64,000 nucleotides of DNA from Deltaproteobacteria bacterium (lineage in GTDB: Bacteria > Desulfobacterota > Binatia > UBA1149 > JAJCZL01), in the NCBI GenBank assembly GCA_029262415.1, contig JAJCZL010000058.1:135712-199711 (forward strand), in the 5' to 3' direction. The notes under the pieces are model-generated. The model was not told where the DNA came from. It ran no database searches and worked only from the letters and a program-made list of their open reading frames with translations. Positions 1 to 64,000 of this stretch are shown here, piece by piece (position 1 is the first letter of the stretch; every line of letters begins with the position of its first letter). A program made the position numbers and the translations under genes.

Positions 1-731
1 ATGAATGGCTGACCAAGGCGATGTTCCACTTTCGCTGGTCCTACCCGGCCGATGCGCGCAAGGCCTCACGGGTGCTGCCGTTACACGTTCTACCGATGCA
101 GCCACACGAACAGGCCGAGGCCGCCGGCGAAGCGTTCTGTGCGCGCCAGACCGCAAGACTCGGCGTCGTCGGATCCAGCGAGACGACCAGGACGGTCATC
201 GAAGAATCCTACCGCCGCTTACTCGGGGTGCTTGACGCGCGACTCGGCTCATCACCTTTCGTCATGGGCGCACGACCGGGCGCGGCAGACTTCGGGTTGT
301 TCGGGCAGCTCACCCAGCTTTGCCTGTTCGATCCGACGCCGAGCGCGATCGCCGCCGAGATCGCACCCCGCGTAGTCGCTTGGGTGGAAAACATCGAAGA
401 CTTGTCTTCGTACGACATCGCCGAAGACACCGACTGGGTCTCGGCTGAGGCTGCACCCGATACCTTGCGGCCGTTGCTCAAGGAGATCGGCCGCACCTAT
501 GTGCCGTTTCTGCTCGCCAACCACGCGGCCTTGCAAGCCGGTACTAACGAGGTCGGCCTAGAAATAGGCGGACGGGTGTGGAAACAAAACCCGTTCCGCT
601 ACCAGGGCAAGTGCTTCGAGAACCTGCGCGCGGCATACGCAGCATTGTCCGAGCGCGACGCCGACAGAGTGGATGCCGCTCTTGCGGGCACGGGCTGCGA
701 GAACTTGTTTGCAGACGCCGGCGCCAGGTAG
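1..731 (+). CDS. GST-like protein, C-terminal part (5' end outside window)
   Basis: ORF continues in frame to position 3. Motif AMFHFRWSYP matches AMHFRWNYPE of the paralog at 10074-11132. GST C-terminal-domain-like. Confidence 0.5.
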   Translation, partial: EWLTKAMFHFRWSYPADARKASRVLPLHVLPMQPHEQAEAAGEAFCARQTARLGVVGSSETTRTVIEESYRRLLGVLDARLGSSPFVMGARPGAADFGLFGQLTQLCLFDPTPSAIAAEIAPRVVAWVENIEDLSSYDIAEDTDWVSAEAAPDTLRPLLKEIGRTYVPFLLANHAALQAGTNEVGLEIGGRVWKQNPFRYQGKCFENLRAAYAALSERDADRVDAALAGTGCENLFADAGAR

Positions 732-875
732 TTCGACGGTCGGTCCGAACGAAAACGCGGAGGTAACGATCGTCGTCGCTTTTCCCGCTCAGAGAATCAT
801 CGGTAGATTAAAATATCGAATTAAATCAATAAGTTAGAATCTTTCGGCTCACCCATATGCGGGACTGGACGATGC

Positions 876-902
876 GAGTAATTACTCGTAGAGTATTTAC
901 TC
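876..902 (+). promoter_or_regulatory. Two adjacent dyads GAGTA-N2-TACTC (876-887 perfect palindrome GAGTAATTACTC; 891-902 GAGTATTTACTC) abutting the merR start codon
   Basis: Read directly from sequence. Embedded in an unusually AT-rich 120-bp leader (780-900). Candidate MerR autoregulatory operator. Confidence 0.35.
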
Positions 903-1652
903 ATGCAGTACGGCATCACGGATTTGGCGGGCGTTTCGGGCCTCACCGTCGATACGATCCGCTATTACCAGAATTTCGGTATCCTGCCGCCGCCGGCACG
1001 CGAGGGTCGGCTGGCGATCTACGAGCAAACCCACCTCGAACGCCTCGGACTGATCCGCTCGCTGACCAAGAAGGGGTTCTCGCTTAAAGCAATCCGCGAA
1101 CTACTACGGCAACGTGGCGTTTCGCAATCCGACCAAATCCTGCGCACTGCCATCGAGGACGAGCAGGCCCAGCCGCGCTACACCAGCGAAGAGTTTGCCA
1201 ACCATCTCGGCCTGCCCAAACCGCTCCTCTACTCAATCGAGAAGGCCGGGCTCGCCGAACCCCAAATCGACGAAGACGGCCGCACGGCATACTCCGATTC
1301 CGATCTCGGCGTGGCGCGCGGCGCGATGAAACTGCTCGAGTTCGGCATCCCGGTCACCAGCCTGCTCGCGCTCGCAGTTAAACACGACCGTTCGGTCCGA
1401 AAGAGCGTAGACGATGCCATCGACCTCTTTGACGACCACGTGCGCAAGGTCGATGGTGAAGAGGACGCCGAGAAAGCGGCCGAAGCTTTCCGCCAGTTGC
1501 TGCCATCTGTTGTTGCGCTAGTCGCCCATCACTTCCAACGGGTTCTGATCAACCGTGCGCTCAAACGCCTACACAAGAGCGGTCAAGCCGGTCCGCTCAA
1601 GGCCGCTCTCAAGGCGACCACACGCTCACGCCTGAAGCTCAGGTGGCGATAG
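903..1652 (+). CDS. MerR-family transcriptional regulator
   Basis: N-terminal HTH: GITDLAGVSGLTVDTIRYYQNFGILPPP, typical of the MerR family. 249 aa. Confidence 0.8.
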   Translation: MQYGITDLAGVSGLTVDTIRYYQNFGILPPPAREGRLAIYEQTHLERLGLIRSLTKKGFSLKAIRELLRQRGVSQSDQILRTAIEDEQAQPRYTSEEFANHLGLPKPLLYSIEKAGLAEPQIDEDGRTAYSDSDLGVARGAMKLLEFGIPVTSLLALAVKHDRSVRKSVDDAIDLFDDHVRKVDGEEDAEKAAEAFRQLLPSVVALVAHHFQRVLINRALKRLHKSGQAGPLKAALKATTRSRLKLRWR

Positions 1653-1667
1653 CGAAGGCGTAAAAGG

Positions 1668-3728
1668 ATGAGCACTCAATTACCGAGTCCCGGCGAGAAG
1701 CATAACGCGGTTCAGAACATGTTCGACCGGATCGCGCCTGGCTACGACCGCATGAACGCCCTGATGACGCTCGGCACCCACAAGCGTTGGAAGAAGGCCG
1801 CAATCGACTCGCTCAACATTCAGGCTGGGAACGTCGTCGCCGACCTTGCCTGCGGTACCGGCGACCTCGCACAAGAAGCCGCACGGCGCGGCGCCGACGC
1901 CGTAGGCTTAGATTTTTCACGCGAAATGCTCGTCGAGGCTCGCCAACGCAACCCCGGGATAGCGTTTGTTCACGCCGACGCGGAACACCTTCCGTTCGCC
2001 GATGGCTCAGTGGATGCGATCTCCTGCGGTTTTGCTCTTCGCAACTTCGTCTCGATCGAGGGCGCTCTCACTGAGTGCGCCCGTGTGCTCAAACCCGGTG
2101 GACGTTTGGCACTGGTCGAAGTCGATACGCCGCGCGCATTGCCCTTGCGTCTGCTGCATGGCTTCTACTTTAACAAACTGGTGCCGTTCGTCGGCGGCCT
2201 GATCGCTGATAGAAACGCATATGCATACCTTCCGGAATCGGTCGCGTATCTCCCCAACGAACAAGAGTTGCGCACAATCCTCGCGCGCTGCGGCTTTACC
2301 GGGGTGGTCAAGCGTTCGTTCATGTTCGGTGCAGCGCAGCTCATCTCCGCACGTCGCGCTGCGGCCTTGCACTGCAACATCACACGCATCGAGAACGCAC
2401 CCGACACTATCGCTATCGTCCAAGGCAATAAGAGCACCGACGCCTTCTACTGGGAGCATCCGGCAAGCGGTCGCTCGATCGCAACAGTGGGCTGCGTACG
2501 CGAGATTCGCAGCACCGGCCCCGACCGTTTCAGCAACGCACGGGCGATGTGGTCTGACGTAATCGGCACCGTTCAGTTCGAGGGAGATACACCGCCCTGC
2601 CCGGTGCCACTCCTGGTCGGTGGTTTCGGCTTCTTCGACGAGGACCCGCCGGCACCTTGGCAAGGCTTCCCTTCGCTTCGCTTCGTTATACCGAAGACCT
2701 GCTGGATCCGCTTCGACGGCAGCAACTACCGCGTTGATGTAAGCGACACTACAGGCGAGAACTCCGTCCCGGCGACCACCGCAGTAGAAGCCGACACCTC
2801 GGACGGCCATAAAAGCGATGAAGAGAGGCTGCACTGGCTGGCACGCGCTTCCGCGGTGCTTGAATCGATCGCAGCAGGTACACTCAAGAAACTCGTCTTA
2901 GCGCGAACCCGAACAGTTTCAGTCAGCGACGGTGGCGCGGCCTACGCGACCGCGCAGCGGCTGCGAGAGACGCGGCCTACCTGCGCGACTTTCATGGTAC
3001 GCAGCAACGGCCGGATATTCAGCGGCTCGTCACCCGAAGTCTTGGCGCGTGTACACGAGCGCAGGTTCGAAACAGCAGCGTTGGCCGGGTCGGCACCCCG
3101 ATTCGAGAAGCGCGAGAAAGACGAGGAAAGCTCTGATCAGCTCCTCGCATGTCCGAAAAACGCCCACGAACACGCGATCGTCGTCAATGAGATGCGCACC
3201 AAGCTTGCTCCGCTCTGCATCGACGTGATCGCTGCATCCCGACCCGAGTTGCGTACCGTTCCAGAAGCGTTTCATCTCAGCACCCCACTGTCGGGACACT
3301 TGGACGAAGACAGCAGCGTACTCGACGTAGCCGGAGCGCTTCACCCAACCTCCGCTGTATGTGGAATGCCGTCTGCACCTGCACGCGAACGACTCTGCTT
3401 CGAGGAGCCCGAACGAGGATGGTACGCCGGTGGCGTCGGATGGATGGACGCATCGGGGGACGGCGAAATAACAGTTGCGCTTAGGAGCGCGCTGTTTGAC
3501 GGTAGACGCGCGGTCATGTGGGCGGGTGCCGGAATTGTCGAGGGATCCGTGCCCGAGTCGGAGTTTGCCGAGACCGAGGCCAAACTTACCGCACTGCATG
3601 GAGCGCTCGAGGAATCGGCACTCACGGATGTCGCGTACACAGAAGCCAACGGCAGCATACCGATCGACCAGCAAGCCGAGCCAACCGACGACGACGACCC
3701 TCCAACCCGCCGAGCGGCCAGTGCCTGA
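1668..3728 (+). CDS. menF: Fusion protein: demethylmenaquinone/ubiquinone methyltransferase (UbiE/MenG, aa 1-235) + isochorismate synthase (MenF, aa ~250-686)
   Basis: N-terminus VQNMFDRIAPGYDRMNALMTLGTHKRWKK...DLACGTGD...LKPGGRLALVE is UbiE/MenG-like. C-terminus has chorismate-binding-enzyme motifs (AHEHAIVVNEMR, PTSAVCGMP, GWYAGGVGW). Single uninterrupted ORF with an RBS aaagga upstream. Confidence 0.75.
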   Translation: MSTQLPSPGEKHNAVQNMFDRIAPGYDRMNALMTLGTHKRWKKAAIDSLNIQAGNVVADLACGTGDLAQEAARRGADAVGLDFSREMLVEARQRNPGIAFVHADAEHLPFADGSVDAISCGFALRNFVSIEGALTECARVLKPGGRLALVEVDTPRALPLRLLHGFYFNKLVPFVGGLIADRNAYAYLPESVAYLPNEQELRTILARCGFTGVVKRSFMFGAAQLISARRAAALHCNITRIENAPDTIAIVQGNKSTDAFYWEHPASGRSIATVGCVREIRSTGPDRFSNARAMWSDVIGTVQFEGDTPPCPVPLLVGGFGFFDEDPPAPWQGFPSLRFVIPKTCWIRFDGSNYRVDVSDTTGENSVPATTAVEADTSDGHKSDEERLHWLARASAVLESIAAGTLKKLVLARTRTVSVSDGGAAYATAQRLRETRPTCATFMVRSNGRIFSGSSPEVLARVHERRFETAALAGSAPRFEKREKDEESSDQLLACPKNAHEHAIVVNEMRTKLAPLCIDVIAASRPELRTVPEAFHLSTPLSGHLDEDSSVLDVAGALHPTSAVCGMPSAPARERLCFEEPERGWYAGGVGWMDASGDGEITVALRSALFDGRRAVMWAGAGIVEGSVPESEFAETEAKLTALHGALEESALTDVAYTEANGSIPIDQQAEPTDDDDPPTRRAASA

Positions 3729-5559
3729 TAACTGCGACGTCGCGCATGCGAACATCGAGGCGATGCGCGCACTGGTCCGCGGCCTCGTCGATTCAGGTGT
3801 CCAGCGCGTATGTATCGCACCGGGATCGCGTTCAACACCTATCGTTGTCGCGATCGCCGAGAGCCCAAACCTTGACGATACTGTGGTGCTCGATGAACGC
3901 GCGGGCGCTTTTTTCGCGCTCGGAATGGCTAAACGCACCGGGACCCCCGTCGCGATCGTATGCACATCGGGCACCGCAGCCGCCAACTTCTACCCGGCGG
4001 TCGCCGAAGCATCGCTGGCCTGTGTGCCGCTTATCGTCCTGACCGCGGATCGCCCGCCGGAACTGCGCGGGCTCGGAGCGCCGCAAACTATCGATCAGGT
4101 ATCGCTGTACGGCTCGCACACGCGCGCGAGTACAGACGTGCCGCCACCCTCAACCAACGCCGCCGGTCGCGAGGGACGAACACACGAGTCGTTCTACCAA
4201 CTGGCTTGCGATGCGGCAAACGCCGCCACCCGGCCGGCAGCCGGCCCGGTACATTTAAACCTGTGCTTTCGCGAGCCGCTGATCGGAGAGTATCCCGGCG
4301 ATCGACCGGCTCCGATCTCAAACCAAAGCCACGAGTTTCGAGTGCTCGAGACTGCGCACCCAGATGCCGCGGATGTCGGGCGCATCGCAAACGAACTGCG
4401 CGGCGTAGGTCGCGGTGTGATCGTTTGCGGACCGCTTTGTTGCGAGAGCCCGGACACCCGCGAACAAGACGCGACGGCCATCACTGGGCTGGCCCGCCGA
4501 CTCGGCTGGCCGATCATTGCCGACGTACTCTCCGGGTTGCGCTTCGGCGCTCACGACCGCTCCCAGATCGTTGCGACGCACGATGTTCTGCTGCGTGACC
4601 CGACATTCCGAGACTCGGGCCGTCCCGACTACGTACTGAGGCTTGGCGCCCCGCCGATCGTAAAGTCCTCACACACATGGCTAAGCACGCTCGCCAACGT
4701 AGTGCAGACGGTAGTTTGCGAACCAGGCCTTCACCTCGATCACGTGCGGACCGCAGCGAACGTCGTCAGTGCCGTTCCTGCCACGTTTTGCGAGGGTTTG
4801 CTCGCTGCTCTTGGGCCGCGCCCGCGAAGCGCCGATTCCCACTGGCTGCCACTCTGGACCGGCGCGGGCGACGCTGCCGCGCGGGCTGTCCAACGTGAAC
4901 TGGAGGCGCAGGAGATTTTGAGCGAACCCGCGGTCGCAGCAGTGATCGCTTCGTCAATGCCTTCAGGATCGGTACTGTTCGTCGGCAACAGTATGCCGGT
5001 ACGCGACCTCGACACGTTCGCCTCGACATCGCACACAGATCTCGCGGTACTGTGCAATCGCGGCGCAAACGGAATCGACGGGGTCGTCTCGGCTGCACTC
5101 GGGGTAGCTGCGGTCAGTGGGCCGGCAGCAGCTCTGGTGGGCGACCTTTGTTTTCTTCACGACGTTGCAGCGCTACAACTGGCCGCATTGCACTCGCTCG
5201 ACATGACTCTAGTCGTCGTCAACAACGACGGTGGCGGAGTATTCTCGTTCTTGCCACAAGCCGGACACCCAGAGATATTCGAACGCTACTTCAGCACCCC
5301 GCACGGGCTCGACCTCGGCCCAATCGCGCGTTCGTGCGGAGCACGGCACACTGTCCTCACCTCGCAAAGCGGTCTTCGCCGGGCGCTGCAGCAGGCACTT
5401 GCGCGGCCGGGTCTCGACGTGTTAGAGGTCCCTAGTGACCGCGCCATGAATGTCGAGGTTCACGATCGACTACTCGCTGTAGCGGCCGACGCAGTCCACG
5501 CTTTTCTTGCCGACAACAAACACGTCCGTACAGGCGTAGCGGATGAGACCGCCGCATGA
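3721..5559 (+). CDS. menD: SEPHCHC synthase MenD (ThDP-dependent)
   Basis: GSRSTPIVVAIAE...AIVCTSGTAAANFYPAVAEA...LIVLTADRPPELR motifs. GTG start at 3721 overlaps the menF stop (3726-3728). An alternative ATG lies at 3763. Confidence 0.85.
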   Translation: MPDNCDVAHANIEAMRALVRGLVDSGVQRVCIAPGSRSTPIVVAIAESPNLDDTVVLDERAGAFFALGMAKRTGTPVAIVCTSGTAAANFYPAVAEASLACVPLIVLTADRPPELRGLGAPQTIDQVSLYGSHTRASTDVPPPSTNAAGREGRTHESFYQLACDAANAATRPAAGPVHLNLCFREPLIGEYPGDRPAPISNQSHEFRVLETAHPDAADVGRIANELRGVGRGVIVCGPLCCESPDTREQDATAITGLARRLGWPIIADVLSGLRFGAHDRSQIVATHDVLLRDPTFRDSGRPDYVLRLGAPPIVKSSHTWLSTLANVVQTVVCEPGLHLDHVRTAANVVSAVPATFCEGLLAALGPRPRSADSHWLPLWTGAGDAAARAVQRELEAQEILSEPAVAAVIASSMPSGSVLFVGNSMPVRDLDTFASTSHTDLAVLCNRGANGIDGVVSAALGVAAVSGPAAALVGDLCFLHDVAALQLAALHSLDMTLVVVNNDGGGVFSFLPQAGHPEIFERYFSTPHGLDLGPIARSCGARHTVLTSQSGLRRALQQALARPGLDVLEVPSDRAMNVEVHDRLLAVAADAVHAFLADNKHVRTGVADETAA

Positions 5560-6449
5560 TCACCCACCTGCTCGTCAACGGCCGCTATGCGCGCGTGATC
5601 GATGTCGGGCCTGCAAATGCGCCGGTGCTGTTAATGCTGCACGGATTCGCGGGCAACGCCTCGGCCTGGGAAGATATCGCCAAGGGACTCGTACCCGAAT
5701 ACCGCGTGCTCGCCGCCGACTTGCCCGGCCACGGCGCCGAATCCGACGCGCGCGGCAGCGACTGCACGATGCAAGCGGCGACAACGCGCCTCGCGCGGAT
5801 ACTCTCGCGCCTGGCCGTGGAACGCGTCACTCTGGTCGGATACTCGATGGGAGGACGGCTTGCGCTGCACTTCGCCCTCTCACACTCACAGCTCGTCGAG
5901 CGTCTCTGCTTGGTTGGCGCATCGGCCGGCATTGCCGATGAGACCGAGCGCCGAGAGCGCCGAGATGCCGACGACAAGCTGGCGGCCTACCTCCAAGTCG
6001 GCGGCATCAAAAATTTTACGGAGTCGTGGCAAGCCAACCCGTTGTTCGAAAATCTCGAGCGCAACAATCCCCGCGCGCACAAAGCGATCCGCCAGATGCG
6101 CCTCTCGTGTTCGGCCGACGGGTTAGCGGCGTCGTTACGCGGGATGGGGGCCGGTTCACAGGCCTATCTCGGCGACCACCTTAGGGAGATCGCCGTGCCC
6201 GTACAGCTGATAACCGGCGAACTCGACAGCAAGTTCACCGCGATCGCACAGCAGATGCACGCCGCCTTTACCACTGCGCCGCACGACCCGTCACGCGTGT
6301 CGCTGACAACGATCGCGGATGCAGGCCACGCCGTCCATGCCGAGAAACCTCAACAGTTCATAGACACTCTGCGCGCTTTTTTAGCCGCGCACATCACCAG
6401 TACGAACAACACCACCGACGCCGTGCGCGCCGCACACGCGCGAACGTAA
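5556..6449 (+). CDS. menH: SHCHC synthase MenH (alpha/beta hydrolase)
   Basis: [10 protein letters not shown]...[14 protein letters not shown] in men context. ATGA start/stop overlap with menD. Confidence 0.75.
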
Positions 6450-6477
6450 GAGCCGGCCCGGATTCAGGAGCACAGCA

Positions 6478-7296
6478 ATGAGTATCGAATGGAAAACCGT
6501 CAAAGACTACGAAGATATCCTCTACCAAAAGGCCGAGGGCATCGCACGGATATCGATCAACCGACCGGAGGTTCGCAATGCGTTTCGGCCGCAAACCACG
6601 CGTGAGTTGATCGATGCGTTCATGGATGTTCGTGAACAGGCGGACGTCGGCGCGGTGATTCTTACTGGTGAGGGTGGACTCGCCTTTTGCAGCGGCGGCG
6701 ACCAACGCGTACGCGGCGCCAAGGGGTACGTCGGTGACGATGGTGTGCCGCGCCTGAACGTACTTGACCTGCAAAAACTCATCCGTAGCCTGCCAAAGCC
6801 TGTGGTCGCAATGGTCGCGGGATACGCGATAGGCGGTGGGCACGTTCTCCATCTGGTCTGCGACCTCTCGATCGCCGCAGACAACGCGGTGTTCGGACAG
6901 ACCGGGCCGCGCGTCGGCAGTTTTGACGGCGGCTTCGGCGCTTCCTACTTGGCCCGTGTCGTAGGCCAGAAAAAAGCACGTGAGATCTGGTATCTGTGCC
7001 GGCAATACTCCGCGGCCGAAGCGCTGGATATGGGACTGGTCAACACCGTCGTTCCGCTTGAAGAACTCGAAAACACCACCGTAGATTGGTGCAAGCGCAT
7101 GCTTGAACACAGCCCGATGGCGCTGCGCTGCCTCAAGTCGGCTTTCAACGCCGAGACCGACGGTATGGCCGGAATCCAAGAACTCGCGGGCAACACGACA
7201 ATGCTGTTCTACATGAGCGAAGAAGGCCAAGAAGGACGCGACGCCTACCTGCAAAAGCGCAAACCCGACTTCGCCAAGTATCCGCGCTTGCCGTGA
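6478..7296 (+). CDS. menB: 1,4-dihydroxy-2-naphthoyl-CoA synthase MenB
   Basis: Crotonase fold with MenB-specific sequence ([30 protein letters not shown]...GGDQRVRG...). RBS aggag. Confidence 0.9.
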
Positions 7297-7372
7297 CCGA
7301 GGGTCGGCTCACGGACACTGTAGCTCAGTCCGTACTCGTGGCCGGGAGCGCACCTGTGGTAGGTTTCGTCGG

Positions 7373-8446
7373 TTGAAGATTGAAGAAGTCAATATCCTCC
7401 CCTATCGCGCACAGCTTGTGCGCCCACTGTTCACGGCTAAGGGGATCGTCGAAGAACGTCTAGGCTTCTTGTTGCGGCTTCGTGACAGTTCGGGTGCCGA
7501 AGGCTGGGGTGAAGCCGGACCGATTCACTGGATGGAAGGCAACCTCGCCGAATGCGGACGGGCGTTGCAGCGCTTGAGCTCTCTTGCCGGTCGCTCGCAA
7601 GAAGACTTTCGCGAGCGTGTAACCTCGCTCACGCGTGCCTACCCCGAAACCGCCTGCGCGCTCGACACCGCGCTCCTCGATCTCGACGCCCGTGCTCACG
7701 GCGTGAGCCTCTGCGATCTCTTAGCCAACGGATCTGTGGGCTGCGCAACGCCGCGCGTCTCTGCGTTACTCACCCAAACAACTCCCAAACGCATCGCTGC
7801 CGAGGTAACCAGTCGCGCCGAATCCGGATACGACTGCGTCAAGATTAAAGTCGGATCCGGATCGATGTGGGAAGACGTTGAACGTCTCGCCGCGGTGCGC
7901 GAGATCTTTGAAGGGGAGATTCGTATTGATGCCAACGGTGGCTGGTCGCTCGCCCAAGCGATGACCGCGTGCCGGAACTTCGAACGTTACAACGTGGCGT
8001 GGATAGAGGACCCCTTGGCACCGCCCGAAGAGGGTTTCGGGCAGCTCATGAACTCGTGGCGCGAACTCTCCGAGGCGACTTCGATTCCGTTGGCGCTCGA
8101 TCACCGCTCCGAAGACGACCGTACCCGCGGCTTTCTGACCGGTGCCGGTGCTATCGACTGGATCGTCCTCAAACTCGCCCGCACCGGCGGGCCGAGCCGG
8201 GCCACTGTAATCGCTCGCGAGATGGCCGGCACCAAAGTACGAGTCGCGTTTACCGACTCTATAGAAACCGGAGTCGGCCAGCGTGCGGCTCTGCATACGG
8301 CGGCCGCACAACAGACCCCGACGGCGGTAGGCCTGGGTGGTGCGCTTACACTCGTCGAACTCAAACTCGACGGTAGGGCAGCGTGCCCTGCCGCCGAAGC
8401 CCTTCGCGGACCGCAACCAGAGCTACAAGGCCCAGGGCTAGGCTGA
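7373..8446 (+). CDS. menC: o-succinylbenzoate synthase MenC (enolase superfamily)
   Basis: Enolase-superfamily motifs (KIKVG, IRIDANGGW, IEDP). TTG start. Position in men cluster. Confidence 0.75.
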   Translation: MKIEEVNILPYRAQLVRPLFTAKGIVEERLGFLLRLRDSSGAEGWGEAGPIHWMEGNLAECGRALQRLSSLAGRSQEDFRERVTSLTRAYPETACALDTALLDLDARAHGVSLCDLLANGSVGCATPRVSALLTQTTPKRIAAEVTSRAESGYDCVKIKVGSGSMWEDVERLAAVREIFEGEIRIDANGGWSLAQAMTACRNFERYNVAWIEDPLAPPEEGFGQLMNSWRELSEATSIPLALDHRSEDDRTRGFLTGAGAIDWIVLKLARTGGPSRATVIAREMAGTKVRVAFTDSIETGVGQRAALHTAAAQQTPTAVGLGGALTLVELKLDGRAACPAAEALRGPQPELQGPGLG

Positions 8447-8455
8447 CCCGGCGCG

Positions 8456-10021
8456 ATGGACGCAGGCGCCTCATACCAAAGCCGTATCATTTGGCTCTCC
8501 GCACGCGCGCGCGAATCACCGGATGAGACTTGCCTATGGTGGCAGCGTTCACCGGTGTCTTTCGGGGCGATGCTTGACGCGGTCGAAGGTGTCGCCGCCC
8601 GCCTATGGGCTGCAGGGCTGCGCCCGACCGACAGACTGGCAACCGTATGCGCACCGTCTCTGCGTTTCGTCGAACTTTTCCACGCCGTGCAAAGTATCGG
8701 CGCTGTGCTGGTGCCGCTTGCGCCGCACCTAACGGCGACTGAACTAACCCCTCTCTTCGAGCGCACCTCCCCCAGGCTGGTTCTCGCTGATACGGCAGCG
8801 ATACCGACAGTGCGCGCCACGACTTACGCGACTGCCGGTATCTCGGGAGAGAGGTGCGTGATCGAAGCACTCGGCGAACTCGACCAGGCCGCACCGGCAC
8901 AGAAGACGACAGCTCCACGAGAGTCGCCCGGATATGTCGTGCAGAGCGATGAGCCACTCACGGTCTTGTTCACGTCCGGAACATGCGGGGCACCAAAAGC
9001 GGCGGTGTTGCCGTACCGGGCTCATGAAGCCTCGGCACGCGCCGGCGCGCGGCGGCTCCGTCTCACCGAACGCGATTGTTGGCTCCTCTGTATGCCGCTT
9101 CACCACGTAGGCGGTATCTCGGTTCTGGTTCGCAACGTGGTGTGCGGCGTTCCTTTCGTTCTGCTCGAGAGTTTCGACGCCGCTGAGGTCGACCGTGAAC
9201 TGCGCGGGGGTGGGGTCACTGCGATTTCCGTGGTACCGACGATGCTCACGCGCCTACTCGACGCGGGAAACGACCGCGCCTACCCGAACTGTCTACGTAT
9301 AGTCCTCACCGGTGGTGGGCCGCTCACGGCCGGTCTCGCCGAACGAGCGCGAGCGGCGCACGTCCCGGTACTTACAACCTACGGCCTGACCGAAGCCGCA
9401 TCGCAGGTTTGCACAGTCGCCCCCGGCAACGGTGCCACGAATGATAGCGTCGCCGCACCCGGCAGCGTCGGCCGACCGCTTGAAGGAACCGAGGTTAGGA
9501 TCGACAATCCCGGCGCGGACGGCGTCGGCGAGATACTCGTCAAAAGCCCCACGCTGATGACCGGCTATCTCGACGATCCGGCCGCGACCCAGGCCGCACT
9601 CAGAGACGGCCTCTTACACACGGGTGACCTCGGCCGTCTCGACGCTGCAGGCCACCTGCACATCGAGTGCAGACGCACCGACTTGATCATCACCGGCGGC
9701 GAGAATGTCTACCCGCGCGAGGTCGAAGCCGTCCTGTGCAGCCATCCAGAGATCGAAACAGCCGTGGTCGTAGGCGTGGACGACTCCAAATGGGGCCAGC
9801 GCGTAAGCGCAGTCGTCGTCCCGTTCTCGCCACCGTCGCCGACACGCCCTGCCGACGACGGCTCGCATGGCGAGCTACCCAAACGCATCATCGACTTCTG
9901 CGTAACCCGCCTGGCCAAGTACAAAATCCCACGCGCAATAGTTATCGCTGAGTCTTTGCCGATGACCCCTAGCGGTAAGATCGATCTTAAAGCGGCCAAG
10001 ACTCTTCTCGAGCAAAGTTAA
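8456..10021 (+). CDS. menE: o-succinylbenzoate-CoA ligase MenE (AMP-binding)
   Basis: LFTSGTCGAPKAAVL, TYGLTEAAS, GEILVKSPTLMTGY, PSGKIDLKA motifs. Men context. Confidence 0.75.
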   Translation: MDAGASYQSRIIWLSARARESPDETCLWWQRSPVSFGAMLDAVEGVAARLWAAGLRPTDRLATVCAPSLRFVELFHAVQSIGAVLVPLAPHLTATELTPLFERTSPRLVLADTAAIPTVRATTYATAGISGERCVIEALGELDQAAPAQKTTAPRESPGYVVQSDEPLTVLFTSGTCGAPKAAVLPYRAHEASARAGARRLRLTERDCWLLCMPLHHVGGISVLVRNVVCGVPFVLLESFDAAEVDRELRGGGVTAISVVPTMLTRLLDAGNDRAYPNCLRIVLTGGGPLTAGLAERARAAHVPVLTTYGLTEAASQVCTVAPGNGATNDSVAAPGSVGRPLEGTEVRIDNPGADGVGEILVKSPTLMTGYLDDPAATQAALRDGLLHTGDLGRLDAAGHLHIECRRTDLIITGGENVYPREVEAVLCSHPEIETAVVVGVDDSKWGQRVSAVVVPFSPPSPTRPADDGSHGELPKRIIDFCVTRLAKYKIPRAIVIAESLPMTPSGKIDLKAAKTLLEQS

Positions 10022-10073
10022 GGATGCCGCGACGGCCCTTTCGATAACCTGCACACCGTGACAACCTCGCGGC

Positions 10074-11132
10074 ATGTGGAAGTTTTACGCGGGGCCGATG
10101 TCTTACTTTTCGGCGAAGATCCGGCCGCTGCTGCGCTACAAGCGGATCGATTACGCTGAGATTCGCGCGACGCCCGGCGCTTACAACGAAGTAATCTTGC
10201 CCCGCACAGGCGTGTCATTTATTCCGGTCATCATCACTGACGATGACGAAGTGCTGCAGGACACGCCGCGCATGTACGAGCGCATCGAAGAGCTGGTGCC
10301 CGGGCCGGCGATCTTTCCTGCCGATCCGGCCGTACGTTTGGTCGCCGAGTTGATCCAAGATTTCGCCGACGAGGCGTTGCTTTTGCCTGCGATGCACTTC
10401 CGTTGGAACTACCCAGAGCAGCGCGACTGGATCGAGCGCGATTGGCAACCGGTGTTCGCCGAAATGACGCCAAAGGTCATGGGACAGATGAACTCATTTC
10501 TGCCTTTTCTCGGCGTCAACGACGACACCAGGGAAGTCATCGACGCTTGGTACGACACGCTGCTCGCGATCCTTGATACTCACTTAAAGGAGCATCGCTT
10601 CTTGCTCGGCGACACCCCGACACTCGCTGATTTTGCGATGATGGGACCGATGCATGCCCACCTCGGCCGCGACCCTGTGCCGGCAGCGCGCATGCGCGCG
10701 CGTGCCCCGCGCGTGATGGCGTGGCTGCACGAAACCATCGATGCCGCGACGCCGACGTCTGCCCGCGAGGCGTACGTCGCCGCAACCCTCGAACCGCTGC
10801 TAGCCGAGATCGGCAGCGTTTTCGTGCCGATACAACAGGCGACAACGGCCGCCGTCGACGAAGCCGGCGCAGCGACCGAAAGTGGTAGCGAGCTGCCGCG
10901 AATCTTCGGTGTCGTCGACATGCCGATCCTCGGCGTGGCGAGCAGCCGTTACCTCAACACCTACTCGGTTTGGCGCCACGCGCGTACAGCGCAGCGCTAC
11001 GTCGGGCTGTCGAGTGAGGCAAAGAATAGAGTAGGAGGTTGGCTCGACCCGGCAGGCATAACACCGCTGCTGCGCGACCCACCGTCGTTGGTGATCGAGA
11101 TGCGCAACAATAAGCTGGTGAAAGCCGCCTAG
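10074..11132 (+). CDS. GST-like protein (thioredoxin-fold N-domain + GST-C-like)
   Basis: 352 aa. Paralog of the truncated ORF at 1-731. Confidence 0.6.
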   Translation: MWKFYAGPMSYFSAKIRPLLRYKRIDYAEIRATPGAYNEVILPRTGVSFIPVIITDDDEVLQDTPRMYERIEELVPGPAIFPADPAVRLVAELIQDFADEALLLPAMHFRWNYPEQRDWIERDWQPVFAEMTPKVMGQMNSFLPFLGVNDDTREVIDAWYDTLLAILDTHLKEHRFLLGDTPTLADFAMMGPMHAHLGRDPVPAARMRARAPRVMAWLHETIDAATPTSAREAYVAATLEPLLAEIGSVFVPIQQATTAAVDEAGAATESGSELPRIFGVVDMPILGVASSRYLNTYSVWRHARTAQRYVGLSSEAKNRVGGWLDPAGITPLLRDPPSLVIEMRNNKLVKAA

Positions 11133-11194
11133 ATTCTACGGCAGCGTGCCGAACGACAACGTGTCCTCGACTCCGCAAGCGTAGTGCGCTGGAG

Positions 11195-13093
11195 TCAGTT
11201 CTCTGCGGAAGCCGAGAGCGGCTCGGAATCGGCGATGGTCGCGCTGGTCGCGGGCGCGGCTGACGCGTCGAGCAAGGAGATCATCGCCGCTGTGCCATCC
11301 GGGTTCTGATCGGCGCGTGCGTAGGCCTGGTCGATCAGAAGAAGGTTGGTCTTGTGGGCCGCGAGTGCCTTGCCGGTGAGCGAGTCGGCACGCGGAAGTT
11401 TGGCGTTCAGCGGATCAACGTACTTGCCATACTGATAGAGCGAAAAGTGAAGGTGCGGCCCGGTCGCGAGCCCGGTCGAGCCGACGTAGCCGATGATCTG
11501 TCCTTTCTTGACGCTCTTGCCCGAATCTACGCCTTTGGCGATCCGCGAAAGATGCGAGTATCCGCTCTGGTAAATCCCGTTATGGCGAAGTTTGACGAAG
11601 CGACCGTTGCCGCCGTACCACCCTGACTGCAGTACCTGTCCGTTTGCAACGGCGCGGACCGGCGTCCCCGTGGCCGCTGCAAAATCGACGCCGTAGTGAG
11701 GCTGGCGACGCTTGGTAACAGGATGGAAACGGTTGCGATTGAATTGCGACGAGATACGCGAGAACGCGACGGGGTAACGCAAGAAGTAACGGCTGAGTGC
11801 TTCGCCGTTTCGATCGTAGTAGCCGCGCTTGCCGTAGTCGCCGTTGTCGTACCAAAAACCTTCGTGGACTTGGTCTTTGTTTCGTACCTCGATGGCGAGC
11901 ACGCGCCCTGACTGCTTTTCGGCCTCGCCCGGACGCGACAGTTCTTCGTAGACGATGCGGAACTCCGCGCCGCGGCGAAGGTCGCGTGCAAAGTTCAGTT
12001 CCCAGCCGAGAATTTCCGCTGCGCTCGACACAACCCGAGCGGGAACGCCCTTAGCGCGCGCCGCTTCGAAGAGGCTCGTGTCTACTATGCCGGTCACCGC
12101 GCGGAATCCGCGCTCAAAATCCAAACTGTGCCGACGCGCAACGACGCGGCCGTCTTCGATCTCAGCAATCAGTTTCGTCGCCGAGTCGATTTCCAACTCC
12201 AGGCCGACCATCTGCTTCGACGGCCCGTCGACTATGAGCGAAAGCTGCTGGCCAACGAAGACCTTGTTGATGTTGTAGGCCTGCCCCGCTGCGGCGATCC
12301 ATTCGTCGGCCTCGCGGGCGCTGAGCCCGGCATCTCCAAGAACGTCGGAGATGGTCTCCCCGGCACGAATCGTATGCACGGTCTGAACGCTGGATGGTAC
12401 CGTATGGACGCTATCATCGACGCCGATGATAGCGGGCGGCTCCGACCCTTTCTTAAACGTCGCCTCTTCAAGCGGGCTGAAGGGCAAGGGGTGCCTGACC
12501 TTGGCGACAACGATCGGCTCGTCCCTTTGGGGTCCGACCAACCCTGGAGGTGCAGAAATTTCGGTTCTATATGCCGCTATCCGCGTGACCGTGTCAGGGC
12601 CGGCGCCACCGAAGAGAACGGCCGAGAGAATACGATCGACACCACGGTCGAATGAGTCGACAACACGCACCAAGGCCTGTTTGTGCTCGGATGGGTCCAT
12701 GAGGCGCGACGCGTTCATACGGGCGCGGCTGAATACCTCCGCTCCCCCACGCCCGATGACAGAAGCGGTACGGATGAATTCACGTTCGCGCGTGCGACGC
12801 GCGATAAGATCCTCGTACGCGATGTCGGCAACCGTTCTGTAGGCTGAGGCGACAACGACGGGTTCGAGTTTCGCGACCACCTCGCTCTGATCCGGCGTCA
12901 GGTACGGAGCGCGAACGAGAAATGCCTGTGCGTAAAGCGCACGGGCGCGTACTTCGGGGCTGTTACCCGATTCACATCCGTCAACACCGACGCGGAACCC
13001 GGCGCTTCCGAATGTAAGCGCACAAGCAAACGTCGCCATAAAAAATGGCGGACTAATCAACAATTGAAAATGTCTAAGCCTTCGCCGCGACAT
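11195..13093 (-). CDS. M23 family metallopeptidase (OapA/Csd3-like N-domains)
   Basis: C-terminal LytM motifs HYGVDFAAATGTPV...GYVGSTGLATGPHLHF. Start uncertain (13039-13093). The upstream ORF extension to 13213 is not credited. Confidence 0.75.
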   Translation of the reverse strand: MSRRRLRHFQLLISPPFFMATFACALTFGSAGFRVGVDGCESGNSPEVRARALYAQAFLVRAPYLTPDQSEVVAKLEPVVVASAYRTVADIAYEDLIARRTREREFIRTASVIGRGGAEVFSRARMNASRLMDPSEHKQALVRVVDSFDRGVDRILSAVLFGGAGPDTVTRIAAYRTEISAPPGLVGPQRDEPIVVAKVRHPLPFSPLEEATFKKGSEPPAIIGVDDSVHTVPSSVQTVHTIRAGETISDVLGDAGLSAREADEWIAAAGQAYNINKVFVGQQLSLIVDGPSKQMVGLELEIDSATKLIAEIEDGRVVARRHSLDFERGFRAVTGIVDTSLFEAARAKGVPARVVSSAAEILGWELNFARDLRRGAEFRIVYEELSRPGEAEKQSGRVLAIEVRNKDQVHEGFWYDNGDYGKRGYYDRNGEALSRYFLRYPVAFSRISSQFNRNRFHPVTKRRQPHYGVDFAAATGTPVRAVANGQVLQSGWYGGNGRFVKLRHNGIYQSGYSHLSRIAKGVDSGKSVKKGQIIGYVGSTGLATGPHLHFSLYQYGKYVDPLNAKLPRADSLTGKALAAHKTNLLLIDQAYARADQNPDGTAAMISLLDASAAPATSATIADSEPLSASAEN

Positions 13094-13166
13094 CGACACC
13101 CACCCCATCCGCAACCACAAGCGGCAACAACAACTCAAGTAATCGAAAATGCTTCGAAACCAGGAG

Positions 13167-13233
13167 TTATCCACAGTGCCCGCCAAGGTACCGGAAGTCA
13201 ACTCTGTGCGCATAGGTTTACGAGTTATCCACA
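13167..13233. promoter_or_regulatory. Two perfect DnaA-box 9-mers TTATCCACA (13167-13175, 13225-13233) within a 13-bp direct repeat GAGTTATCCACAG, 58 bp apart
   Basis: Read directly from sequence. Lies in the intergenic region between the M23 peptidase start and ruvX, next to an AT-rich stretch (13040-13160). Confidence 0.4.
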
Positions 13234-13403
13234 GCGCTGAAACCCACGCGTTGGGATCGCGTCTCCGCGCGGCTCACGCAGCCGGCACCGACTTGCCTGC
13301 CGCCGGGGTCGGCTGTAGCCTGCGGCCGCCCAAGCGACGCTGCGACACGGGGTATATACCGCCCGTAGACATCTGCCGGCGGATTGTACGTTAGGCCTCG
13401 CGC

Positions 13404-13874
13404 GTGCACTGTCGAGCACATGTAAGTAGCCTCCAGATAGAGCAAATCTTGAACCCCCGAACGGCCGGACTCGACATCGGAGATAAGCGGATCGGCGTTG
13501 CTGTCGGCGACGGCATCGGCATGACCGCGCATCCACTCGGCGTTGTCGAGAGAAAGTCGAGAAAAGCCGACGTCAAGGCGATTATGGACTTACTATCCGC
13601 TTATGAGATCGATAAGTTTGTCTCAGGACTGCCGCTCAACATGGACGGCAGTGAAGGCGAGCAGGCCGACCGGGTACGTCACTTCTGCGGACACCTGGCA
13701 GCCGACACAGGAATCGAAATCGTGTTCCAAGACGAGCGCATGACCAGTATGCAGAGCGAACGGGTCCTTATCGAAGCGGGCCTAACGCGCAAGAAGCGTC
13801 GGGGCAAGATCGACGCGACCGCTTCGGCCCTTATTTTGCAGGCCTATTTGGACCGCATCGCAGCCGGGTACTGA
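13404..13874 (+). CDS. ruvX: Holliday-junction resolvase-like RuvX/YqgF
   Basis: GLDIGDKRIGVAVGD...ALILQAYLD. Start may be the TTG at 13449. Confidence 0.8.
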   Translation: MHCRAHVSSLQIEQILNPRTAGLDIGDKRIGVAVGDGIGMTAHPLGVVERKSRKADVKAIMDLLSAYEIDKFVSGLPLNMDGSEGEQADRVRHFCGHLAADTGIEIVFQDERMTSMQSERVLIEAGLTRKKRRGKIDATASALILQAYLDRIAAGY

Positions 13875-13875
13875 C

Positions 13876-15027
13876 GTGCCGAACTCCGATGCAGAAACAG
13901 CAGGTCCCGTAACTGCTTGGAATCGCTTGCTTGGTGCCGTCTCTACCGGGTTTGGTTTGCTGCATCCACAAGGGGTAACCGCAAGACTTTTACTCTTGAC
14001 TCTAGTGCTTGCCGTCTTGTTTGCCGCTACCGTTACCTCACGGCTGCTGCGGCCCGTCAGCATACTGGAGACTGTCGAGCTCAAAATCGAGCCCGGGGAG
14101 TCGCTCTCTAAGGTCGCGCAACGGCTGGCCGAGAGCGGCGTGATCCGCGACGCCAAACCTTTTGTTCTTTACGCGCGCGCGCTACGCCGCGACCGCGACA
14201 TCCGCCACGGCAAACATTTCTTCGGTGGCGTATTGGACGCACGTGCAGTCTTGGACGAACTGGTAAGTCCGCCACAACCCACGATGCGCGTCACGATCCA
14301 CGAAGGGCTGACGTTCGCCGAAGCCGGTGATCTACTCGAAGCAGCGGGCGTAGTTACCGCTGAGGAATACAGAGAGGCAGCGTGCGATCCCGATTTCGTC
14401 AGACTCGTCGGCGCAGCAAACACTGCGAACTGCAGCGAAGGTTTTCTTTTCCCCGACACCTACAACCTGCGCCCCGGGATGACAGCCGAAGAAATCGTTC
14501 GTCACCAGTACACGCGCTTCGAGAAAGTACTCGGCGCGATTCTGGCAGAGCGAGACACGACTTCTGCGCGTGTCGCCGCGTATACAGACGGAGAGACAGG
14601 CGTGGAAACGCTTAGCGAGAAGGTTCGCCAAGACCTGATCACCCTCGCCTCAATCGTACAGCGCGAGGCATTCGACCCTGCAGAGCAGCCGCTCATCGCA
14701 TCGGTGTTCCACAACAGGCTGGAGCGCACGATGATGCTGCAGGCGGACCCGACGATTATCTACGGTCTAAAGCTACGCGGCGTGTGGGACGGCAACATCA
14801 AACGCTCGCATCTACGCGAAGAAGCGCCGTACAACACCTACACAAACTACGGGCTTACACCGGGGCCGATCTGCAACCCCGGCGAGCACGCGCTGCGCGC
14901 CGCGCTCAATCCTTCTAACACCGAGTTTCTGTACTTCGTCGCGGAAAGCGACGGCGGCCATCGCTTTTCGCGCACACTCGCCGAACACAACCGCGCGGTG
15001 CGCGCGTTTCAACTCGGCAAACACTGA
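13876..15027 (+). CDS. mltG: Endolytic murein transglycosylase MltG (YceG)
   Basis: N-terminal TM, YceG-like domain, LYFVAESDGGHRFSRTLAEHNRAV. GTG start directly after the ruvX stop. Confidence 0.85.
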   Translation: MPNSDAETAGPVTAWNRLLGAVSTGFGLLHPQGVTARLLLLTLVLAVLFAATVTSRLLRPVSILETVELKIEPGESLSKVAQRLAESGVIRDAKPFVLYARALRRDRDIRHGKHFFGGVLDARAVLDELVSPPQPTMRVTIHEGLTFAEAGDLLEAAGVVTAEEYREAACDPDFVRLVGAANTANCSEGFLFPDTYNLRPGMTAEEIVRHQYTRFEKVLGAILAERDTTSARVAAYTDGETGVETLSEKVRQDLITLASIVQREAFDPAEQPLIASVFHNRLERTMMLQADPTIIYGLKLRGVWDGNIKRSHLREEAPYNTYTNYGLTPGPICNPGEHALRAALNPSNTEFLYFVAESDGGHRFSRTLAEHNRAVRAFQLGKH

Positions 15028-15116
15028 CAAATGCTCAAGGCTCGCAGGTCAGAGGAAAGAGGCCACGCTGAGCACGGTTGGCTCGACAGCTGCCAAGCAT
15101 TACCGGGTCTTAGTAG

Positions 15117-15863
15117 TCACTTATAGAGGTGAATTAGCGCATACCATGCGCGCCATTTTACAAAAGGTGCCGACAGGATTATTCGGTCGATCGGTCTTGT
15201 CAGGTGGAAAATAACATTTCGGAACATGGTATTGTCGATAAATGAGCTACCTATCGTCGTGAGACCATAGGTTTTCGTTTGAACTTTCGAAAACAGGTTC
15301 TCCGCAATTTCCAGATCGGATTTCAACAGTGGATGTTCGTCCGGAGTTCGAGCTTCCGGCGTTTTTTCGCGATACCAGTTTATAAACGGATTGTGCCCCA
15401 GTGGTTCGAGAAACAAGGCATGGCCATCCTGTTTCAGCACCCGTGAAATCTCGGACAGAGATTTTCGGGTATCGAGATGGTGAATGATGCCTGTTCCAAA
15501 TACGAGGTCGAAAGTATCATCGTCAAAGGTCATATCTTCGGCATTCATGACCCTAAAAGACGCATTTTTAATTGATAGATCACGGGCATTCCGCGTAGCG
15601 GCATCAATCGCAACATCCGAAATATCAATGCCAACGACGTCGCGTGCGAAATCCGACAATTCTAGTGAGCGTTGCCCCCTTGCGCACCCATATTCCAGGA
15701 TATCGCGTCCAGAGCTGAGGGCCTCAAGGTCTCTCTTATAGGCTGCAAAGCAGTCTCGCAACGAAGAGTAAAATTTGGATTGGGCTCTCGGACCTTCGGC
15801 TGCAAATCTATCGTTGTGAAACTCACGCTCTCTTTCAATTCGGTTAGAAGTATCCTGGTTCAT
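15117..15863 (-). CDS. Class I SAM-dependent methyltransferase (on low-GC island)
   Basis: Motif I ILEYGCARG, DLVFGTGIIHHL, LKQDGHALFLEP. Gene and flanks (about 15090-15960) have clearly lower GC than the neighbours. Confidence 0.7.
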   Translation of the reverse strand: MNQDTSNRIEREREFHNDRFAAEGPRAQSKFYSSLRDCFAAYKRDLEALSSGRDILEYGCARGQRSLELSDFARDVVGIDISDVAIDAATRNARDLSIKNASFRVMNAEDMTFDDDTFDLVFGTGIIHHLDTRKSLSEISRVLKQDGHALFLEPLGHNPFINWYREKTPEARTPDEHPLLKSDLEIAENLFSKVQTKTYGLTTIGSSFIDNTMFRNVIFHLTRPIDRIILSAPFVKWRAWYALIHLYK

Positions 15864-16110
15864 ATCTTGGGACCGATTATCTTGTAAGAGTTACTCTAGT
15901 AGAGTTTCTGGAAGAAATTACCAGTTGAGCGGTTACATCAGGGCGTTGTTAACTTATCGTCGGCGAGACGAGCTTCGGCCCTTTTGTATGACGGCGCCGA
16001 GTTGTTCTCCCCGCTAGTCTGCCGACCGGTCGCTCATGGCAACGCCGCGCAACGCAGGCTGTTGCGGCCGGGCCCTTGACTTTCGCTCTTCTTTCGCTAG
16101 TCTAGCGACC

Positions 16111-16719
16111 ATGGCTACCCTTACAAAGCGGCAAAAAGAAATTCTGGACTTCATCGAGGAACGAATCGCGCTAAACGGGTATGCGCCGACGCTCGAGGAG
16201 ATCGGCGAGCACTTCGGGCTACGCTCGATGGCCACCGTCCACAAACACGTCTCCAACCTTGAGGCCAAGGGGCTAATCAGACGTAAATGGAACCACAGCC
16301 GTGCGATCGAACTGGTCCAGAGAAAGCGCAGGGTAAACGCCCTAGAACTGCCGTTGCTCGGCCGCGTCGCCGCGGGGTCGCCGATTGAAGAACTCGAGGG
16401 AACCGACACAGTCGAGATCCCCGAGAGCATGGTCCGACGCAGCAACACCTTCGGGTTGCGCGTCAAGGGCGATTCGATGGTCGACGAGGGAATCCTCGAC
16501 GGCGATCTAATCATTGTCGAAGAGTGCCCGTCGCCGAACAACGGCGACATGGCCGTTGTCAGCGTCAATGGTGAAGCAACTGTAAAACGCTTCTATCGCG
16601 AAAGTAACGGCAGCATCCGCCTGCAGCCGGCTAACGACAGGTACGAACCCATCATCGTTGCCGACGGCAACGTCGCGGTACGGGGCGTCGTCGTTGCGGT
16701 GATGCGCCAGTATCACTGA
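16111..16719 (+). CDS. lexA: LexA repressor
   Basis: MATLTKRQKEILDFI... HTH plus S24 peptidase motifs (AAG cleavage site, GDSM, ...KRF). 202 aa. Confidence 0.9.
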   Translation: MATLTKRQKEILDFIEERIALNGYAPTLEEIGEHFGLRSMATVHKHVSNLEAKGLIRRKWNHSRAIELVQRKRRVNALELPLLGRVAAGSPIEELEGTDTVEIPESMVRRSNTFGLRVKGDSMVDEGILDGDLIIVEECPSPNNGDMAVVSVNGEATVKRFYRESNGSIRLQPANDRYEPIIVADGNVAVRGVVVAVMRQYH

Positions 16720-16735
16720 GCCGGACCCGGCGGAC

Positions 16736-17911
16736 GTGTCCGCACCCTTCTCTGTTTACGTTCACCTCCCCTATTGCCTTCACAAGTGTCCCTACTGTGA
16801 CTTTAACACCTATGCCGTCACGCAGTTCCCCGAACAACGCTACGCCGACGTATTAAAGCGCGAGTTGGCGTACGCGACGACGCAGGCCGCGTGGAACGGC
16901 CGTACTGTCTCAACAATATTCTTCGGTGGCGGTACACCATCGCTGTTCTCTCCAGCGACGATCAGAGACCTGATCAAGACCGTCGCCTACGAGTTCGTGC
17001 TGGCGACAGACGCCGAAATCACCATGGAGGCAAACCCGGGCAGCCTCGAGGGCGGCGGCGAAGACCGGCTGCGAGAGTTCCGTTCTGCGGGTGTTAACCG
17101 CTTGAGTCTAGGCGGCCAATCGTTCAACGAACGCCACCTCGCGACGCTCGGACGCATCCACGGAACAACCGATACACGCGACGCTCTCATAGCTGCACGC
17201 GCGGCCGGATTCGACAACCTGTCGTGCGATCTGATCTTCGCTGTGCCGGGACAGACGTTAGATGAATGGATCGAAGACGTTCGCACGCTTACCACGATCG
17301 GCCCTGACCACGTCTCCGCTTACAATTTGACCTACGAGCCCGGCACGCCGCTTACGGGGATGAAAGTAGCAGGACGCGTCACCGCGCTCGACGAAGAAAC
17401 CGAACTTGCGATGTTCAACGCGGGCATCGAGATTCTCGGCGAGGCCGGCTACCGACAGTACGAGATATCGAACTTCGCGCAACCGGGCCGCGAGTCTCGC
17501 CACAATCTCGCCTACTGGCAGTGGCGCGACTATCTCGGGGTCGGCGCCGGCGCACACGGTTTTCACGCGCGTTCGGTGCCCCGACAAGCGAGCTGGGGCG
17601 CCCGCTATGCCAACCGTCGTCTGCCTGAATTCTACATGAACGCGGGCGTCGGTAGCTGGGCGGACAACAGCGAAGATATCGACAAGACGCAGGCGATCGC
17701 GGAGTTCGTACTAGTCAACCTGCGCGTCATCGACGGCTTTAGCAGCCAACGCTTCGCGGCACTTTTCGGTTGCAGGCCCGAACAGGCACTGCCCGAACTC
17801 GGCCCGCTACGCGAGGGCGGCATGATCGAAGACGACCCATCAAGCGTGCGCTTGAGCGCGCGCGGGTTACGGCTCGGCGACACGGTGATCGCCCGGCTGG
17901 CAAGCCTCTAG
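16736..17911 (+). CDS. hemW: Radical-SAM heme chaperone HemW (HemN-like)
   Basis: VYVHLPYCLHKCPYCDFNTY... radical-SAM CxxxCxxC. GTG start. Confidence 0.85.
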   Translation: MSAPFSVYVHLPYCLHKCPYCDFNTYAVTQFPEQRYADVLKRELAYATTQAAWNGRTVSTIFFGGGTPSLFSPATIRDLIKTVAYEFVLATDAEITMEANPGSLEGGGEDRLREFRSAGVNRLSLGGQSFNERHLATLGRIHGTTDTRDALIAARAAGFDNLSCDLIFAVPGQTLDEWIEDVRTLTTIGPDHVSAYNLTYEPGTPLTGMKVAGRVTALDEETELAMFNAGIEILGEAGYRQYEISNFAQPGRESRHNLAYWQWRDYLGVGAGAHGFHARSVPRQASWGARYANRRLPEFYMNAGVGSWADNSEDIDKTQAIAEFVLVNLRVIDGFSSQRFAALFGCRPEQALPELGPLREGGMIEDDPSSVRLSARGLRLGDTVIARLASL

Positions 17912-18541
17912 TCAGGCAACGGCGGGCTTCCTTGCGAGGCCGCGGATCGTAGGACGCACAATAGGAAGGGCCGCGCGCATGCTCTCGGCCTTGGTCCCCT
18001 CAAACACAAAGCCCCCGTTGGTCAGTTGCTCGGCGGTCTTGCGCGTAAGATGGCAATTGCCCATCATTCGCTTCCACAGCGGCTCGATACGCCGTTGCCA
18101 AACAGCACGTTTCGGATTGTTCGCGGCAGCAACGTGCTCGATGTAGACGAGCGCGCCGCCCGGCTTGAGAACACGGTAGATCTCCGCAATCGAACGAGCA
18201 GGGTCGGACACACTGCACAACACCAACGTACAGGCTACGTAGTCGAATGTGTTATCAGCAAACGGCAACGCTTCGAGCGGCGCATCGACGACTTCGACCC
18301 CCAGGCGTCCGCTCTGCGCGACCTTCTCGCCGAGTTTGCGCCGCATGAACGGATCGGGTTCGGCAAGAACCAACCTAGCCACCACGCTCGGATAGTGCTC
18401 GAGGTTGAGCCCGGTTCCGGTGCCGACCTCGAGGACCTCACCGGACAGCCCAGCGAGAAGTTCGCTTCGCCACGCGCGTAGCCCGGCCTCTTCGGTTTTA
18501 GCCAGAAAGCGGTCGTAGATGGCGGCCATGATTCTCGACAT
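17912..18541 (-). CDS. Class I SAM-dependent methyltransferase (type 11)
   Basis: LEVGTGTGLN...LKPGGALVYIEH. Confidence 0.7.
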   Translation of the reverse strand: MSRIMAAIYDRFLAKTEEAGLRAWRSELLAGLSGEVLEVGTGTGLNLEHYPSVVARLVLAEPDPFMRRKLGEKVAQSGRLGVEVVDAPLEALPFADNTFDYVACTLVLCSVSDPARSIAEIYRVLKPGGALVYIEHVAAANNPKRAVWQRRIEPLWKRMMGNCHLTRKTAEQLTNGGFVFEGTKAESMRAALPIVRPTIRGLARKPAVA

Positions 18542-18553
18542 CGAACTCCTCCG

Positions 18554-19174
18554 TTAGCCAACTCGATCCAGCTGCCGGTCATGCGCACGGGCCAGCACGA
18601 GTTGAGCAGTTACGGCTCCAATCAACGCCATCAACATATCCCACTGCGTATCCCACACGTCACCTTGCGTGCCGAGAAACGCCCCGGCCGAGTCTCCGCC
18701 GATAACGGCAGCCCACCACTCGATTAGTTCATAGAAAGCACTAAACGCAAGACAGATACTCGTGACCGTCAAGAACAGCCAGCCTCCACGCTCCAGTGGG
18801 GAGCGACGCAGCAGGATCTCGCGCGCGAGTATCGCCGGCACAAAGCCCTGCGCCAAGTGTCCGATGCGGTCGTAGTGGTTGCGGGCGAACCCGAACAGAT
18901 CCTGGATCCAAAAACCGAGTGGCACCTTCGCGTAGGTGTAGGTGCCGCCGAGAATCAGGATCAGCGCATGGATAAACAACAAACGGTAAAGAAGCGGCGT
19001 GAGCGGAAAGCCTCTGTAAGATGCGACCAACAAAGGTGCGATGACCAAAACCGGCCCGACCTCCAACCACCAGGTAGTGCGGTCGAACGGGTTGATCGCG
19101 GACACCGCAACTGCCGTGGCGGTCAAGGCGAGTAGAACCAGCGGCTCGCGCCCGCGCGGTTGGTTGGAACCCAT
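18554..19174 (-). CDS. DUF2238-family integral membrane protein (YjdF-like)
   Basis: Multi-TM protein. Start set at MGSNQ (19172-19174). The upstream ORF extension is not credited. Confidence 0.55.
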   Translation of the reverse strand: MGSNQPRGREPLVLLALTATAVAVSAINPFDRTTWWLEVGPVLVIAPLLVASYRGFPLTPLLYRLLFIHALILILGGTYTYAKVPLGFWIQDLFGFARNHYDRIGHLAQGFVPAILAREILLRRSPLERGGWLFLTVTSICLAFSAFYELIEWWAAVIGGDSAGAFLGTQGDVWDTQWDMLMALIGAVTAQLVLARAHDRQLDRVG

Positions 19175-19378
19175 CTGTGGCGTCTCTCTCAAACTCGCGG
19201 CGACGGCAAACGAGCGCTTTCTTGGCGAGGACGACGAGCACGACGAGCACGGTGAGGATGGAGACGGCGGCGCCAAGCGTGCCTGGCAGCAACTGGCAGT
19301 GAAGGCAAGAAGTCGAGCAGGCAGCCAAAGGGAAAGTGGAGCACGCGCATGGACCGCACGCTGACAGGCCCGGCTGCA

Positions 19379-19405
19379 CATTCCGCGCGGGATGTGCATA
19401 ACCTC
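19379..19405. repeat. 27-bp motif ACATTCCGCGCGGGATGTGCATAACC (core palindrome CATTCCGCGCGGAATG), near-identical to 47802-47828 inside the IS5 remnant
   Basis: 26/27 identity between the two loci, read directly. Confidence 0.4.
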
Positions 19406-19502
19406 GATGACCCGCCGCGCAACCTAGCTCGGCGGTCTCGCGATCGATTTCGCCACATCACTGACAAACTCGCCCGGGCGGGTGAGTCTTGAGTCGGTCT
19501 GA

Positions 19503-20360
19503 CTAGCTCCGTCGGCTCGGCGGCGGTTGCGGGTGATTGGTAAACAGCGCATGCAACCCCGTGCCGAATAGTGCTCCTACCGGGAGTGCAATCCAGGTCT
19601 GCGCGAGCGGACCGAAGAACACAGTCTCACCACCCAGCTTCTCACCGCCCGCAAGCCCCACGTGCACGGCCAGGCCGGAGATCAGCACTGCTGCGAGCGC
19701 ACCTTCGATTGCACCCCTCCCCGGCCACATCGCGGCCATGACAACCACCACCAGGTAGGGGGCGATCAGTCCAGCACTCCAGTACAGTTTTCCGACCAAT
19801 GGATAATCGGGTGCGAAGCCCAGCTGCGGGTAGGTCAACACAAACCGCACGAACACGCTCACCGCGAACGTCAACGAGACGGCGATGGCACCGAGTGCCG
19901 CGCGGTCCGGCGCAACGGCGACGCCTTGGCCGACCGCTACGATTTGTGCGCGTAAGACAACGAGCACGTAGGCGACGGCAAGCGCGTGCAATGCGGAGAG
20001 CGGATGGCGCGCGACACCAAGGAGTACCGCGACAACCACCAGAGTGACAATCGGGGTGCCTAACGCGATCGACCAGGCAGGCCAGCAACGTGGACGACTC
20101 GGGCCCGCGACGTTAAGTTGGATGGCGCCGCGGTAATCGCGACAACACGCCGCGAGCAGTGCAATTGCGAAGGGTGCGAACAGGCCCAGCAAAACGGCCG
20201 TGCGCGTCACTATTTCTGAGATCGGGTTTGCGGCCGCGTCAAAATTTCCACGCGCGGCCTCGGCACGAAAGTAGACATGGGCCACCGCCGGAGTCAGCAG
20301 GTAAACGAACGTCGCGTAGGCGGCGAACAAGCCACGGCGCGCCGGGGCTTTGAGCACCAT
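19503..20360 (-). CDS. Integral membrane protein, function unknown
   Basis: About 8 predicted hydrophobic helices. Start placed at MVLKAPARRG. Confidence 0.45.
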   Translation of the reverse strand: MVLKAPARRGLFAAYATFVYLLTPAVAHVYFRAEAARGNFDAAANPISEIVTRTAVLLGLFAPFAIALLAACCRDYRGAIQLNVAGPSRPRCWPAWSIALGTPIVTLVVVAVLLGVARHPLSALHALAVAYVLVVLRAQIVAVGQGVAVAPDRAALGAIAVSLTFAVSVFVRFVLTYPQLGFAPDYPLVGKLYWSAGLIAPYLVVVVMAAMWPGRGAIEGALAAVLISGLAVHVGLAGGEKLGGETVFFGPLAQTWIALPVGALFGTGLHALFTNHPQPPPSRRS

Positions 20361-20367
20361 AACCGGT

Positions 20368-20604
20368 CTAGCGAGACGTAGCCCGCAACCGACCGGAGCG
20401 GCGCACACGGCGCCCTAACCAGCCAACGGCAATCACGGCGGCGATCAGCGCAGCGATCGCGACGGTTCCGTGATACGGGTCGCTGAGGTAGTGTGCCGCT
20501 GTTGCCGCGCCGAACTCACCGTGGCCGGGATGCGCCCAGGCCATACCCGAATTCAGAACCAGCGCGAATGCTCCGAGTATCGAGATGCGATTGATCATAA
20601 ACAC
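20368..20604 (-). CDS. Small exported/membrane-anchored protein (HPGHGEF...HYLSDPYHG, possible metal ligands)
   Basis: N-terminal signal-like segment and C-terminal hydrophobic helix. Immediately upstream of, and co-oriented with, the 19503-20360 gene. Confidence 0.3.
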   Translation of the reverse strand: MFMINRISILGAFALVLNSGMAWAHPGHGEFGAATAAHYLSDPYHGTVAIAALIAAVIAVGWLGRRVRRSGRLRATSR

Positions 20605-20639
20605 GTTTCTGCCACAGAAAAAGGTATAGGTCTACACCA

Positions 20640-21698
20640 ATGAGAATAGAAACATCGATCCCTTTGGATGACTGGACGGCATCGGCCGAAGCCGCCTGCG
20701 AGGCCGAGCGAGCGGGGTTTGACGGCGTACTCAGCTTCGAAATCGCCAACGACCCATTTATTCCGCTGGCTTTCGCTGCGACGGCAACCGAGCGGATCCG
20801 TATCGGCACGGCGATCGCGGTGGCTTTCCCGAGAAGCCCGATGGTCACGGCGATGACTTCTTGGGATCTGCACGTGCAATCGGGTGGACGATTTACGCTC
20901 GGGCTCGGCACCCAGGTTAAAGGGCACAACGAGCGCCGATTCAGCGTTCCGTGGTCACCACCGCTACCTCGCCTGCGCGAGTACATCGGCGCGTTGCGCG
21001 CGATTTGGAAGTGCTGGGAGGAAGACGGCAAGGATCTCTCGTTCGAAGGCGAGCACTATAACTTCAGCCTCATGACGCCGGAATTCGCTCCCGAAGCCTC
21101 AGGTCTCGGCCCGATACCGGTTACCATCTCTGCAGTTCGCCCGGCGATGATGAGGTTGGCGGGAAGTGTGTGTGACGGAGTCAGGCTTCACGGATTCGCG
21201 ACACGCAAGTATCTCGAAGAAACCGCGCTGCCCGAACTACACGCAGGCATGACGAAAGCGGAGCGGCCACGCAACCAGTTCGAGATCTGGGGCGGCGGTT
21301 TCATCGCGACCGGCAAAACCGAAGAGCAAGTCGCAAAGAAGCTCGAATGGGTCCGCTACCGTGTCGGGTTTTACGGCTCGACACGCAGCTACCACGGCGT
21401 GCTCGCAGCACACGGTTGGGACGACCTCGGAATGAAACTGCACGAGATGTCGAAACGAGGACAATGGAAAGAAATGGCGGCGGAAATCTCCGACGATGTT
21501 CTCGCCGAGTTCTGCGCGGTCGGGACATACGACGTACTCGCCGACCGTGTCAAAGAACGCTTCGGTGGAATCAGCGACAGTGTAACGCTCGAATTTGACG
21601 CCGACACCCCAACCGGCGAAGCACGCGAGATCATCCAAGACCTGCAAAAGATTCCGTCTGAATTTACCAGCTACCCGACCGACTGGAACCGACGGTGA
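20640..21698 (+). CDS. LLM-class (luciferase-like) flavin/F420-dependent oxidoreductase
   Basis: TIM-barrel LLM motifs (GFDGVLSFEIANDPFIPLAFAA...RIGTAIAVAFPRSPMV...). Confidence 0.8.
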   Translation: MRIETSIPLDDWTASAEAACEAERAGFDGVLSFEIANDPFIPLAFAATATERIRIGTAIAVAFPRSPMVTAMTSWDLHVQSGGRFTLGLGTQVKGHNERRFSVPWSPPLPRLREYIGALRAIWKCWEEDGKDLSFEGEHYNFSLMTPEFAPEASGLGPIPVTISAVRPAMMRLAGSVCDGVRLHGFATRKYLEETALPELHAGMTKAERPRNQFEIWGGGFIATGKTEEQVAKKLEWVRYRVGFYGSTRSYHGVLAAHGWDDLGMKLHEMSKRGQWKEMAAEISDDVLAEFCAVGTYDVLADRVKERFGGISDSVTLEFDADTPTGEAREIIQDLQKIPSEFTSYPTDWNRR

Positions 21699-21725
21699 GC
21701 CGCTAGTGCGTTACCGGTACCAAAA

Positions 21726-22445
21726 TTAAAGGTCGTACTCGACAACCAGCCACGGTGCCCAAAAACCGGGCTCGGCACCGACTTCGTCTCGACCACAGAA
21801 TTCGGCTGCCTTCATAGCGTCGTGATAGGTATCGACGAATCCATCGGCATTGGGGCGGACACTCAGTTCGTCGGCCACGTCTTGCTCCAAGCCGTTACAC
21901 AACCACGAATGATAACCGCTGGTATCGTAGCCGAGGATCTCGAAACCGAGAACTCGTCCGCCGTCTTCTAGCGGCTGCAAACGGCTGATCGCCTCGAAAA
22001 CCCCTGATGCACCGGTTTCGTCGCTGGGCGTTTCGCTTTCGATAAACAATTCTGAGAGGCGCTCGGGCAAACCAAGTCCGAATAGGACCAAATCTTCTTG
22101 GCCCGGCACAAACCGCCGGACGAACTCGCGGGCATCGTCGGTAGAAAAGAACACATTAGGCCAACCGAATGCGCCCTTGTCGACGCCTTCCTCTACCCAA
22201 AGGCTCACCTGGCGACGGGCCGCCGCGTCCATTCCAAACACGCGAGCCTTCTTTGCACGTTCCTCGTCGGGCAACCGGGTCCAATCGATTGTCCAAAGAT
22301 CGGGAACGAAATCGACCAAACACTCGCTTGCGCTAAGAATTCGCTCGGGCATCAACTGGGAACAGATATAGTCGGGACGCAGCGTACGCTTGGCCAACAT
22401 GTAGCCTGCGCTTATCATCCCCGAGGTCGCCTGATCCGACATCAA
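21726..22445 (-). CDS. Hypothetical protein, no recognisable family
   Basis: 239-aa ORF with coding-like composition. No motif I can name. Confidence 0.45.
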   Translation of the reverse strand: MMSDQATSGMISAGYMLAKRTLRPDYICSQLMPERILSASECLVDFVPDLWTIDWTRLPDEERAKKARVFGMDAAARRQVSLWVEEGVDKGAFGWPNVFFSTDDAREFVRRFVPGQEDLVLFGLGLPERLSELFIESETPSDETGASGVFEAISRLQPLEDGGRVLGFEILGYDTSGYHSWLCNGLEQDVADELSVRPNADGFVDTYHDAMKAAEFCGRDEVGAEPGFWAPWLVVEYDL

Positions 22446-22608
22446 CAGCCTGCCTCCGCCCCAAACCCTCCCTAAAACCCTAGCCGAACGGGACGCACGC
22501 GCTCATCGTAGCACAACGCCGAGTGACTCGCTCCCGCCTGAATTTCTTTCTTAACTTCTCTCCAAACACGATCTTGCCAAGCCCGCGCAGCCTCCATACG
22601 AACGTCCA

Positions 22609-23151
22609 TCAGACCCTCCGCGCGCCGTCGAGCGGCATGCCGCAGGCTTGGCAATCGATCTGCGGCCCGTCATCGTCGATCCGAATCGGGAGGAATGTGG
22701 CGAGCAATACCCTCAACACGTATTTGAAACGGGAGCGCTGCGGCTTGCGAACAAGCAAGCCGCAGTGCGGACACGTGCGTAGCGACGCGAGCCCTTCGGC
22801 AACTACGCCGTAAGCGGGGGCTTGTACCGCCTGTGCGTCCTGTGCGATAGTCGCGCCGCCTCGGCTTGTTCGCAATGGCTCGGGCGGGCGCGCAGAACTG
22901 CCGTACCCGACCGACATCGATTCTTCAATAGTGGTTTCATCCAACCCCTGGAGTTCGGCAAGAATCGCTTGGGCCTGCTCGGCCAAACCGTCGGGCACCT
23001 GCAGGCGCACACCGCCGATCGCGAAAGGCATATGCGAGTTCAAAGAGGCGCTGTGCTCGTCGGCAACCACCGCGGGGATTCCGTGTGACTCAAGAAGTCC
23101 GCGTGCCATATGTGCCTCGTGGGCGTCCGGAAATGCCGCAATGGTCTTCAC
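22609..23151 (-). CDS. DUF2007-like (putative signal-transducing) domain protein with C-terminal zinc ribbon
   Basis: N-terminus AAFPDAHEAHMARGLLESHGIPAVV. C-terminus CPHCG...CQACG. Confidence 0.55.
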   Translation of the reverse strand: MKTIAAFPDAHEAHMARGLLESHGIPAVVADEHSASLNSHMPFAIGGVRLQVPDGLAEQAQAILAELQGLDETTIEESMSVGYGSSARPPEPLRTSRGGATIAQDAQAVQAPAYGVVAEGLASLRTCPHCGLLVRKPQRSRFKYVLRVLLATFLPIRIDDDGPQIDCQACGMPLDGARRV

Positions 23152-23335
23152 CCGGTCAATATACCCGCGCGGGACAGCTATTCGTAACGCGAATCTCTTC
23201 GGACCCTGGGGCCCGGCCGTCCGGGAACATTCATCGGGTTGTGAAGGTCGCGCCGAGGGGCGTCATGCCGTGAGCGGCTGTGATGTCGTAAGTCGGGAGC
23301 GAGGCCGCCGAATGCGGCCTCATGCCCGCGACAGG

Positions 23336-24142
23336 TCAGTCACGCTTGCGTGCGACGATGACGAAGTAGCTCGGCTTGCGTACTCTTTCGAGGGGCCGGA
23401 CTGCAAGGTTCGCGAAAGGCCGTGTAAACACTTTACGAACCGCTTTATTGAGAAACCAATTGGAGAGATCCAACTGAAACCCCTGGCCAAATACCTGGCA
23501 GCCTTCGCTCGCAAAACCGCTCTGCCCGAGCGCGACCAATAGCTCGGATGCGGTGAACTCGCGCACGTGGAAGGGATTCTCCGGCTTGTCGGTAATCAAA
23601 CGGGCCCCGGGTGAGGACAGGAGACGGTTGGGAGAAGAGATCAATAACACCCCGTCGTCGGTCATCAACTCGCGGAGATTCACCAATGCGGCGGCGTAGT
23701 CGTCGACATGTTCGATCGTCTCATACGAAACGATCAACCCGTAACGCTCTCGCGACTGAAAGTCCTCGATCCCACCCCGATGATAGCTGACGTTGGGAAC
23801 CATAGGACGGGTTCTCGCGAACGCCAAAGCATCTTCGTCGACATCCACTCCGTGAACAAGGGATGCCCCCGCACGGCCCAGCATCTCGGTGCCGTAACCG
23901 CTGCCACACGCGATATCCAGAACCTTGTGTCCGCGCGCGTAACGGGCAGCGAAGCCGTAACGCTCCTCGTGGGCCTCGCGCAGCCAACGCGATCGATGTC
24001 CGGGAATGTAGCGCTCCCCGGTAAATGACAACGCAGCCGGATGCGAAAACGAAGGATGCGCGATGGGGAGTAGTGAACCAAGCTCTTCGGTGGATGCAGA
24101 TTCGGTTCGCGTCTCACCGGTCTTTCTTGCCAGCAACCCCAT
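23336..24142 (-). CDS. Class I SAM-dependent methyltransferase (EPS-locus associated)
   Basis: VLDIACGSGYGT...DDGVLLISSPN. Confidence 0.7.
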   Translation of the reverse strand: MGLLARKTGETRTESASTEELGSLLPIAHPSFSHPAALSFTGERYIPGHRSRWLREAHEERYGFAARYARGHKVLDIACGSGYGTEMLGRAGASLVHGVDVDEDALAFARTRPMVPNVSYHRGGIEDFQSRERYGLIVSYETIEHVDDYAAALVNLRELMTDDGVLLISSPNRLLSSPGARLITDKPENPFHVREFTASELLVALGQSGFASEGCQVFGQGFQLDLSNWFLNKAVRKVFTRPFANLAVRPLERVRKPSYFVIVARKRD

Positions 24143-24152
24143 CTTACCCTCC

Positions 24153-25571
24153 TCAGTTTCTCGACACACGCCCGAAACACCAGGGTGCGAAACCAAAGCG
24201 TTTGCACACCAACCCGAACGAGGATGCGGCAAGAGCAACTGTAATTGTGCAATTGGTGACTGCCGCCCCGACCAGCCCGAACCGCGGTATCAACACCAGG
24301 CCCAATAGCACTTGTAACACCAGAGTACCGGCCACGCAGCCAGCGACGTCGCGCTCGCGACCGCCCATGAGCAACACCTCTCGGGTGGGACCTGCGGCAA
24401 CCTCAACAAACTTACCGCAGGCAACGATCGTAAGCGCCGCTGCACCGGCCACAAACTCGTGCCCGAAAAGCGAGAGGCAGAGTGGTGGGAAGACCGCCAG
24501 GCCGCCCAAGACAGGCAACGAGCCGAGTGTAACCAGCCGCGCCGCCCGCACACAAACCACGGCGAGCTGCTCGTGGTTGCCGTTCTTGGCTAGAGCAGCC
24601 ATTCGCGGCGATACCCGCGTGTACACGGGCAAACGAAACCAAGTCGCGACGATTCCCAGGCGGAGCACCGCGCTGAAAATGCCGACTTCGGCCGAACCCA
24701 CCAACAAGCCGAGCAGTACGCAATCAATCGTCCCGAGCAAGACAAGCAGAATTTCGTTACCGAAAAAATACCCGCTCGAGCGTGCGCGCAACACGCCTTC
24801 GTTCAAGGCTGTGGTGAAACCTGCGCGCGCGCGCGCAGCGGAACCCCACCCTGCTGCAGTGGCGGCAGACGGCCCCGGTAGCCTACTCAGCGCGAACACG
24901 AACGTGAAGGCGCACGCTAAGGTCACCGCTAGCGTGTACACCAGCGCCGCGCCGCGGGGATCGCCGCCGATAGCCGCGAATGGGACCAATGCCAATGCCA
25001 GTGTAGGCACCGCAGCATTCTCGAAGAAGGTTGAGCCAGCCGCAGCACCGGTTCCGGCGAGGAACCGGCAGTTCACGACCAAAAGCGAAAGCGGCACAAC
25101 CGATAGAGCGATCGTACGGTACACCGGCGTGAACATGCCACCATCAGCAGCGGACGGCGAAAACAGCGGCTCTGCGGCCATCATGAGTGCAGATGCGGCA
25201 AACCCCACGAGAGCGACAACCGCGACCGAGCCCGCATAAACCCGACGAACCTGCTGCGTCCGCCCCTCGGAAAGCGCCCGCGCGGTATCTCGCAGCAGCC
25301 GCATACCGACGCCGAATCGGGCGAAGGTCGCGGCGACCAAACCGACGGCGACCGAGAACTGGAATACTCCCGCACCCGCCGCGCCGAGCAGGCGGGAGAC
25401 CGCGACATTGAACAGGAAAGCCGCGGGCAACCCGATGGCCCTGGCCATCAGGACCAGCGGGATCGACTGCGTCGGCCCAAGTTGAGGCGCTACGGCCGCT
25501 CGGGCCCGCACTGCCGCAGCGCGCCGGCTCGCGGCAGCGGCCGGCGAGTAGCCGGCCTCAAGCAAAGACAC
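24153..25571 (-). CDS. wzx: Polysaccharide flippase (Wzx/MOP superfamily)
   Basis: 472 aa, about 12-14 TM helices, typical composition of polysaccharide biosynthesis proteins. Confidence 0.65.
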   Translation of the reverse strand: MSLLEAGYSPAAAASRRAAAVRARAAVAPQLGPTQSIPLVLMARAIGLPAAFLFNVAVSRLLGAAGAGVFQFSVAVGLVAATFARFGVGMRLLRDTARALSEGRTQQVRRVYAGSVAVVALVGFAASALMMAAEPLFSPSAADGGMFTPVYRTIALSVVPLSLLVVNCRFLAGTGAAAGSTFFENAAVPTLALALVPFAAIGGDPRGAALVYTLAVTLACAFTFVFALSRLPGPSAATAAGWGSAARARAGFTTALNEGVLRARSSGYFFGNEILLVLLGTIDCVLLGLLVGSAEVGIFSAVLRLGIVATWFRLPVYTRVSPRMAALAKNGNHEQLAVVCVRAARLVTLGSLPVLGGLAVFPPLCLSLFGHEFVAGAAALTIVACGKFVEVAAGPTREVLLMGGRERDVAGCVAGTLVLQVLLGLVLIPRFGLVGAAVTNCTITVALAASSFGLVCKRFGFAPWCFGRVSRN

Positions 25572-26838
25572 GACCGTATCGCACGGTTTCGAGCCTTAGG
25601 TAAACGAAAAACATTGCGACCGCAGTTATCTGCGACGTGTAAGCCCAAATACTCACAATCGGCGACCACACGATGAATGTGTACACACACAGCAGAACGC
25701 CCACGGCGTAGGCACTACCCGCGCGAGCGCGTCGGAACGCGATCGCCCCGATCACGCCGAGCGCGAGCATCACAACGCAACAACCGATCACCCCGTAGTC
25801 CATAATGAGGCCCCGGTAAACAGAGAAGATATTCGAAAACTCTCCGCCTCCTAAGTCGACGAAATCGTCGTGGACTCCCAGTACGCGGGAACGAAGTCCG
25901 GAAAGTGCAAAAAGACCCATGAAAGTAAAGTAGCCGTAATTCAGTGTTTCCCCTCCGAACTGATGAGCGTCAAACCACGACGTGAACCCCGCCACCGTTC
26001 CGAGCGGCCACTTCCGAAGATGCATAACCACTTCGCCAACGCGGCCCACATCAATCTCGCCGATACGCGCGAACTGTAGGGCGATAAACATGGCGGCGGT
26101 TGCACTGAGACCCACGATACCACGCACAACGGTACGACGGCTTAGTGTCGTTCCGATTCTCGCAGGGTGGTAGTACACCCAAGCGGATAAGAACGAACTG
26201 AAGTATAAAACGATATCAAACAAGACCGAGGCGCGTGTGGTTAAGATAGCTGCTATCAACAAAGCCGGAATGAAGGGTAGGACGCTGAGCATCGACTGTT
26301 TGCGATTTACGTTGACCTGCGCAGCGGTACGGACGGCGGCGATCATGACTGCACAGTGCGCAGGGGCCATCAAGATACGTGCTGTAATCGGCATGGTGTA
26401 TCCGTAGATGTAACGCTCGCGTGTCATCGCGTTGGCCATCTTCAGGTACAAATCTAGATCGAAGAAGTAGGCGATCCCGTAGCCCGAGGTGTACATAACG
26501 ATAAGAGACGAGATCATCCCTGACGCGGTTCCAGCGAGGATCCAGTAGGTCGAGTACTTCGTTAGCTCGTAACGCGGGATGCGCGCCTCATCGACGGTTT
26601 GTGACCCGCCGCCGCGTTGTTCGACCGCCACAGAACCGATGAGCGTCAAGACAATCATCAGCAACAGGAACATCGACGCCCGAGGACTGAAGTTGTATCC
26701 GGGGACGAGGATCAGCGACGCAAGGATCACGCCGGTCCAGATAACCGCGAGCGCCAGGGCCGGCTTGATACTGTAGCCGAGCATCCGCCAACCGACCCCC
26801 AAGGTGAGCAAGTAGGCCAATATAATGAGGAAATTCAC
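25558..26838 (-). CDS. Oligosaccharide repeat-unit polymerase-like membrane protein (Wzy-like)
   Basis: 426 aa, polytopic with a large loop. Located between wzx and the GT genes. Confidence 0.5.
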   Translation of the reverse strand: MNFLIILAYLLTLGVGWRMLGYSIKPALALAVIWTGVILASLILVPGYNFSPRASMFLLLMIVLTLIGSVAVEQRGGGSQTVDEARIPRYELTKYSTYWILAGTASGMISSLIVMYTSGYGIAYFFDLDLYLKMANAMTRERYIYGYTMPITARILMAPAHCAVMIAAVRTAAQVNVNRKQSMLSVLPFIPALLIAAILTTRASVLFDIVLYFSSFLSAWVYYHPARIGTTLSRRTVVRGIVGLSATAAMFIALQFARIGEIDVGRVGEVVMHLRKWPLGTVAGFTSWFDAHQFGGETLNYGYFTFMGLFALSGLRSRVLGVHDDFVDLGGGEFSNIFSVYRGLIMDYGVIGCCVVMLALGVIGAIAFRRARAGSAYAVGVLLCVYTFIVWSPIVSIWAYTSQITAVAMFFVYLRLETVRYGRVFA

Positions 26839-26861
26839 CGCACCGCCACTCGCCTACGTCC

Positions 26862-28019
26862 CTACCGCGTCGTCTCCATCTGCGTCCAGAAAGGCACTCG
26901 CGTGCCGATCAGTCCGCGCGCCACCCCCACGGTGGTTGCAGCTACTGTTATCAGAAAGTAGCCAGGAATCGAAAGCACTCGTACCAGACGACCGCGGCCG
27001 CCAACCAACGCCACTCCCGCGGCCCCGAAGAACAAGATCTGTGCGGCCAGCGTCCAACCGTACAAGCCCTGCGGCTCGGCGGCGGCAAGGGCGGTGTTCG
27101 CGGCAAGCACCGCGAGCATGACGAACCCGCTCGCCCAACGCAGGACCTTGTGCGAAACCAGTTTGAACCAGTTGCGGCGTCCTACTCCGCGCAACTGCGG
27201 CACGATATGCAAGAAACTCGTCATCGATCGGTTCGCGATTCGGATCTTGCGGCGGAACTCTTCGCTGCTGTGCACCGTAGCCCGCTCGTACGCTTTCGCC
27301 TCCGGCGCGAACACAATCCTGGCCCCCTGTGCGATGACGCCCATCGATGTGCAAAAATCGTCGAGCACATGCTCGGGCAGCGGACGAAACAGCCGGCGGC
27401 GCACCGCAAAGATTGAGCCGTCGGCGCCCATCAGCGATCCAGTCTCGGACTCGGCGCGCTTGATCGCTTCTTCGTAACGCCAGTAAAGACCGCCGTTGGC
27501 CGCGTTCTCGGATTCGCCCTCGTTCGTGTAGTTGAGTTGCCCCTGCACGCAGCCAACCGATAGATCCTCGAACGGCCGTACCATGTAGGTGACTGCGTCA
27601 GGCGCAAGCATCACGTTCGCGTCGGTAAATAATAATATATCACCGTTCGCCGCGGCGGCGGAGTCGTTGACGATCGCCGTCTTACCGCGCCGTGGTTCGC
27701 CCTGAATAAACACGCCACCATCGGCCAGTGCCTCCCGGACAATCTCGTTGGTTGCGTCAGTCGAACCGTCGGAGGCGACAACCACTTCGAGACTTCCTTC
27801 GTAAACGAGCGCGCGTGTGTTTTCGATCTTCTTCGCTATCACCGAAGCTTCGTTGTGTGCCGGAATCACAACGGTAACCTTCGGAGGCTGTACGCAGGGC
27901 TGCGGATAGTCGCCGACAGGGTCAACCTTCGCCCACAGCGAAACCAACGCGGGGTAGCCAAAGTATGTGTAGACCAACAGGACTGCTCCGCCCCAAACTA
28001 CGAGTTCGAGTATCACCAT
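26862..28019 (-). CDS. Family 2 glycosyltransferase with terminal TM helices
   Basis: VVIPAHNEA...DGSTD...DAN...QG motifs. Confidence 0.8.
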   Translation of the reverse strand: MVILELVVWGGAVLLVYTYFGYPALVSLWAKVDPVGDYPQPCVQPPKVTVVIPAHNEASVIAKKIENTRALVYEGSLEVVVASDGSTDATNEIVREALADGGVFIQGEPRRGKTAIVNDSAAAANGDILLFTDANVMLAPDAVTYMVRPFEDLSVGCVQGQLNYTNEGESENAANGGLYWRYEEAIKRAESETGSLMGADGSIFAVRRRLFRPLPEHVLDDFCTSMGVIAQGARIVFAPEAKAYERATVHSSEEFRRKIRIANRSMTSFLHIVPQLRGVGRRNWFKLVSHKVLRWASGFVMLAVLAANTALAAAEPQGLYGWTLAAQILFFGAAGVALVGGRGRLVRVLSIPGYFLITVAATTVGVARGLIGTRVPFWTQMETTR

Positions 28020-28040
28020 AGTTGCCTCACGACGGTCGTT

Positions 28041-28958
28041 TCACCGCAGTTGCCTCGCAGCAAGCGACGCACTGTCGGGTAAAGCAGTGCCCACAGCCTC
28101 GTCGTCGCGCAAGTAGTTCCGGTAAGCGTAGTAGTGCGCATCAGCCAGGTGTGCGATCACCTGCTTGTTGGGAAAAAGACGGATCGCCCCATGCTCGCGG
28201 TGGTCAAAACTGAGCGTAGGTTCGTAACGGACACGGACGCCGAGCCGCCGGGCCTGTGCGCCAACGTGGACTTCTTCGCAGTACAAGAACGGTTGGTATT
28301 CCAGAGTGCCACCCGCCTCAAAAAAACACCGGTGAAAGAGCATGCACGAGCCATGTCCGGCAAAGATGTCGCGGGCTCGGGGGTCGCGAGCTTCGAGGAC
28401 ACCCGCGGCACCGACGTCCGACTTGGTCTTGAGTCGCTGCCTCCCGTGCGCCAGTAAGCGATAAGCGATCGCGAGCGGATAGCTGCGAAACAACATCGAC
28501 AGCCCAAGGTATCGGCGTGCGGAGGGCGCCTCTGGGTAAAAAGGGTTCTGGTCGGCCCCACTGCGCGCCGATCGGATTGTCGGCGCGAGAACACCGATCT
28601 TCTCGCGCGCGCACTGCGGTGCAAGTGCGTCCAGCCGTGCAACCAAGTCATCGGCGGCTGGTTGGAGGTCGCAGTTGCCGACGATCACCCACTCGGGCCG
28701 TTCGCCGCCCCCAGATTCGTAGGCACACAAGCCGTAGTATGCACCGCCGAAGTATCCACGGTTACGGCCGTCACCGACGAGCGCGAACCCGGTGCGTTCA
28801 CGTCGGTAGATCAGGTGCTCACGGTCGGGTGGATCGCTGTTGTCGACGATTAATAGGTCGATTCTTTCGCGGTCCTCGAGCCGGTCGATCGACTCGGCCA
28901 GACGCAGCGCATCGTCGTTGCTACGGTAGTTAACGGCTAGAAAAAGAATACGGTTCAT
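28041..28958 (-). CDS. Family 2 glycosyltransferase
   Basis: LAVNYRSND...VDNSD... GT-A fold motifs. Confidence 0.7.
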   Translation of the reverse strand: MNRILFLAVNYRSNDDALRLAESIDRLEDRERIDLLIVDNSDPPDREHLIYRRERTGFALVGDGRNRGYFGGAYYGLCAYESGGGERPEWVIVGNCDLQPAADDLVARLDALAPQCAREKIGVLAPTIRSARSGADQNPFYPEAPSARRYLGLSMLFRSYPLAIAYRLLAHGRQRLKTKSDVGAAGVLEARDPRARDIFAGHGSCMLFHRCFFEAGGTLEYQPFLYCEEVHVGAQARRLGVRVRYEPTLSFDHREHGAIRLFPNKQVIAHLADAHYYAYRNYLRDDEAVGTALPDSASLAARQLR

Positions 28959-28973
28959 TGGTTCTCTTTCCGC

Positions 28974-30464
28974 TCAGTGCGCGCCGGTTCGTTGCACGAC
29001 TGCAGGCACGGTACGCGCAAGCAGCGAGACATCGCGGAAGACGTTGTAACTCGCGATATAGTCGAGATCCATGAACGCGCGTTCAGGATATGCAACCGAA
29101 CTTCGGCCACTGACCTGCCAAAGTCCGGTCAACCCTGGACGCGCCGATAGGAACATCTCAGCGTAGACGCCGTAGCTCGCCAACTCGCCGGGAATGATCG
29201 GCCGCGGCCCGACCACGGCCATGTCACCGCGCAACACGTTCCAAAGCTGCGGGAGCTCGTCCAGACTGCTCCTGCGGAGAAACGCTCCGAGCCGCGTTAC
29301 GCGCGGATCTTCGCCCGACGGCAGTTTGAAGTCGTTGGCTACGTACTTAGCGTAAAGCTGTTTATCCGATCGCAGCCTCTCCTCTGCGTCAACGCGCATC
29401 GTACGGAACTTGAGAACCCGAAAACACCGCCCGCCGCGCCCAAGCCGTTCTTGACTGAACAACACGGGTCCCGGATCGAAGATCTTAATCGCAAGGACTA
29501 CGAGCAAACCGACCGGGAGCGCGAGCATGGCCGCCACACCCGAGACGGTTACGTCGAGAGCGCGCTTGAGACTGTCGTTGACCTCATCGCGCGGCATCGG
29601 CCCGAACGAGAGCATCGGGACACCCGAAAACTCGGTCACGCGCCCGCGGACTCCGTGCACGCCTGACTTCATCGCAGTGATCATCGAGACTAGGTTGCCG
29701 CGTTCGATCAGCGCCTGTGCCAGCGGAGCCATTTCAGCCAGGTCGCGTGCACCGCCGACCAGGAACACTTCATCGACTCCGTGTCGCTCGAGCACACCGT
29801 CGATGTCGGCGACCGTACCGAGCACCGGTACCGATAAGGCCTCTGCCGAGACGATCTTTTTCGTCAACAACACTCCGACCAGGTTGTAGCCGCTTCCGCT
29901 CGCACGCGAGAGCACATCGGCGAACGAGAAAGCAGGCTTGCCGTTGCCGACTACCAAAGCTTGGCGGGCGCGCGCTTTGCCGTGGCGCGCGCGACCCAGG
30001 AAGGCTATAACTGCAATATGTTTTCCGATCAGCAGCAAGACGGAAAGCGCGAAGTAATAGCCGAAGAATACGCGACTGACGGCGCCCATTTTGAGTATGA
30101 AGCCGGCAGCGGCCGATGCCCCCGCGGCCAGCAGCAGCGCCCAAGCGTAAGCGGCTAACATGCCGATCAGGCTTTTCGAACGTGGTTGGTGGTAGGCCCC
30201 AGAGACTGCAAGCGCGGAGATCCAGGCTAGGGTCGAAACCATGAGCAGGACGAAATAGTCTGAGGGGACGAGGTTCTCGGAGGTCCAGGGGATGACGGAG
30301 ATGCGGTTGAGAATTGGAAGCTCGGCGTGGAAGGCGCGCAAGACCAGCGCGGCACCGAATGCCAAACCTATTAAAGCAACGTCCAACGTAACCGATACGA
30401 CCCGCAGCATTCGCGCTCGTTCAAGGAACATTCCCCACCTCCTCACCACCGTCGTAGCGGCCAC
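28974..30464 (-). CDS. Polyprenyl-phosphate glycosyl-1-phosphate transferase (WbaP/EpsB-type priming sugar transferase)
   Basis: [10 protein letters not shown]...[21 protein letters not shown]...[21 protein letters not shown]. Confidence 0.85.
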
Positions 30465-30567
30465 ATCGGGTGCCGCCCCGGGCGCATGGTTCGCGGCCCT
30501 CGTCCTTACAGCCGCGCTGCTCCCCCTGGGAGCACGCTCACAAGCGGCACTCAGCCTTCTGCTTCTC

Positions 30568-31854
30568 TTGGTCGGCGCCGGATCGCTCGTCGCGATCGGC
30601 GCCTGCGTAGTTCGCTACGGACTCGACTCGACCCCGCAGGCGCTGCTCGAGGGAAGTACCCCGCTCGCGCTCATTGGATTCCCGCTCATCGTTGCGTTCC
30701 AACTCGCTTGGCAACTCGGACCGGGCCTCAGCCACGGCCCGTCGCACGAGATGCTGCAGTCGCTTTTGCTGCTGTCCGCTCTGGCAACATTCTACCTGAT
30801 AGTGCGCTTGACAGTGAACGACGAGAACGCCGTTCGGCGAATGTTTTTCTTTCTTTTCGCGGTCGGCGGACTGCAGGCCGGCTACGCCGTCCTTAACCTG
30901 CTTGCAGGCAATGAACGGCTGCTCATTTATGAACGTTGGGCCTATTTGAACTCGGCTACCGGCACACTGGTGTCGCGAAACCACTTCGCATTCTTAATGG
31001 AAATGCTGTTGCCGTTCGGCATCGCGTGTACCGCGTTGACTGGAGCCAGCACGGTCGGACGCTCCGCGCGCCGACTCTCGCGCGAGAAAGCACCGATCTC
31101 GAGCGAAGTCAGTGCGCAACGGGGGATGATGATCGCGGTTGTAGTCATGATGGGGCTCGCGCTGGTGTTTTCGCGCTCAAGAATGGGCATCGCGAGCCTC
31201 GGCCTCGCCTGGCTGACGGTTACTGCCGCCGATCGGTTACTGCGTCCCGACAACAGACGTCGCACCGCTGAGCGCAAACGACGCGCCGCGCCGCTGCTCG
31301 CGATCGCGCTGGTTGCGGCCTATGCCGCCGTGATCGGGCTGGAGCCGGTCATCGAACGGTTCTTGCACTTGCCCCAGGACCTCGAGAACGGACGAATGCC
31401 GATCTGGACGGCAACCGCAAATATGATCGCCGATGCTCCTATCCTCGGGCACGGCTGGGGGACATTCGAGGCGCTGCTGCCGGGTTACCGTTCCGAGCCG
31501 ACCGGGTTTTACTACGACCACGCCCACAATGAATACTTGGAGGTCTTCGCTGAGTCGGGGATCATCGGCCTAGGCCTGCTCGCATGGCTCCTGTTCTTAT
31601 TCGGACGGCGCGCCGTACACGCACTCTCTGCACGCTGGGAGCCGGCCGACAGGGCGGCGGTCTTTTGGAGCACCGTCGCAATCGTTTCTGTGCTCATCCA
31701 TTCGGCAGCCGACTTCGGGCTGCGAACACCCGGCGTCGCCTTCACCTTTATGGTCGTCCTTGCCGTGTACTCACGGCTTACTGAAAAATGGGCCACGACA
31801 CATCAACCGGGTACTTCTCGCCCGCCGCGAGCGATCACCTCCGCGTCGGTCTGA
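30568..31854 (+). CDS. O-antigen ligase family (Wzy_C domain) membrane protein
   Basis: HGWGTFEALLP...YDHAHNEYLEVFAESGIIG. Start uncertain: the ORF opens at 30292 but overlaps the convergent gene. TTG at 30568 chosen. Confidence 0.6.
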   Translation: MVGAGSLVAIGACVVRYGLDSTPQALLEGSTPLALIGFPLIVAFQLAWQLGPGLSHGPSHEMLQSLLLLSALATFYLIVRLTVNDENAVRRMFFFLFAVGGLQAGYAVLNLLAGNERLLIYERWAYLNSATGTLVSRNHFAFLMEMLLPFGIACTALTGASTVGRSARRLSREKAPISSEVSAQRGMMIAVVVMMGLALVFSRSRMGIASLGLAWLTVTAADRLLRPDNRRRTAERKRRAAPLLAIALVAAYAAVIGLEPVIERFLHLPQDLENGRMPIWTATANMIADAPILGHGWGTFEALLPGYRSEPTGFYYDHAHNEYLEVFAESGIIGLGLLAWLLFLFGRRAVHALSARWEPADRAAVFWSTVAIVSVLIHSAADFGLRTPGVAFTFMVVLAVYSRLTEKWATTHQPGTSRPPRAITSASV

Positions 31855-31860
31855 GCCGCA

Positions 31861-32685
31861 ATGATCGACATACATTCGCATTTGTTGCCGGGTATCGACG
31901 ATGGCCCCAAGACCTGGGCGCAGTCGCTCGACCTTTGCCGCGCGATCGTCGACGACGGAATCCAGCTATCAGTGGCAACTCCGCATCTGATCGACGGCGT
32001 CTATGAAAATACCCGCTCGGTGGTCGAGCCATTGACCATCGAACTCAACCAACGGCTCGGCGACGCCGGCGTGGCGCTGCGTGTTCTACCGGGAGCCGAG
32101 GTCGACTTCTCATCGCGCTTTGCGACCGACGGTGGCGCCGGACTGCCGAGTCTCGCCGGAGCAGGTGCGGTGTTACTCGAGATGCCGATGACCGTCGTAC
32201 CGCCGGCTATTTTAGAAACAATCTTCGCGATCCGCTCCCGCGGCGGCATCGCCGTCATCGCCCACCCCGAACGCAACGAAGTCTTGCAAGACAATTTCCG
32301 GATCGCACACAGTTGGATCGAAGCGGGTGCGCTTCTACAATTGGACGGCGATTCGCTGTTGGGACTCTGGGGCAACCGCACGCAGCGCTGCGGTGAAGAA
32401 TTACTGTGCGCCGGGCTCGCCCACGCTATCGCCAGCGACGCCCACTCGACCACCAAACGCCCTCCCCGTCTGACCCGCGCGCTCGAGCGTGCCGTCACCT
32501 TGATCGGCGACTCGGCCGTCAAGCTCACCGGAGACGGCCCGCGCGCGATCGTCGGAGGGCTCAGCCCAGGCGCCTGCCTCACCGAACCTGCGACTCAACA
32601 GATCCAGGCTACCCGCACTAGGGACGCCCGCGGCAAACGGCAGCGCGGTTTGCTCGGTCGATTGTTCAAAAGCATCGGAAGGTAA
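31861..32685 (+). CDS. CpsB/CapC-type (PHP-domain, Mn-dependent) protein-tyrosine phosphatase
   Basis: MIDIHSHLLPGIDDGP...ATPH...AHPER. Confidence 0.75.
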   Translation: MIDIHSHLLPGIDDGPKTWAQSLDLCRAIVDDGIQLSVATPHLIDGVYENTRSVVEPLTIELNQRLGDAGVALRVLPGAEVDFSSRFATDGGAGLPSLAGAGAVLLEMPMTVVPPAILETIFAIRSRGGIAVIAHPERNEVLQDNFRIAHSWIEAGALLQLDGDSLLGLWGNRTQRCGEELLCAGLAHAIASDAHSTTKRPPRLTRALERAVTLIGDSAVKLTGDGPRAIVGGLSPGACLTEPATQQIQATRTRDARGKRQRGLLGRLFKSIGR

Positions 32686-33990
32686 GGACCGCCCGGGGCC
32701 GGGCTCGACTCCGTTTTCGGACCCGTCGGTAAGACGGGTCAACTTAACTTCGTCGAGCCAAAACTCACCACCTATAAAACGATTAAGAGACTTCACCTCG
32801 TGACGCAAAACTGCGATCCGAATACCGAGGCAAGCCTCAGGTACTGCAAACTCGAGCGCCACCGGATGCCAATATTCGGTCCCGCGCACCGGGTTGGTCG
32901 CGGCGTATAAACGACAACGCTCGTTGACGGCTCCGGCTTCGCCGCGCAACCCCTGGACGGCCAAGACAGGCCCGCCTGCTGACGTGATTTCGACCGCTTT
33001 CACGTAAGCATCGACCCGATAGCGTCCACCCGGTTGCACCGGTAAGTATTGCGTGACCCCTGCAAAGTCTGGGTTGTGCTCGCCGTCAAACACGATACGC
33101 AAAGCGCGCGCTCCTTCGGTACAATCGCGGCACAACGGCACATCGACGCGCACACTATCGGGGTGTTTGTTGAAGATGCGCCAACCGAAGCCACCATACA
33201 TGGCGCCCACCGGCACCGCCTCTTCGAAGTCACCGTTCAATACAGACGCGTCGGACACGAAACGGCGATCGGTTACGATCTCCCATGCCTCCTGAGCAAG
33301 GCCGCGCCTGAGCAAGAGGTCGACAAAAGCTGGGGTGACGTAGTCAGCAGGTTCGCCTCCGGCGACAATGCGCTTCCACGCTATCCGCGTCGTCGCAACC
33401 CCCAAGTTGCGACGCGCGAACGTGAAGTACTCTTCGAGGACCGAGTCGGTGATGACCTCGTTGATGACGAAGTCATCGATGTAGATACGGTGCAGCAGAG
33501 CAAAGAGTTCGTGGCGATCGCTTCGACGGCCGGCCAACGCCGCACCAAACTCCGCTGCGGCCTCCTGGTGACGGTCGGTTCGCGCGAGTAGCACTGCGGC
33601 CCTTAACCGTACATCGGTGTTTGACCGACCGTACTGAAAGGCGCGGTTCAGGTACTTGCTGGGGTCCTCGCCCCGGTCGGCAGCAAGCTCGGCCAGGCCT
33701 AAATAGCAAAACGCGCAAGCCGGGTTGCGCGAAAGCGTTTCGAGATATAGCGACTCCGCCTCTTGCGAACGCCGCAGCGTACGGCTGACCTCGGCCAGTT
33801 TAAACGTGTTCTCCCAGTCCAACGGCGCGGTACGTGCTGCAGCCCTGAGTGCCTCGAGCCGCCCGGAGTCGCCGGACCTCGAACGCAGTTGGGCGGCCAA
33901 CTCAGCTCCGCTTACAACAACCGTTACAGCGGCGAATACCGCGAGTAGTGAAATTGCCGCACGCTTAGCGGCGTCGCGAACCGGCTCCAC
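32401..33990 (-). CDS. Secreted TPR-repeat protein with C-terminal beta-rich domain
   Basis: N-terminal signal peptide and TPR-like repeats. The last ~95 codons overlap cpsB antisense and are low-complexity. Confidence 0.5.
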   Translation of the reverse strand: MEPVRDAAKRAAISLLAVFAAVTVVVSGAELAAQLRSRSGDSGRLEALRAAARTAPLDWENTFKLAEVSRTLRRSQEAESLYLETLSRNPACAFCYLGLAELAADRGEDPSKYLNRAFQYGRSNTDVRLRAAVLLARTDRHQEAAAEFGAALAGRRSDRHELFALLHRIYIDDFVINEVITDSVLEEYFTFARRNLGVATTRIAWKRIVAGGEPADYVTPAFVDLLLRRGLAQEAWEIVTDRRFVSDASVLNGDFEEAVPVGAMYGGFGWRIFNKHPDSVRVDVPLCRDCTEGARALRIVFDGEHNPDFAGVTQYLPVQPGGRYRVDAYVKAVEITSAGGPVLAVQGLRGEAGAVNERCRLYAATNPVRGTEYWHPVALEFAVPEACLGIRIAVLRHEVKSLNRFIGGEFWLDEVKLTRLTDGSENGVEPGPGRSLPSDAFEQSTEQTALPFAAGVPSAGSLDLLSRRFGEAGAWAEPSDDRARAVSGELDGRVADQGDGTLERAGQTGRAFGGRVGVAGDSVGEPGAQ

Positions 33991-33996
33991 GCCGAC

Positions 33997-36327
33997 TCAG
34001 GCCGCACGTTCGACGTCGGTCACACCGTCGTCCTGCGCGCCGGGGCGGCCATAGTACCCGTAGTAGCCGTAGTAGGAGAAGCGGTCTGATCGCGTCGAAA
34101 CACGGTTGAGAACGACGCCGAGAAGTTTCGACTGCATGCGCGTCATGTAGTCGCAGGCTTGTTGCGCGACTCTACGCGGCGTCATACCCGCACGGGTTAC
34201 CAGCAGGCAACCACCACCGAGCCGGTTGCTCAGCACCGGCACATCGGCGAAGCCGAGCGTCGGCGGAGCATCAACTATGATGTGATCGTAGCGATCGTCG
34301 AGTTCGCTGAGCATCGCACCCATACGTGCAGAGTCGAGCAAATCTACCGGGTTGGGCGAAACCGGTCCTGCCGCCACGACGTCTAACCCAGGCTGGTGCG
34401 TCCCGTGGATGATCTGGTCGATCCCCATGTTACCGGCGATGTAGTTGGTAACCCCGGGCGATTGCGGGACCTCGAGCGCGCAATGAACTCGTGGCTTCCG
34501 AAGATCGCAATCGATGATAACGACACGCTTGCCCATCTGCGCAAGTGCGGCCGCAAGGTTTGTGGCAATACAGGTCTTGCCCTCGCTCGGTCGTGCACTC
34601 GTGATCAGCAACCGCGTCGGCAGACCACCTACAGCGGCGAGGAACAGCGACGCGCGTAACGTGCGGATCGCTTCGGCACCTGCCGAGGTCGGCTGCAGTG
34701 AGACTTGCATGTCCGGCGAGGTCGCCTCGCGGCCATCCTCCGCGTCTGCAACGGCAAACTCAGGCACTGTGCCGAGTACCGGCAAGCGCAAGGAACGCTC
34801 GACATCCCCAGGCGTGCTCATCGAGTCGTCCATGTACTCTTGGAAGAAGGCTAGGCCGACTCCGCCAAATAGCCCGAGCATCATCGCCATCGCCATATTA
34901 AGCGGCAAATCCGGCGTATCCGGGTTGAGCGGAACCTCGGGAATATCGACGAGGGTAATATTCGAGGACCGGATAGCCTCGGTGACCTCGACTTCTTTCA
35001 TGCGACGGAGCAGGTCTTCGTAGATCTGCCGGTTGGTATCAACCTCACGGCGCATGATCTTAAAGTCGATCGCCTTGTCTTCGTATATCTGGATGACCTT
35101 GCGCTGGCTCTCGAGTTGGAAGCGAAGCAAGGCTTCACGATCCAACGCTGTACGGAAATCCGCAGCGACGCTGGCCACAATCGTGTCGGCCTGCTCCTGA
35201 ATCGTGTTCTCGATATCGGCGATGCGTGCGTCGAGCACCTTGACCGGCGGGTACTCGGCCGTAAACCGCCCACCAAGCTGCGCGCGCTCGGCACGCGAAG
35301 TCGCCAATTCTTCTTTCAACTTACCGACCAACGGATCGTTGACGATGATCGGCAACGACCAGCGATCGGGGCCCAGCATCTGGTTGTGCAGCGCTTCCAA
35401 CTTTATGCGTTCCGACTCCCCGTTTGTCAGCCGGTTGTTGATGTCGGCAAGGCGCTCGTGGATTACCTCTTCTTCTTGGTCGATCGCGTAGATCTCACGG
35501 CCCTTGGCAAAGGCGTGGAGTTCCAGCTCTGTCTCTTCCAGCCGAGCCTTGGTGACGTCGAGTTGCTTAGAGATAAAGTTACGACCCTGCGCCGCTGCTT
35601 CGATGCGCTGGTCCAACGTCAAGTCGATGTACTCGCGCGCCATCGCATCGGCGACCTTGGCGGCGGTCTCAGGGTCGGGGTTATAAAAACTCAGCTCGAC
35701 CAAAAACGACTTGCGACGCGGTCGAACCGCGATGCTTTCACCGAACTTCTCCAGAAGTTCCTGTTCTTTCTCACGTGCGATGAGCTCAGGATCAGGCTCA
35801 CCGGAAACGATCGATTTGAGCGATGAGACCATCCTTAACACCGTCGACTCGCCCATGCTGTCGCCGTTCAACCAAGGGTCGTTTTCTAAGCCGACCTTCT
35901 CAATGGTGCGCTTGGCTAAGCGGCGACTGGCGAGCAAATCGTACTGGGTCTGAAAGAAGTCGCTGTAAGCCTGCGCGCCTTGCGAGGATTGTTCGACCTC
36001 GTCGAATCCGACCACGTTGGGTCCACCCGGACGGATCTGAAGAAGAGCTGTCGAGCGGTAAAGCGGGGTAGCTGCGAGCGTGAAAATCAGTGCACTCAGC
36101 GCACAAAAACCAAACACCGCAGCGGCTGTCCAACGCCGCCGCAAAATCACCTGCAGGAAATCCCAGAGGTGCGTCTCTCGGCCGCCGAACCCTCCTGGGT
36201 CGGCCGGCGTACCGTACGCAGGCCGGTCGCGGTCGCTGATCGTTCCGGCACGTTCCTGCGCACGGATTTCTGCCGGAACGAACATTCCCGGCGGAAGTGA
36301 GGGTGAAGTGTCCTTACGGTCGGCCAT
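33997..36327 (-). CDS. wzc: Polysaccharide co-polymerase / BY-type tyrosine autokinase (Wzc/EpsB-like)
   Basis: Wzz-type periplasmic domain, Walker A SARPSEGKTCIATNLA, DxD, C-terminal Tyr cluster SYYGYYGYYG. Start at MADRKD (36325-36327). Confidence 0.85.
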   Translation of the reverse strand: MADRKDTSPSLPPGMFVPAEIRAQERAGTISDRDRPAYGTPADPGGFGGRETHLWDFLQVILRRRWTAAAVFGFCALSALIFTLAATPLYRSTALLQIRPGGPNVVGFDEVEQSSQGAQAYSDFFQTQYDLLASRRLAKRTIEKVGLENDPWLNGDSMGESTVLRMVSSLKSIVSGEPDPELIAREKEQELLEKFGESIAVRPRRKSFLVELSFYNPDPETAAKVADAMAREYIDLTLDQRIEAAAQGRNFISKQLDVTKARLEETELELHAFAKGREIYAIDQEEEVIHERLADINNRLTNGESERIKLEALHNQMLGPDRWSLPIIVNDPLVGKLKEELATSRAERAQLGGRFTAEYPPVKVLDARIADIENTIQEQADTIVASVAADFRTALDREALLRFQLESQRKVIQIYEDKAIDFKIMRREVDTNRQIYEDLLRRMKEVEVTEAIRSSNITLVDIPEVPLNPDTPDLPLNMAMAMMLGLFGGVGLAFFQEYMDDSMSTPGDVERSLRLPVLGTVPEFAVADAEDGREATSPDMQVSLQPTSAGAEAIRTLRASLFLAAVGGLPTRLLITSARPSEGKTCIATNLAAALAQMGKRVVIIDCDLRKPRVHCALEVPQSPGVTNYIAGNMGIDQIIHGTHQPGLDVVAAGPVSPNPVDLLDSARMGAMLSELDDRYDHIIVDAPPTLGFADVPVLSNRLGGGCLLVTRAGMTPRRVAQQACDYMTRMQSKLLGVVLNRVSTRSDRFSYYGYYGYYGRPGAQDDGVTDVERAA

Positions 36328-36337
36328 GGCTACGTCT

Positions 36338-37312
36338 TCAGAGCTTTCTGTCGAAGCGGAGAATTCCGAGTGCGCGGTCAAAGAAGTACTTCGCTCCGGA
36401 CATCGGGACAACCACAACGTCGTCCTCTTGTACGAAGAAATCCTCGGCGCGCCCGTCTCGAATGGCCGCAAGCCTAACCGGGATTTTCTCACGCTGACCG
36501 TCGTCAAGCTTGCGCAACAGAACGGCACCGGAAATGTTGGCCAGTGTGAGGTCCGCGCCGCCTGCGGTGGCGACTGCCTGACTGACGGTCGTCGGTTGCT
36601 GGAGCGGGTAGGCACCGGGTTTGTTGACCATCCCTTCTACGTAGAATGTCCCGGCCTGGGGGACGTTGATCACGTCGCCCGGCACCAATGCGACATTCAA
36701 CTGCAACTCGCCGCCGCCGGTGATGCGCTCCAGGTCGATAAGTGCGGTCTCTATGCCCGCGTCCGTTTGGCGTGTTATGCGGATGTTTCGACCGGCGTCT
36801 TCGTTCAAACCACCCGCCATCGCCAGGCCTTCGAGAAGACTCTTGCGACCGCGTAATTCAAAGACCCCCGGCTGCTGGACAAACCCCACGATTGAAATCT
36901 GATAACTGCGGTACTCCTTAATGAACACCGCGACCTGAGGGTCGTGGATGAACTTCTTGTAGTGCGTGACGAGACTCCGTTCGAGTTCGTAGGAACTGAG
37001 TCCGCCCGCCTCGACCTTACCTACGAAGGGAAGCGTTACGTGGCCGACGTTGGAAACCCGCACCGGGACGATGCGCGGACCCTGGTTGTCCTCGATGTCA
37101 AAAAGAGTGACTTCGAGTAGATCTTCGGGGCCGATCTTGTACTCGCCGGCGGCCGCGGTTTGGCCGGCCATGAGTGCGATAGAGTTGTTAATCTCTGCGT
37201 TTTCATCCGCATCGATGTTGTGGTCACGGAAAGCAGGGGAGATCGAACACGCCGACACCAACCCACACACAATCGACCCGAGAAGAGCGCTGCGTACGGC
37301 TGTAGGTGTCAT
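36338..37312 (-). CDS. wza: Polysaccharide export outer-membrane lipoprotein Wza
   Basis: Lipobox LVSAC. PES motif YKIGPEDLLEVTLF. SLBB-like repeats. Confidence 0.85.
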   Translation of the reverse strand: MTPTAVRSALLGSIVCGLVSACSISPAFRDHNIDADENAEINNSIALMAGQTAAAGEYKIGPEDLLEVTLFDIEDNQGPRIVPVRVSNVGHVTLPFVGKVEAGGLSSYELERSLVTHYKKFIHDPQVAVFIKEYRSYQISIVGFVQQPGVFELRGRKSLLEGLAMAGGLNEDAGRNIRITRQTDAGIETALIDLERITGGGELQLNVALVPGDVINVPQAGTFYVEGMVNKPGAYPLQQPTTVSQAVATAGGADLTLANISGAVLLRKLDDGQREKIPVRLAAIRDGRAEDFFVQEDDVVVVPMSGAKYFFDRALGILRFDRKL

Positions 37313-37391
37313 TGTGATTCGCCTCTCGCCCTCATGTTACTGCGCGACGTGGCCGTCGCTCGCGGTGACGGCCACGTTGCACCCGAACTGC

Positions 37392-38264
37392 TCAATTCGG
37401 GCTTCCGTTCGTGTCATTACTGTTGCTATCGGCTATGATCACGCCCGCTGTGATCAGCGCAAACGCGCCGCCTGCGGCAGCTTCGACCGGAACCTGCGCA
37501 AGGCCGGCGCGCAGTGTGGTTCCGTATCCGCCTGCAGCGGCCGCCGCCGCACCCTCGTCGCCGGAACGCTCACTGCTCTCGGCAAGCCCCGCGGCTTGGT
37601 CTTCCGCCGTCGGCTCACCGTCGAGCGACGCAAGTCGAATACCGGCCGCGGGGGCTGCAGCTGCGTCGGTCAACGCCGCAAGCCGGTCGCCTTCGTTGAA
37701 GGAACCGCCGAGAGCCTCATGGTTGAGCAGCAAGCGCTCGCCTTTTTGCAGGGTACGATCCAAGCCCGCGATGCGCACCGCGAGTTCGCCCTCTTCCACG
37801 ACAACCACTGCGTCACCGTGGTCGTTGATCTCAACGTAGCCGTCGGCAGCTTGCTCATTAGCATTCTTGGTCGGCAATATCTCAGCATCAGCCGCGGTAA
37901 TCCGCAGGCCGGAGAAGGCCGCGAGGTGAAACGCGAGTTTACCCGAGCGCACTTCGATGGTCGGTCCTTCGTCGGTACCGGCTGCCGAAATCTCGGTATT
38001 GCTGTACATCCCGACAATGCCCTCGGAGCCGAGGTCGGCAAGAAGATAGCCTTCGACACCGGTTTTGAGGTGGTCGCCGGCGACCATTGGACGGGTCAAC
38101 TCTACCGCGTTCCAGGCGCCCTGGTCGGCTAAGAAAACCGGTCCGTTTACCTGAACAGTTCCGAAAATGGGGTTAACAGCCGCAGCCGGAACGACCGCGG
38201 CAAGTACCAGCGCGAACGCCGCCACGGGTGCGATTGACTGTACTCCGAGACCTCTTAGCCGCAT
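37392..38264 (-). CDS. Secreted hypothetical protein (first gene of the wza-wzc transcription unit)
   Basis: Signal peptide MRLRGLGVQSIAPVAAFALVLAAVVPAAA. Strong RBS GAGGAGGAGG. Confidence 0.5.
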   Translation of the reverse strand: MRLRGLGVQSIAPVAAFALVLAAVVPAAAVNPIFGTVQVNGPVFLADQGAWNAVELTRPMVAGDHLKTGVEGYLLADLGSEGIVGMYSNTEISAAGTDEGPTIEVRSGKLAFHLAAFSGLRITAADAEILPTKNANEQAADGYVEINDHGDAVVVVEEGELAVRIAGLDRTLQKGERLLLNHEALGGSFNEGDRLAALTDAAAAPAAGIRLASLDGEPTAEDQAAGLAESSERSGDEGAAAAAAGGYGTTLRAGLAQVPVEAAAGGAFALITAGVIIADSNSNDTNGSPN

Positions 38265-38612
38265 GGCAGCCTCCTCCTCTATCCAACTTCCGGCGACTGC
38301 CCCCCTGGGAAAGTCGCTCATCCACCACTACCACAACAACCACCGCCCATTTGCAGACCCGGCTAACCGAGCCCCGTGCCGGAGCACACCATAGACAGCA
38401 CCAGCGCATAAAGCGCCGAGGTTCAAGTTAACTGGATAGACGCCGCCCCGCAAGTTTCCCAACGCGCAAGAAACGTAAGCAAAGCAAAGATGTTGCGCGG
38501 TTTCTGCCGGCGAGTGGCGCGCGGCTGCCGCGCTATCGACGGCGCGTGGGCAACAGGACAAGGTCCCTGGCCGAGCGGATTGCGCTCGACCGGTCGGGGC
38601 CCTGGTTAGAGT

Positions 38613-39836
38613 TCAAGTGCAGAGCCAGGCCTCTAGCTGTGCATAGACGTCCGGGTCGGCCAACAGCTCCATATGCCCGGTCGCGGGGAAGATGCGTATG
38701 TTTTCCGGGCGGAAGCCCAGCGTACGGGCCGGGTCGTCGTGGCGCCCAATCGCGCTCGACGGATGCACGAGTCCGTCCCCAAGAAGCGTACCCGCGAGCC
38801 CTGCATGTGCGGGCGACAGGGTGCCGGCAATCGCGAAGTGCTGTGGGCCTTCGGTCAGCGGTGTTGCGCATCGGCAATCGTCGTGGCGCTCGAAACGCTC
38901 TGCACCGTTCCAATCGGCATCGACGACGTTACCATAGCGAAGGTCGGTGACGGCTGCGCTTCGAATCGCCCCAAGCCGGGCGAGCGGCGCTGTGTAGCGA
39001 CTCCAGGCCGCGAGCGCTTGGAATCGATTGCCCGCGCGTTCGAGCACCGCACCGTGGTGAGGCGTACCGAGGTAGACAGCGCAAGCGACTTTCGGCAGCC
39101 AAGCTGCACTGCTCAGCGCCGCCGCGTGGAGCGCACTGCGGATTACCAACCCGCCCAGACTGTGACCGACTAAGGTGATCTTTTTTAGCGGAACCGGCCA
39201 CTGCTCGTTCAGCTGGGTGAGCTGCCCAGCAAGGTCGTCACCGTTGTGCGAGACGTGACGGCCGCTGTTGTAGCGCAGGTAGAGCGACGTGCAGCCGAGG
39301 GCAGACGCAAGGGCGTCCCCGTGGCTATGCGCTCTACCGTCCGTACGCGTGCGCGTCCACTGCAGGTCGTTCATACATAAGCCGTGGACGAGGATGAGCA
39401 CGTGTTCGCGAGCATCCGGGAGTGTCGCCATCAACGCGTCACGTTCGAGTCGAAGCGCACGACCCCCAACTCGAAGCGACATCGAGATCGCAAGCGCATT
39501 GTCCGTGCCCTCGAGATGATCGCCGATCACGCCGTTCAAGATCGAAACGAACGGCTCGTGCGAAACCTCGTTCGAGGTGTCACCGAGGGCCTCGCCAGCG
39601 GTGTTCGACGCGACCGAGGGCGCGAGCGCGTAGCCCACACCACCGCGTAAAACTTTGTTCACGCCGCGCACGCACGCGTAAACAAACCCTGCTATCCCTG
39701 GAGCGCGCCCGCGCGGTATCGCGAGGAAAGGCGGCCATACAATGTTGCGATGCATGCCCTCGACGATGTTGGTGACACCATCGACCGCATCGAAGACCAG
39801 GCCGAGTCCGCCGCGTACTGAACCGTTGTCGCTCAT
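38613..39836 (-). CDS. Alpha/beta hydrolase (PGAP1-like lipase/esterase)
   Basis: ILVHGLCMN...GHSLGG nucleophile elbow. Confidence 0.65.
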   Translation of the reverse strand: MSDNGSVRGGLGLVFDAVDGVTNIVEGMHRNIVWPPFLAIPRGRAPGIAGFVYACVRGVNKVLRGGVGYALAPSVASNTAGEALGDTSNEVSHEPFVSILNGVIGDHLEGTDNALAISMSLRVGGRALRLERDALMATLPDAREHVLILVHGLCMNDLQWTRTRTDGRAHSHGDALASALGCTSLYLRYNSGRHVSHNGDDLAGQLTQLNEQWPVPLKKITLVGHSLGGLVIRSALHAAALSSAAWLPKVACAVYLGTPHHGAVLERAGNRFQALAAWSRYTAPLARLGAIRSAAVTDLRYGNVVDADWNGAERFERHDDCRCATPLTEGPQHFAIAGTLSPAHAGLAGTLLGDGLVHPSSAIGRHDDPARTLGFRPENIRIFPATGHMELLADPDVYAQLEAWLCT

Positions 39837-39914
39837 AGGAAGTAACAAATCCTGTCTCGCCGGCGCCAAGACAGCAAACAACTACGACAGCGAGCCTAGA
39901 TCGGCTCGCCTCCC

Positions 39915-41387
39915 TTACAGCGTCAACTCCAGCGACAGGTACCCGAAGGTGATGTCTTTGGCCGGGCCGGTCTGTTCGATGAAATCTCCGGTGAACAAGC
40001 GACTGAGCCCTAACGCAACTTTGGCATATGGACAAAGCACCTTGGTCAGCGTCAGGTCAACTTCGGTGCCGACCTCCTTTGCGCTCCCCGGTGAACCCGC
40101 GCGCACGACGGAGCCGCCTGCGTTATACAAGGCGTCTTCTTCTTCGGCGCGCCGGAAATGGTGAAGATCCGCGCGAAAAACCAGACCGGGTGCGAGAGTA
40201 ACAGTGCCGGTAAGACGGGCAGCCGCGATGTTCTGGCGGCCGACGAAATCGATGAACCCTAAGAACGCATGTCCGAGCGGAAACAGCTGGTTGAAGGTCT
40301 CAACATCGCCGTCGCCGGCTCGATCGTCACCACTTGCGTAGTCCACCCCAAGAGCGAGCCGACCGGGGTTACCGATGATCTCGACCTTGCGGCCCAATTC
40401 GACCGACCCCATATACGCGGAGATGTCGCCGGTGCCTAGATCACCAAACTGGTATGCAACCTCGGCGTCGATATCGTTGGCTCCCGAGGCGCCGTATCCG
40501 CGGGTTCCAATCGTATAGCGCTCTTCCCGACCGCTGCTGCCATTGAAAGTGGCCGTCTCGTTGTCAAGGCCGAACGCATATACGTCTACGCCTGAAGTAG
40601 TTGAGCAGCTGCGGTTCAGGTAGATACCATAAAACTCATTGTCACCAGCCTCATTGAAATCGCGGAGTTCAATTATAACCGGCTTTGTAAAAAACGCGGT
40701 TGCTTTCCACGGCCCCGAAGCGAGGTGAGCGCTGCCGCCTTCAAACGTGCGGCGCGTGTTCGACCAGTCCAACGGACTCACCAGCCGTTGTTTGCCGAGC
40801 AGTAACTCCTCACGCCCACCACGCAACGAGAGCGTGCCGCCGGCAATCGGTGTCGTGTACTCGACGAAACCGTTTTGCAGATCGAGGTAGTCTGCCTCGA
40901 GACTACGGCGACCACCGGGGAGATCGCGCCCCGACGCGAGCGCGGTTTTGGCCTCGACAAACACCCGCCAGTGCTCGCCGATGTGGAGATCGGCATGGGC
41001 GAAGAAGCGGCTGAGCAGGTAAATGTCGTCGTGATTGGCCGGCGCGCCGAAGGCGAAATCTGTCCAACTCTCGATGCGCTCGCGCACCTGCCCCCCCAAA
41101 CTCAGCCACACCGTACCGCCATCGCTCAGCTCGATGTACTTAAGTTCGTCGACTCCTGCGCGACCGGAGTTCGCAAGCACCGACCAGTCCTCCTGAAAAC
41201 GCAGCTTCTTGAACTGGGGACGCTCCTCGCCGTCCCCAGGACGCACGACCGCACCAGCCGCCGACGCCGTTGCCGGTACCAATGACGCTGCGACAAGAGC
41301 GATAGCCACTAGTACGGTCAACAGAGAAAGTCGGGTGCTCACGAACGGATCACGCCGCCTTCTCCTTATCTTTTTTGCTTTTCGCAT
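39915..41387 (-). CDS. Alginate-export-family outer-membrane beta-barrel (AlgE-like)
   Basis: Signal peptide after a Lys/Arg-rich N-terminus. KYIELSDGGTVWLSLGGQVRERIESW and C-terminal aromatic residues. RBS GGAGGAGG. Confidence 0.6.
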   Translation of the reverse strand: MRKAKKIRRRRRDPFVSTRLSLLTVLVAIALVAASLVPATASAAGAVVRPGDGEERPQFKKLRFQEDWSVLANSGRAGVDELKYIELSDGGTVWLSLGGQVRERIESWTDFAFGAPANHDDIYLLSRFFAHADLHIGEHWRVFVEAKTALASGRDLPGGRRSLEADYLDLQNGFVEYTTPIAGGTLSLRGGREELLLGKQRLVSPLDWSNTRRTFEGGSAHLASGPWKATAFFTKPVIIELRDFNEAGDNEFYGIYLNRSCSTTSGVDVYAFGLDNETATFNGSSGREERYTIGTRGYGASGANDIDAEVAYQFGDLGTGDISAYMGSVELGRKVEIIGNPGRLALGVDYASGDDRAGDGDVETFNQLFPLGHAFLGFIDFVGRQNIAAARLTGTVTLAPGLVFRADLHHFRRAEEEDALYNAGGSVVRAGSPGSAKEVGTEVDLTLTKVLCPYAKVALGLSRLFTGDFIEQTGPAKDITFGYLSLELTL

Positions 41388-41841
41388 TTCGCGCCTCCTC
41401 CATCTTGGCGGGGTTGACCACCATCATCGGGCAGGTAGCGTTACGCATAACGTGCTCGGTTACGCTGCCCATCATCAAGTGCTTGAGGCCGGTGTGGCCA
41501 TGGGTGGCCATGACGATCAGGTCGGCGTCGATCTCCTGGGCAACACGGAGAATCGATTCCTCGACCGAACCCGAGCGCACCAGCACCTCGACATCCTGGT
41601 TTTTGATATGCCTGGACACCCAGCCCTCTGCCTCTTCTCGCACCTGCTGCAAGATCGCCCGATCGAGCTCGGCAGCGATCTCACCCGTCCAGTGCGAATA
41701 AGCGATCGCCATCGTCTGCTGGACGTGCAGCACGGTCAGTTTGGCGCCAGCCTGCTTGGCAAGGTGCGCAGCGAACTGAACAGCCGACCACGAAGGCTTA
41801 GACAGATCGGTGGTGGTCAGGATTCTTTTGAATTGTCTCAT
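41350..41841 (-). CDS. Universal stress protein UspA
   Basis: ILTTTDLS...DADLIVMATHGHTGLKHLMMGSVTEHVMRNATCPMMVV. Confidence 0.8.
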   Translation of the reverse strand: MRQFKRILTTTDLSKPSWSAVQFAAHLAKQAGAKLTVLHVQQTMAIAYSHWTGEIAAELDRAILQQVREEAEGWVSRHIKNQDVEVLVRSGSVEESILRVAQEIDADLIVMATHGHTGLKHLMMGSVTEHVMRNATCPMMVVNPAKMEEARNAKSKKDKEKAA

Positions 41842-41863
41842 TTTGATGCCTCCGTTTCGTTAC

Positions 41864-42697
41864 TTACCAAGTCGCGGGGTCCGCATTCTTCGCCAACAGC
41901 TTAGGGTCGAAGAGTCCGTCCTCAGGCATGGTCCCTTCCTCAAGTTCGAGGATACGTAGCTCACTTGTGCCGCCCTCCTGGACGTCGATCACACGCACGG
42001 CCATCGGCAACATCGACTTGCCGACCTGCTTAAAGTCCGAGAAGTGCTGGGTGCGCCACAGGCGGCCCGAGGGATCGAAGAAACGCCGCTCAAGCGGACG
42101 CAAGTCATGTTGATGAACCCAAGTAGTGATGCGCTTGAAGGGCCCGGCTCCGGCAGGCGTTTCGTGGAGTTCGTAGGCAGGTTGTAGCCTGTAGTTTCCG
42201 AGTCCGTGCAGTCTGACGTTTCCGCTACTGCGGGTCCAGAAACCGAGGTCAGACACCGTCAGATCGCTGCCGAGAAAGAACTGCTCGCCGCCGACTCGGG
42301 TAAGCCGACGCACGCGCCTGACCGGCGGCACGTAGCTCCAGATCTCAGGGTCACCGCCGCCAACTTCGCGGATCAACACTGCGAAGCCTTTCACTTCGGG
42401 AGGTCCGGTCAGGACGGTAAGTAACGCAGGCCCCTCGGGCAACACTTTATAGGCTTGACGGCCGGCCCACTTAACGACAACTCCGTCTCCCGAGCGTATC
42501 GTCATTTCGACATTGCGGACGCTAGGCGTCGCGGGGGCAAGGTTACGACGTAGTCCTTGTAAGATTTCGCCTAGGCCATCAGCGCCCCCAGCCGCAGCCG
42601 GCTCTGCAGCGCAAACAAAGATGGCCACCGCTGCGGCGATCACGACCCCTGCTGCGACCGCGCGGGACTTTTTCGTCGCGACATTCGTGGCTCTCAT
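41864..42697 (-). CDS. Outer-membrane lipoprotein-sorting (LolA-like fold) family protein
   Basis: Signal peptide. Family-typical length and motifs. RBS ggagg. Confidence 0.55.
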   Translation of the reverse strand: MRATNVATKKSRAVAAGVVIAAAVAIFVCAAEPAAAGGADGLGEILQGLRRNLAPATPSVRNVEMTIRSGDGVVVKWAGRQAYKVLPEGPALLTVLTGPPEVKGFAVLIREVGGGDPEIWSYVPPVRRVRRLTRVGGEQFFLGSDLTVSDLGFWTRSSGNVRLHGLGNYRLQPAYELHETPAGAGPFKRITTWVHQHDLRPLERRFFDPSGRLWRTQHFSDFKQVGKSMLPMAVRVIDVQEGGTSELRILELEEGTMPEDGLFDPKLLAKNADPATW

Positions 42698-42748
42698 TGG
42701 GCACACCTCCGATGTCGGGTCAGGTTCCGGCACTTCCACTAGTGGCAG

Positions 42749-42764
42749 AGCACAGCCTGTGCCA
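42749..42764 (-). promoter_or_regulatory. Sigma-54 promoter (minus-strand reading TGGCACAGGCTGTGCT; GG-N10-GC) about 40 nt upstream of the LolA-like start
   Basis: Read from sequence. Matches TGGCAC-N5-TTGC at the key positions. Confidence 0.45.
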
Positions 42765-42865
42765 GGATGGCCGCAGCAAATCCAAGCACTTACGTTCACG
42801 ATTTCCTAGCCGTGAGAAAATCTGAGCGCCGCGTATTCTTGAAAGCGAGAGAGCGAAGGGGGACT

Positions 42866-44233
42866 TCAGTCAGCGTCTATACCGAGTTCTTCGATCTTAC
42901 GATAAAGCGAGGACAACCCGATACCGAGCCGCTCGGCAGCCTGCTTCTTGTCGCCCTCGCACGCGTGCAGAATGGACGAAACGTGGTGTGACTCGTACGT
43001 GCGCATCGCACCTTTGAGTTCGTCGCCAACGTCTTCACCATGGTTGCCCGCAGCTCGCCCTGACCCTTCGACTCCGCTGGGGAGATCCTCCGAAGTCAGC
43101 CACGGCTCAGTACCGACGATCATCGCATGCTCAATCGCATTCTCGAGCTCACGGACGTTGCCCTTCCAAGGATGAACGGACAAAAGCTTGAGCGCAGCGT
43201 TATCTACACCTTGAAAATGACGATTCATTTCGGTGTTGTGGCGTCCCACCAAGAAATCCACCAGCAACGGTATGTCTTCTCGTCGTTCGCGTAGGGGCGG
43301 AATCTGAATGCCAAATACGTTGAGACGGTAGTACAGGTCTTCACGGAAAGTGCCCTCTGCGCACTGCTTTTCGAGATCCCGATTGGTCGCAGTAATGATC
43401 CGGAGATCGACTTTCTGCGGCTTGGCGGCACCGAGCGGCAGGAACTCCTTTTCCTCGATCGCGCGTAGCACCTTGACCTGCAAGCCAAGTGGCAAATCGC
43501 TGATTTCGTCGAGAAACAGCGTCCCGCCGCGTGCACGCGAGAACAGTCCCTCGCTCGACTGCTTGGCATCGGTAAAGGCACCGCGCACGTAGCCAAACAG
43601 TTGGCTTTCGAGCAGGTTCTCGGGGATCGCCCCGCAGTTGACCGGCAAGAAGATCGCATCAGCACGTGGGCTATGGCGGTGAATCGCGCGCGCCACGACT
43701 TCTTTGCCAACCCCGCTCTCGCCGGTGATGAGCACCGTCGATGACGTTCGGGCGACCTGTTCGACGCGACGCGCGATCTCGCGCGTCGCCACGCTGCGAC
43801 CGACCAAGCTATCGAAGTGATACCGGTCTTCGACTTTTCGACGCAGATCCTGGCGCTCCCAGGCCTCGCGCCGGTGCTGCAGCAGCCGTTCAACTTTGGT
43901 CAGCACCTCGTCATAGACGAGAGGCTTGAGCATGAAGTCGTGGGCACCCTCGTGCAGCGCAGACACGGCCGACTCGATACTCGCGTGCGCGGTCATCATC
44001 ACGACCAGGGTTTGTGGGTAGCTCTCGCGGATCTGCCGCAGCAAGGACAGCCCATCGACATTGGGCATCCGCAGGTCGGTGAGCACCAACTCAAAATCGC
44101 TCTGACCCAATGCAGAAAGCGCCTCGCGACCATCGACCGCGGTTGAGACGACGTGGCCCGCATCCCCAAGCACCTCGGCCAAAGCCATACGGCTGGCCGG
44201 CTCGTCATCAACTACTAAGATCGCACTCCCCAT
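42866..44233 (-). CDS. NtrC-family sigma-54-dependent response regulator (REC + AAA+ + Fis HTH)
   Basis: ILVVDDE...DLRMP. GESGVGKE Walker A. GAFTDA motif. C-terminal HTH. Confidence 0.9.
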   Translation of the reverse strand: MGSAILVVDDEPASRMALAEVLGDAGHVVSTAVDGREALSALGQSDFELVLTDLRMPNVDGLSLLRQIRESYPQTLVVMMTAHASIESAVSALHEGAHDFMLKPLVYDEVLTKVERLLQHRREAWERQDLRRKVEDRYHFDSLVGRSVATREIARRVEQVARTSSTVLITGESGVGKEVVARAIHRHSPRADAIFLPVNCGAIPENLLESQLFGYVRGAFTDAKQSSEGLFSRARGGTLFLDEISDLPLGLQVKVLRAIEEKEFLPLGAAKPQKVDLRIITATNRDLEKQCAEGTFREDLYYRLNVFGIQIPPLRERREDIPLLVDFLVGRHNTEMNRHFQGVDNAALKLLSVHPWKGNVRELENAIEHAMIVGTEPWLTSEDLPSGVEGSGRAAGNHGEDVGDELKGAMRTYESHHVSSILHACEGDKKQAAERLGIGLSSLYRKIEELGIDAD

Positions 44234-44470
44234 CGCGCTACAAATAGGCGAGGGATACGGATGAGAGTCAAGGCGTGGCATCGATCAGCTACCCAGCAAT
44301 AGGTCTGCCAGTCCACCCGGGTCTACAAAAGCACGGGTTTTGCCTGCTGTTTGTCGATCTCTAGCACCGGTTTGGATTGGGCCGGTTCTCGCATCCGGGA
44401 GAGCAGTCCGGGTGTTTTCTCAGATACCAGAAGCGAGCCGTCGATACGCTGCGTCTCGCACGCCTCGCTT

Positions 44471-44486
44471 CGGCACGGAAGCTGCA
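44471..44486 (+). promoter_or_regulatory. Sigma-54 promoter CGGCACGGAAGCTGCA (GG 44472-3, GC 44484-5) upstream of the DHOD-like gene
   Basis: Read from sequence. RBS aaggag and the ATG at 44517 follow. Confidence 0.5.
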
Positions 44487-44516
44487 TGGTAGGGGCCGAC
44501 ACCGAAGGAGTTACCG

Positions 44517-45473
44517 ATGGCGGACCTAACGACCCGTTATATGGGCGTCGACTTGGATTCCCCGCTCGTCGCCGCCGCATCCCCTGGGTCACGGACTGTT
44601 GACGGGTGCTGCGCCCTAGAAGAAGCTGGGGCCGCGGCAATCGTCATGTGCTCTCTCTTCGCAGAGTCCGTGACTGCGGTGGCGGCGGGCGAGGAAACCG
44701 ACGTCTACAGGTCCAAGAGCGGCAATTTCATCTTTGGGCCCGAGGCCTACATCGAACACCTGAGCCGTGTCGTCGAGGCGGTCGATATCCCGGTGATCGC
44801 AAGCCTCAACGTTTCGCGGCCGGGTCCCTGGGAAGACTATGTCCCGGCTATCGCGGAGGTCGGCGTCGCGGCGATCGAACTCGACGTTTACAAGATAGTT
44901 ACCGATCCCGGCTGCGACGACGCCCTGGTGCTCGGCACGTACATCGAGTGCCTACGTCGGGTGAAAACCCGCGTTGATGTGCCGGTCGCGCTCAAGCTGG
45001 CGCCCTATTTCACGAGCATGGCGGCCGCCGCCTCAGCCTTCGATGACGCGGGCGCCGACGCACTGGTCCTCTTTAACCGGTTCTACCAGCCGACCATCGA
45101 TATCGAGCACCGCACCTTATCGATGAGCTTCGATCCTTCTGATAGCGCCGACAGCCGCCTGCCGATGATCTGGATAGCCATCCTGACCGGGCAAGTACAT
45201 GCCGACCTCGCGGCTAGCGGAGGCATTGGATCGGCCGAGGACGTCATCCGCATGTTGATGGCGGGAGCCACAGTAACGCAGCTATGCTCGGCGGTCTTGC
45301 GCGAGGGCAACGGGGTGTTCCGCAAGATCCGCGCAGACCTGAGTCGATGGCTCGACAGGCACGAGTGCAACGGCGTCAAAGACGTACGCGGGGTCATGCG
45401 CATGGCGCGGCACCCCGGCGATCGTGGATATGGCCGTGAAGGCTACCAACAGATTATCAACCGTCACTGGTAG
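44517..45473 (+). CDS. Dihydroorotate-dehydrogenase-like / dihydropyrimidine-dehydrogenase-like flavin TIM-barrel protein
   Basis: DHOD-family motifs (IASLNVS, ELDVY, SGGIGSAEDV). Confidence 0.65.
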   Translation: MADLTTRYMGVDLDSPLVAAASPGSRTVDGCCALEEAGAAAIVMCSLFAESVTAVAAGEETDVYRSKSGNFIFGPEAYIEHLSRVVEAVDIPVIASLNVSRPGPWEDYVPAIAEVGVAAIELDVYKIVTDPGCDDALVLGTYIECLRRVKTRVDVPVALKLAPYFTSMAAAASAFDDAGADALVLFNRFYQPTIDIEHRTLSMSFDPSDSADSRLPMIWIAILTGQVHADLAASGGIGSAEDVIRMLMAGATVTQLCSAVLREGNGVFRKIRADLSRWLDRHECNGVKDVRGVMRMARHPGDRGYGREGYQQIINRHW

Positions 45474-45535
45474 ACGCGGCTTGTACCGAGCCGCTTTGCC
45501 AGGCAGAGTTGCTGCTACGCTGAGCAAAGGCAGCA

Positions 45536-46645
45536 GTGACCGACGCCGACAAAGACTACCCGGGCCATGCACACGCACGCGCGATCCTCGATAACGTGCG
45601 CGACGCGATTATAACCATCGATGGGGATGGCACCATCACCCATTTCAACCGGGCTGCCGAGACGATGTTTGAGCGTAAGGCCGCCGACACCATCGGCGCA
45701 AACGTCAGCGAACTGATGCCCGAGCCATACCGGAGCGAACACACCCGCTACATCGGCGCATACCGTGACAGCGGTGTACCAAAAGCGATCGGTCGCATCC
45801 GCGACGTGCACGGGCAACGTGCCGGTGGAGAAGTATTTCCGATGGAACTGTCGGTGGCAGAGGTCATCAGTGGACCTAACCCGATCTACACCGCGATCAT
45901 CCGCGACGTTACAGCGCTACGTCACGCCACAGAAGTTGTGCGCGAACGGGAGCGCCTCGCCGAGTTAGGTGCTATAGCCGCGAAACTCGTACATGATATT
46001 GGCAACCCTCTTTCAGGTTTGACCATGCGCGTCGAGCATATGCGACGCTTAGCCGATACCCCCGATGGGCTCCCGCCCGAGAAACTACGCGCGTCGCTCG
46101 ACCACGTGCGAAACGCCGCCGCATCGATGAACGCATTGATCCGCGGCTTCATGGATTTCGCACGCGGGCAGCGCTTGCAGCGCAGCAAAGTCGACATCGC
46201 GGCGTTACTCTCGGTGATCGTCGACTTGTGGGCGCCGGTTGCCGCACAATCAAACGCATCGATAGTCTTGGACACCGGACAGGGATTGCTCTTCGTGCAC
46301 GCCGATGCTGAACAGCTGCAGCGCGTGTTTCACAACTTAATTCGCAACGGCGTCGAGGCAGTGGCAGGTGGTTGCGGCAAAACCGTTCGCGTCTCGGCCG
46401 AGCTGTCCGATGGACGCGTAGCCGTCTCTGTCTGCGACGACGGTCCCGGTGTCCCGGCCAACGTCGATGTGTTTCACCTGTTCGAAACTACTAAACCCGG
46501 TGGAACCGGCATTGGGCTGGCAGTAGCCAAACAAATCGTCTCCGCACATGGCGGAACAATCTCGCACCGCCCGCGCGCGGGCGGGGGCGCGGAGTTTCGC
46601 GTCGAGTTGGCGTGCGGCGACGAGATCGAGGGCCCCAGGGCGTAA
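45536..46645 (+). CDS. PAS-domain sensor histidine kinase
   Basis: PAS domain. H-box LVHDIGNPLSG. N/G1/G2 boxes HNLIRNGVEA, DDGPGV, GTGIGLAV. Confidence 0.8.
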   Translation: MTDADKDYPGHAHARAILDNVRDAIITIDGDGTITHFNRAAETMFERKAADTIGANVSELMPEPYRSEHTRYIGAYRDSGVPKAIGRIRDVHGQRAGGEVFPMELSVAEVISGPNPIYTAIIRDVTALRHATEVVRERERLAELGAIAAKLVHDIGNPLSGLTMRVEHMRRLADTPDGLPPEKLRASLDHVRNAAASMNALIRGFMDFARGQRLQRSKVDIAALLSVIVDLWAPVAAQSNASIVLDTGQGLLFVHADAEQLQRVFHNLIRNGVEAVAGGCGKTVRVSAELSDGRVAVSVCDDGPGVPANVDVFHLFETTKPGGTGIGLAVAKQIVSAHGGTISHRPRAGGGAEFRVELACGDEIEGPRA

Positions 46646-46662
46646 GCGCCCCGCCGCAGCAC

Positions 46663-47181
46663 TCAGTGCCCGTGTTGGGGTGATCCGGATATGTGTTCAT
46701 GGCCACCCTCGTCGTCGACACCCGGCGCCGGCCGTAAAACGGGCAGGCTCATCGAGAGCTCCTCTGAGCCGATCCTGAGTTCGAAGGTAAGTTCGCTCTC
46801 GCCGGGCGCAAGAAGGTAGTTTTCTGCGGTGAGGTAGCGCCCTCCCGGGCCGACGGTTAAATCGGTCGTTTTGGTGCTGTCCTCAACCGTACCCTGTACA
46901 CCGTCGACCGGCCGTACCTCCATGAACGAATCAAGGAGGTAGAGACGAAAGGCACCGTTGCCTGCGGCAACCAGTTCCAAGTGGAGGTCGCCAGCCATAC
47001 CGAGTGCGCCACCGTGGGGTGCAACACTGTGGTCGTGGGCCCGGCGAGCGCCGCCGGAGACGCACGATATCGAGGCCAAGGTGAGCATGCAGCCAAGCGT
47101 ACACACCTGCACCAGCATCGGCACCGAGCCCGAAGCGAGAGGACCCCGATCGCTCGGATCGCGAAGCGCAGCCGTATCCAT
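46663..47181 (-). CDS. Secreted His-rich hypothetical protein (possible periplasmic metal-binding)
   Basis: RBS aggag before the ATG at 47181. Hydrophobic segment, then HDH...H...HEH..QHGH. Confidence 0.4.
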   Translation of the reverse strand: MDTAALRDPSDRGPLASGSVPMLVQVCTLGCMLTLASISCVSGGARRAHDHSVAPHGGALGMAGDLHLELVAAGNGAFRLYLLDSFMEVRPVDGVQGTVEDSTKTTDLTVGPGGRYLTAENYLLAPGESELTFELRIGSEELSMSLPVLRPAPGVDDEGGHEHISGSPQHGH

Positions 47182-47271
47182 TTGCCTAACTCCTGACTAG
47201 CCTAGGTCGATAGCCCCCGAACACTACCACCGCAACTGGGCAAAGGAGCTACTAACTGCCGTGCTAGCCGG

Positions 47272-47892
47272 CTAGGGAAGCTCTGCACGAGTCTTTCAAA
47301 ATGAGATAAGTACGTAAGTCGAGCGACTCGTGAGGAGGTTGGGCGATGGGTGAGCAGCGTAGGTTCGCGTCGGTAGCGTGGAGTCGGAAAGGAAAGGTAA
47401 CGCGCCGGGAGCGATTTCTCGCCGAGATGGACGCGGTGATACCGTGGAAGCCGTTGCTGGACGCGATCCCGAGATGAAGCAGGCGATGAAGGGCAAAGCC
47501 TGGTATTTCGGCGTGAAGCTGCACGTGGGGACGGACTGCAAAGGCCGGGTGCATCACGTGACGGCGACCCATGCGGCGACTCATGACATCAGGCAACTGC
47601 CGCATCTGCTGCACGGGGAGGAAGGTGCGCCATCGAGGTCTGGCCAAGAACCTGGCCCGAGCCCACACCATGTTCGGACTGGCAAGTCTGTACAGCGTGC
47701 GCCGTCAGCTACTTCCCAAGGGGGTGCCCCGTGCCGGTTGTGAAGCCGCAAGACAGGCCGGGTAGCGCCGGCCGGCTAGCTTCCGCGAGCTGAAACCGCG
47801 CTACATTCCGCGCGGAATGTGCATAACCGGCGCAAAGTACACCGGCGGCACGATGATCGGTCCGCTCAGTCACTTGTGCAGAGCTTCCCTAG
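47272..47892. mobile_element. Internally deleted IS5-family insertion sequence (613 bp) with perfect 13-bp terminal IRs GGAAGCTCTGCAC (47276-47288 / 47876-47888) and 4-bp CTAG target duplication (47272-75 / 47889-92)
   Basis: IRs and TSD read directly. Internal ORF fragments match IS5 transposase N-terminal, middle and C-terminal segments. Confidence 0.65.
47346..47765 (+). pseudogene. IS5-family DDE transposase remnant in three frames
   Basis: MGEQRRFASVAWSRKGKVTRRERFLAEMDAVIPWKPLLDAIP / KGKAWYFGVKLHVGTDCKGRVHHVTATHAATHDI..LLHGEE / RKVRHRGLAKNLARAHTMFGLASLYSVRRQLL. Confidence 0.6.
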
Positions 47893-48584
47893 AGCGGAAT
47901 CAGAATCGAACACTCGGGCCGTGCGGCTTCAACATTCGCTTCGACTAGCCAGCCGAAGCGGGCGAGAATTCGAGCACCGAGTTTGGCCGATACGTCTTCC
48001 AGAGCGGAGCCCGGCGACCAGGTCTGCTCGGCGATCGAGAACACCTCTAACGCGGGAGCTTGAAGGCGTAGACGTACGCACGTACCAGCGCCAAAACACT
48101 CGGACGTCACGCTGACCTCAGCCTTCATGACGTCTTCGCCAGTCCCGCAACCGATGGCGTCGCCGAGCATGTCGAGGGCGCGATCCAATGGCATGGGATC
48201 GACGGGAATCTCGCGCGATGCGGCATCGCCGAGCACAGTGGGATCAAAAATCGACCGGGCACCGAGGCGTGCGAGAATACGTTCGAGTAGGTCAGCGGCC
48301 GGGACATTGAAAGTGCGAACGTGGACCGGGCGCAGGAGATCGGCCGCACGACTAATAAGCTTGTGGGTGTCACCGATCGAGGCCCGCATACTCTCGGCGG
48401 CCTCCAGGCCGGTGGGATCGCCGCTGACCTTCTCCTCGAGCACCTCGCACCAGAAATACATCCGGTGGACCAGGTTGGCGATGTCGTGCTCAACCTCCCC
48501 CGCGACGCTTTCGAGTTCTTCTTCGGGAAGCGACGGTTCGGTACCAGGCGAGTACCGTGCATGGGTATGTAAAACTTCGGCCAT
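47889..48584 (-). CDS. Hypothetical protein with histidine-kinase-like H-box (degenerate HK paralog?)
   Basis: HDIANLVHRMYFW resembles the DHp H-box of the neighbouring kinase. No clear ATPase boxes. Stop codon coincides with the IS target site. Confidence 0.4.
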   Translation of the reverse strand: MAEVLHTHARYSPGTEPSLPEEELESVAGEVEHDIANLVHRMYFWCEVLEEKVSGDPTGLEAAESMRASIGDTHKLISRAADLLRPVHVRTFNVPAADLLERILARLGARSIFDPTVLGDAASREIPVDPMPLDRALDMLGDAIGCGTGEDVMKAEVSVTSECFGAGTCVRLRLQAPALEVFSIAEQTWSPGSALEDVSAKLGARILARFGWLVEANVEAARPECSILIPL

Positions 48585-48691
48585 GCCTGACCCGATGCAC
48601 GAACGGTGCCAAGCACATCTGCCCGGATTTACTGAAAAAATGCCACCCTAAGCGCATAACTTCGCTGTTCGGGCGTTGCCGTCGTGCCGCT

Positions 48692-48719
48692 TTGACATCG
48701 GTGCGCGCAGGTCTATAAC
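48692..48719 (+). promoter_or_regulatory. Sigma-70-like promoter TTGACA-N16-TATAAC upstream of kdsB
   Basis: Read from sequence. Confidence 0.4.
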
Positions 48720-48724
48720 GAACT

Positions 48725-48760
48725 CCCGTGGTCGCGCGTAGGCGCTCCCACGGTTTTTTT
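48725..48760 (+). terminator. GC-rich hairpin (CCGTGG...CCACGG with inner GCGC/GCGC) followed by T7, in the kdsB leader
   Basis: Read from sequence. Lies between the predicted -10 and the kdsB ATG. Confidence 0.3.
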
Positions 48761-49504
48761 ATGCCCGATTCCGGCAACGCCGCGGTCGCAGTAATACCCG
48801 CAAGGTACGGATCGACACGGGTGCCGGGAAAACCCCTGGCAGATATCGGCGGCAAGCCGATGATCGAGCACGTCTACCGCCGCACGCTCCTCGCGACAAC
48901 CCTTGACCGTGTAATCGTAGCAACCGACGACGAACGCATCGCGCAGGCACTGGACGGTATCGCCGAGGTCGCGATGACGCGCGCTGATCACCCCAGCGGC
49001 ACCGATCGCGTTGCCGAGGTCGTGATGAACCTGGAGACCGACATAGCCGTGAATGTTCAGGGGGATCTCCCGCTACTGGATCCGGCGATGATTGACGCGC
49101 TGGTCGTAGCGCTGCGGATGGATGTAACGCTGGGGATGGCGACATTGGCCGTAGCGGTGGCCAACCGTGCCGAAATCGATGACCCCTCGGTCGTCAAAGT
49201 CGTCTGCGACGCTGCCGGGCGCGCGCTCTATTTCTCGCGCGCAGCGATACCCCACCACCGTGATACAGCAGGCGGGACCGCCGGCGCACTGCACCACGTA
49301 GGTATCTATGCTTACCGTAAAGAAACCCTGCTTCGGCTCGCCTCACTGGCCCCCACACCGCTAGAGTGCGCAGAAAAACTCGAACAACTACGGGCACTTG
49401 AGAACGGTATCGCGATTGGTGTGGTGACTGTTGAGGGAACTCCGCTGGAAGTAGATACCAGCGAAGATCTGGAACGTGCGCGCGAAGCCATTACGCGTTT
49501 GTAG
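48761..49504 (+). CDS. kdsB: 3-deoxy-manno-octulosonate cytidylyltransferase (CMP-KDO synthetase)
   Basis: VAVIPARYGSTRVPGKPL... Confidence 0.85.
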   Translation: MPDSGNAAVAVIPARYGSTRVPGKPLADIGGKPMIEHVYRRTLLATTLDRVIVATDDERIAQALDGIAEVAMTRADHPSGTDRVAEVVMNLETDIAVNVQGDLPLLDPAMIDALVVALRMDVTLGMATLAVAVANRAEIDDPSVVKVVCDAAGRALYFSRAAIPHHRDTAGGTAGALHHVGIYAYRKETLLRLASLAPTPLECAEKLEQLRALENGIAIGVVTVEGTPLEVDTSEDLERAREAITRL

Positions 49505-49562
49505 GCAGGCAACGGCGCGAGCACGGCGTTGACGGCAAGACTGCGCAGCCGCGTTTTGCTAA

Positions 49563-52107
<2,545 letters not shown>

Positions 52108-52111
<4 letters not shown>

Positions 52112-53094
52112 CCGGGGCACGAACGCCTAACGTAAGCGCCGCGATCGAAACCGCCCGACGGGTCATCGACATCGAGATAGAGGCACTGCGCGGTATCCGC
52201 GCACGCCTGGGCGAGAGCTTTGAGCGCGCGGTTGTGCTCGTCAAGGACTGCAAAGCTCGCACGGTGATCACCGGTATGGGCAAGTCGGGTCAGATATGCC
52301 GCAAGCTCGCAGCGACGTTGTCCTCGACCGGAACCTCAGCTTTATTCGTCCACGCAGCCGAGGCCGCACACGGCGACCTCGGAATGTTCACGCGCGGCGA
52401 CGTATGCATCGCGGTTTCGAACAGCGGAACGACCGAAGAACTCGTCACTCTTCTACCGTCGATCAAGCGTTTCGGAATTCCGTTGATAGCGATGACCGGC
52501 GGTCTCGACTCGCCGCTTGCCCAAGCCGCTGATGTGTTGCTCGATATCCGCGTGGATCGTGAAGCGTGCCCGCTCAACCTCGCACCGACGGCAAGCACCG
52601 CGGCAACGCTGGCGATGGGAGACGCACTTGCGGTCGCTGTTTTCGAAGCCAAGGGTTTTACCGATCGCGACTTTGCAGTGCTTCACCCCGGGGGCGCGCT
52701 CGGGCGCAAACTGATGCGGGTTTCCGACGTCATGCACGCCTCCGTTGACATCCCACTGGTGAAATCAGGCACCGCGCTGGCAACAACCCTCGATACGATG
52801 ACCAACGGCCGCATGGGCGCTGCCGGCGTCGTCGACCCAAGCGGCGCACTCATCGGCGTAGTCACAGACGGAGATCTGCGCCGTGCAACGATCAAACACG
52901 GCGACCTGTCGGGATTGAAAGCCGACGACATCATGACAGCCGCACCCAAGACCATCGACGGCAGCAGCCTAGCAGCCGGAGCGCTCGCGATCATGGAACA
53001 GCACTCGATCACAAGCCTCTTCATCGTCAACCCCGACCGCACGCCGGCGGGTATTGTCCACCTTCACGATTTGTTGCGGGCCGGCGTGGCCTGA
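52108..53094 (+). CDS. kdsD: Arabinose-5-phosphate isomerase KdsD/KpsF (SIS + CBS)
   Basis: GMGKSG...SNSGTTEE plus tandem CBS domains. Confidence 0.85.
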
Positions 53095-53104
53095 GAACCA
53101 CGCG

Positions 53105-53806
53105 GTGAAACGAAACCTCGTCCGCGCCTTTTTAGCGGTGATTATCTTGGTCGGAGTACCACTGGCCTTTATCCGCGGCGGCGACAAGATTTCGCTGGAA
53201 AGCGTCCTCGATCTCACCTCGGGCGGTATCGACCGTCTACCCGAACTCCTGCAACGCATCCGTAACTTTCACCGAATCGTCACCCGCGACGGCCGTCGCC
53301 TGCTCGAGGTATCAGCGAAAGAAGCAAGCTTTTTCAAAGACGATCGTGCGGTGGTCGTCAAAGAGCCGAGGATTATCTTCTACGACGGTGGCCAGAAGTT
53401 CGCCGTGGTGCGTTCCGACGAGGCGCGCATCTTCTTCACAAGTGCCGATGTTGACGAGGTCCGGCTCCAGGGTGGCGTCGAGTTCGAACTCGACCGTTTC
53501 CAACTGACCGCCGACTACGTGGTCTTCAGCACCCTGAATGCGACAATCGACGCGAGCGGAAAGGTCAACCTGAAGTCGCCCGAACTCAGCTTGCGCGGCG
53601 ATAGACTGCGGATCGACATCGCCACGCGACGCTTGATTGCCGACCACAACGTACGGCTACACGTCGTTCAGACAGCCGCGGCGCCGGCCACGAAAACCTA
53701 CAGCAACGCGGACGCCGTCCCGGACACCGCGCCCGCGACGGGCGGCACAGGCGCGGCTCCGCCCTCGATGGCTCCGTCCAAAGATACCGTGAGCCCTGCC
53801 GGATGA
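53105..53806 (+). CDS. lptC: LPS export periplasmic protein LptC
   Basis: N-terminal TM anchor. Position between kdsD and lptA. GTG start at 53105 chosen. Confidence 0.55.
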   Translation: MKRNLVRAFLAVIILVGVPLAFIRGGDKISLESVLDLTSGGIDRLPELLQRIRNFHRIVTRDGRRLLEVSAKEASFFKDDRAVVVKEPRIIFYDGGQKFAVVRSDEARIFFTSADVDEVRLQGGVEFELDRFQLTADYVVFSTLNATIDASGKVNLKSPELSLRGDRLRIDIATRRLIADHNVRLHVVQTAAAPATKTYSNADAVPDTAPATGGTGAAPPSMAPSKDTVSPAG

Positions 53807-54456
53807 AAGACCAACGAGCCATCGACGCCGGTGAATCAACCCGCGCACGTGCCTCGCAAGTGCCGTCGGCAGTGGTCATCGGGCTAGCGCTTCTGTTTGC
53901 TGCCCTACCCGCCGCACATGAGGCGGAGGCCCAGGACAACACACGACGCGCCAATGACGTGATCGATGCCATTTCCGGCTCGATCGGCGTACTTGAACTC
54001 TCCGGGCTGCCCGAAGCGCTCGAAGTTGAAGCCGACCATTTCGAGTACGACTACCAGACCGGGGCCCTTCGCTGCAGCGGTAACGTCACCGTGAAGCAAG
54101 GCGAGGTACGCTTGTACGCCGGAGAACTGAGGGTAGTCTCTATCACTGCCGGGAAGCTCACCTTCCGACGCATTACGGCGCTAGGCAGAGTAAAAGTGTC
54201 CAAAGGAAAAGAAACCGCAACCGGAGACCGCGCTGTCTACGACCAGGGCAGCGCCACGATTACGCTCACCGGTGACGCACGACTCAGCTCGGGCAATAAA
54301 ACTGTCAGCGGCGAAAAAGTTGTTTTCAATCTTGACGAAGGTCGCGCCGAGGTCCGCAGCACGCAAGGCCCGGTCCGTGCGGTGATCGACACCGGCGTTG
54401 GAAGCGGCGATCCGCCCTTAGACGAACTCGACGATTTCGGAGACGGAAACCGGTGA
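53803..54456 (+). CDS. lptA: LPS transport periplasmic protein LptA (OstA-like)
   Basis: Signal peptide plus OstA-N jellyroll motifs. Confidence 0.7.
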
Positions 54457-55184
54457 GCGAAACAGTCGAACTCCGTGCCGAGGAGCTGATCAAGTCCTAC
54501 GGACGCCGTCGCGTCGTTGATCGGCTGTCACTCAACGTCGACCAGGGCGAAATCGTCGGCTTACTTGGACCCAACGGCGCGGGTAAGACCACGTCCTTCC
54601 ATATGATCGTCGGCTTCGAGCGCCCTGACGAGGGCGATATACTGCTCGGCAACCGCAGCCTGGCTGGGTTGCCTATGTACGAGCGCGCGCGTCTCGGCAT
54701 CTCCTACCTGCCGCAAGAAGCCTCGGTGTTCCGTGGCCTGACGGTCGAAGAGAACATCATGGCCATCATCGAAGGCCTCGGGGTTCCGGCTGACGAGGGC
54801 AGCAAACGGCTCGAGGACCTGCTCGAGGAGTTCGGGGTCTCGCACCTGAGGACTACCCGCGGAGCAGCGCTGTCAGGTGGCGAGCGGCGCAGGGTCGAGA
54901 TCGCCCGATCCCTGGTGACTCAACCCAAGTTCGTTCTACTCGATGAGCCTTTTGCCGGAATCGACCCGATTGCGGTGATCGAGATTCAGGCAATCATTTC
55001 TCAGTTGAAAAGCCACGGAATTGGTATTCTGATAACTGACCACAACGTGCGGGAAACACTGGGAATTTGCGATCGAGCCTACATACTGAACCAGGGACGC
55101 GTCCTAGAGGAAGGCCCACCGGAGTACATCGCCTCAAGCAAGAAGGCTCGCGAGATCTACTTAGGCGAGCGCTTCAGGCTCTGA
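54453..55184 (+). CDS. lptB: LPS export ABC transporter ATPase LptB
   Basis: Walker [33 protein letters not shown]. Confidence 0.9.
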
Positions 55185-55217
55185 TCTCAGGCCCGTGCAA
55201 GTAGGGCCGCACACCAC

Positions 55218-56699
55218 ATGGCACTTGAGCAAAGGCTAAATCTATCGGTCAAGCAGACCCTGAATCTGCGCATGACCCCGCAACTCCGGCAGGCGATCAA
55301 AATCCTGCAGGTGTCGCGCCCAGAGCTTGAGAGCATGGTCTCAGACGAACTCTGCCAGAATCCTACGCTCGAAGAAGCCGAGGGAATGCCCGATGCGGGT
55401 GAGTATGCATCGCGCACCGGCGACATCGAGACCAGCGAGTCCGAGCCGGTCGCCGAACCCACCTCGAACGCCGACACCGGCGACTCTACCCAGATGGAGA
55501 AGATCGACTGGGACGACTACGTAGACCGCTACTCCGGTGACTTCCACGGTTCGGTTTCCGGCGGATCGGACCGCGACGACGGTCGCACGAGCATTTTCGA
55601 AAACACCGCGAAGACCGAAGAAACGCTGACCGAGGTCTTGGAAGACGAGCTCAACATTATCGCGATGAGCGAAGAAGAGCGCCGGATCGGCCGCGTGATC
55701 GTCAACAATCTTAACAGCGACGGCTACCTTTCTTGCTCGACCGAAGAACTCGCATTTATGGCACAAACCACCGTGGAGATGATCGACGAGGTTCGCGAGA
55801 TCGTCCAAGAACTCGAGCCGGTCGGCTGCGGGTGCATCAATCTACGCGAATGCCTGCTCATCCAGTTAAAGCTGCAGGGTTACGAGCCCGACGACTACGT
55901 CATTGCCATCGTCAACGGGCAACTCAAGGAACTCGAGGCACGCCGCTACGACAGGATCGCCAAGACCCTCGGCTGTAACGAAGATGAGGTCGTCGAAGCC
56001 CACAAGATCATCCGTAGCCTGGAACCCAAACCGGGCAGCAATTACGGCCAGGGCGAAACCCGGTTCATTCAACCGGACTGCTACGTACACAAAGTCGGCG
56101 ACGATCTGGTCGTCACCCTCAACGAAGAAGGGCTCCCGGCCCTGCGTGTGAGCCCGTACTACGAAAAACTCCTCAAGACCGAGCTACCGCCCGGCGATGC
56201 TCGCGGCTATATCCAGGAAAAGGTCCGTGCGGCGGTGTGGATGATCCGCTCGATCGAACAGCGCCAGCGCACCCTCCGCAAAGTCACTGAAAGCATCGTC
56301 AGCCATCAGCGCGAATTCTTCCTCCACGGTGTCCAGCATCTCAAGCCAATGGTCCTCAAGGACGTCGCCAACGACATCGGCATGCACGAGTCCACGGTTA
56401 GCCGCGCCACGTCCAACAAATACGTGCAAGTGGACCGCGGCCTCTACGAGCTGAAATACTTCTTCACCAGCAGTCTGAAGGGTACCGACGGCAGCGATTT
56501 TTCTTCTGAGAGCGTGAAGGAAAAGATCCAGGAGATCATTGGCAAAGAGGACCCGCGCAAACCTCTGAGCGACCAGGTAATCGCCGCCCAGTTGGCCAAG
56601 GAACATGTTGACATCGCACGACGAACGGTGGCCAAATACCGAGAATTCCTGGGCATACTACCGTCGTCAAAGCGAAAGAGGTATAAAGACGCAGACTGA
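55218..56699 (+). CDS. rpoN: RNA polymerase sigma-54 factor
   Basis: RpoN box ARRTVAKYRE at the C-terminus. Conserved N-terminal region. Confidence 0.95.
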   Translation: MALEQRLNLSVKQTLNLRMTPQLRQAIKILQVSRPELESMVSDELCQNPTLEEAEGMPDAGEYASRTGDIETSESEPVAEPTSNADTGDSTQMEKIDWDDYVDRYSGDFHGSVSGGSDRDDGRTSIFENTAKTEETLTEVLEDELNIIAMSEEERRIGRVIVNNLNSDGYLSCSTEELAFMAQTTVEMIDEVREIVQELEPVGCGCINLRECLLIQLKLQGYEPDDYVIAIVNGQLKELEARRYDRIAKTLGCNEDEVVEAHKIIRSLEPKPGSNYGQGETRFIQPDCYVHKVGDDLVVTLNEEGLPALRVSPYYEKLLKTELPPGDARGYIQEKVRAAVWMIRSIEQRQRTLRKVTESIVSHQREFFLHGVQHLKPMVLKDVANDIGMHESTVSRATSNKYVQVDRGLYELKYFFTSSLKGTDGSDFSSESVKEKIQEIIGKEDPRKPLSDQVIAAQLAKEHVDIARRTVAKYREFLGILPSSKRKRYKDAD

Positions 56700-56739
56700 C
56701 GCCGGTACTGTTTTGCTCCGGCGAGAGGAACATACTGCC

Positions 56740-57294
56740 GTGCAAATATCCGTAACCTTCCGCCACATAGACTCTTCAGATGCGCTTTCTGACTACGCGA
56801 CCGAGAAAATCGGAAAACTTGCAGCCAAGTACCTAAAGAATACCGAATCGGCCCACGCCATACTTTCGGTCAACAAGCACCGCCACCAGGCCGAGATCAA
56901 CATTCACGCCTCGCACTTCGATATCTCAGCGCACGAGGTCACCGACGATCTGTATTCGGCGATTGATCTGACGCTCAACAAGCTCGAAAGGCAGCTGCGC
57001 AAGCACAACGACAGACTCAACCACCATAAGGGACGTAACTCCGTAGCGAGAAAATCCTTTCCTGTGCACGTCGATGTGTTCGACGCCGAAGGTCTGAAAG
57101 GCTCCGACGCGGCGCGGAAAGTGATCGAGACCGACGCGATCCCGGCGAAGCCCCTGACCGTCGATGATGCGATCCTGCAACTGGAACTCAGCAACAACGA
57201 GTTCTTAGTTTTCCACGACGCCGAGCGCGACCGAATCTCCGTGATCTACAAACGCCGCGACGGCAACTACGGCTTGATCGCCCCCAACACGTGA
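56740..57294 (+). CDS. hpf: Ribosome hibernation promoting factor (long HPF)
   Basis: QISVTFRHIDSSDALSDYATEKIGKL... GTG start with RBS gagagga. Confidence 0.85.
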   Translation: MQISVTFRHIDSSDALSDYATEKIGKLAAKYLKNTESAHAILSVNKHRHQAEINIHASHFDISAHEVTDDLYSAIDLTLNKLERQLRKHNDRLNHHKGRNSVARKSFPVHVDVFDAEGLKGSDAARKVIETDAIPAKPLTVDDAILQLELSNNEFLVFHDAERDRISVIYKRRDGNYGLIAPNT

Positions 57295-57304
57295 CTCTAG
57301 GCCG

Positions 57305-57778
57305 ATGAACGCATGTGACATCCTCGACCCCCGCAGGGTCGTGCTCGACATCCACGGGACTAATAAGCGCGAGATCATCGAGCAACTCTCGCGTACCGTC
57401 ATTGACACCCACCCTGAGATCGACCTCGAGAGTCTCGTCGATGCGCTTGTCGCGCGTGAGGAAGCGAGCACTACGGCAATCGCCGATGGCATCGCCATAC
57501 CTCACGGTAAGGTCACGCTCGGTGAAGAAGTCATCGCGGCGTTCGGCCGCTCAAAACAAGGACTGAACTTCGAGTCGATCGACGGCAGCCCGACCCACTT
57601 GTTCTTCCTCTTGGTATCGCCCAACGACCACCCGTCGCTGCACCTACGCTGGCTGGCCCACCTGGCTGTTCTACTGAAAAACCCGGATCTGCGCACGTCA
57701 CTGCGCGAAGCGGACACGATCGTGGAGATTTTCGAGACCCTCAAGAAGGAAGAACAGGCTCTGAGCGAGGCACAGTGA
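57305..57778 (+). CDS. ptsN: PTS-Ntr EIIA (nitrogen regulatory protein PtsN)
   Basis: GIAIPHGK...LFFLLVSP. Confidence 0.85.
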   Translation: MNACDILDPRRVVLDIHGTNKREIIEQLSRTVIDTHPEIDLESLVDALVAREEASTTAIADGIAIPHGKVTLGEEVIAAFGRSKQGLNFESIDGSPTHLFFLLVSPNDHPSLHLRWLAHLAVLLKNPDLRTSLREADTIVEIFETLKKEEQALSEAQ

Positions 57779-58671
57779 TCGCCGGGCGCGCCGCAAAACC
57801 CGTCGACGTTATCGTCGTTACGGGGATGTCGGGCTCCGGAAAAAGCTCGGCGATCACGGCTCTCGAAGACCAGCGATACTACTGCGTTGACAACCTTCCA
57901 ACGGTTCTGGCCGAACGCTTCATCGAGGTATGTGCGGAGTCGGGCGAGGAGATGTCGCACGTAGGTCTTGGCCTCGACCTGCGCGACGAAACCTATATTG
58001 CCGGTTGGCCCGAAGTGCGCCGTACGCTGGAAGCCGCCGGACACAAGGTCTTCGTCGTATTCCTCGACGCCTCCGACGGTGTCTTACTGCGCCGTTTCTC
58101 CGAGACCCGCCGGTCGCACCCCCTCGGTGCCAACTACGACCTACCGGAGGCCATCGCCAAGGAACGCGAACTGCTCGACGGCGTGCGTGAAGCGGCAGAT
58201 ATGGTAGTCGACACCAGCGATTACAACGCCCGCGAGCTCAAACGCCGCATGATCGAAACCGTCGCGCAGACAGCCACGGCGCTTGGGAAAAAACCCGCAA
58301 TCACCGTGCGCAGCTTCGGCTTCAAGTACGGCAACCCGACCGACGCCGACCTGGTCTTCGACGTGCGCTTCGTCCCGAATCCCTACTTCGTCGAAGAACT
58401 CAGACCGCTGACCGGTTTGGACGCCGCGGTCGCCAAGTACGTCCTCGAACGCGAGGAAACCCAGAAATTCCTCAAACACGTGGGATCGCTGCTGGATTTC
58501 CTGCTTCCTTTGTACGCAGCCGAAGGAAAGGCCTACCTAACCCTGGCTACCGGCTGCACCGGCGGGCGCCACCGCAGTGTCGCGATCGCCGAGGTTCTGG
58601 CCAGAGGCCTGCACGACGAAGGATATTCCGTGATGCTCCGGCACCGCGACGTCGAACGGAATGTGTCGTGA
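57775..58671 (+). CDS. rapZ: RNase adapter protein RapZ (YhbJ)
   Basis: VIVVTGMSGSGKSSA...DNLP... Confidence 0.9.
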   Translation: MIAGRAAKPVDVIVVTGMSGSGKSSAITALEDQRYYCVDNLPTVLAERFIEVCAESGEEMSHVGLGLDLRDETYIAGWPEVRRTLEAAGHKVFVVFLDASDGVLLRRFSETRRSHPLGANYDLPEAIAKERELLDGVREAADMVVDTSDYNARELKRRMIETVAQTATALGKKPAITVRSFGFKYGNPTDADLVFDVRFVPNPYFVEELRPLTGLDAAVAKYVLEREETQKFLKHVGSLLDFLLPLYAAEGKAYLTLATGCTGGRHRSVAIAEVLARGLHDEGYSVMLRHRDVERNVS

Positions 58672-58946
58672 CCAAACAGGGCAAGGCCGCCGGACAGTTT
58701 ACGATCTCCAACGAACTCGGCCTACACTTTCGCGCCGCCGCGATGGTGGTCCGTACTGCGGGCGCGTTTAAGAGCCGCGCGACCATATCGAACGGCTCAG
58801 CCAAAGCCTCGGCTAGTAGCGTGCTCGACCTTCTCACCCTGGCCGCGACGCGCGGAACCACAGTGACCATCAGCGCCGAGGGCGACGATGCGGTCGACGC
58901 GGTTGAGGCATTAGGAGCCCTGATCAATCGGCATTTCGCAGAGTGA
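58668..58946 (+). CDS. ptsO: HPr-family phosphocarrier NPr
   Basis: GLHFRAAAMVV...SVLDLLTL. Confidence 0.8.
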   Translation: MTKQGKAAGQFTISNELGLHFRAAAMVVRTAGAFKSRATISNGSAKASASSVLDLLTLAATRGTTVTISAEGDDAVDAVEALGALINRHFAE

Positions 58947-58983
58947 GGGCGGGGCTTGGCGGGGGAGTTCGAGAAGAGGAAGC

Positions 58984-59090
58984 GGCGCTGCTTCGCAGCG
59001 GCCGAAGATGGCGCTGCTTTGCAGCGGCCGAAGATGGCGCTGCTTTGCGGCGGCCAGGGAGACACCGTTGCGCTCCGCGGCGGCCAGGGG
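58984..59090. repeat. About 4 tandem copies of a 26-bp unit GGCGCTGCTTTGCAGCGGCCGAAGAT, each with a small hairpin CGCTGC-TTT-GCAGCG; last copies degenerate
   Basis: Read directly: copies at 58984-59009, 59010-59035, 59036-59061, about 59066-59090. Confidence 0.6.
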
Positions 59091-59229
59091 CCGCCTTGGT
59101 TCCGTCGGGCTCGCCGGCTCGCCCTCCTCACACCCTCCTCAAGATTGCGCCGGTAGGGGTGCTGCGATATTCAGGCGGATCGACCCGTGATTTTCAGAGG
59201 ACGGAACGGCGGGCAACGCGAAAATATCT

Positions 59230-60387
59230 ATGAGTAAAAAAGAATTCACCTTCACTTCGGAGTCGGTTTCGGCGGGGCACCCCGACAAGCTTTGCGACCA
59301 GGTTTCCGATGCAGTTTTGGACGCCTACCTGGCCCAGGATCCCGACAGTCGCGTCGCGTGCGAAACCCTCGTCGCGACCAACCTGTGCGTCGTCGCCGGT
59401 GAGATCACCAGCAAGGGCAAGGTCGATCACGAAGCACTCATCCGCCGTGTCGTCGCCGAGATCGGGTACGTCGGCGTAGACGGTTTCGACGCCGATGCAA
59501 TCAGCATTTTTGTTCGCCTCGGCAAACAATCGCCCGATATTTCTCAGGGTGTCACCGTCGGACAAGGCAGGCACGAAGAACAAGGCGCCGGCGACCAGGG
59601 GCTGATGTTCGGTTACGCTTGCAACCAGACGCCCGAGCTAATGCCGCTCCCGATCGCTCTCTCGCACCGCCTCACGCACCGCATGCACGAAGCACGTGAG
59701 TCCGGAGAGGTCGGCTACTTGAAACCGGATTCGAAGAGTCAGGTGAGCATCGACTACGTCGATGGCAAGCCGAAACGAATTTCGACGGTCGTCATTTCAT
59801 CACAACACGCCGACTCAGCATCGAATGAAGAGATCCACCGCGACATCAGCGAGAAGATCATCAAGCCGGTGCTGCCGACCGAACTAGTTGACGCCGAGAC
59901 CGTCATGCACATCAACCCGACTGGACGCTTCGTCGTCGGTGGCCCCACCGGAGACTGCGGGCTTACCGGTCGCAAAATCATCGTCGATACCTACGGCGGC
60001 TGGAGCCGACACGGCGGAGGTGCATTCTCGGGCAAGGATCCGTCTAAAGTCGATCGCTCGGCCGCGTACATGGCCCGATATCTAGCCAAGAACGTGGTCG
60101 CATCGGGCCTCGCAACCGACTGTGAAGTGCAACTCGCATACGCGATCGGTGTAGCACAGCCGGTATCGGTCCTCGTCGATACGTTCGGGTCGAGCACGCT
60201 TGCTGCCGAGGCAATCTCGGCCAAATTGCGTGAACACGTAGACCTCCGCCCCGCCTCAATCGTGGAGCGTTTTGAACTGAAGCGCCCGATCTACCGTCCA
60301 ACCGCAGCCTACGGGCATTTCGGCCGAGAGGCCGTCGACGGCCTCTTCCCGTGGGAAAAAACCGATCTGGCATCACAACTGGGCTGA
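59230..60387 (+). CDS. metK: S-adenosylmethionine synthetase
   Basis: [13 protein letters not shown]...[19 protein letters not shown]. Confidence 0.95.
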
Positions 60388-60488
60388 TCTCGATCCGCCT
60401 GGATTGGCAGTTCGACACAATCGAAACCGTCGCACTTACGCGGCATATCGTCGCGCATAGGCGACTAAGTAAGGAAGAGAGTACTAAG

Positions 60489-61769
60489 ATGGCAAAAGCG
60501 AAATCGCATCACGTCAAAGACACCAAACTGGCAAAAGCAGGCAAGAAGCGCGTCGATTGGGCGGCGCGCGACATGCCGGTTCTGAGTGCTATAGCCGAGC
60601 GATTCAGGAAGGAGAAGCCCTTCCGCGGCAGCAAGATGTCGGCCTGCATGCACGTCACCGCCGAAACCGCCAACCTTATGCGCACGCTGAAAGCGGGAGG
60701 TGCCGACGTTGCGTTGTGTGCATCAAATCCCCTCACCACGCAGGACGACGTAGCTGCGAGCCTCGCCGTTGACGACAAGGTCGCCACCTATGCGATCCGC
60801 GGCGAGGACAGCAAGACTTACTACTCGCACCTGCGACTGGTGATCGAGCGTGGGCCACAGCTCACCATGGACGACGGTGCCGATCTCGTCAGCCTCTTGC
60901 ACACCGATCTCGCCAAGTACGCGCCCGCAGTTCGGGCGTCGATGGAAGAAACCACGACCGGCGTCATCCGCCTCAAAGCGCTGGAGAAGGAAGGCAACCT
61001 GACCATCCCCGTGATAGCCGTCAACGACGCCGACACCAAGCACATGTTCGACAATCGTTATGGTACCGGCCAGTCGACGCTCGACGGTATCATCCGCGCA
61101 ACCGACGTTTTGTTGGCCGGTAAGACCGTCGTCGTCGTCGGTTACGGCTGGTGCGGACGCGGCGTCGCCTCACGAGCGGCCGGTATGGGTTCCCACGTGA
61201 TCGTGACCGAGGTTAACCCGATTCGCGGCTTGGAAGCCGCCATGGACGGCTATCGCGTAATGCCGATGGCGAAGGCCGCCAAGGAAGGCGACGTTTTCAT
61301 CACCGTGACCGGCAACCGACACGTGATTGCCGGCCAGCACTTCGCCGTCATGAAGCACGGCGCGACGGTCTGTAACTCGGGCCACTTCGATCTCGAGATC
61401 GACCTGGTCGCGCTCACCAAGCAGGCCAAGCGTATCAACCGCAACGTCCGTAACTGTGTCGATGAGTACATAATGAAGGGCGGCAAATCGATCTACGTCC
61501 TGGCCGAAGGCCGTCTCGTCAACCTATCGGCCGCCGAGGGCCACCCGGCATCGGTAATGGACATGAGCTTCGCAACGCAGGCGCTCGCCGCCGAGTGGGC
61601 GATACGCAAGTCGGCAAAGGGTAGTCTCGAGGTCAAGGTGCACGACGTGCCTGAATCCATCGAAGCAAGCGTCTCAACGCTGAAGCTCGCAAGCATGGGT
61701 TTCAAGATCGACAAGCTTACCCCGGAACAAAAAGAGTACCTGGCGTCCTGGACGATCGGAACCACCTGA
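60489..61769 (+). CDS. ahcY: Adenosylhomocysteinase
   Basis: NAD-binding GYGWCGRG and conserved C-terminus. ATG at 60489 with RBS aaggaag. Confidence 0.95.
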   Translation: MAKAKSHHVKDTKLAKAGKKRVDWAARDMPVLSAIAERFRKEKPFRGSKMSACMHVTAETANLMRTLKAGGADVALCASNPLTTQDDVAASLAVDDKVATYAIRGEDSKTYYSHLRLVIERGPQLTMDDGADLVSLLHTDLAKYAPAVRASMEETTTGVIRLKALEKEGNLTIPVIAVNDADTKHMFDNRYGTGQSTLDGIIRATDVLLAGKTVVVVGYGWCGRGVASRAAGMGSHVIVTEVNPIRGLEAAMDGYRVMPMAKAAKEGDVFITVTGNRHVIAGQHFAVMKHGATVCNSGHFDLEIDLVALTKQAKRINRNVRNCVDEYIMKGGKSIYVLAEGRLVNLSAAEGHPASVMDMSFATQALAAEWAIRKSAKGSLEVKVHDVPESIEASVSTLKLASMGFKIDKLTPEQKEYLASWTIGTT

Positions 61770-61801
61770 AGCGTTTCTCCGTAGGTGATCCGATCGCTAC
61801 C

Positions 61802-63085
61802 TCAGCGCGTCAGGCGCGTCGTGATTCGCTGCGCAAGTTCTGCGAAAGTCGAGTCAAGCTGAGCAGGGTCGGGCGCGAACAACATCACCCCTCGCGGCTG
61901 GCTGCTGTTCTCGTTGCCACCCACATTTGCGATGCGGGTGAGGAAATCGAGGTCCGGCTGGTCCCATTCGTAGCTGGCTTGCGGGTTGCCGAGCCCGACC
62001 ACATAGATCGCGTAACCGGCAGCGCGCACCTCGTTAGCCCAACTCTCGGCCGCCGCCACGCCCGCCCAACGAATGTTGTCGCCGTTCACCGAGTTGCCGT
62101 TGGGCAAAACGACCGGCTGCGGTGATTGCGAGTAGGAGCCGTTGGTCGTGGTGTTCACGTTGCAGCTATAGCGCGCGAAACTCGTTATCTTTCGTCCGTC
62201 CGAGGTCCGGAAAAGTCCCCGGAACGTCGATCCGTTGATGTAGGCCGCGACGGTCGAATTGTAGTAGTAGGGTCTTCTGTCGCCGCAACCATCATTAGAC
62301 CAGTCCATGCGGAAGTTGTCGGAGTACGCGGTTGGGCGTCCGTCAGTAAACAGCACCATCAGTCGAAGCGCATCGGGCCGGGTCGCGGCCGCGTTGAGTT
62401 GGTCACGGCCCACGCGCAGACCTTCGGCTATGTTGGTATCGGAAATCGCGCTGAGACTATTGATAAGGCTCGTCGTCGAGGATTTGAAATTCTTCTGGAG
62501 TGCTTGGCGGTTCTCCGCCCAGGTCGAGTACGTCACTACACCGACCTGATCTACACTGTCGTCGAACTCGCCGACGAAGTGGACCGCAGCGCTCTGCAAG
62601 TCGTCGAAGGCGTTGTTTCTCTGTAGGGAGTATGAGAGATCGAGCACCAGGCTCATGTCCAATGGAACTCGGACTGCTTGTGCTTCGGTCGCTAGTTCAA
62701 AGTTTGCGCGACCTATGAGCTTAGAGAACCACGCTGTCGATGTCGCCACGCCGTTGACCGTAACGCGAGTGGTGTCCTGCGAGGGCCTATCAATCACGAC
62801 ATTATAAGTTGGCGTAGGCACTGCGGTGCCCCAGTTGGCGGCGGCGACTTTGAGGGCCAAGGCTTCCATCTGTTGGTCCCCGACGCCGGTGTTGCGGCTG
62901 GCTGCGAGAACGCTTGCGTCGATAGCCTTGGAGAGCCGACCACGTGTCAAGTAGGCGTTGCCGAGGTCGACCGCCATACCGACGACCAGGAGTACGGTCA
63001 CTACGGACATGACGAACATGAGCATCGCCGAGCCTCGTTGCAGATTGGTTTTGTCGACTCGGACCGTATGTTTGGGTTCATGCAT
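61802..63085 (-). CDS. TadE/TadG-like pseudopilin-type N-terminus + von Willebrand factor A domain protein
   Basis: MLMFVMSVVTVLLVVGMAVDLGNAYLTRGRL. vWA MIDAS DxSxS (DLSYS)...FTDG. Confidence 0.65.
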   Translation of the reverse strand: MHEPKHTVRVDKTNLQRGSAMLMFVMSVVTVLLVVGMAVDLGNAYLTRGRLSKAIDASVLAASRNTGVGDQQMEALALKVAAANWGTAVPTPTYNVVIDRPSQDTTRVTVNGVATSTAWFSKLIGRANFELATEAQAVRVPLDMSLVLDLSYSLQRNNAFDDLQSAAVHFVGEFDDSVDQVGVVTYSTWAENRQALQKNFKSSTTSLINSLSAISDTNIAEGLRVGRDQLNAAATRPDALRLMVLFTDGRPTAYSDNFRMDWSNDGCGDRRPYYYNSTVAAYINGSTFRGLFRTSDGRKITSFARYSCNVNTTTNGSYSQSPQPVVLPNGNSVNGDNIRWAGVAAAESWANEVRAAGYAIYVVGLGNPQASYEWDQPDLDFLTRIANVGGNENSSQPRGVMLFAPDPAQLDSTFAELAQRITTRLTR

Positions 63086-63108
63086 AGGGAATACCTACTG
63101 CCAGGGTG

Positions 63109-63123
63109 AGCAACAGCCGTGCC
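63109..63123 (-). promoter_or_regulatory. Sigma-54 promoter (minus-strand TGGCACGGCTGTTGCT) upstream of the TadG-like gene
   Basis: Read from sequence. Matches TGGCACG-N4-TTGC at 11 of 12 defined positions. Confidence 0.45.
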
Positions 63124-63309
63124 AACCAAGCATCATTCGGTGGCGGCAACATCCGCCCCGCGCTAGAGCCCGCTTCACCGCGGCATCCGTCGCGTATTCC
63201 GTGACACCAAGCCGTTCTCCGCCGGAACGCATGCTCGACCACCAAGAGTCTGTGGGGTGAATTGTTCGTCGGGTGTCACTGCGGCAGCAACTGAGGCATG
63301 GGTAGCCTC

Positions 63310-63696
63310 TCAACCGGCCAACAGCTTCGGATTGGCCACCCGTAGCTTGTCTTCGACATGCGCCTTGAGGTGCGCGAGCAGCGCGCGACGCCAAGGCCCG
63401 GTGTCACCCTTGCCTTCACGGATGAGACCGCAAAGCTCTTCGTTAAGCGCTCTAATCTCGTACTCGCCGGGAGCCGTCGGCGGTTCTCCATCGCGATCGA
63501 GCAACGCCCAAAGCCCGGCCGCATCTCGCACCAGTTGCGAAGGTCCGAGGTCGATCTCGCGTCCGACGATCTTACACACGTTGGCGGCAACCAGAGCGTG
63601 AAAGCGCTTGCGGCCCTCGAGGCCATCGATCACTTCTTCTTTGAGAAACGCGGATACGGCATCTAGAAGTTCGCGCGCGCTCGGCCGGTCTTGCAT
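63310..63696 (-). CDS. DUF6285-like small protein
   Basis: PSARELLDAVSAFLKEEV...RFHALVAANV pattern. ATGA overlap with the upstream phosphotransferase-like ORF. Confidence 0.4.
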   Translation of the reverse strand: MQDRPSARELLDAVSAFLKEEVIDGLEGRKRFHALVAANVCKIVGREIDLGPSQLVRDAAGLWALLDRDGEPPTAPGEYEIRALNEELCGLIREGKGDTGPWRRALLAHLKAHVEDKLRVANPKLLAG

Positions 63697-64000
63697 CAGA
63701 CTTCCTCCATGAGTTGGAGCATCTCGTACTCCATTTCGGCGACGCGACGCCCGATGCTCGCAAGCTCAATGCTGGGGTAGGCGCCACCCTTGTGGGCACG
63801 CTCTTGCCCAATACATGCGATTGCCCACTTCCAATTGCCGAATATCTCCCAATAGCGTAACCGCTCGGGCGGTACCCTGCGCCCGGAGGCTTGCTCGTAC
63901 AGCGCGGCGAACTCCTCCCGTGAGCAAAGACCCCCTGCGTCCTTGCCTTCAACGCCGAATCGCCACGAACGCACACAGAACCAACCTAAGTCTTCGATCG
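63696..64000 (-). CDS. Phosphotransferase (APH/ChoK-like) family protein, C-terminal fragment (5' end outside window)
   Basis: C-terminal LRYWEIFGNWKWAIACIGQ motif. Confidence 0.35.
   Translation of the reverse strand, partial: IEDLGWFCVRSWRFGVEGKDAGGLCSREEFAALYEQASGRRVPPERLRYWEIFGNWKWAIACIGQERAHKGGAYPSIELASIGRRVAEMEYEMLQLMEEV

Follow-up and report, generated by a model that had tools for sequence, protein, structure and literature searches.

What is the 613-bp sequence that sits on the stop codon of a histidine-kinase-like gene in the window (the whole 64-kb stretch of DNA analysed here), how did it come to lie there, and can it still move? Read directly from the sequence, it occupies positions 47276–47888. 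We assign it, with a probability of about 0.93, to an IS5-group insertion sequence (IS) that entered a CTAG on an amber stop codon, suffered two internal deletions and kept its ends, so that the present copy is non-autonomous. The features of the element and its surroundings are collected in Table 1.

Table 1. Positions in the window of the element's parts and of the two neighbouring genes (TSD, target-site duplication).
Feature	Position	Strand	Basis
orf172, 172 aa, context gene and not part of the element	46663..47181	-	AGGAG nine bases before ATG
Left TSD copy, CTAG	47272..47275		direct reading
Left terminal inverted repeat GGAAGCTCTGCACGAGT, transposase-proximal	47276..47292	+	matches family consensus GGAAGCTCTGCACAAGT
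Shine-Dalgarno GAGGAGG (47332-47338) and N-terminal transposase fragment, aa 1-41	47332..47468	+	tblastn
Deletion 1 junction, ~364 bp gone	47459..47468	+	MAFFT gap, columns 227-590
Middle transposase fragment DPEMKQAMKGKAWYFG...LLHGEE, aa ~162-214	47465..47621	+	tblastn, MAFFT, Pfam, NCBIfam
Deletion 2 junction, ~209 bp gone	47621..47622	+	MAFFT gap, columns 754-963
C-terminal fragment KVRHRGLAKN...RRQLLP (aa 285-316) and tail	47622..47765	+	tblastn, MAFFT
Perfect palindrome of 18 nt, ACATTCCGCGCGGAATGT, then GCATAACC; right non-coding part	47803..47828		self-BLAST
Right terminal inverted repeat, reverse complement GGAAGCTCTGCACAAGT	47872..47888	-	family consensus matched 17/17
Right TSD copy, CTAG, with the TAG stop of the minus-strand gene at 47889-47891	47889..47892		direct reading
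Host gene, 231 aa, putative divergent stand-alone histidine-kinase core (DHp helix with H-box and CA-like domain)	47889..48584	-	profile, hhalign

The left boundary reads CTAG followed by GGAAGCTCTGCACGAGT (47272–47292), and the right boundary reads ACTTGTGCAGAGCTTCC followed by CTAG (47872–47892). A perfect 13-nt core, GGAAGCTCTGCAC, at 47276–47288 returns as its reverse complement at 47876–47888, and the arms reach 17 nt with one mismatch. Exact inverted repeats of 13 nt are common in this DNA: at a spacing of 60–1500 bp the window holds 11 of them, against about 4 in first-order Markov simulations. A bare 13-nt exact repeat within 1.5 kb is thus not rare and by itself unremarkable, and this is what could be said for a chance inverted repeat around unrelated sequence. 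However, the 21-nt arm made of CTAG and the adjoining 17 nt, with at most one mismatch allowed, is the sole such inverted repeat in the window and appeared in none of 60 simulations. The perfect 13-bp repeats and flanking CTAG of an earlier note on this DNA are therefore borne out. Three collinear transposase segments lie between the arms, as seen by tblastn and MAFFT, and the same end recurs at 108 or more loci in other genomes. Together with the uniqueness of the 21-nt arm, these results refute the chance explanation, whose probability we regard as negligible. A single-mismatch match to the core at 35386 was dismissed as chance, since it stands without element features nearby.

The ends also point to the family. 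The left repeat shares 13 of its 17 bases (our own count) with the left end of E. coli IS5, GGAAGGTGCGAACAAGT, as well as the subterminal ATGAGAT, and an alignment can be made with the left end of IS5A in E. coli K-12 (GGAAGGTGCGAACAAGTCCCTGATATGAGAT versus GGAAGCTCTGCACGAGTCTTTCAAAATGAGAT). Members of the IS5 group carry repeats of about 16–18 bp akin to GGAAGGTGCGAACAAG and a 4-bp duplication YTAR, mostly CTAG. Here the repeats are 17 nt long and CTAG stands on both sides. CTAG is the commonest target of IS5, with 15 of the 24 insertions listed from ISfinder (PMC5493358). The assignment of repeats and target duplication, which the earlier note had exposed to comparison with known IS5-group ends, thus holds.

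For the coding part, we used as reference a 322-aa composite transposase from two partial homologs (P0002 and P0012), and ran tblastn with it against the element. This reference is 46% identical to E. coli InsH1 across its full length. The middle fragment matches Pfam DDE_Tnp_1 (E 4.9e-6), and the joined fragments match the NCBIfam IS5 model transpos_IS5_4 with E 3.2e-14, which is below the model cut-off because the remnant is fragmentary. Full-length relatives hold both DDE_Tnp_1 and the N-terminal domain PF05598. All the defining features of the IS5 group that can be tested here were found, save an intact catalytic triad. The IS5-family assignment is therefore supported by the similarity of the ends, by the 46% identity to InsH1 and by the preferred CTAG target (PMC5493358). 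BLASTN against plasmids gave only 57-bp matches of about 83% to IS5-family genes.

The closest classical comparison is E. coli IS5 itself. Full-length relatives of our element measure 1170–1211 bp (IS5, 1195 bp), encode a single DDE transposase of about 320 aa, begin with GGAAG...ACAAGT, and share with IS5 the subterminal ATGAGAT and the CTAG duplication. They differ in the end, which is GGAAGCTCTGCAC in this clade and GGAAGGTGCGAAC in IS5, and in their hosts, which are GC-rich environmental bacteria (Gemmatimonadota, Acidobacteriota, Binatia and others). The 613-bp copy differs further by the loss of about 573 bp, including the entire catalytic triad. The best named full-length match is to the transposases of the ISXo1 family (54% identity over 99% of the reference), IS5-like elements of Xanthomonas in the NCBI annotation. 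They were compared by protein alone, and at 54% identity they are too distant to be the parent.

What is left of the transposase falls into three pieces. The N-terminal fragment starts with an ATG at 47346 and runs to 47468 with 80% identity to reference residues 1–41. Its native Shine-Dalgarno sequence and ATG are kept, and the open frame stops at 47475–47477, giving a 43-aa ORF. The C-terminal segment (47622–47717) is 78% identical to residues 285–316. These two fragments share one frame (the phase of 47277), and the middle fragment is shifted by one (the phase of 47276). The N-terminal, middle and C-terminal snippets reported before are thus all present by tblastn, but in two frames and not in three.

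The losses between the pieces were delimited in a MAFFT alignment of the element with six relatives of 1069–1189 bp. Four of these (L042, L046, L053 and L055; 1175–1189 bp) are full-length, and L018 is without about 100 bp near its 5' end. The element is collinear with the relatives from end to end, and the collinearity is broken only by two clean gaps between conserved termini, which confirms an internally deleted element with intact ends. With both gaps added, the 613 bp come to about 1186 bp, as long as an intact element. Deletion 1 takes out residues ~42–161 with the first catalytic Asp (IVDATII, aa 142–148). Deletion 2 takes out residues 215–284 with the second Asp (YGDQAY, 218–223) and the Glu (R-x3-E-x6-K, 267–278). 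By motif positions and the InsH1 alignment, all three motifs of the D-D-E triad fall inside the deletions. Since the two deletions remove all DDE residues, the copy is unable to move itself, and judged by its sequence it cannot encode an active transposase any longer. Exact-protein look-ups for four interior ORFs returned no record.

The deletions may have arisen by microhomology: at junction 1, CTGGACGCGATCCCGAG, a shared CGCGATC would link ...LDAI(EPHY) to (A)RDPEM. Internally deleted transposases are frequent in this clade. Nine database proteins (P0048, P0052, P0056, P0058, P0062, P0071, P0094, P0011 and P0057) are in-frame fusions of N- and C-terminal parts. Several left breakpoints of such proteins cluster at residues 39–42 (IPW..LL.LI), where deletion 1 also starts, and this region of the clade's transposases may be a deletion hot spot.

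At the right end, the gene on the minus strand finishes ...CCG CTC TAG, and its TAG lies inside the right CTAG copy. The stop codon of the adjoining gene is thus supplied by the target duplication, as the earlier note had read it. Its ortholog P0126 (locus L111) is 83% identical, likewise 231 aa long and has the same C-terminus, ...ILIPL, with TGA as stop. From the equal length and C-terminus it follows that the insertion neither truncates nor extends the host protein. The following course of events would account for this arrangement. A full-length IS5-group IS of about 1.19 kb, or a derivative of it, would have inserted by DDE transposition at a CTAG overlapping the amber stop. The staggered 4-bp cut would have duplicated CTAG, and in consequence the gene keeps its own stop and an unchanged protein. 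The deletions of about 364 and 209 bp put the transposase pieces out of frame and removed the DDE residues, while both terminal repeats, the binding sites of the transposase, stayed intact. Such a copy can move only with a related transposase acting in trans, and is otherwise a fossil. The element is in these respects a typical decayed IS. The appropriate annotation is pseudogene or remnant of a mobile element, with the kinase-like neighbour left intact.

That neighbour had been called histidine-kinase-like, and on profile evidence the label seems fair. No match to Pfam or NCBIfam was found for the 231-aa protein. Its AlphaFold (AF2) model is poor (pLDDT 44), and profile searches were therefore used instead of a fold search. 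An exhaustive search gave 56 relatives, and in a 35-member alignment His33 of the H-box, Asn37 and Asp129 are invariant. Over its full length, the family profile matches the cytoplasmic cores of ZraS (E 5.5e-6) and EnvZ (E 5e-3), and hhalign aligns the family with the adjacent PAS-HisKA-HATPase kinase over 194 columns (E 2.7e-5). Five family members make weak contact with HisKA, and HATPase_c is touched by one of the 35. The protein belongs to a small family of about 56 representatives of 220–260 aa (P0125–P0181), stand-alone and histidine-kinase-like, with no sensor domain and unrecognised by Pfam.

The contig of P0126, L111, is the only related one. In its region 960–1010, the 231-aa gene and a convergent PAS histidine kinase are 20 bp apart, and the contig is without the element and also without orf172 and the spacer (46646–47271). 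No true empty site was found: with TGA in place of TAG and orf172 missing, this sole relative shows the native length of the protein and yet is not a true empty site. In the window, orf172 lies downstream of the host gene, 90 bp from the left end of the element, and its GC1/2/3 pattern resembles that of the neighbouring genes. Its product has a signal-peptide-like N-terminus, a His-rich C-terminus and no family match.

The position of orf172 and the preserved start of the transposase frame raise the question of whether the remnant has been domesticated, such that the 43-aa ORF or the element DNA would have acquired a use for the host, such as inhibiting transposition or regulating orf172. The native Shine-Dalgarno sequence, the ATG and 41 N-terminal residues are intact, the element lies just upstream of orf172, and in E. 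coli IS5 insertions are able to activate genes next to them (PMC5493358, PMC11894529). However, a scan of the element for promoters (sigma-70-like) and terminators gave nothing beyond chance, the RNA folds of its ends are no better than those of shuffled sequences, the 43-aa ORF was not found conserved elsewhere by exact-protein look-up, and its 41 residues are only part of the N-terminal domain. We consider domestication very improbable.

Regarding the folds, a left-end hairpin that silences read-through, as in other ISs, was rejected, with a fold no better than shuffles (z = -0.8). The right-end RNA fold was no better either (z about -0.8). The left repeat at 47278–47293 is 81% complementary to 47325–47340, the stretch that holds the transposase Shine-Dalgarno sequence.

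The palindrome in the right non-coding part has a counterpart in the window. Self-BLAST gave a 26-nt match of 96% to the palindrome block at 19378–19403, in an unrelated intergenic region, and the repeated motif is ACATTCCGCGCGG(A/G)ATGT followed by GCATAAC(C) (19375–19405 and 47803–47828). A second degraded right end at 19310–19470 was rejected, with similarity beyond the 26-nt block of only about 60%. The block is also read through in the sister protein P0064 (see below) and is absent from the other clade loci (114 loci examined). Possible origins are a repeat of the host, a motif captured by the element, or a further copy of which only this trace survives.

How far the element's relatives extend was followed with the 20-nt end TARGGAAGCTCTGCACRAGT, which was scanned in species-representative genomes. 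It occurs at no fewer than 108 loci in genomes from the environment, whereas by our own calculation chance would give about 4. Among the matches listed, the hosts are metagenome-assembled genomes (MAGs) of Gemmatimonadota, Acidobacteriota, Thermoanaerobaculia, Binatia and several proteobacterial groups, and both ends are present at 32 loci. Six of these paired elements measure 1170–1211 bp, a few are intermediates of 829, 909 and 1069 bp, and 22 are miniatures of 106–320 bp. CTAG on both sides is by far the commonest arrangement among the 32. Outside the termini, the DNA identity of the listed clade loci to the element is 70–80%, at best ~76–80%. A near-identical full-length parent was not found, as nothing above 80% DNA identity appeared among the listed species-representative matches, the metagenomes and the viral contigs. 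None of the 108 listed loci lies in the element's own genome. Metagenome scans with the left-end 23-mer and with the degenerate MKQAMKGKAWYFG pattern gave no match, and neither did a scan of viral contigs with the degenerate pattern. The 613-bp element marks a clade of the IS5 group, widespread and apparently unnamed, whose strongly conserved end GGAAGCTCTGCACAAGT occurs in several phyla of uncultured bacteria and which has many miniature derivatives.

One Woeseia MAG has a pair of 155-bp miniatures on separate contigs (L054, 4896–5050, and L080, 2991–3145) with 98.7% identity, from which it follows that non-autonomous elements with the clade ends were amplified there. A third 155-bp miniature is found at L094, 1470–1624. 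All share the ends and the CTAG duplications, with 94–99% identity, and their interiors have no BLASTN similarity to the 613-bp element. By their sequences, the 155-bp miniatures are evidently a genuine amplified MITE family that uses the clade ends.

Two further observations concern unusual clade loci. The same 20-nt end lies at L003, 1353–1372 (CAWIYM010000007.1), on a 260-kb contig labelled Candidatus Bathyarchaeota archaeon, where either the contig may be wrongly binned or the end may occur across domains. At L023 (837–3177) and L066 (1395–3742), the distance between paired ends is about 2.34 kb, or double that of a normal element. Nested or tandem elements, or a passenger gene inside the element, may account for these pairs.

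Closer to the element, two short NCBI-derived proteins, P0064 and P0124, are read-throughs of sister elements. P0064 (128-kb contig) has the N-terminal region read out of frame across the deletion-1 junction, ...TVEAVAG-x-DP-x-MKQAMKGKAWYFG, and after HHVTA it continues with LPRAETALHSARNVHN; its second deletion is larger and covers deletion 2 of our element. The deletion-1 junction is common to both within a codon, and about 10% of the residues differ. P0124 (40-kb contig) has a different flank, MSAWAVSG/AR versus ...CRASR/AR here, which likewise ends GCTAG. In P0124 the left end is followed at once by GTIVEATIIAAPSSTKNAAKARDPEMKQ, which our copy has lost, and the protein then jumps from CKGRV to APAG. 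With their differing flanks and deletions, P0124, P0064 and the element indicate that the lineage has made two or more insertions and that its copies decayed through differing deletions. As differing deletion intermediates, the three document steps from an IS to a MITE. By its sequence, P0064 may represent either another locus, mobilised after the deletion, or the very site of our element as found in a related strain.

The 613-bp copy may be an in-situ fossil: a full-length copy inserted here, decayed in place by two deletions, never moved in its deleted form and has no active partner. We give this history even odds. It agrees with the single copy in the 64-kb window, where self-BLAST found no second one, with the absence of identical copies from the metagenome and viral scans, with the several deletion patterns in P0064, P0124 and the element, as expected from independent decay, and with the many internally deleted transposases of the clade in the databases. 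Against it, P0064 shares junction 1 despite about 10% residue divergence and another second deletion. An ancestor that already had deletion 1 and then multiplied would agree with this, except if a related strain has P0064 at the orthologous locus. The assemblies bear on the same point. Two Logan contigs of SRR15505517 that contain the flanks of this site (L001, 3020–3043; L112, 1–25) end 23 and 25 nt inside the element. Assemblies usually stop at repeats. The breaks also speak against a solitary fossil, but they are no more than suggestive of the element, or its ends, being repeated in that sample.

The other history is that of an active, MITE-like element, in which a deletion derivative, at least the deletion-1 form, would be mobilised in trans and be one of several copies in the genome. 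We consider this somewhat less probable than decay in place. Both ends are intact and match the family consensus, the clade contains amplified miniatures with the same ends and CTAG duplications, the deletion-1 junction is common with P0064, and the Logan assembly breaks fall at both ends of the element. Against this, the data searched contained no further copy that combines these junctions with another flank, no co-resident intact transposase is known, 613 bp is long for a MITE, and the interior ORF look-ups gave no match.

Prokaryotic MITEs are usually shorter than about 300 bp and have no transposase coding capacity. The 613-bp element has terminal repeats and a target duplication as in the parental IS and no functional transposase, but it is longer and retains three recognisable coding fragments, whereas the clade's miniatures measure 106–320 bp. 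A precedent for mobilisation exists in MITEPsy1 of Pseudomonas syringae. Its presumed source is ISPsy2, an element of the IS5 family; it inserts at CTAG and has been caught in a trapping experiment (PMC3189936). Like our element, it is a non-autonomous derivative, with a left end beginning GGAAG and a 4-bp duplication at CTAG or YTAA (PMC3189936). MITEPsy1 has 100 nt, no coding remnants and multiple copies, and its mobilisation in trans was shown by experiment (PMC3189936), whereas the 613-bp element keeps three transposase fragments. For MITEAba12 and ISAba12 of Acinetobacter, terminal repeats are likewise common to the miniature and a co-resident IS, and trans mobilisation was proposed (PMC6382973). 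MITEAba12 differs in its 9-bp duplication, unrelated ends and length of 113 bp (PMC6382973). By analogy with the precedent within the IS5 family, mobilisation of the 613-bp copy in trans, which the earlier note expected, is plausible.

The position on a stop codon proved to be common in the clade. We took 90 unique CTAG-flanked clade ends (L002–L109, among the matches listed) and looked for an open frame of at least 100 codons with the TAG of the duplication as its stop. Such an ORF adjoins 38 of the 90 ends (42%), compared with 15% for the remaining CTAG sites of these loci (Fisher p = 6e-9). Shifted-frame controls at the clade ends gave 13% and 22%. With a threshold of at least 200 codons, the values are 34% for clade ends and 7% for other CTAG sites. 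Landing on an amber stop is typical of this clade.

CTAG is palindromic and has TAG on both strands, and its duplication regenerates the stop; insertions at gene ends would thus be coding-neutral 'safe havens' where CTAG is scarce, as in GC-rich DNA. In the 64-kb window CTAG occurs 65 times, whereas the base composition predicts 226. The stop pattern is compatible with target preference as well as with purifying selection, and the data cannot separate them. It is doubtful that the clade and its miniatures systematically target amber stops, that is, by a real target choice and persistence strategy beyond purging by selection. If they did, the 613-bp element would be one example of a general stop-landing rule. 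The presence of about 40% of ends on amber stops offers a simple, testable account of how CTAG-specific elements persist in compact genomes. A literature search found no description of this landing pattern, which is not proof of novelty. At one locus (L024), two long ORFs converge on a 119-bp miniature from either side, and each of them ends in the duplication.
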